Source: an uncultured bacterium
GTDB taxonomy: Bacteria > SAR324 > NAC60-12
Length of the DNA: 34,910 bases
NCBI GenBank assembly: GCA_964010765.1
Contig: CAXGMD010000033.1
Span: forward strand, 1 to 34,910
Direction: 5' to 3'
The position numbers and the translations under genes are program-made. This document shows positions 1 through 34,910 of the stretch, one piece after another. The notes below the pieces were generated by a model, which did no database searches, had not been told where the DNA came from, and saw only the letters and a list, made by a program, of their open reading frames with translations. Position 1 is the stretch's first letter. Every line of letters begins with the position of its first letter.

Positions 1-204
1 TAGCTCCCGCAAAGATTATCAACGAAAGTGAAGATTTTCTATGTATTCAAAGATAAAGAAAGTACAGAGAAGCAGATTTTTTTATCAGGAACAACTTTTA
101 TCACTTACAAAGATAGAAAAATAATTACCCAAGAGAGTATTGGGGAAGAACTAGACTACGACCCCAGCGAAGGTCAGGACTGGAATTGGGAAGACTACGA
201 GTGA
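1..204 (+). pseudogene. C-terminal fragment of a possible SnoaL-like/NTF2-fold protein
   Basis: Frame 1 is open from 4 to the TGA at 202-204 (...KVKIFYVFKDKESTEKQIFLSGTTFITYKDRKIITQESIGEELDYDPSEGQDWNWEDYE*). The segment 'KQIFLSGTTFITYKDRKII' resembles SnoaL C-terminal strands. There is an in-frame TAG at 1-3, so it is disrupted or starts at GTG 28. Confidence 0.3.
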
Positions 205-282
205 TTGGGGAGTCCTAGGCCTCTTTCAAATTGCTGATGGTTTCATTCTGGAGTTGAAAAATTTCTGCAGAGATGGGAAGTC

Positions 283-321
283 GCATCACTGAGCCATTGC
301 TCACAGTGATGCAGATTTTTT
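283..321 (+). terminator. Intrinsic terminator-like hairpin between convergent ORFs
   Basis: GCATCACTG (283-291) pairs with CAGTGATGC (304-312) and is followed by a run of seven T. Confidence 0.6.
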
Positions 322-390
322 AGTGCTAGGTGTATTGTATTTTCTTGAGGCTGAAGTTGTTTAAGAATTAGCGTTCAAATCTCTTTTCAA

Positions 391-834
391 TCAAGGATAG
401 GAAGCAATCACTTCCGGAAAAGCGACAAAAGTTACTGTTGGCCAATATTTTCCAATAATTTTTCTCATTTCTGGACCTCTTGGGAAATTCAAGTCCATAT
501 GTTTTTTTAGTCCCGCTGGTCTCTCATAAACTTCGCTCAGTACGTAAATAGTATTTCCAGTTGTACCTTGAGAAGGGTCGCTAGGGTTTTTGAAATCTGG
601 AGACTTCAAGACTTTGTAACTCACAAGAACAGGTTCTTCGTTTCCTGAAAGAAAATGAGTTTCTTTGATCCATTTCTCGTGAGCCGCGAAAAGTTCATCC
701 ATTAGAGCAACTTCAGTGTCAGGAACTTTCATTGAAATATTTAGGATGCCTGCCTGCTGAGAATGTCCTCCTCCGAAAGCGACCGAAATTGGGAGAAGAA
801 GAAAAAGAACGATTGATGCGAGTCTAATCATCAT
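391..834 (-). CDS. Exported hypothetical protein, probable dimeric alpha/beta-barrel (ABM-like) fold
   Basis: 147 aa with an N-terminal signal peptide (LASIVLFLLLPISVAFG) and an ABM-like 'YVLSEVYERPAGLKKH' segment. GGAG RBS upstream. Confidence 0.7.
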   Translation of the reverse strand: MMIRLASIVLFLLLPISVAFGGGHSQQAGILNISMKVPDTEVALMDELFAAHEKWIKETHFLSGNEEPVLVSYKVLKSPDFKNPSDPSQGTTGNTIYVLSEVYERPAGLKKHMDLNFPRGPEMRKIIGKYWPTVTFVAFPEVIASYP

Positions 835-930
835 AATCTCCAGATTGTTTCAAGAAATGGCATTATTGCTGGTAGAATGAAAGACTGTTCTTTATCTACC
901 ATTCGGTAAAATGTTGTTAGTTTCGAGAAA

Positions 931-1053
931 TTACAAGAAAAAACGTAGCCAAGCAAGTGCCACACGATAATACCCACGCTTGCCAATCAACTGAAAGCCC
1001 AAGAGCGTGATGGGTAAGAATATAAAGATGAATATGTACGAATTGAATAGCAT
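931..1053 (-). pseudogene. N-terminal remnant of an MBOAT O-acyltransferase (AlgI/DltB-like)
   Basis: Manual translation gives MLFNSYIFIFIFLPITLLGFQLIGKRGYYRVALAWLRFFL*. MLFNSxxFxFxFLP is the typical AlgI-family start. The ORF ends after 40 aa and is not in the ORF track. Confidence 0.75.
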
Positions 1054-1228
1054 TGGATTAGAGTTGGTTTTTTAGTTTTTCATACTACAAAAATGAATTT
1101 GAGATGAGCATAGTGAGAGTTTATGAGATCTTCAAATTATGGAGATTTTTAAACTTGTCAAAACAGTTTGCAACATTAGATCTGAGTGTGAGCTAGTTAG
1201 ATTTCAACAGACGTGGAAGGAAAGAACG

Positions 1229-1507
1229 ATGATTTTAACGGTGTTTCACTCAAGATTGCGCCAAGAAGCTCAAGCAGAGTACGGAGAATTGGCCCCACAG
1301 ATGTCAAAGTTGGCAAGGTCAATGCCAGGTTACAAATCCCACAAGGTCTTTATTGCTGAGGATGGAGAGCGGCTAACGCTGATTGAATTTGAAGACGATG
1401 CTACCAAATTTGATTGGGCCAGTCATCCAGAGCACCGTGCTGCCCAAAAGCGTGGACAATCTGCTTTTTACAGTGAGTACTCATTGCAAATTTGCGAAGT
1501 GAAATGA
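1229..1507 (+). CDS. Antibiotic biosynthesis monooxygenase (ABM) family protein
   Basis: MILTVFHSRLR...MPGYKSHK...GERLTLIEFE...W..HPEHRAAQKRG...FYSEYSLQICEV. The start is moved from 1139 to ATG 1229, which follows GGAAGG. Confidence 0.85.
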   Translation: MILTVFHSRLRQEAQAEYGELAPQMSKLARSMPGYKSHKVFIAEDGERLTLIEFEDDATKFDWASHPEHRAAQKRGQSAFYSEYSLQICEVK

Positions 1508-1623
1508 GAATCTCGATTTTCTACAAGCGAAGAGAATCGCGGACACAGTAGGATTCTAGGCTGGTAGAGCAACTAGTTGGGAAGGTTGGTCTGCCGAGCA
1601 AGCTCAACAGGCCGTGTATAGAT

Positions 1624-1654
1624 GGGATCAATCAACGCAAGGTTGACCGATCCC
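1624..1654 (-). terminator. Hairpin just downstream of katG
   Basis: GGGATC-aa-TCAAC / GTTGA-cc-GATCCC stem, about 10 nt after the katG stop. No strong U-tract. Confidence 0.45.
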
Positions 1655-1663
1655 TCAGCAGGA

Positions 1664-3895
<2,232 letters not shown>

Positions 3896-3966
3896 TCATG
3901 GACAGGATCTAAAACCCTGCCGTTGGCTGACGTCTTGGGGGGACTTCCCCTTCTGTCGCTCTTTAT

Positions 3967-4419
3967 TTACTGGGGTAGTGCTCTGCCGTCCCTGATCTTG
4001 CTTGGCTCGGCGAGACAGTTCGCACAGTGTCCCCAGTAGATGACCTCTGCTTCATCGATTTCGTAGCCCATGCTTTCACTTGGACTCAGGCAAGGAGTGA
4101 AACCGACTGCGCAGTCGATGTCGACCATGTGGTTGCAGGACCGGCAAACTAGGTGATGGTGATTATCGCCCACACGATCTTCGTAGCGGGCTGGAGATCC
4201 AGCAGGTTGAATACGCCGAACCAATCTTCGTTCGACCAAGATACCTAAGGCATCGTACACAGCCTGTTTAGAAATTACACCCAATTCTGCTCTGACTACC
4301 TCGGCAACACCATCTGCCGTGATGTGAGGCTGTCCCGACACCGCTCGTAGGACAGCGATGCGTTGAACCGTCACCTGAACATCATGTTGGCGGAGCAGGT
4401 CCGCCAGTTCAGTAGCCAA
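3967..4419 (-). CDS. furA: Fur-family peroxide-responsive regulator, FurA type
   Basis: [28 protein letters not shown]...DCAVG..PCL......[15 protein letters not shown] is the FurA signature. TTG start with a GAGGAG RBS, directly upstream of katG. Confidence 0.93.
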
Positions 4420-4627
4420 TGGTACTCCTCGGTTTAGATGGGAAGAGAAAAAGAATTCCTCAGTGATGGAAATTTATAATCTTTCACATCGGAATCATCT
4501 TTGGGTCAATTTGACCTGCAGATGTTAGGACTGTTTGGTGGAGTCGCCAGCTGTAGCTGCGACCAAATCTCGGAAGCAAAAACAGCGAGGACCACTGATG
4601 CAGTCGTTCCAGACAAATCAAAATCAT

Positions 4628-4660
4628 AAGTTAGGTCTTATTTTAGACTAAGTCAAGAAT
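4628..4660 (-). promoter_or_regulatory. Sigma70 promoter of furA-katG with an overlapping FurA-box-like inverted repeat
   Basis: Minus strand: TTGACT (4656-4651), 17 nt, TAACTT (4633-4628). The imperfect palindrome ATTTTAGACT-A-AGTCAAGAAT (4640-4660) covers the -35. Confidence 0.75.
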
Positions 4661-4749
4661 CTTACCAATTCTGAACAATGCAACGTAAAAATTCTATGGG
4701 GAGATTACAAAATTGGATTCTACGGCTAAATTGAGAAGGAGAGATCTTC

Positions 4750-6126
4750 TTATTCGGGCAGGATTCTTTCCATTCGTGCAGAGCGGGAACCTTTGACTAG
4801 AATCACATCATTGGGTTGGATAGTCTGCTGTAGAAGAGGAAGCAGATCACCTGGTTCTTCCGTAACGTGCACCAGACGTTGGGTGGTTGCTTGCCAGCCC
4901 TCTGCTAGGTTTGAGGCATAGGGGCCACAGGCGAAGAGGGTTGAGACGCCACAGTCAGCAGCAAAAACACCTACTTGATGATGTAGCTCAGGAGCTTGGT
5001 CTCCAAGTTCTGCCATCGAACCTGCGGCAAGTAGTAGCCGTCGAGAGGGATACATCTGACGTAGGCTCTGTAGTACGCTCCGGAAAGATGAGGGGTTGGC
5101 GTTGTAACTATCGTTGACCCATAACACATCTCCGCGAGGGAGTAGTTGCATCCGGCCTGCAACATCCAGATCCAGTTCGGCAACGGCCTTCCGTAGATCA
5201 TTATCATCCACACCTGTTGAGTGCAGAGCTGCGAGGACACCAGCCAGATTTCGTAAAGCCAGTGGGTTGTTCAAGGAAGTCTGTAATTCGCCAATGGGTG
5301 AATCCAGGATGGATAAGCCGTTGTCTGATCGGGTTGCCTGTAGTTGCAGATTCCACTCTGCGGACGGTTCGTTGAGTCCAAAGCTGTGGAGGACTACTCC
5401 AATCTGTTCTGCTTCTCGCTCAAGAACATTTCTTTCCAACACATTTGCTGGAATCCAGGCTTGGCCACCTTCCACAAGTCCCTTCCACAAGCTGGATTTT
5501 TCTCGGGCAACCCCGGCCGTGTTGAGCAGAAATTCTAAATGACTTTCCCCGATGCTTGTCAGTACACCAACGGTTGGTTGAGATACCTTGGCTAGTGTTT
5601 CGATCTCTCCAAAGTGGTTTGTTCCAATTTCGACCACCCACCAACTTGTATCTAGTGGAGCGGATAGAAGCGTTAGGGGTACACCGATGAAGTTGTTGTA
5701 GTTGCCCTGAGTTGCGTGGGCAGTAGCATCCAGGCTTTGGCAAAGATGTCGGGCGATCTCCTTGGTCGTTGTCTTGCCGTTACTGCCAGTAATCCCCAAC
5801 ACATGGCCAGAGAAGCGTTTGCGGTAGTCGGCAGCCCAGTCCAACAGCGCCTGATTAGGAGAAGCAACTTCAATTCTGGGAGCTTGTTGTAGTTCGGCAG
5901 GGAGGCGTTCTGCAGAGGCAATCAATCCCGCAGCACCATGAGCCATTGCCTGGACTGCATAGGAGTGGCCATCGCTATTTTCTCCCTGTAAACAGACAAA
6001 CCATTGTCCAGGCTGGATTTTGCGAGAGTCCGTGGTTAATCCAGGGACCTTTGTCTGTGGATCAACATGCTGTGGGGAGCCTTGGAGCGCAGTAGCTAGT
6101 TCATGAACGGTGTAAGGCAGCATCAA
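4750..6126 (-). CDS. murF: UDP-N-acetylmuramoyl-tripeptide--D-Ala-D-Ala ligase
   Basis: [42 protein letters not shown] and LVKGSR motifs. 4-nt overlap with the fbp stop. Confidence 0.97.
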
Positions 6127-7175
6127 TTACTCAGATGACGCAATACATCCTCTACCATATTGGGGCTACCGATGTAAAAAGGTACTCGCTGGTGCAGTTT
6201 TTGTGGCTCAATCTCCAGGATGCGCTGTGTTCCATCGCTCGCCATGCCTCCCGCTTGTTCAGCAAGCAGGGCCAGGGCGTTACACTCATACATCAGGCGT
6301 AGCTTGCCTTGGGGAGCCTTTTGAGTAGGTGGATACAGATAGATCCCACCCTTGAGCAGATTGCGGTGGAAGTCGGCGACCAAGGAACCAATGTAGCGAC
6401 CTTGAAAGTTCTGATCCCGACAAGATTCCAGATAGGCTTGGATTCGTGGACAGAAGTGATTGAAATTTCCTTCGTTACAAGAATAGATTTTTCCGTTGTC
6501 TGGAAAGCGTAGTTGTGTGTGCGAGAGGAAAAATTCCCCAAGAGATGGTTCGTAGGTGAAGGCATTCACGCCATGCCCAGTGGTCAGCACCAGGATGGTC
6601 GAAGATCCGTAGAGCACGTAACCGCTGGCTAACTGTTGAGAACCTGCCTGTAGTGCATCCTCCATGGTCGGGCTTGTACCACGCTGCGTACGTCTGCGGT
6701 AGATCGAGAAGATGGTGCCAATCGAGACATTGACGCCAATGTTGCTGGAACCATCCAACGGATCAATCGCAACCACGTACTTTGCCTGCTCATTACCGGT
6801 GTGGACCAGTTCATCTTCTTCCTCAGAGATGATGCAGCATACCATACCTCCCAGGCGCAAAGCTCGTGCGAAGCGAGTATTGGCAATCACATCCAGCTTC
6901 TGCTGATCTTCTCCCTGAATATTTTCTGCTCCGGCACTGCCTTCCAGGCTGATCAGTCCAGCTCGGTTGATGTCACGGTTGATGATCTTGGCGGCCAGAG
7001 ATATATCTGCAAGTAGCTGGGTGAAGTCCCCTTTTGCTTGGGGATAGTTTCGTTGCTCGTTGGCGATGAATCGCTGTAGCGTGACTCCAACGGGAGCAGA
7101 GAGTTGATTGATTGTTGAAATGACAGGCATTGGATGATCTGAGGAGGAATCAGGAGCGATGATTGGGTTCAACAT
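6123..7175 (-). CDS. fbp: Fructose-1,6-bisphosphatase class 1
   Basis: [42 protein letters not shown] and KLRLMYE motifs. The true start could be the internal Met near 7130. Confidence 0.97.
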
Positions 7176-7403
7176 AGCGCTGCCTCGCTAAATCGTAGGA
7201 AATAACGTACGATAAAATTTTTTCAAGCAAATCATCAAATACCGCGCCTTTCTGTCAGGAACTAAATTAAATTTTTAAAAAACAATCATGAAATCAAATA
7301 ATCCAGGGTGATTTATTAATTCATTTTGGATGAACTTAGAGGAAAGTGATTTGTCAGAATTGCTTCAGGTCATGGCAATCTATGAACGGTTCACCCATAC
7401 ATT

Positions 7404-7880
7404 TCACTCAAGCCTGTATACAGCACATTCTACTCTGGTGAAGCAGCGATATTCGACCAAGTGGAAGCCAAGCTTTTCGTAGAAACGCTGGGCTCGAGTG
7501 TTGGAAGCCATCGGATCAATCAGGACGGCATTCACCCTTTCATCAGCAAAGCAGCGTTCCAGTGCCAGTTCCATCATTTTCTTGCCAAACCCACGGCCAA
7601 TGTAAGCTTCTTCACCAATCCAGATGTCGATGGCTCGTAAGTTGTCCGGGCACTCTCCCCAGTAATGCTCCTCTTCCCGGGCTGGGTCAATGATCTGTAG
7701 AAAGCCAATCGGGATGCCTTCTACTTCGGCAATCAATTGTTCCCGCCAATCAGGTTGTCGATGGAGTTCCGTTTGCCAGCCCCAATCCCCCGTCCCCTTT
7801 GCTGCAATGACATGCGGAGCCTCATCCCACTGTTGTAGTAGTTCCAGATCGCTAAAGCTGGCTGGACGTAATTGGATCAT
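7404..7880 (-). CDS. GNAT N-acetyltransferase (AAC(6')/Acetyltransf_8-like)
   Basis: IDIWIGEEAYIGRGFG acetyl-CoA motif and DPMASNTRAQRFYEKLGF. Lies 30 nt downstream of the PCu(A)C gene. Confidence 0.88.
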   Translation of the reverse strand: MIQLRPASFSDLELLQQWDEAPHVIAAKGTGDWGWQTELHRQPDWREQLIAEVEGIPIGFLQIIDPAREEEHYWGECPDNLRAIDIWIGEEAYIGRGFGKKMMELALERCFADERVNAVLIDPMASNTRAQRFYEKLGFHLVEYRCFTRVECAVYRLE

Positions 7881-7910
7881 GTGATTTTATGAGGGCATTA
7901 GGTATTGCAT

Positions 7911-8423
7911 TTACTGGCTTTTGTGCGACTGGTGGTGATGCATCGAGGACTTTTCCTCACCTCCGGAAGTAGCCCCACTTTGCTGTACGGGCAACTCCAC
8001 GACCAAGTCTGGAGCTTGCCGAAACCGGAGGGTCAGCGTGTGTGATTCTCCAAGCTTAGGTGCCTGCTTCAAGTTGATCAGCATGATGTGATAGCCACCA
8101 GGTTTGAGCATCGCCATGCCCTTTGCAGGAATTTCAAGAGAATCCACAGGGTACATCTTCAGCATACCGTTCTCTTCCTTAACATTGTGGATCTCCACTA
8201 CTTCAGCCAGAGATGAACTGGCCCCAATCAGGGCATCTGCCTGATCCTGATGATTCATCACGGTCAGGTAGGCAGCTCCCATCTTGGCATTGGGAGGTGT
8301 CGCTCGAATCCAACCATTGGTGACCCCCATTTCAGCCATGGACTGCGCGAACACAACACCAATGCCCAGCATGAACAACAAGCTGATGAAGAATAAGCCA
8401 AATATTTTTGAAATTTGTTTCAT
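7911..8423 (-). CDS. Periplasmic copper chaperone PCu(A)C
   Basis: Signal peptide; WIRATPP..MGAAY; Cu motif H-x10-M...H-x-M (EIH...KM...PGGYHIML); His-rich tail MHHHQSH. Start placed at ATG 8423 (MKQISK). Confidence 0.95.
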   Translation of the reverse strand: MKQISKIFGLFFISLLFMLGIGVVFAQSMAEMGVTNGWIRATPPNAKMGAAYLTVMNHQDQADALIGASSSLAEVVEIHNVKEENGMLKMYPVDSLEIPAKGMAMLKPGGYHIMLINLKQAPKLGESHTLTLRFRQAPDLVVELPVQQSGATSGGEEKSSMHHHQSHKSQ

Positions 8424-8669
8424 TGTTGATTCTTTACCTAGGAGTAGTTGCTCCACAATTTGAACGTAACCTGAGCGCTAAAGCTCAGTCCTTCGGGCTC
8501 ACTGCAGAGAAAAATTGTGCACTCTCCTTGTTACTGCCCAGATGATCAAAGGACCTGAAGTGATCGAATCACAGGTAGCTATTGACACGGAGAGTATTTC
8601 GAAACATCTGATGTTCTTCAGAGTTTTAAGAAAAACAACAGGCGCTCAGTAAATTTTGGTAAGAATGGA

Positions 8670-9053
8670 TCAGAATCGAGGAGGAGCCCGCAGGGAAGCC
8701 AGACTCAGCCAGGCCTTCGCGATAAAAGGAGACTGGTAGGGGAGGTTACTAAGTATGTGGACGAGAACCGGCCCAAGGATTGGGGTCGTGGGGGGTAGAA
8801 CAAGTGTGGCGTTCCCAGCGTTCCAAGCTAGCAGCGCGGGGCACGGCTCTGTATCAGTAGAAACTGGAGTCAGTGGGAAGGGCAGACAGTCCAGGTGCTC
8901 TGCCAGATCTGCAGAGACAAAGGCGCCTGTTGGTGTGCGGAATCCATCCACATGCTGAACATGCACTGGGATCAAGCTGAGCCAGATCAGCAGCAGTACA
9001 GCCAGTGTTCCAGCAAAACTACGAAGATTTCTAGAACGATAACTTGTGCTCAT
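8670..9053 (-). CDS. DUF2946-like leader protein with a C-terminal RAPP motif (CruR/CutF-like)
   Basis: From ATG 9053, 127 aa: basic N-terminus, hydrophobic segment, HVQH, EHLDC...EPCP, Pro-rich linker, ending LRAPPRF*. Lies upstream of and codirectional with PCu(A)C. Confidence 0.75.
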   Translation of the reverse strand: MSTSYRSRNLRSFAGTLAVLLLIWLSLIPVHVQHVDGFRTPTGAFVSADLAEHLDCLPFPLTPVSTDTEPCPALLAWNAGNATLVLPPTTPILGPVLVHILSNLPYQSPFIAKAWLSLASLRAPPRF

Positions 9054-9272
9054 GCAACTGTTAGGGAAGGAAACCGTTATTAAAAAATTTATTTTTCCAA
9101 CTCTAGTGCACTCTCCAAAAAATTCTAGGATTTTTGAGTGAAATGAGAATTGGTTTGGTGGATCAATGAGCACATTCCGTAGTTGCAGTCGGTCATAGCG
9201 GTTGACTGGCAAACTCTTTTCATGGCCAGATGTGAATTTGTTTAAACCCTGATTCAGGAAGGAGCTGCCCCG

Positions 9273-9743
9273 ATGTCGATCTCTGTTCTCCCACGCCGTC
9301 GTCCATTGGTCACGGATGGAAGCATCGCTTCAATACATGGCTTGGAAATTGGTGCTGAACGCTCACTACCCATCTTCAGTATGGGAGTCTCTGCGGGTTT
9401 CCCTTCACCGGCAGAAGATCATCTGGAAGGACGCTTGGACCTCAATGAGCACCTGATTCCTCATCCTACCTCAACCTTCTTTGTCCGAGCCGCTGGAGAT
9501 TCAATGATCCAGGCTGGAATCTTCGACGGAGACCTGCTGGTAGTGGATCGCTCAATCGAGCAACGCAAGGGCCGGATTGTGATCGCTTCGCTGCATGGAG
9601 AGTTTACCCTCAAGCGGCTTTGGCAAGATGGAGGTCAAATCGAGTTGCGTCCAGAAAACGAAAATTATGAATCCATCCAAGTGACGGTAGATGATGCCTT
9701 TGCTGTCTGGGGAGTGGTGACCTATGTCATCCACAAGCTCTGA
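9273..9743 (+). CDS. umuD: DNA polymerase V accessory subunit UmuD (S24 peptidase)
   Basis: VSAG|FPSPA self-cleavage site, GDSM (Ser), FTLKRL (Lys), no DNA-binding domain. AAGGAG RBS. Confidence 0.95.
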   Translation: MSISVLPRRRPLVTDGSIASIHGLEIGAERSLPIFSMGVSAGFPSPAEDHLEGRLDLNEHLIPHPTSTFFVRAAGDSMIQAGIFDGDLLVVDRSIEQRKGRIVIASLHGEFTLKRLWQDGGQIELRPENENYESIQVTVDDAFAVWGVVTYVIHKL

Positions 9744-11001
9744 ACCCTGCCTAGCGCTGGTTGATTGTAACAATTTCTACGTTTCCTGTGAGCGAGTCTT
9801 TCGGCCAGACTTGGCACAGGTACCGGTGGCAGTTCTCAGCAACAATGATGGCTGTGTGATCGCCCGTAGCGAGGAGGTCAAGCAATTGGGGGTGGCGATG
9901 GGGACACCCTACTTTCAGTGTGGACCAGAGTTGCGTCGGGCTGGGGCTGTTGTTTTCAGCAGCAACTATCCACTCTACGGGGATTTCAGCCAGCGGGTGA
10001 TGCAAACGCTAGAGGCTCAGTGTCCACGGGTGGAACGTTACTCAATCGATGAAGCCTTCGTCGAGATTCCCGGTAGCGAACAGACAGAGCGAGAAGCCTT
10101 TGCTCAACAATTGCGGGAACGGGTCCTGCGAGATACGGGCATTCCTGTCTCGATTGGGTTGGCTCCAACGAAGGTACTGGCCAAGTTGGCCAATCGACAG
10201 GCTAAACGGCGCAAGGAAGCTGCAGGGATCTGGTCCATGCCGGACGATCCAGAAATTCGTCAACAGCAGCTTTCAGTGACCCCATTAACGGATATCTGGG
10301 GCATTGGTAGGCGTTGGGCAAGGCGCTTGGAAACCGAAGGTTGGCAGAACGCTGCAGACTTGGCAGCTGCTGATCCTGCAATGATCCGGCTTGTCGCCAA
10401 TGTGGTATTGCAGCGAATCGCTTTGGAACTACGTGGAGAGCCCTGTCTCTCATTGGAAGAAACCAGTCCACCACCACGCTCATTGGTTCGTAGTCGTTCC
10501 TTCGGTCAACCGCTTTACCAGCTGACAGAATTGCGTCCAGCCCTTGGACGATACCTGCAACGTGGCTGGGAGCATTTGCGTAGGCATCATTTGAGGACAA
10601 GCGGAATCCAGGTCTTTCTGCACACCAGCCGTTTTCACAGAGAAGTTCGCTATTTCGGTAGCCGACAAGCGGTCATCGAACCAACGGATGATCTATGGGA
10701 ACTCCAACGATGTGCCTTTGCACTATTAGAGCAGGCCTATCGCTCGGGTGTGGCCTACACACGCTGTGGGGTAATGCTCTTTGGTCTAGAACCCGATCAA
10801 CCTTCCTGGAATATGGACACAGCGTGGCAACCGAGAGCAGAGCTGCAGCAAGCCATCACAGGACTCCAGCAACGTTGGGGACGTAATGTGCTCCAGTTGG
10901 CTCACGCCTTGACAGCAGCCAAAGGTTTGCCACTCCAGCAACATCGATCCCCACGCTACACCACTCAATGGTCCGAATTACCAGTGATCGGGCTTCACTG
11001 A
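9724..11001 (+). CDS. umuC: Y-family DNA polymerase V catalytic subunit UmuC
   Basis: LVDCNNFYVSCERVFRP, VLSNNDGCVIARS, YSIDEAF and C-terminal SPRYTTQWSELP motifs. Overlaps umuD by 20 nt. Confidence 0.96.
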   Translation: MSSTSSEPCLALVDCNNFYVSCERVFRPDLAQVPVAVLSNNDGCVIARSEEVKQLGVAMGTPYFQCGPELRRAGAVVFSSNYPLYGDFSQRVMQTLEAQCPRVERYSIDEAFVEIPGSEQTEREAFAQQLRERVLRDTGIPVSIGLAPTKVLAKLANRQAKRRKEAAGIWSMPDDPEIRQQQLSVTPLTDIWGIGRRWARRLETEGWQNAADLAAADPAMIRLVANVVLQRIALELRGEPCLSLEETSPPPRSLVRSRSFGQPLYQLTELRPALGRYLQRGWEHLRRHHLRTSGIQVFLHTSRFHREVRYFGSRQAVIEPTDDLWELQRCAFALLEQAYRSGVAYTRCGVMLFGLEPDQPSWNMDTAWQPRAELQQAITGLQQRWGRNVLQLAHALTAAKGLPLQQHRSPRYTTQWSELPVIGLH

Positions 11002-11119
11002 TCGGCTCAAGTACTCCCCAGATATTCAACAGATGTCTTTCCTTCCACTGATCAAACAATCTTCATTATGATCTTGGAAGCTTTGCCGAAGCCTTTCCCT
11101 GTAGTTTGATACAACAAGT

Positions 11120-11170
11120 TTTGAGTGTTCATCGACTCAAACTTGGACTTTGGTCGGTTTCTGTTACACT
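11120..11170 (+). promoter_or_regulatory. Probable sodB promoter with an upstream inverted repeat
   Basis: Extended -10 TGtTACACT (11162-11170). Inverted repeat TTTGAGT-N8-ACTCAAA (11120-11141) just upstream of the -35 position. Confidence 0.45.
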
Positions 11171-11261
11171 TCTGTTCATCTGATGGGAAGCAACGCTTCG
11201 CCACCGCCTTCGACGCGGTTGTCGAGGGATTACTAACACGAGTCTTTCTGAAAGGATCTCA

Positions 11262-11840
11262 ATGGAACACCAACTCCCCGCCCTACCCTATGCCATGGAT
11301 GCCCTCGCACCACACATTTCTGCTGAGACCCTAGAGTTTCACTATGGCAAGCATCATCAAACCTATGTGACCAAGCTCAACGGTCTGATTCCCGGCACAG
11401 AATTCGAGAACATGTCCTTAGAAGATATTGTTGGCAAGTCCAGTGGTGGCGTTTTCAACAATGCAGCCCAGGTTTGGAATCATACCTTCTACTGGAACTG
11501 CCTGAGCCCCAATGGAGGTGGAGCACCCAATGACAAACTCGCTTCAGCGCTGCAGGGCTCCTTTGGCTCTGTTGATGCGTTCAAAGAGCAGTTCACCAAT
11601 TCGGCGGTCAACAACTTCGGCTCTGGATGGACCTGGCTGGTGCAGAATTCCGATGGCAAGCTGGCGCTGGAGAACACAAGCAATGCAGCAACTCCTCTGA
11701 CCGGAGCAAGCACACCATTGCTAACCTGTGATGTCTGGGAACACGCTTACTACATCGACTATCGCAACGCTCGTCCAAAGTATCTGGACGCCTTCTGGAA
11801 TCTCGTGAACTGGGACTTTGTTACAGACAACATGAGCTGA
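11262..11840 (+). CDS. sodB: Superoxide dismutase [Fe]
   Basis: [21 protein letters not shown] (AAQ marks the Fe type), FGSGW and DVWEHAYY motifs. Confidence 0.97.
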
Positions 11841-11854
11841 TCGATCTCTCTTTT

Positions 11855-11882
11855 GCAGACCGCTTTTGCTGCTGCGGTCTGC
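11855..11882 (+). terminator. Hairpin after sodB
   Basis: Perfect 9-bp stem GCAGACCGC / GCGGTCTGC with a weak U-tract. Confidence 0.55.
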
Positions 11883-11905
11883 CCTCGCTTGCGGCAAATC
11901 AATCC

Positions 11906-11934
11906 TTGCAATTTCAATAGCAGTTTCTTACACT
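11906..11934 (+). promoter_or_regulatory. Sigma70 promoter of hppA
   Basis: TTGCAA (11906-11911), 17 nt, TACACT (11929-11934). Implies a 5' UTR of about 150 nt. Confidence 0.7.
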
Positions 11935-11949
11935 TAACGGCTTTCCATT

Positions 11950-12040
11950 TGGCGACTCCTCCTCTGGAAGAGCATGGAGCCTCGGAGGCGTAGCCTGCAC
12001 CAGAGAAGTCCGGAACACGCTACAAGCGCGTCTAGCCTTC
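11950..12040 (+). ncRNA. Candidate structured cis-regulatory leader of hppA
   Basis: Nested pairings GACU/AGUC, CUCUGG/CCAGAG, GCA/UGC, GG/CC and GCCU/AGGC, plus a small hairpin CGCU-ACA-AGCG. Confidence 0.4.
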
Positions 12041-12089
12041 ACTCCTTTCCTTCTGTTTCCACCTCATTTCTCAACGGAGTAAGTCTCTC

Positions 12090-14216
12090 ATGACCATTTC
12101 GCTCATTTTGGTCCTGTCGGTCTTTGGACTGCTGATCGCCCTGTATTACGCCCGTCAGGTCTCGCAAATTCCATTGACTCAGGGTATCTCTGACCCTGCT
12201 GAAGCAGAACGTCTGCGCAAGATTCACGGTGCGATCTCCAAGGGGGCGATGGCCTTCCTGACCCAAGAATATCGCTACATGATCTATTTCATGGTGGCAT
12301 TCGCAGTTCTGATTTCATTTTTAGTGGATGATCCACACACTGCCAATCTGAACGAGGGTCTGTATACAGCGCTCTCATTTCTGCTTGGAGCCGGTGTGTC
12401 TATGGTCTCTGGCTTTATCGGAATGAAGATTGCGACGATTGGCAATGCACGCACAACAGTTTCAGCAAAAACATCAATCTCCCGTGCTTTCCAGGTTGCC
12501 TTGCAGTCTGGTGCAGTGATGGGTTTCGGCTTGGTTGGTTTGGCCGTGCTCGGGCTGATGGGTGTGTACCTGATGTTGGTGGGCTTGCTACCTTCTGGAG
12601 TAGATACGCACATCCTCATGGAAGTCATGGCAGGTTTTGGTCTGGGAGGTTCCTCGATTGCCCTATTTGGTCGTGTGGGTGGAGGTATTTTTACCAAGGC
12701 TGCAGATGTTGGCGCAGATCTAGTCGGTAAAGTAGAGCAAGGGATTCCAGAAGATGACCCACGCAATCCTGCGGTGATTGCGGATAACGTTGGTGACAAT
12801 GTTGGTGATGTGGCTGGAATGGGCGCGGATCTTTTTGGTTCCTGTGCTGAAAGTACTTGTGCTGCGCTGGTGATTGGTGCTGTTGCTTTTGCCACCAATC
12901 TGGAAGCTTTACTTTTCCCGATCCTAATCACTGCGATTGGTATTCCATTAGCGCTAGCCACGATGTTCACAGCAAGGGTGCAAGAAGAGAAAGACGTGGC
13001 TCCAACTCTCAAGAAGATGTTGATCGTCTCCACGATTCTCAGCGTGGTCGTGATGTTCTTCGTGACCAAGTGGGCGCTTCCTGCGACTTTTGTGATCAGT
13101 GGCTCAGAATATACCAATCTTGGTATCTACTGGTGCTACTTTGCTGGTGCAGTTGCTGGACTGGCTGTTGGTCTCCTAACGGAATACTATACATCCCACG
13201 ACTTTGCACCTGTTCGGGAAGTAGCTAAAGCTTCGGAAACTGGGGCGGCCACCAATATAATTTTTGGCCTGGCACTTGGTTATCACAGTTCTGTTGGGTC
13301 GATTCTAGCGATTGCTGTCAGTATTTATGTGCCATTCTACTTTGGTGGGATGTACGGAGTAGCGATTGCTGCCTTGGGTATGCTCAGCACTCTGATCATT
13401 GGTTTGACGATCGACGCCTACGGTCCAGTGGCTGACAATGCTGGTGGTATCGCGGAAATGAGCGGAATGGAAGAGGGTGTGCGCAAGCGTACCGACGTGC
13501 TGGATGCTGCTGGTAACACAACCGCTGCGATTGGCAAAGGCTTCGCAATTGGTTCCGCGATCCTGACGGCCTTAGCTCTGTTTGCGGCCTTCCTGACCCG
13601 TGCTGACTATCTGCAGCCAGATGTTGACCTGATGGCTAGCATCAGCTTGCTGGATCCATTGGTACTGACCGGCCTCTTCGTCGGCGCCATGCTGCCCTTC
13701 CTCTTCTCAGCAATGACCATGAAGTCTGTTGGAAAAGCAGCCTTTGACATGATTGAGGAAGTACGCCGTCAGTTTCGGACGATTGATGGCATCATGGAGG
13801 GCAAGGCCGAACCAGACTACGCACAATGTGTCGCTATTTCGACCAAGGCTGCCGTCCGTGAAATGATTCCTCCCGGTATCCTGATTTTAGGTACTCCAAT
13901 CCTTGTGGGCTTCCTTTTCGGTATTCCTGCACTCGCCGGAGTATTAGCCGGTTCATTGGTCGCTGGTGGGGTTTTGGCAATTTCTTCAGCCAACTCTGGA
14001 GGAGCCTGGGACAATGCCAAGAAGTACATTGAAGCCGGGAACCTGGGTGGAAAGGGAACCGATACTCACAAAGCCGCTGTGGTTGGTGACACGGTGGGTG
14101 ATCCTTTGAAAGACACCTCTGGTCCTTCGCTGAACATTCTGATCAAGCTGTCAGCGATTCTCAGCCTTGTCTTTGTTCCCTTCTTCGTAGAATACGGTGG
14201 ATTATTGGTCAACTGA
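12090..14216 (+). CDS. hppA: Membrane-bound K+-dependent H+-translocating pyrophosphatase
   Basis: [46 protein letters not shown] and GDTVGDP motifs. GNTTAA marks K+ dependence. Many TM segments. Confidence 0.97.
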
Positions 14217-14242
14217 GACCAACTACCAGATTCCCTCTTTTC

Positions 14243-14270
14243 AGGCTAGCCGACCACCGGCTAGCCTCTT
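14243..14270 (+). terminator. Terminator-like hairpin after hppA
   Basis: Perfect 10-bp stem AGGCTAGCCG-accac-CGGCTAGCCT. Confidence 0.65.
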
Positions 14271-14363
14271 CCTGCCCCATTTTTGCCACAAAAATATTGC
14301 TCTCTGTTAGTGCTTCTTAGATGATGTTGATTTTTGTGACTTTTTGTTAGCTTTCGTGGAGTT

Positions 14364-17141
14364 ATGCCCATGAATTCAGAGGAATCCGCATTTTCCCAAG
14401 ATCAGCAAAACCGTGAAATTACGCTGGCCAACATGGCCTCCTATTATCGGGTTCTGTTGGAGAACGTACCGGATGCCCTGTTTGTCCTGAATACCGAGTG
14501 GAAGATCACCTTTGCCAATACCTGGGCTGAGGAAATCTTTGGCTATAGCCGGGAAGATCTGGATCTGCGGAGTCTTGCTGACCTGCTGATCCAACCGACA
14601 CAGGCAATGCCAAAAATTCAGGAAATCACACTGCTGCCTCCAGATGGTCAGGGTCGAAGTGTTGAGTGCTTTGCAAGACATCAGTCTGGAAACGTTCTCC
14701 CAGTAGAAATCAGCGCAGTTCGCTCCCAGACTAGTCAGGGTACGATGATCATGGTTTCTGTGCGGGAAATCAGCGCTCGAAAGCAGGCTGAGCAGACCAT
14801 GCGCAAACTCTCACATGCGGTTCGCTTTAGCTCAGCAATGACGATCATTGCGGATCGTAGCGGTTGTATTGAATACGTGAACCGGAAGTTCATCGAAGTC
14901 ACCGGTTTTGCGGAGGAAGATGTTTGTGGTCAGCAGATGGTGCAATTCTATCAGACAGACTCGACAAGCAATGCGTATGGAGAACTCTGGGAGACAGTCA
15001 CTGTAGGACAAGAATGGCAGGGAGAGCTCCAGGCTCGCCGCAAAAACAATCAGGACTACTGGGCAAGAATGTTGGTGGCTCCTGTGCTGGAGGATAACGG
15101 AGATCTCAGCAGTGTGGTTGTGATGCAGGAAGATATTACGGTCCAGAAGCAGTATGAGCGAAGTCTGCACGAAGCGATGGAAGCGGCCAAGGCCGCCAAT
15201 GCAGCCAAGAGCGAGTTTCTCGCCAATATGAGCCATGAAATCCGCACGCCGTTGAACGCGGTCATTGGGCTCGCTCAACTGTGTATCCAAACCCGACTGA
15301 ATCCACAGCAACGTGACTATCTGGACAAGATTGCGAGTTCAGCACAGTCACTGCTTGGCATCATCAACGATATTCTTGACTTCTCTAAAATTGAAGCCAA
15401 CAAGCTGGAGTTGGAAGAAACAAACTTTAGCCTCGACTCAGTGTTCAAGAATGTCTCAACGATGCTCTCGATCCGAGCGCTGGAAAAAAATATTGAGTTG
15501 CTTTTCGACGTGCCACCAAGTCTTCCAGAACAGCTGGTTGGAGATCCCTTGCGGCTTGGTCAGATTCTGACAAACCTGACCAATAATGCAGTCAAGTTTA
15601 CCGAACGGGGTGAGGTTGTCATTGCCGTTGAAGAGTTGGAACGTGCGACAGAAATCATCCGGTTACGCTTTACGGTTCGGGACACGGGCATTGGTATTCC
15701 CGCAGAGCAGCTGTCCCAGTTGTTCCGATCCTTTACTCAGGTCGATTCATCGACTACTCGGAAGTATGGTGGTACAGGGCTGGGTCTAGTAATCTGCAAG
15801 CGACTCGTGGAGATGATGGGAGGAGAGATTCGTGTGCAGAGTACCGTGCACCAAGGGACTTCATTTTCTTTTGAGTTGAGCCTGAGAATGGCTTCTTCCC
15901 GTCCAGTTTCCCGTCAGATGATTGCCAACTGCAGAAATCTGCGTGCTCTCATTGTGGATGACAATCGGACCTCGTGCCAGATCCTGGAGCAGCAATTACA
16001 GGCCTTGGAATTACAAACGGAGGCTGTGCATTCTGGTGAGGAAGCTCTACGAAGAGTAGGACGGGGAGCTTTTGATTTGGTATTGATTGACTGGCGCCTC
16101 GGTGGTGGGATGGATGGCATTCGCACAGCTAAACTGATTGGGAGCGAGTTGGAGTTGGAAAAGTTGCCAAAAATCCTGCTGGTGACGGCCTACGGTCGTG
16201 ACGATCTTTGGCCTCGGGCACAGCAGGCAGGAGTTGGTGGGATGCTGATCAAGCCGATTCAAAAGCTGGCCCTGCATACAGCTCTCAACAATCTACTCCA
16301 GCCGAATGCAGATTCTGATGGCACAGATTCTTTCCAAAGTAACAAGATGGCGGAGCCAGATCTCAGCAAAATTCGTGGATCACGAATTCTATTGGTTGAG
16401 GATAACGAACTCAATCAGCAACTGGCTACCGAACTGCTCCGGCAGCGCAATTTCGTGGTAGATGTAGCTCCGAACGGTCAGGAGGCCCTCAATGTTTTAC
16501 GACGCCAGTCCTATGATCTAGTATTGATGGACGTACAAATGCCTGTGATGGACGGCTATGAAGCAACTCGCTTCTTGCGGCGCTTACCACAATTCAAGGA
16601 GTTGCCCATCATCGCTATGACCGCCAACGCTCTTCATACAGACCGTGAGCAGGCGCTAGAAGTGGGAATGAACGATCATATTCCCAAGCCCATTGAGTTG
16701 CAGCTATTGTTGAGCAAACTGCTCCAATGGATTCCACCCAAGAAAAATGAGACAACCGTGCCGACCAATCAACCGCTGGAGTCACCACCAAAAGAATTGC
16801 CTGCCAATGTTCCTGGGCTAGCGATCGCAACCGCTCTGAATCGTCTGAACCAGAATACCTCGCTTTACCTGCGTCTATTGGATGTCTTTCAGCGTAACCA
16901 GTCTAACACGGCGGAAAAGATGCAGGAATTACTGGCGGAAGAAAATCTGGTTGAAGCTGCTCGGCGCGCCCATACCCTGAAGGGAATTGCTGGTAGTCTG
17001 GGAGCTAAGGGACTGGAGACAGCGTCTCGCAATGCTGAAGCACAACTGCGTGAAGGCATCGTGGTTCCGGATTCACTGGCTACGCTGGAAAAAGAACTCA
17101 AACAGGTTCTGAAAGCTGTAGCAGATTTACTGGCACGCTGA
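14364..17141 (+). CDS. Cytoplasmic hybrid histidine kinase (PAS-PAS-HisKA-HATPase-REC-REC-HPt)
   Basis: FLANMSHEIRTPLN H-box; NAVKFT, DTGIG and GGTGLGL boxes; two receivers (VLIDW, VLMDVQMP); HPt AHTLKG. No TM segments. Confidence 0.95.
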   Translation: MPMNSEESAFSQDQQNREITLANMASYYRVLLENVPDALFVLNTEWKITFANTWAEEIFGYSREDLDLRSLADLLIQPTQAMPKIQEITLLPPDGQGRSVECFARHQSGNVLPVEISAVRSQTSQGTMIMVSVREISARKQAEQTMRKLSHAVRFSSAMTIIADRSGCIEYVNRKFIEVTGFAEEDVCGQQMVQFYQTDSTSNAYGELWETVTVGQEWQGELQARRKNNQDYWARMLVAPVLEDNGDLSSVVVMQEDITVQKQYERSLHEAMEAAKAANAAKSEFLANMSHEIRTPLNAVIGLAQLCIQTRLNPQQRDYLDKIASSAQSLLGIINDILDFSKIEANKLELEETNFSLDSVFKNVSTMLSIRALEKNIELLFDVPPSLPEQLVGDPLRLGQILTNLTNNAVKFTERGEVVIAVEELERATEIIRLRFTVRDTGIGIPAEQLSQLFRSFTQVDSSTTRKYGGTGLGLVICKRLVEMMGGEIRVQSTVHQGTSFSFELSLRMASSRPVSRQMIANCRNLRALIVDDNRTSCQILEQQLQALELQTEAVHSGEEALRRVGRGAFDLVLIDWRLGGGMDGIRTAKLIGSELELEKLPKILLVTAYGRDDLWPRAQQAGVGGMLIKPIQKLALHTALNNLLQPNADSDGTDSFQSNKMAEPDLSKIRGSRILLVEDNELNQQLATELLRQRNFVVDVAPNGQEALNVLRRQSYDLVLMDVQMPVMDGYEATRFLRRLPQFKELPIIAMTANALHTDREQALEVGMNDHIPKPIELQLLLSKLLQWIPPKKNETTVPTNQPLESPPKELPANVPGLAIATALNRLNQNTSLYLRLLDVFQRNQSNTAEKMQELLAEENLVEAARRAHTLKGIAGSLGAKGLETASRNAEAQLREGIVVPDSLATLEKELKQVLKAVADLLAR

Positions 17142-17199
17142 GATGTGTGATCAGTAAAAAATATCCGCTAGACCATCTGATTGTCCATTCCGGGATAGA

Positions 17200-18783
17200 G
17201 TGGATGTCAACCTGCTACTGTTGAAGACGCACAAAGCCAAAATGATAGAAGCCAAACTCCTCGATTGCTGTGACCGCTTGACAGATGCTGTGAGTATGCA
17301 GGCAATGGATTGCCGAGCGATTGAGGAACTCGGGCTACCTGGCCTACTGCTAATGGAGAATGCGGCTCGTGCTGTCGCAGATTTGGTGGAACAACGCTAT
17401 CCAAACTCCAGGAGAATCTGTGTCTGCTGTGGAAGCGGCAATAATGGTGGAGATGGTTATGCGGCAGCTCGTCTATTGGCCAACCGAGGCTATTCTGTTT
17501 CGGTAGTCTGCCTTCAGGAACCTCACACTCCAGATGCTCAGCAGAACTTCAGTCTTTGGCAAAATTTTGGTCCCACTCTGACTTTCCCAGAACCTGCTGC
17601 AGCACAAGCCATTGAAGAAGCAGACGTTGTTCTGGATGCTATCTTTGGAGTTGGCCTGCAACGTCCTATTGTTGGTCTATATGCAGATTGGATTGCAGCC
17701 ATCAATGCCAGCCCTGCAGAAGTAATCGGTGTAGACTTACCTTCAGGGATTTCGGCAGATGACAGTCAGATACTGGGAACAGCAACACGCTGTAAATCTA
17801 CGGTCACTTTTCAGATTCCCAAGATTGGATTGTGGCAACATCCTGGCCGCGAACAAGCTGGAGAGATTCATGTTGTCGATGTCTGCATTCCTCCGCATTG
17901 GCGAACTGGGGAGAAGTCCACTCACCTGTTGACAGAGGATTTTTTTCGACAAGCTCTTCCAAAACGTCCGATCACAGCCCATAAGGGAACTTTTGGCCAT
18001 TTGCTGGTGCTGGGTGGTCAGGCAGGAATGGCAGGTGCGGTACAATTAGCGAGTCAAGCAGCCTTGCAGGTAGGAACCGGACTAGTCACTGCAGCAGTAC
18101 CAGGCGCTTTGCGAGATCGGCTTCTCCGCGTTCCAGAAGTGATGACTTGGTCAGCATCTCAGACAAAAGATGTTTGGCAAGTGAGTGCGCTATCCGAACT
18201 AAAACCCCAATTACCGCGCTACAACGCGCTGGTTGTGGGCTGTGGAATCGGTACCAGCGAGGAAATCCCAGCATTGTTGGAGGGGATTTTATTAGAAGTG
18301 AGGAAGCTGCCCGTTCTGATTGATGCTGATGGACTGAATGCGCTTGATTCGGATTGGCTTCGTGAAAGAGAAATTCCGGCTGTACTGACACCACATCCGG
18401 GAGAGTTGTCCCGCTTGATTGGCCAGCCTATCTCAGAATTTCAGCAACAACGTGTGGCTACCGTGCGTTACTGGGCGCAGATGTGGGGAGTAGTTCTGCT
18501 GCTCAAGGGAGCACTCACGGTGATTGGTACTCCAGATGGACAGGTCTTCATCAATCCTACAGGCAATCCGGGAATGGCAACAGCAGGTTCTGGAGATGTA
18601 CTCAGTGGGATGATTGGCGGACTACTGGCGCAAGGATTGAATCCTTTGGAGGCAACCTTAGTTGGTTGTTGGTGGCATGGAGCTGCTGGGGATTGGCAGG
18701 CGAAACGGTCGGGCGAAGTTGGGTTGACAGCCGGTAAGTTAATCGAAGGAATCAGTCCTGTGTGGCAACAGGCAGCATTTTGA
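17200..18783 (+). CDS. nnr: Bifunctional NAD(P)H-hydrate epimerase/dehydratase (YjeF)
   Basis: LMENAA, GSGNNGGDG, DAIFGVG, VDLPSG, HKGTFG, IDADGL, TPHPGE and AGSGDVL motifs. The start may be the ATG at 17242. Confidence 0.95.
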   Translation: MDVNLLLLKTHKAKMIEAKLLDCCDRLTDAVSMQAMDCRAIEELGLPGLLLMENAARAVADLVEQRYPNSRRICVCCGSGNNGGDGYAAARLLANRGYSVSVVCLQEPHTPDAQQNFSLWQNFGPTLTFPEPAAAQAIEEADVVLDAIFGVGLQRPIVGLYADWIAAINASPAEVIGVDLPSGISADDSQILGTATRCKSTVTFQIPKIGLWQHPGREQAGEIHVVDVCIPPHWRTGEKSTHLLTEDFFRQALPKRPITAHKGTFGHLLVLGGQAGMAGAVQLASQAALQVGTGLVTAAVPGALRDRLLRVPEVMTWSASQTKDVWQVSALSELKPQLPRYNALVVGCGIGTSEEIPALLEGILLEVRKLPVLIDADGLNALDSDWLREREIPAVLTPHPGELSRLIGQPISEFQQQRVATVRYWAQMWGVVLLLKGALTVIGTPDGQVFINPTGNPGMATAGSGDVLSGMIGGLLAQGLNPLEATLVGCWWHGAAGDWQAKRSGEVGLTAGKLIEGISPVWQQAAF

Positions 18784-19126
18784 ATAGTTCTGCTGGTAGT
18801 TGCTGAGCAAAAGGATATTCAACCAACTGATTCAAGCCGAGTCTTTCGGCTGTTTCGGCAAATTCTGAGGGAAGTTCTTTCAGAGAAAAACCAAGCAGGA
18901 TCAAATGCGCACAATCGGGTTCTGTGCGAACCAAGCGCACCAGTTCCAATCCGTCCATCACAGGCAGTTCCAGATTCAGCAAAACAACATCTGGTTTGTT
19001 CATGACGGAGTTAGCGAAGCCTTCCCAGCCATTGAAAGCGACTTCCAACTGGAAGTGTTCCGAAAGTTGGTGTTGAATCTCCCCCAAGCGTGTCAGATCG
19101 TGATCAACGTAAAGCAGATTGGGCAT
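18752..19126 (-). CDS. Single-domain pseudo-receiver (Asp-less response regulator)
   Basis: CheY-like pattern (LLYVDHD...KPDVVLLNLELPVMDGLEL), but the phospho-acceptor Asp is Asn and the conserved KP is YP. Start set at ATG 19126. Confidence 0.85.
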   Translation of the reverse strand: MPNLLYVDHDLTRLGEIQHQLSEHFQLEVAFNGWEGFANSVMNKPDVVLLNLELPVMDGLELVRLVRTEPDCAHLILLGFSLKELPSEFAETAERLGLNQLVEYPFAQQLPAELFKMLPVATQD

Positions 19127-19313
19127 GCAGATTTTTTTAGGCAGAAGAGATTTGCAAATCAACAACTAGACTGTATATAGAGAAGCCTTGCGATTCGCAA
19201 GCCGCAGACCTCGCTGACTTGCTCTTCATGGCAATGGGCCGGAGTGTCCTGCCAAGCTCCTCTCAATAACAGATTTCCTGCCGATAGCGTCCATCACCAG
19301 TCGATATTCAACT

Positions 19314-20918
19314 ATGCAGACCAAATTTATCTTCATCACCGGTGGCGTTGTTTCGGGCCTGGGCAAGGGCATTGCCGGGGCCTCCATTGGTGCCTTGCTC
19401 GAGAGTCGTGGCCTAACTGTCAGTCTGATGAAACTAGATCCTTACATCAATATTGATGCAGGAACCATGAATCCCTTCCAACACGGTGAGGTTTACGTTA
19501 CCGAGGATGGGGCAGAGACTGATTTGGATTTGGGTCATTACGAGCGCTATACCAATGCCGTCGTGTCTCGAGTTCACAACTGCACAACGGGGCAGATCTA
19601 CGACAAAATCATTCGCAAGGAACGGGCCGGTGAATACCTGGGTGCAACTGTTCAGGTTGTGCCTCATGTGATTGATGAGATCAAGGAAGCAGTGCTTCGG
19701 GCTAGTGATAATGTAGATATCGCCATCGTGGAAATCGGCGGCACCGTCGGTGATATTGAGTCCTTACCCTTTCTAGAGGCGATCCGTCAGTTTCGTCATG
19801 ATTATGGTCGTGAAAACACTCTCTACATTCACCTCACGCTGATCATCTATACGACAGAAATGAAGACCAAGCCAACCCAGCACAGTGTCGGCAAACTACG
19901 GGAAATTGGAATTCAGCCAGATATGCTGATCTGCAGGACACCAGAACCTTTACCGGATAAGTTGCGTGAGAAGATCGCCTTGTTCACCAATGTCCCTGTT
20001 GATGCAGTGATTGATGGGTTGGATGTTGATTTTCTCTATGAGATTCCGCTCGTCTATCACAAGCAGAAGCTTGATGACAAAATCATTGAGTTGCTGCAGA
20101 TGTGGACACGACGCCCAAAGCTTCAGAATTGGGTGGATATTGTGGAAGCCTACAAGGAGCCAATTGACGAAATTACCATTGCCTTTGTTGGAAAGTACGT
20201 CAATCAGCGGGACACCTATGAAAGCCTCAACGAAGCGCTCGTACATGGCTGTATTGCCTGTAACCTTCGTCTGAACCTGATCTATATCAACTCCGAGGAA
20301 ATCACGGAAAAAACCGTTGGGCCAATGCTAGCTCCCGCTCATGCTGTATTGGTTGCACCAGGCTTTGGAGAACGTGGTACAGAAGGAAAAATTTTGGCTG
20401 TTCAGCACGCACGAGAACAGCAAATTCCTTTCTTTGGCATTTGTCTGGGAATGCAGATGGCAGTGATTGAATTTGCGCGCAATGTTGCCAATCTGAAAGA
20501 TGCCAATTCTGGAGAATTCCGGAGTCCCCATGATGAAAATGTGATTGATTTAATGCCAGAGCAGCAAGGACAACAAAATACTGGCGGATCAATGCGTCTT
20601 GGAGCATATACAGCCCACTTGCGGGAAGGAACTCAAATTGCGCAAATCTATGCTAAGCCAGAGATTCGTGAGCGTCATCGTCATCGCTATGAAGTGATGA
20701 ACGAATTTGTTCCTCAACTAGAATCGGCAGGTTTGGTGATTTCTGGCAGAAATCCAGATCGCGACCTGGTAGAAACCATTGAATTGGCAGATCACCCTTG
20801 GTTCATTGGCTGCCAGTACCATCCAGAGTTGAAATCAAAACCCTTCGCCCCACATCCGTTGTTTGTTTCCTTCTCACGTGCATCTCTGCACTACAAGCAA
20901 AACTCCTCCATAAGGTGA
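19314..20918 (+). CDS. pyrG: CTP synthase
   Basis: ITGGVVSGLGKG, KLDPYIN, ETDLDLGHYER, KTKPTQHSV, GICLGMQ, ERHRHRYE and QYHPE motifs. Confidence 0.99.
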   Translation: MQTKFIFITGGVVSGLGKGIAGASIGALLESRGLTVSLMKLDPYINIDAGTMNPFQHGEVYVTEDGAETDLDLGHYERYTNAVVSRVHNCTTGQIYDKIIRKERAGEYLGATVQVVPHVIDEIKEAVLRASDNVDIAIVEIGGTVGDIESLPFLEAIRQFRHDYGRENTLYIHLTLIIYTTEMKTKPTQHSVGKLREIGIQPDMLICRTPEPLPDKLREKIALFTNVPVDAVIDGLDVDFLYEIPLVYHKQKLDDKIIELLQMWTRRPKLQNWVDIVEAYKEPIDEITIAFVGKYVNQRDTYESLNEALVHGCIACNLRLNLIYINSEEITEKTVGPMLAPAHAVLVAPGFGERGTEGKILAVQHAREQQIPFFGICLGMQMAVIEFARNVANLKDANSGEFRSPHDENVIDLMPEQQGQQNTGGSMRLGAYTAHLREGTQIAQIYAKPEIRERHRHRYEVMNEFVPQLESAGLVISGRNPDRDLVETIELADHPWFIGCQYHPELKSKPFAPHPLFVSFSRASLHYKQNSSIR

Positions 20919-20922
20919 CACT

Positions 20923-22101
20923 ATGATGCGCTTCCGAATCGGCTTGCTGTCGCTGATCTTCTGCTGCCTTACCAATTTTGTCTGGGCACAGGGTAGCAAT
21001 GCTTATGAACTTTCCAGCAACACCCTGATCCATTTGCGTCAGGCGGGTTTACCATTGGAAATTCTCAGGGATCTGCAGTCTTTGATAGGAATTCGTTTTG
21101 ACACGAAAGAAGATCTGCGTGCTGCACTGCAGAAGTTGCCGCGTTCCCCGACAACCGAAGCCCTAGAGCAGATTGAACAGTTTGCTGAAATGCGACGTCT
21201 ACAACTGCAAGCCCAAGAATTCAGTGGTGATCAGAAGAAGGGAGAGTTGGTATTTCGTGGGGAAGTTGAGGGAGAATTGCCACGAGAACAGCTACGCTTC
21301 CGCTCTGAGCTGCTCAACTTAGTACGCCAAGAAAAGTACGAGAAAATGCGCAGTGAGGGGTCTGTGGAGGTGGAACAGTGGGATCGAACCTTGCAGGCCG
21401 GATTTCTATTCTATGAGCGTGCAGAAGAAGGATTTGCGAACGAAGATGTGCGAGGACCGGTCCAGATCTTGCGCTTCAACGAAGAGTTCCGTGCTAGCGC
21501 TAAGCAAGGAAAAATCAGTGGTAATTTGATGCAGGCTGACCTCCTACGACAACAGGTGCTTCTACAGGGACGCAGTGAAGCAGAGCCCGCTCGGATGGAA
21601 TTAGACCTTGATGAAATTCGCCGACAGCAAGCGTTCAATAGTCTAAAAGAATTGCCACCAACCAGCGATTCTCCAGAGACGGTGACTCTGCAGGCGGCTC
21701 AGGCAACGCTCAATAACCAAGTTAGGCGTCTTTTACTGGAAGGAGCGGTAGAGCTTTTCAAGTCACCAGAACAGCTACGGATCTACGGTGGTCGGGTCCA
21801 GGTGGAATTTGATGCGGCCCAGCAGATTCAAACGGTCTATGCGGAACGAGCGGTATGCTTTGAGCAGCCTGGGCGAGTAGCCCGTGCCGATTCTGTAAGG
21901 ATGGAGCAGGCAACCCAACTGATCTTGTTGGAAGGCAACGCCCAAGTGCAAACCGATCAGTACAACCTGCAAGGTGAGTCGATCAAGCTTTATATGGATG
22001 TCAGCCAAGGAGTGGCTCAAGGTGATGACAATTCTCCGATTCGGGTTACTATTTTGATGGATCAGCCCAATTCGGCAAGCAACGCATTCCGGTGTAGATG
22101 A
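20923..22101 (+). CDS. Exported LptA/OstA-like beta-jellyroll protein with an N-terminal helical module
   Basis: Signal peptide (VWA|Q); OstA-like repeats (LVFRGEV; ARADSVRMEQATQLILLEGNAQVQTDQYNLQGESIKLY). Follows pyrG, as lpt genes often do in Deltaproteobacteria. Confidence 0.7.
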   Translation: MMRFRIGLLSLIFCCLTNFVWAQGSNAYELSSNTLIHLRQAGLPLEILRDLQSLIGIRFDTKEDLRAALQKLPRSPTTEALEQIEQFAEMRRLQLQAQEFSGDQKKGELVFRGEVEGELPREQLRFRSELLNLVRQEKYEKMRSEGSVEVEQWDRTLQAGFLFYERAEEGFANEDVRGPVQILRFNEEFRASAKQGKISGNLMQADLLRQQVLLQGRSEAEPARMELDLDEIRRQQAFNSLKELPPTSDSPETVTLQAAQATLNNQVRRLLLEGAVELFKSPEQLRIYGGRVQVEFDAAQQIQTVYAERAVCFEQPGRVARADSVRMEQATQLILLEGNAQVQTDQYNLQGESIKLYMDVSQGVAQGDDNSPIRVTILMDQPNSASNAFRCR

Positions 22102-22631
22102 ATATCAGCAACAACACCTTTACCAACCTGCGCACCAAGTACACTCCCCCTGTCACGGATGAAGGCAAACAAGGGGAAAAAGCCAATGGTGTAAAGGAGG
22201 AAAATCCACCTCCTGAACTGGCGATGGATGCTTCCTTCAAGAAGTTGCCCGGTGGATTGATGATCTACGTGGAGGAGTTGGGTAAGGGGGAGAAAGTTGA
22301 AACCGGCAGTAAGCTCAGCGTTCATTATGAAGGCTGGTTAGCTAGCGACTTCACCAAGTTCGATAGCAGCATCGACAAGGGGCGACCTTTTGAATATAAT
22401 CATGGCGAAGGCATGGTCATCAAGGGCTGGGAAAAAGCCATGGAGGGAATGCGGGTTGGTACTAAGCTACAACTGAAAATTCCCGCCAAGCTAGCGTATG
22501 GTCCTTCTGGAATGTCTGGAGCTGGTATTCCTCCCAACGCAGATCTGATCTTCAAACTAGAAATATTAGCAGCAGAGAAGCCAGTAGAAGATTCGAAAAA
22601 ATCACCGAACTCGGTAGATCTTTACGCCTGA
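22098..22631 (+). CDS. FKBP-type peptidyl-prolyl isomerase
   Basis: VHYEGWL, KFDSS, VIKGWE, IPAKLAYG and IPPNADLIF motifs. ATGA overlap with the upstream gene. Confidence 0.95.
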   Translation: MNISNNTFTNLRTKYTPPVTDEGKQGEKANGVKEENPPPELAMDASFKKLPGGLMIYVEELGKGEKVETGSKLSVHYEGWLASDFTKFDSSIDKGRPFEYNHGEGMVIKGWEKAMEGMRVGTKLQLKIPAKLAYGPSGMSGAGIPPNADLIFKLEILAAEKPVEDSKKSPNSVDLYA

Positions 22632-22767
22632 AGGTGGATTGATTATAGCTGAGTTGGGCCTGGTTTGAGGTCAGTGATTTGAGCCACTAGCCTGAAGAGG
22701 AGTAGATCAAAGCTACCCTTATTCAATGTAATCAAATTCGGATAGCTTTAATCCACTAGGGTAATCT

Positions 22768-22950
22768 TTACTTCTTCCTTCTGTTTCTTCCTTCCGCCAA
22801 GTATCCTTTCAGCATCCGCGCAGTAAATCCGTGCTTCTTGCACATTTCCTTGACGAGAGACAGATCCTTGTTTCTTTCATCCCGTAATGCGGTTTTTCTT
22901 TGCTTTTGCAGTTCTGCAATTTGATTTTCAAGTTCTTGTACGCTGGGCAT
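22768..22950 (-). CDS. Short H-NS-like protein (oligomerisation domain only)
   Basis: 60 aa: coiled coil ELENQIAELQKQ...VKEMCKKHGFTARML like the H-NS N-terminal domain, then a basic tail. GAGG RBS. No TWxGxGRxP DNA-binding motif. Confidence 0.7.
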   Translation of the reverse strand: MPSVQELENQIAELQKQRKTALRDERNKDLSLVKEMCKKHGFTARMLKGYLAEGRNRRKK

Positions 22951-23412
22951 GGTCTTCCTCAGTTAGCTGTTGATCAATTAGCAAAGTAAACTTTGCTTTG
23001 CCTCTAAGATAGTACGCTATCCTTTGCAAGTTAGTGCAAAGAGCGTTCGTAAGCAATCATTACAGAATCAGTTACTTTCACTCTGTAACTTGTTTTCTCT
23101 GAGTCATAGCAGTTTTAAACTGCTAATTTAAAAGAGTCTATCCAGTTCATGAAATGAATGCAAAAGAAACTTTTTTGATTGGCAACAGCGAATAATATCA
23201 GCCTGAGTACCCAAGTTATGTGAACTCAACAAGTTAAACTCCAAAACTTAATTCAGCAACACAGGGGCTGTGTGTCGACAATTCGATACCAAATTGAATA
23301 GTACAATACGAAGAAAATGGCTGTGTCTAGCTAGTTCAAGTGCCTGTGGTTCCTAATTGGGTAAAAGAGATGGGACGGTTTCTAATATGAAAAACAAAAT
23401 TAGAGAATATTT

Positions 23413-23574
23413 ATGGATAATCAGTACAGTCGTGAGTACCAAGCGTATCTGACCTATGCCTTACAGCGTTACCTGATCGAACACTGTAACTATACTGAGA
23501 AAGATGCAGAGATCAAAGTGATGCAGGATTTCGAAGAAGTAGAGCAAGAGGCACGAGAAGCTGGTTTCCTGTGA
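23413..23574 (+). CDS. Small acidic hypothetical protein (53 aa, not in the ORF track)
   Basis: MDNQYSREYQAYLTYALQRYLIEHCNYTEKDAEIKVMQDFEEVEQEAREAGFL*. Protein-like helical composition; GC-richer than its flanks. Confidence 0.65.
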   Translation: MDNQYSREYQAYLTYALQRYLIEHCNYTEKDAEIKVMQDFEEVEQEAREAGFL

Positions 23575-23668
23575 GAGCAATGTTTATTGGTAATTATCCG
23601 AAGTATCCAGCCGATGTGATTTTGAAAATAAGTAGAAAAGATTTCTTGATTTGAGTTAGTGAGGTCAG

Positions 23669-24274
23669 TTGGACTTTCTCAAAAGTACGCGGAGTCCTCT
23701 CCATACGAATTTAGAAGAAGATTATTTTGCGATCCATGCTTTAGCGAAGTTTATGTATACGAGTACAGCGAGTTCCTTTGGTTTAGTGAGCGGTCCACAA
23801 ATCGCCTACGTAGTGGTCCACGCAGACGAATATGCGATTCAGGCCAGCAGGCTAGTCAAGAACTCTCAGGATTTTCAGAAAAGTCTTCAGCAGCATCTAC
23901 AAAAACTATTGCAGGAACAGGTCAATGTGATTTTGCTGAATCTGCAAAAGACGGAGCAGCAACCACCAAAATTCCTAAGATCCTTAGGGAGCCAAGTGAC
24001 CGTGATTCCTTCACTAGAGCAGGACTCAGTCAATGCACAGGCTGAGCGACTAAGTGAGTACTTGGTGAGGCAGAGAGGTCTGAAACAGTTAGTCTTTACA
24101 GGTGGCTGGAAAAACGCCTGCCTCAAGCACACGCTCCGCCGGACAGTGATTACAAAAGACCCATTTGAATTGGGGATCATGGATGAGATCCATCGTCCGG
24201 TAAGCGGCGTAGTAGAATATAGTAAGCAAAGGCTTGAAGTCATGGTCACAGTGGACCACGACTTCGTGTTCTGA
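23669..24274 (+). CDS. Hypothetical protein, divergent isochorismatase/cysteine-hydrolase-like
   Basis: LSEYLVRQRGLKQLVFTGGWKNACLKHT resembles the L..L...GI..LV..G..T..CV..T motif. N-terminal strand AYVVVHAD. TTG start is uncertain. Confidence 0.6.
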   Translation: MDFLKSTRSPLHTNLEEDYFAIHALAKFMYTSTASSFGLVSGPQIAYVVVHADEYAIQASRLVKNSQDFQKSLQQHLQKLLQEQVNVILLNLQKTEQQPPKFLRSLGSQVTVIPSLEQDSVNAQAERLSEYLVRQRGLKQLVFTGGWKNACLKHTLRRTVITKDPFELGIMDEIHRPVSGVVEYSKQRLEVMVTVDHDFVF

Positions 24275-24287
24275 GGTGTAGAGAGAA

Positions 24288-24704
24288 TCAGGCAGGTTCT
24301 GCAGTCTTTTCCGGTAAGCGGCGTGGTTCCTCTGACCACTCCTTGTCATCAAGCAGGTATTGCATACGCTCAACGATTTGCTGTAGCTCGTGATTACGTT
24401 GCTCGAGAGACTGGTTCTTGTTGCGCTCCAGCAGGACCAGGCGCTTGAGGCGCTTGACTTCCATCACTTGGTTGCGGTGCAGGACTCTGAGTTGAGAGTG
24501 ATAAGTGAAGAAGTAGGCCACACAGAAAAGGATACCCAGCGCCAACGTCACAAAGATCGGTACAAAAACTGGGCGCTCGAACCGGAAACTCAGACCGAGT
24601 TCATCAAGGTTGAACCGGATCACAATCGGATCTAGATTCTGGGTGATGAAAACGATACTCAGGTAAAGAAATCCGGCGAAGAATACGAGCCAGAGATAGC
24701 GCAT
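24288..24704 (-). CDS. LapA/DUF1049-like membrane protein with a coiled-coil tail
   Basis: TM1, F..QN...V.I.F, PVFVPIFVTLALG TM2, then a coiled coil. AAGGAGG RBS. Confidence 0.75.
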   Translation of the reverse strand: MRYLWLVFFAGFLYLSIVFITQNLDPIVIRFNLDELGLSFRFERPVFVPIFVTLALGILFCVAYFFTYHSQLRVLHRNQVMEVKRLKRLVLLERNKNQSLEQRNHELQQIVERMQYLLDDKEWSEEPRRLPEKTAEPA

Positions 24705-24808
24705 AGCCTCCTTGGGGCTGGGAGTAGGTTACAGTGGTGGTATTCACTTCCACCAGAGCTGACACTATGAGTGCTCTGGGAACACCGACCGTCTCTGGAA
24801 ATCAGGGT

Positions 24809-24838
24809 ACTATCCCTTACTTTGTCGCCGAGTGTCAA
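24809..24838 (-). promoter_or_regulatory. Possible sigma70 promoter for the LapA-like gene
   Basis: TTGACA (24838-24833), 18 nt, GATAGT (24814-24809). Confidence 0.45.
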
Positions 24839-24909
24839 GATCTTGGCAATGCCAGATGTGAGTATGTGAGAGTTCTTTCAACTTTTTTGGATATTCAAGA
24901 CGGAGAATA

Positions 24910-25386
24910 ATGAGAATTTGCAGGACTTTCTTGGTCTTGATGAGTTTACTGAAGTTTTGCGCTGTACCCGTAGTTGCTGTGGAACTCTCGCTACTGGATG
25001 AGTCACGCAAAACCTGTGATTCTCTGCGTCAAGGAGAAGGCTTTTCAGAATTACGCTCTGATCCGATGTGGAAGGATCTGCGCTTCCGCTACCAATTTGA
25101 TGACCAGACGGGCAACTGCGAGTTCTCCGGTTTTGAACTGCGCCTGGATTCCTGGCAACGTTCCCTGATGGATAACCTACTGCAAGGAATCTCGGTGCAT
25201 TATGGATCACGATTCAGCCCTGATTTCTGGAATCTGACCAATTGGGTTCAGGAAGAACAACCACTGAGCCGAATTCAGGTCTTTCGCAATCAGGAATTTT
25301 CCTTCTCCATCATTCCCGATGCACAGGGTCGCCCTGGTGTACTACTCCAGTTCACAACTCTACCTGGTGAATTCCTTGATCAGTGA
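24910..25386 (+). CDS. Exported hypothetical protein
   Basis: 158 aa, GGAG RBS, signal-peptide-like N-terminus, two Cys in the mature part. Confidence 0.65.
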   Translation: MRICRTFLVLMSLLKFCAVPVVAVELSLLDESRKTCDSLRQGEGFSELRSDPMWKDLRFRYQFDDQTGNCEFSGFELRLDSWQRSLMDNLLQGISVHYGSRFSPDFWNLTNWVQEEQPLSRIQVFRNQEFSFSIIPDAQGRPGVLLQFTTLPGEFLDQ

Positions 25387-26436
25387 TCATTGGGAGTCGA
25401 ATTCCTCACAATCTCGCAGTCCTTGAGCTTTCCCCCACTCGTACATGTATTCAGAGACCTGTAGGAGCGCCACGGGATCTCCTGGATTGATGTGATCTCC
25501 TGGCAGCCAGAGTTCAGACTTTGGCTCTGGTGCCGCATTCCAAAGTAGACCGTAAGAAGACTGCGGTGCAAGGCGGTCGTCACGGCCATTAATGAAGTGG
25601 ATAGGAGTATTCTGAATATTGGGTAGATAGGCTTCCATCTCACCATATTCCAAAAGCGTTGAAAGGAACCAGGCGAGGCTACCAGCCAGCGCTCGTAGTC
25701 CAAGATCTTTACTCCAAGCAACCAGTCCTTCCGGTTCTGAAGGCATTTTGTAATGAATGCGGCCTTGTCGGACAAACTCACGGTTAAAGAGTCCTTCAAA
25801 ATCAGTGAACGCATAAATCAGCAATAGTCCCGAAACGTTCTCATTCTCCAAGCTGGCGAGAGTTGCAGTGAAGGGAGCGCCAAAGCTACCTCCAGCCAGC
25901 ACGACTTGCTCTGTGAAGCGAGCATCTCCGTCTAGAGAGCCGTTGGTATGACGTAACAGCGCTTGTAAGGCACCAAGAGTATGGAGCATTTCCAGACGAA
26001 TCAACTCTCCTACATTCCACCACTCAGCAACTCCATAGCTCAGCCAGACCTGTTTACTGACATACTCCCGGATAGGGTGCTCCATCGCCACAGTGTTGGC
26101 TGGATCATTGAGGACAGCACTGCCATCCAGCAGATTCTTACCTTGTTTCACTCCGGTGAGTAGTATGGAAGTGTCACAACTTAGGCCTCGGGGATTTCCT
26201 CGAAACCAAGCAATGGTTTTTCGTTCAGGATCACTGATGGATTGGATTTCCCACTGCTCGGTATCAAGTTCACGAACTTGCCAGCGTGGGATCTCTTTAA
26301 GTTCAATGGGTTGACGAATTTGCTCCAGTTTCCAGTAGCTTAGTCCCAAAAAGGAAATCAGCCCCAGCAGCAAAATCCTCCCAATCCAGCGCAGCATTAC
26401 GATTCCAAGTGATGATTGAGCGATGCCTTCAGACAA
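25387..26436 (-). CDS. Membrane-anchored alpha/beta hydrolase
   Basis: N-terminal TM; VVLAGGSFG nucleophile elbow; FINGRDDRL (Asp); LPGDHIN (His). Confidence 0.85.
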   Translation of the reverse strand: MSEGIAQSSLGIVMLRWIGRILLLGLISFLGLSYWKLEQIRQPIELKEIPRWQVRELDTEQWEIQSISDPERKTIAWFRGNPRGLSCDTSILLTGVKQGKNLLDGSAVLNDPANTVAMEHPIREYVSKQVWLSYGVAEWWNVGELIRLEMLHTLGALQALLRHTNGSLDGDARFTEQVVLAGGSFGAPFTATLASLENENVSGLLLIYAFTDFEGLFNREFVRQGRIHYKMPSEPEGLVAWSKDLGLRALAGSLAWFLSTLLEYGEMEAYLPNIQNTPIHFINGRDDRLAPQSSYGLLWNAAPEPKSELWLPGDHINPGDPVALLQVSEYMYEWGKAQGLRDCEEFDSQ

Positions 26437-26549
26437 TCACTGGATTGCCTGATTCCAGCAACATTTTGAGCAAGTTTTTGGCCTTTTGTCGCGGATGTAT
26501 GAACTGTAGAAGGCAACAACAGGAGTCTGAGGAGGCCGACTGAGAGGAG

Positions 26550-26577
26550 AAAAACAGGGAGTGGAAGCCCTCCCTGC
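26550..26577 (-). terminator. Intrinsic terminator of the CHAT gene
   Basis: Minus strand CAGGGAG-ggcttcca-CTCCCTG-TTTTT, about 17 nt after the stop. Confidence 0.75.
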
Positions 26578-26593
26578 TATTAGAAGTGACGAG

Positions 26594-29500
26594 CTATTCG
26601 CGACGACCAACCATGGCGAAAGCACCCCAATAGAAGGGGCTGCTCCAGCGGAAGTCCTCAACCATTTCAAGACGAGCCTCTCGCATGGCTTCCCGTGGGG
26701 GAATACCGTCCAGGTATTTGTCGTAGAACTTGGTCATCAGGAGTTGAGTACCATCGTCAGAGACTTCCCAAAAGGAATTGATTACGGAGTCGACACCAGC
26801 TTCCTGGAAGGAGCGACGCAGACCATAGACTCCTTCACCTTCGTGAATCTCACCTAGGCCAGTTTCACAAGCGGATAGAATGACAAGTCGAGTACCAGTC
26901 AAGTTTAGGCTGAGCACCTCCATCGCAGTCAACACTCCGTCATTGTCTGTATCGATTTCACCCAACAGAGGAGCATTCGGATTCAACCCAGCAAAGGCCA
27001 ACCCAGCACGCAACAAGGGGTTATCTGCTGGAGGTGGGATTGGGTTTTGACTACCACGCTGCATACCCATGATGCGCTTGGCCAGCCGTTCCTGTTCTTT
27101 CAGAAAAAAACCATGGGTCGCAATGTGAAGAATCTCAGGAACCTTCTCAGCGTTGTAACTACGCAGCTCTTTCTCTTCGGCTGCAGCCCGAGTAAAAAAG
27201 ATTGTGCTGCGCTCCTTGTCGCCCACTACCTCTTCAATCACTTCACCTTCCTTCTCAGCTCCAGGAAGAGGACTGAAGTTTAGCCCACGTAGACCGTTAC
27301 CCATGCGAATGCCAGAGTTTACGGTTGCTGAACGCTTACTGGAAGCAACCATACGAGCTTCTGGAGAGTTACTGATCTCATCAGAATCATAGTCTGGACC
27401 CGCAATGATGAGCACATCACCCTCGGCAGGTTCCAGCGGATCGACCACCAAATCTCGAGCAGAACTGATTAACCGCAGATTCAGGGTCTCAATTAGGTAC
27501 TGGTCCTCAAAATCAACCAATGCGTCAAAGGGCAGCACATTCAGCACGCTGTCTGGGATCAGGAATATCGAATCCTTGTCTTCTAGAAATTCAGTGATTG
27601 GATCCCAGAGAGGCTCATAGAGTTCCTGGGCAATCGGTTTGATATCATCCTCAATGACAGTCACGTCCATCATGTAGTCACGCAACTCCATGATCATATC
27701 TTTGAATGGCTCCAGTTCTTCGTAATTGTAGAAGTGGAGTTCACCATCATTCAGGATAATGACACAGAGTGACCACTCATCGTTTTCATCACGATAGGCG
27801 AAAAAATCGACCAGTGCGTGTTCCTCACCGACAGCATCAAGCACATCTTCAACACTGACCTGCTGAATTGCCTGCCGAAAGACAGCGCTCGCTTCTCCTA
27901 GACGGAGTTGAAGGCTGTTGACCCTATTTTCGAGATCGTTGATCAACTCAGGAAAGTTGTTACGAGTTTCCGGAGTGGGACCAGAGAGCGTCAAGGCAGC
28001 CAACTCCTTGCGGGCAGCGGTTAACTCTTCCGTGATAACTTGTAACTCGGGAGAGTCTGCCATCTGAACTACCTGCTGAGTTTCACTGGTGATCTTCAGT
28101 AGCAGTCCCTTGCGCCGGAGGCTGATATCAAAAATATCTCGAGCAGTGCGTTCGTCATCTAATTCAATTAGCAGCCGAATGTAAGCATCTAGCTCAGGAC
28201 GATAGAGATTGATATAGGACTGACGGGTATTGTCACCAGCTACCCAGAGAATTCGGTTCAGAAATTCGTTACGGCGCTGATAGCCCAGCTGTCGTGTTTC
28301 GTAGGCGTCATCCAGATCTCCCATCTCCTGCTGGAGATTGGCCAGATTGTTCAAAGTCTCAAAGGTGTAAGGGTGCAATTCTCCAATGACCTTGCCCTGT
28401 AGCTCAAGTGTTTCCTGGAAAAGTTCCAGGGCCTCGTCTTCACGACCTTGTTCAACGTAGAGCACGGCGAGATCGTTCATACTACGCAGGACATCTTCGT
28501 GTTCCTGCCCTTCAAATAGTTCAGTACGCAGTTTGAGGGCGCGAACCAGAGTTTCTTCTGCTTGGTCCAGTTCGCCAAGTTGTGTTTGAACTCGGCCACT
28601 ATTGTTAAGCGCCTTGAGTGTATCCTGGTGCTTTTCTCCGTAGAGTTCCTTCCAGATTTCGTAAGCTTCGAGAAAATTGGTTTCTGCTTGTTCTGGTTTT
28701 TGGTCAATCAGGTAGAGGTAGGCCAGGTTGTTGATGCTGGCCACCGTGTTTGGATGAGTTGGACCGAAGACCTTTTTATTAAGTTCAATGACTTGCTGAT
28801 AGGTACGCTCCGCTCGGCTGAAGTCTCCCTGTGCCTCGTAGAGCATGGCAATGTTGTTGTTGAGCGCCAGTGAGGTTGGGTGCTCTGTGCCTTGCTCCAC
28901 TTGGGAAAGTGCCAGTGCTTTCTGGTAGAGTGGTTCCGCTTCGTCATAGAGTCCTTGGCTTTCCAGGACAAGAGCCAAGTTGTTCGTGATAGAGATGGTC
29001 TGAGGTGCACCTTCACCAAGTGCAGCGCTCATTGCTTGCAGTGCTTGTCGGTAGGTGGCTTCGGATTGCTGCAACTGGCCAAGCCGACGGTAAATGCCAG
29101 CCAGATTGTTCAGATCACCTGCTGTATTTGGATGGGCATCACCAAGAATTTGTTGATCGATTTCGTATACTTCTTGGTAATAGCGAAGGGATGCAACAAA
29201 GTTATTCGTATTTTCATAGAGTTGAGCAAGATGACTTTTCGCATTAATCACTAGTGGATCTGCAATTCCAAGTAGTTGCTCTGCCGTTGCGATCACTTCC
29301 AGGAACATTGGCTCCGCTTCATCGGGACGTCCCAATTGTCGGTACAACTCTGCCAATCGTTCCTTGGTTTCCAGCGTCTGTGTCTCCTCAGGTCCCTGAA
29401 CCTTTGTTCGTAGGGCATAACTCTGCTCCAGTGGTTCCAGAGCAGGGCGTAACTTGCCTTGGCGCTGATAGAGTTGCGCTAGGTCTTCCAGGACATTGAT

Positions 29501-30268
29501 TGTGGGTAACGCTTCTGCCCCAACTGCCGTCACGAGAGTTGCTTGAGCATCCTGTAAGCGCTGCTCTGCTAGTTCATAGCGTTGCAATTCCGCATCATTG
29601 TTTGCCAAGCTTTGTAAGCGCAGGGTGGTTCGGGGATCCTGTGCCCCCAAGGCTTCGGTAGATACAAGAAAGGCTTTTTCATAAACGACATCAGCCATCT
29701 CGTATTCACCCAACTCTGCAAAGAATCCTCCGTACTGATCAAGAATCTGCAAAACGATGTTCGAGTTGGTGCCCTGCTGCTCCATGGCGATGACCAGAGT
29801 CTCCTGGTAGAGTTCATTGGCAATTTCTAGTTCTCCCAGTTCTCCATACAGCAGTGCCTGGAGTAAATAAGCCCGAAGGGTTCGTTCATCTCGTAGTCCG
29901 AAGTGTTGATCTGCCAACTCACGAGCTTGTAGAGCCTTGTTCAGGCTGTTTTCCAGTTCCCCAAATTCATATTCCTGCATCGCCTGATCAAAGATTTTTT
30001 TCCAATCACGAGCCAGCTCAACAGGATCAATGGTGGTCTCTTCAGTAGCTGCGGTGTCTGGCAGTTCAGACTGTACAGATGCAGCCTGGGTTTCTGCCTC
30101 CTTTACTGTGGATTCAGTACGCTGGAGCGCATCCTCAACCTGCTGTAGTGCATTCTGGGTCTCCGACAGAGCTTTTTCACTTTGCTCATTTTCTTGTGCA
30201 ATTGCCCAACTATGGGTCAGCAGATAACTGACACAGAACACGACAAAGGCTCGTTGGCGCAGCAGCAT
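26594..30268 (-). CDS. Exported TPR-CHAT (caspase-like) protease
   Basis: Signal peptide (WAIA|QE); a dozen or more ~42-aa TPRs (HPxTxxxxNNLA); CHAT domain with LHIATHG (His), LSACETG (Cys), SFWEVSD and PFYWGAF. AAGGAGG RBS supports ATG 30268. Confidence 0.93.
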   Translation of the reverse strand: MLLRQRAFVVFCVSYLLTHSWAIAQENEQSEKALSETQNALQQVEDALQRTESTVKEAETQAASVQSELPDTAATEETTIDPVELARDWKKIFDQAMQEYEFGELENSLNKALQARELADQHFGLRDERTLRAYLLQALLYGELGELEIANELYQETLVIAMEQQGTNSNIVLQILDQYGGFFAELGEYEMADVVYEKAFLVSTEALGAQDPRTTLRLQSLANNDAELQRYELAEQRLQDAQATLVTAVGAEALPTINVLEDLAQLYQRQGKLRPALEPLEQSYALRTKVQGPEETQTLETKERLAELYRQLGRPDEAEPMFLEVIATAEQLLGIADPLVINAKSHLAQLYENTNNFVASLRYYQEVYEIDQQILGDAHPNTAGDLNNLAGIYRRLGQLQQSEATYRQALQAMSAALGEGAPQTISITNNLALVLESQGLYDEAEPLYQKALALSQVEQGTEHPTSLALNNNIAMLYEAQGDFSRAERTYQQVIELNKKVFGPTHPNTVASINNLAYLYLIDQKPEQAETNFLEAYEIWKELYGEKHQDTLKALNNSGRVQTQLGELDQAEETLVRALKLRTELFEGQEHEDVLRSMNDLAVLYVEQGREDEALELFQETLELQGKVIGELHPYTFETLNNLANLQQEMGDLDDAYETRQLGYQRRNEFLNRILWVAGDNTRQSYINLYRPELDAYIRLLIELDDERTARDIFDISLRRKGLLLKITSETQQVVQMADSPELQVITEELTAARKELAALTLSGPTPETRNNFPELINDLENRVNSLQLRLGEASAVFRQAIQQVSVEDVLDAVGEEHALVDFFAYRDENDEWSLCVIILNDGELHFYNYEELEPFKDMIMELRDYMMDVTVIEDDIKPIAQELYEPLWDPITEFLEDKDSIFLIPDSVLNVLPFDALVDFEDQYLIETLNLRLISSARDLVVDPLEPAEGDVLIIAGPDYDSDEISNSPEARMVASSKRSATVNSGIRMGNGLRGLNFSPLPGAEKEGEVIEEVVGDKERSTIFFTRAAAEEKELRSYNAEKVPEILHIATHGFFLKEQERLAKRIMGMQRGSQNPIPPPADNPLLRAGLAFAGLNPNAPLLGEIDTDNDGVLTAMEVLSLNLTGTRLVILSACETGLGEIHEGEGVYGLRRSFQEAGVDSVINSFWEVSDDGTQLLMTKFYDKYLDGIPPREAMREARLEMVEDFRWSSPFYWGAFAMVGRRE

Positions 30269-30305
30269 TTGGCCTCCTTGAACCGGCATTCTTGACAAAG
30301 GGGGA

Positions 30306-30325
30306 AGACGATCAAAAGATCGTCT
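30306..30325 (-). terminator. Hairpin between lpdA and the CHAT gene
   Basis: AGACGATC-aaaa-GATCGTCT, 10 nt after the lpdA stop. No U-tract. Confidence 0.4.
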
Positions 30326-30335
30326 GGATAATCAA

Positions 30336-31739
30336 TCAGATATGGATCGCTCGCTTGTCTGTAGCATCCAGTGCAGCTTCCTTGATTGCTTCTGCAAAAG
30401 TTGGGTGAGCGTGAGACATTCTTGCAATATCCTCAGCGCTGCAACGATATTCAAAAGCTACGACAGCCTCCGCAATCAGGTCTGCGATCCGGGCTCCAAC
30501 CATGTGGATACCGAGCACTTCATCAGTTTCCTGGTCAGCAATCACCTTAACCAACCCATCAGTTTCCATCGCTGCCCGGGCACGTCCCAAGGCTTTGAAT
30601 GGGAAGGAACCAATTTTGAAGCTCCGCCCAGCCTCCTGCAACTCCTGCTCTGTGTAGCCAACACCTGCGGCTTCTGGCCAGGTATAGAGCACGCTGGGAA
30701 TTGCTCGATAGTTCATGTGGGGGCGCTGTCCAGCAATGACTTCTGCGGCGAACACTCCTTCTTCCTCCGCTTTGTGTGCCAGCATTGCTCCACGGATGAC
30801 GTCACCAATCCCATAAACTCCGGGCACGGTGGTCTGTAGCTGATCGTTAACAGGGAGTCTACCTCGCTCATCGGTTTGCAGGCCGATCTTATCAAGGCCC
30901 AAGCTATCTGTGAAGGGTTTACGCCCAACAGCTACGAGGCAGTATTCACCCTCAAAGCTCACTTCGTCCCCCTTTTTATTCTTGGCAGTCACCACGACCT
31001 TGTCATCACTAGCAACAGCCTGCTGGACAGCGTGGTTCAGGTGAAACTTGATGCCGAGCTTACGCAGAATTCTCTGCATTTCCTTACCCAGTGAGAGATC
31101 CATGGTGGGAATCAGGCGATCCATGAATTCAATAACAGCGACCTTGGTACCCATGCGAGCGTAGACAGAACCCATTTCCAAACCAATGATTCCTCCACCA
31201 ATCACCAGCATAGTTTCCGGGACACTAGGCAAGGACAACGCCTCAGTTGAGGTGATAATACGTTTACCGTCGATTGGTACATTGGGCAGTGAAGAAGGCT
31301 CAGAACCAGTGGCAATGATGGTGTTTTTCGTCTGAATATTTTCTGTACTGCCATCTGCCTTGCGAACTTGAATTGTATTGGCATCCACAAAGCTACCATG
31401 GCCTTGGTAAACCTCGATTTGATTCTTGTTCATCAGATACATCACACCATCACAAGTCTGAGAAACTACCTCGTCTTTGCGCTTCTTCATGTTGTCCCAG
31501 TTGAGGCTCAGTCCTGAGACATCGATTCCATGGGTCGCAAAGTGATTTTTGGCGTTGTAGTAGTGCTCGGTTGAATCGAGAAGGGCCTTGGAAGGAATGC
31601 AGCCCACGTTGAGACAGGTTCCCCCAAGGGTGGATGATTTTTCAATCAGTGCGGTTTTCAGTCCGAGTTGCGATGAACGAATTGCAGCGACATAGCCGCC
31701 AGGTCCTGCGCCAATCACAACGACATCAAATTGGCTCAT
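30336..31739 (-). CDS. lpdA: Dihydrolipoamide dehydrogenase (E3)
   Basis: VIGAGPGGYVAA, GGTCLNVGCIPSKALL, GGGIIGLE, MLAHKA and HAHPTFAE motifs. Confidence 0.97.
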   Translation of the reverse strand: MSQFDVVVIGAGPGGYVAAIRSSQLGLKTALIEKSSTLGGTCLNVGCIPSKALLDSTEHYYNAKNHFATHGIDVSGLSLNWDNMKKRKDEVVSQTCDGVMYLMNKNQIEVYQGHGSFVDANTIQVRKADGSTENIQTKNTIIATGSEPSSLPNVPIDGKRIITSTEALSLPSVPETMLVIGGGIIGLEMGSVYARMGTKVAVIEFMDRLIPTMDLSLGKEMQRILRKLGIKFHLNHAVQQAVASDDKVVVTAKNKKGDEVSFEGEYCLVAVGRKPFTDSLGLDKIGLQTDERGRLPVNDQLQTTVPGVYGIGDVIRGAMLAHKAEEEGVFAAEVIAGQRPHMNYRAIPSVLYTWPEAAGVGYTEQELQEAGRSFKIGSFPFKALGRARAAMETDGLVKVIADQETDEVLGIHMVGARIADLIAEAVVAFEYRCSAEDIARMSHAHPTFAEAIKEAALDATDKRAIHI

Positions 31740-31907
31740 GAGTTCTCCAGAAAGTCTAAGAAAAGGGGGTGACCGAACATAGCGAAGTCCGGTAAGTAAA
31801 GTTTGTAGGTAATGGGGGAAAAACTAGGCGGACTAGATTGATGTTGCAAACTAAAATCCCTGCCGCCTCATTCAGAAGGAAATCGATCAAAATGCAGATA
31901 GGGTGAG

Positions 31908-33113
31908 CTACTGGCGTACCTCCAACTGCTCTGGTGCAGCTACTTCTTCGCTGGCAGGTGCTCGAGGATTGAGGAAGACGATGCGGTTACCCGTAGCTTC
32001 TTGGGCTACCAGAGGAATATTTCTCTCTTGTAGATCACGGCGCATCTGACGTCGCAGACGACTTTTGTCTTCAGAAGAGAACAGCTCGATCTCAATGTAG
32101 CGATTCGTGTTTTTGAGTTCGCTGAGCTGCTGGTATCCCGGAGTGTTTTCAAGATAGTCGAGGATCATATCTTCTTCCTCGATGCTGTAATTTCGAAAGA
32201 CCAGCAGATAGGCGTTGCCGATATCGCCAATGCTCTGGTAGTAGGACAGCACTCGATCAATAGCTTCCTGAGCAGCATCTTTACCAGCTCGGGTGCCTGC
32301 CTTGCCCAGCATGTTGAACCAGTCGTAGGAACCAGGCCGGTTAGCGGAGAGTTCCTTGCCATAAGTGACCACATCAGCGATTTGTCGGCCTGTGTTGGCA
32401 TCATAGACACTGAGTCTCACGGTCGCCTTGGTCGCATAGAACACCCCCCCACGTTGATCTCGTTTGCCACCGACTAGTTCGAAACGTACGAGGATTTCCG
32501 CTTGCTGATCCAACGCCAGGGCAATCAGGTTGTCTACTGGTCGATCTACCAATGCAGCTTGTTCAATAGTACGGTAGACCTCTTCCATTGCCTGCTCATT
32601 GAAAACACGAAAACCCATGCGGTTGAATTCATCCCGAATCACAGACAAGGTTGTGCTAACAGGCCCAATGTCACGGGGTAAAGCATTCGGATCGGTTGGC
32701 GCATACACGATCATCACTCGCTTGTTGCCCATCTTCTGGTGCAACACCCGGAGTGCCGTCAGAGTATCGACAATTCGGCTGTCCTGGACATCTGCTCGGA
32801 TCACCACTTCATAAGCTGACCCACCACTGGAGCGTCCTTCTCGCAAGACTTGAAACTCCCTGATGAATCCTTGGCTTGCACTGAAGATTTCATCACGGAT
32901 GACCTCAAAATTCTGGGTCAGCGTAGTCGCATCAACGTAGGCTCCAACACCTTGTTCAACAGCCTCACGCTGTGCGTTTTTCAAGGCCTGAGTCCGTGCA
33001 CCACCAATATTTTCGTCATAGATCGTTGCCACTCCAGTCACTGTGATTTCGCGTGCCAATGCCGTAAAATTCGTACACAGAGTCACAATCAGTAACAGGA
33101 TCAGGTAACGCAT
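31908..33113 (-). CDS. Exported protein with an FlgT N-terminal-like domain
   Basis: Signal peptide, then VTGVATI...ARTQALKNAQREAVEQGVGAYV...F....DEI.....GFI..F.VL.E...YEVVIRADV (FlgT_N/LPP20-like). GAGG RBS before ATG 33113. Confidence 0.75.
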   Translation of the reverse strand: MRYLILLLIVTLCTNFTALAREITVTGVATIYDENIGGARTQALKNAQREAVEQGVGAYVDATTLTQNFEVIRDEIFSASQGFIREFQVLREGRSSGGSAYEVVIRADVQDSRIVDTLTALRVLHQKMGNKRVMIVYAPTDPNALPRDIGPVSTTLSVIRDEFNRMGFRVFNEQAMEEVYRTIEQAALVDRPVDNLIALALDQQAEILVRFELVGGKRDQRGGVFYATKATVRLSVYDANTGRQIADVVTYGKELSANRPGSYDWFNMLGKAGTRAGKDAAQEAIDRVLSYYQSIGDIGNAYLLVFRNYSIEEEDMILDYLENTPGYQQLSELKNTNRYIEIELFSSEDKSRLRRQMRRDLQERNIPLVAQEATGNRIVFLNPRAPASEEVAAPEQLEVRQ

Positions 33114-33130
33114 ATTCCTCCTTGGATGAT

Positions 33131-34510
33131 TCAATTGATTTCCAAACCAAATTCAGGATCTTCAGAGAGAAACGGCAGTTCCACCGGTTCAATACGAGTG
33201 GGCTCCATTTCCGCAGGTTGGCTGACAGGCTGAATGATAGCGCTGGCAGCACGAGGCTGCACCAAGGCATCTTCAGGTGGTGATGTGGTCCCTGCGGCTT
33301 CGATAGTATTTTCTGCTAGATTGTCTAGCGGATTGTAGCTGCCTGCAGCTATCTGCATATCGGTCCAGGCTTGCGCATACTTGATTCCTGGCTGATAGGC
33401 GTTGGCTTGCGCAAAATGATAGGCCGCCAATGGCCATCGTTGCTGCAAACGATACACAGAGCCCAGGTTGAAGTGTGCAGCAGCTAGATTCTGGCCATCT
33501 TGAGGCCGCGAGGTACGGGCGTAGAACTTGATGATTGCGCTGTAGCGCTGAAAGTCCTGACGTTCTAGCAGGGCGATCAATACAGGATCTATCTCTTTCA
33601 GTGAATAGGATTTTCCATACAAGCGCAATAGAGCTCTGAGCGTGTTTTGAGGCAATCTTGCCTGGCGTAGTCGTGTGTAGAGTTCACTACCGAAAGTGAA
33701 GCGCTCAGATTCGCCAAAGGATACAGGCTCAAAGACCACGTAACTCCAGCCTTTCAGTGCACGGTCATAATCTCCACTAACAGCATAGCGGTTAGCTTGC
33801 AGGATTCCTGGATGCCCCAAGTCCACGGTATCGCCACTCCAAGGCAGGGGAGAGGTGCCAACCTCCAACTCCAGAGTGCGGTTTTTTTGCACAGGATTTA
33901 GACGATCCAGCATACGCTGTACAAGCAAGCGTCCAAGCCGCATCATTTCGCTATCAGCAGGAGGCATCGCCAGAATCTCTGCCTCTCCTACGTAGCTCTG
34001 CTGAAAAGAGATTTTTTCATTTCCCTGATATAACTCTTGTCGGCTCCCAGCGTTCAGGAAAGAGAAGCGAATCTCCAAATCCAAGGTGCGGTGCATTACC
34101 CGTTCACTGAAAGGAATTTCTTCAAATTCAAAGGCCTGTCGAGGGATCGCAATCTCTTGACCGGGCTCCTGGATCATTACATTGCGCGGGCGCAGGTTAA
34201 TTCGGGTGTTCCCGCGAGTCTCCTCTTCATCGCGTATAGAAAAAATTTCAACCTCTGCTGCGACTAGAGCGGTATATTCGCGTTGTGTCTCTCTTACTTC
34301 ATCCAGATAGTCGAAATTAGGGATTCGATAGACTTCTTGAATAAATATATCACGAAACAAACCGGCTTGACGTCCTGTAAAACGTTCCAGTGAGAAGGCG
34401 GATGTTCGCAGTAGTGCTTCGGAATTGGGCGGATCAGAGTAGTAGACGGTTTTTGCCAGACAGCCAGAAAGCAGTAGCGGTAGTAATAGGAGAAATAAAA
34501 AATTAGTCAG
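33131..34510 (-). CDS. Putative lipoprotein with TPR-like segments (start uncertain)
   Basis: Lipobox [14 protein letters not shown] with Cys near 34462; TPR-like [11 protein letters not shown]...AAYHFAQA. The 5' part of the tracked ORF overlaps the pilin out of frame. Confidence 0.75.
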
Positions 34511-34910
34511 TGAGGTCGTCTGTGGTTTGTACCAATTGCTTGTCTTGGTTGATGGTCCAGGTGTCTTCAGTTGCATCGTCATCCAGGTTGGCAGTTGCCG
34601 TGGCGGTGAAGGTACTGGCGGTGGCCGTGATGCCGTAGCTATAAATGGCATCGTCCGCAATGCCGACTCCAAGAGCTGCGAAATCATCGGTGTAGCTTCC
34701 ATTACTGGCATGATAGAGCTTTTCTGCCGTATGGATTGCCGCTAAGTTGGTCTTGACTTCGCTTTGCTTGGCTCGTTGCAGATAGCCTTCCAGGCTAGGA
34801 TAAGCCAGGGTTGCAAGAATGCCGATGATCGCAACAACGATCATCACCTCAATCAGGCTAAATCCCTTGTGTTGATGGGCACCGTATGCAAGATATCGAC
34901 CTCTGATTGG
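34503..34910 (-). CDS. Type IVa prepilin (5' end beyond the window)
   Basis: The frame is open to the window edge: ...[27 protein letters not shown]...[14 protein letters not shown]. Cleavage site at 34863/34862; mature pilin is 119 aa with no Cys. Confidence 0.95.

Follow-up and report, generated by a model that had tools for sequence, protein, structure and literature searches.

The 127-residue reading frame upstream of a periplasmic copper chaperone gene in this SAR324 bacterium is a real, protein-coding gene, and very probably encodes a ribosome-arrest leader. Copper is probably its main signal, and it is reasonably likely that the chaperone, PCu(A)C, is switched on when copper is low. 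Taking these points together, we lean slightly towards a cis-acting, membrane-targeted leader resembling CruR, which would tie PCu(A)C synthesis to the copper supply. The features below lie in the window, the whole 34,910-nucleotide stretch of DNA that we analysed.

7404–7880, minus strand: GNAT acetyltransferase (Acetyltransf_8, E 6e-25), ATG at 7880, 30 nt past the PCu(A)C stop (7911)
7911–8423, minus strand: PCu(A)C periplasmic copper chaperone (PF04314), 170 aa, His-rich tail; the likely regulated gene
8424–8669, minus strand: intergenic region between leader and PCu(A)C, 246 nt, several predicted hairpins
8670–9053, minus strand: leader ORF, 127 aa, a CruR/CutF-like (DUF2946-like) arrest peptide judged by conservation and motif rarity
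8679–8690, minus strand: RAPP codons, R122–P125, with the PP codons at 8684–8679
8735–8812, minus strand: C-rich, G-poor stretch in the leader (35 C and 10 G in 78 nt), a possible Rho loading site
8841–8843, minus strand: codon of C71, the anchor Cys, 51 residues N-terminal of the arrest Arg, R122
8886–8888, minus strand: codon of C56, in a C-x-P-F-P motif; second Cys, HVQH sub-type only
8952–8963, minus strand: H31-V-Q-H34, His pair at the outer end of the helix, putative metal ligands by their invariance
8964–9017, minus strand: hydrophobic helix, residues 13–30, signal anchor or signal peptide by hydropathy and fold model
9122–9149, minus strand: sigma-70-like match, 70 nt upstream of the leader start codon, a consensus match only

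The leader runs from an ATG at 9053 to a TGA at 8670 and ends LRAPPRF. The initial annotation had described a 127-aa ORF with a signal or transmembrane segment, HVQH, EHLDC-x14-CP and a proline-rich linker, and the sequence reads as it claimed (EHLDC56-x14-C71P, with 11 prolines in residues 57–110); its distances, 246 nt from leader stop to chaperone ATG and 30 nt from chaperone stop to GNAT ATG, also follow from the coordinates. The RAPP that it had placed at the C-terminus is present at residues 122–125 but is C-proximal, not the last four residues, as RF follows P125. RAPP and the Cys and His residues, on whose conservation that reading depended, are kept in orthologues: RAPP in 25 of 26 close homologues (72–99% identity), the exception having a frameshifted tail, and H31, H34, C56 and C71 in all 27 close sequences. 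Mean dN was 0.066 and dS 0.29 over 16 coding sequences (six genomes and 10 of 13 metagenome loci, with two near-identical loci and one cut locus excluded), indicating purifying selection, and dN was lowest, 0.029, in the last 15 codons (113–127). The two other sense frames contain stops in 16/16 sequences.

The end motif is rare elsewhere in the genome. RAPP does not occur in its ORFs of at least 300 aa (7.2 expected) and RGPP occurs once (6.7 expected), while R[AG]PP within the last 15 residues is found in one of 10,468 mechanical ORFs of 60–299 aa, the leader itself, against six for the control A[AG]PP. By analogy with the CruR toeprints in the passages seen of PMC12992588, the predicted stall would place P124 (8684–8682) in the P site and P125 (8681–8679) in the A site. 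At the other end of the protein the 19-mer Kyte-Doolittle mean reaches 2.05 over residues ~13–30, with a basic N-region before the helix, and the fold model has a helix at 3–31 (pLDDT ~89 at residues 11–20). We saw no A-x-A cleavage site by eye at the N-terminus, so the helix may be an uncleaved anchor. Overall the structure model is poor (mean pLDDT 65.6, pTM 0.31) and does not show how the putative metal site is arranged; it had no PDB fold match at E ≤0.001.

The kinship with DUF2946 proteins on which the initial annotation leant was not borne out by the profile itself. The leader did not match Pfam DUF2946 (PF11162; gathering cut-off 23.7 bits) at E up to 10, nor any other family in Pfam or NCBIfam, and its relatives scored 11.6–22.3 bits, all below the cut-off (14.4 for the HVQH-type leader of genome G016, 18.4 for G021 and 22.3 for protein P0053). 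DUF2946 was nevertheless matched below cut-off by seven of 42 aligned members (best E 2e-4), no other Pfam family being matched by more than one, and in six-frame DUF2946 searches the best match in the genome was the leader for G021 and for G016 (HVQH sub-type), though not for the leader's own genome. CxxC is absent, C56-x14-C71 being the only Cys arrangement, while the CruR-type spacing from Cys to RAPP is present, C71 lying 51 residues before R122. The leader is probably a remote DUF2946 homologue, even though it falls short of the formal definition in both score and CxxC.

A second definition describes the leader better. CutF-like proteins were delimited in PMC9973294, as far as its passages covered here go, by a length below 150 aa, PP in the last 15 residues and a same-strand next gene within 1,000 nt, and the leader has 127 aa, PP at 124–125 and a gap of 246 nt; it also has the putative Cys/His metal site and the downstream metal-homeostasis gene. 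In a language-model atlas the leader lay nearest to clusters named DUF6769 and DUF2946 (0.93–0.94), which is a lead only. The nearest named clusters by these features were DUF6769 (PF20558; 0.94, 24/30 matches), a Bacteroidota family often named DUF2946 domain-containing; it gave no HMM match to the leader and shared 105–112 of 256 features, again no more than a lead.

The chaperone gene is well supported. It matches PF04314 at E 3e-37 from an ATG at 8423, and the protein has the complete H-x10-M-x21-H-x-M motif reported for PCu(A)C (PMC7558416). Within the genus the intergenic region before it is conserved in length (243–246 nt) and sequence. A promoter and terminator scan found no promoter-like or terminator-like match in these 246 nt, and an Rfam scan of 7000–9500 gave no match at E up to 1, so no known riboswitch lies there. 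Sigma-70-like matches such as that upstream of the leader occur at chance level (four found, 2.7 expected). RNA contigs, from four of 24 listed runs, cover the locus evenly and in three runs also span the divergent intergenic region, so DNA carry-over is possible and the contigs are uninformative on transcription. The contigs of the four runs diverge at 7887–7936, the PCu(A)C/GNAT junction, indicating strains with other sequence there.

We rejected the GNAT gene as part of the regulated unit, and with it the PCu(A)C-GNAT unit of the initial annotation. Of the 14 informative loci in the close clade, 12 have it behind PCuAC, four of these with stop codons, and two lack it; in other genera we saw none downstream of the leader operons within the DNA retrieved. 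As it is broken or missing in 6/14 loci, and is not seen in that DNA from other genera, it is a passenger. The protein is remotely AAC(6')-like, far under every curated cut-off. Elsewhere in the window a UmuD/UmuC-like pair lies divergently upstream of the leader, and oxidative-stress genes flank the locus (1664–4419 and 11262–11840), with a Fur/PerR-like regulator directly before a two-domain catalase-peroxidase-like peroxidase and an Fe/Mn superoxide dismutase nearby. A TPR and CHAT (caspase-like) protein of 1,234 aa is encoded at 26594–30298 on the minus strand.

The leader belongs to a wider family. A PCu(A)C search matched in 24 of 41 genomes, and six-frame scanning around these loci revealed similar leaders in other genera. 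A profile built from eight leaders matched in 19 of 88 genomes of the phylum, at 21 loci, and all 19 belong to the family of the leader's own genome, of whose other members 18/44 have a match. All 20 complete leaders end in R[AG]PP and have a Cys 48–52 residues before the Arg, although these counts are not independent, as the profile contains the Cys and RAPP columns and many of the loci are close kin. In contrast to this fixed distance, that from the His pair to the Arg ranges from 86 to 117 residues (G021 excluded). In CruR, according to the passages of PMC9426467 covered, C90 lies 49 and C93 46 residues before the Arg (R139), and changing the spacing by five residues damages regulation. Because its spacing to the Arg is as that of C90, C71 corresponds in position to the first Cys of the CxxC. 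Across 42 aligned sequences H31 is invariant and H34 is conserved in at least 90%, which makes the two likely metal ligands; H53 was rejected as a ligand beyond the close clade, as it is not conserved family-wide.

Two sub-types can be distinguished. Members of the HVQH sub-type combine HVQH with C-x-P-F-P and a second Cys, and most carry RAPP; they are the close clade, the G001 leader, protein P0059, the second G016 copy and G023 (with HWVH). Both Cys are invariant in the sub-type, including in three further lineages and one more protein, with 14, 15, 15, 20 or 29 residues between them. The His-rich sub-type is marked by HWVHH or HSVHH, a loop rich in His, a single Cys and RGPP; C56 is absent, and some of its leaders have another Cys 3–4 residues on. 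The earlier proposal that two distant Cys plus His residues replace CxxC thus holds within the HVQH sub-type, while family-wide only H31, H34 and C71 remain.

Similar proteins occur outside the phylum. Searching 1.84 billion representative sequences returned 27 proteins, 24 with the end motif, of which 23 have a Cys 47–52 residues before it. Five of the 27 form a group with APHRVHH, for which we found nine loci in deltaproteobacterial, Binatia and other genomes; eight are complete, and the Cys is at 48 in all eight. These counts, too, depend on a profile that includes the columns counted, and related loci among them are not independent. The profiles of the HVQH sub-type and this group compare weakly (probability 14.9%, E 0.0018), with the His pair, Cys and RAPP aligned. 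At these loci (L067–L075) the APHRVHH-Cys-RAPP leaders head genes for a BNR-repeat protein and a TlpA-like thioredoxin, except at L074, where a YtkA-like and a di-haem peroxidase gene follow; L068 is apparently frameshifted, and L069 has a further downstream ORF (6939–7541) with a similar PHRVHH after a hydrophobic stretch.

A leader without CxxC might simply be degenerate, stalling constitutively or acting as a small membrane protein while PCu(A)C is expressed from its own promoter. The missing DUF2946 match would suit this, as would our failure to find a conserved switch structure, but H31, H34 and C71 are kept with their spacing across genera at ~20–25% identity, and the intergenic region holds no promoter-like match. 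We regard a degenerate leader as very unlikely.

The genes behind the leaders point to copper. The leaders head copper-handling genes in 19/19 informative loci (of 21; two end at a contig edge), which supports the link between RAPP leaders without CxxC and copper genes that the initial annotation had proposed. The first genes are PCuAC in 12 loci, SCO then PCuAC in four, an ABC transporter then PCuAC in one, MbnP-MbnH in one and a cupredoxin-like gene in one, PCuAC having been called at some loci by search match and at others by visible motif. The cupredoxin-like gene, behind the G059 leader, is a weak Pfam match; the MbnP-MbnH locus is in G016 and the ABC transporter locus in G001. Both these leaders are of the HVQH sub-type: the G016 leader (L053:4715–7584, G016:C91) heads MbnP and MbnH, which score above the NCBIfam cut-offs, and the G001 leader (L052:2133–5586, G001:C4) heads an SsuA/TauA-like binding protein, a permease and an ATPase, then PCu(A)C. 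The closest solved structure to this binding protein is 3hn0 (E 1e-10), and the SsuA/TauA-type transporter is a candidate inner-membrane importer of copper or a copper chelate. With these queries we found neither the binding protein, the permease nor MbnP in the leader's own genome, which is 92% complete. At one locus (L011:186–1971, G018) the leader lies inside the unit, 16 nt after the SCO gene and before PCu(A)C.

The leader's own genome encodes Rho, heme-copper oxidase subunit I and SCO, and two further leaders. The second (G000:C125:4465–4815, minus strand; L059:1489–1839) has 116 aa and a canonical CxxC (CDDC), ends RPPQRLRF and matches DUF2946 at E 0.0076; it heads genes for an outer-membrane efflux protein, a Tat multicopper oxidase and a cupredoxin, with a CopD gene upstream. 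As this is a copper-resistance unit, its regulation probably has the sign of CutF. The third (G000:C142:685–1038, minus strand; L094) has 118 aa, is His-rich, ends RLDRPPKA and is followed ~130 nt on by a gene for HupE/UreJ (PF13795, E 3.5e-40), which fits the His-rich clusters linked to Ni/Co in the passages of PMC9973294 covered. The genome's second PCu(A)C domain (G000:C91:2294–2644, L028) lies C-terminally in a 325-aa frame whose N-terminal part is charged, and no RAPP leader was flagged within 1.5 kb of it.

These leaders also bear on whether the arrest peptide might read something other than copper: zinc, nickel or cobalt bound by the His pair, the redox state of the periplasm sensed by the Cys, or the capacity for Sec export. 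His-only CutF-like clusters do precede Ni/Co genes in PMC9973294, as far as its passages covered go, the remote HxxH-Cys relatives head BNR-repeat and thioredoxin-like genes, and the first gene of the G001 operon encodes a binding protein of the SsuA/TauA type. However, every informative operon in the SAR324 family contains a copper chaperone or copper-binding gene, and in the leader's own genome HupE/UreJ is preceded by a His-only leader of its own. A non-copper signal seems quite unlikely.

The favoured CruR-like reading would work in four steps. The conserved helix and motif belong to a gene that is itself conserved, and the helix would send the translating ribosome to the Sec translocon. 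The ribosome would then stall at RAPP, as in ApdA, ApdP and CruR. Judged by its spacing, C71 would at that moment be just clear of the tunnel and membrane, beside H31 and H34: about 30 residues occupy the tunnel and 17 cross the membrane (PMC9973294, passages covered), putting C71 at the periplasmic mouth of the translocon near the His pair. Copper bound by H31, H34 and C71 (and C56 in the HVQH sub-type) would close a loop and alter the pull on the nascent chain, the loop between the His pair and C71 being free in length; a clamp of this kind predicts a constant Cys-to-stall distance and an unconstrained loop. Finally, going by gene content, the stall would persist without copper and the chaperone would be made, whereas with copper the ribosome would run off and the downstream message be shut down, most plausibly by Rho-dependent termination in the intergenic region.

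The C-rich stretch within the leader is unusual, its 35 C and 10 G being rarer than 0.02% of coding windows and its C>G skew being reached by 0.3% of gene ends. However, synonymous codon resampling gave p 0.15 for the skew (below 0.05 in one of 16 leaders), so that the encoded amino acids explain it; the stretch is a possible Rho site.

The polarity of the response is a separate matter. CruR and CutF act with opposite sign (10.1101/2025.02.05.636593, as far as covered), so family likeness does not fix it. We infer CruR polarity because the downstream genes encode delivery chaperones, and it is when copper is low that PCuAC and Sco are most important, according to the passages seen of PMC7558416. 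With CutF polarity the leader would instead be a disulfide switch: without copper the pull of a periplasmic C56-C71 disulfide would release the stall, whereas copper would block the disulfide and so keep the ribosome stalled, which would free a sequestered ribosome-binding site and raise chaperone synthesis. A stall with a disulfide-versus-copper model has been proposed for CutF (Ozturk 2025, 10.1101/2025.02.05.636593, passages covered), and the two Cys are invariant in the HVQH sub-type. Long-range pairing between leader codons and the start region is also predicted, with opening energy changed by −3.6 to −5.4 kcal/mol under a two-ribosome footprint in 3/16 sequences, and down 3.8 under one ribosome in G023. 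In the leader's own genome, however, the start region is no easier to open under the footprint (+0.7; 5.1 to 7.9), and opening energy drops by more than 2 kcal/mol in only one of 18 loci, while a stalled ribosome could not reach directly across the 246-nt gap. The disulfide is impossible in many sister leaders that precede these genes, as each of them has just one Cys, and the genes downstream are for delivering copper rather than for detoxification. Such a switch is unlikely here. A stalled ribosome opening a stem-loop over the ribosome-binding site is not supported for this locus by the folding predictions. We did not take consensus folds of the intergenic region as evidence either, as double changes occurred in 3/82 and 3/77 pairs and the two runs gave different long-range helices.

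CruR is among the closest known systems. In the passages of PMC9426467 covered, CruR (Bp2923 of Bordetella pertussis), like the leader, is the first gene of a copper-supply unit, has an export signal (putative in the leader), a RAPP two to three residues from its end, Cys ~49–51 residues before the Arg, a C-rich 3' part and a long intergenic region (162 nt against 246 nt), and PCuAC, Sco, MbnPH and AhpC-TSA genes lie behind its homologues (Roy 2022, PMC9426467). Its arrest has been shown by toeprint (PMC12992588, passages covered). Unlike CruR, the leader lacks CxxC, the anchor position being held by one Cys, with another Cys 15 residues upstream and the His pair following the helix, and it has neither a Pfam match nor a TonB-dependent transporter; moreover, the signal peptide of CruR is dispensable, whereas the model proposed here needs the helix. 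CutF of Rhodobacter capsulatus and the CutF-like clusters share with the leader small size, Sec targeting (predicted for the leader), a Pro-rich end and, in CutF-like proteins, a Cys/His site ~45–50 residues upstream of the end (PMC9973294, passages covered). CutF differs, in what was seen of 10.1101/2025.02.05.636593, in its CxxxC and PPP end and in freeing a nearby SD hairpin, through which copper switches on an oxidase for detoxification; for the leader, folding predicts no hairpin release of this sort.

Much of this ground is already published: the leader class, its pairing with PCu(A)C, sites other than CxxC and the principle of copper sensing. Within the passages covered, Ozturk 2023 (PMC9973294) described 29 CutF-like clusters, whose sites contain Cys, His or both and for which PCuAC is one of the most common neighbours, and Fujiwara 2025 (PMC12992588) counted 1,444 RAPP uORFs upstream of PCu(A)C, 32-fold over AAPP. 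A 127-aa ortholog that precedes a PCu(A)C gene is entered in row 419 of the latter's Fig. 4B list; it is identical to the leader at 107 of 127 residues (84%, by hand count), and appears in the passages seen as a table row only. The same paper shows that SLIV_16130 of Streptomyces lividans, with two distant Cys (48 and 66) and His, arrests in vitro; we liken it to the leader by layout only. We found no literature on a SAR324 leader or an HxxH-plus-single-Cys site, although the uncovered parts of the PMC9973294 and PMC12992588 supplements may list the pattern. The lineage-specific novelty first claimed for the leader thus reduces to what is new, the split ligand layout and its spacing rule.

It is possible, though we put it forward only tentatively, that these leaders form an undescribed branch of arrest peptides built around a two-part clamp, spanning SAR324 and the Binatia and deltaproteobacteria. 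The His pair, fixed where an uncleaved helix ends on its outer side, and one Cys, set at a constant distance from the stall, would be joined only in the translocon-engaged stalled state, where copper would cross-link the start of the chain to the part leaving the channel. In the HVQH type the second Cys could switch between disulfide and copper, and the branch would mark the G001 transporter as a candidate importer.

The fixed distance from Cys to stall, with a free loop from His to Cys, is a sharp and testable prediction. If the reading is true, the family provides a natural experiment on how metal binding alters the force on a stalled chain, a question raised by CruR and CutF, and the leaders serve as flags for candidate copper-supply genes. 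Copper sensing during translation would then also extend to SAR324, a marine group that is abundant and uncultured.
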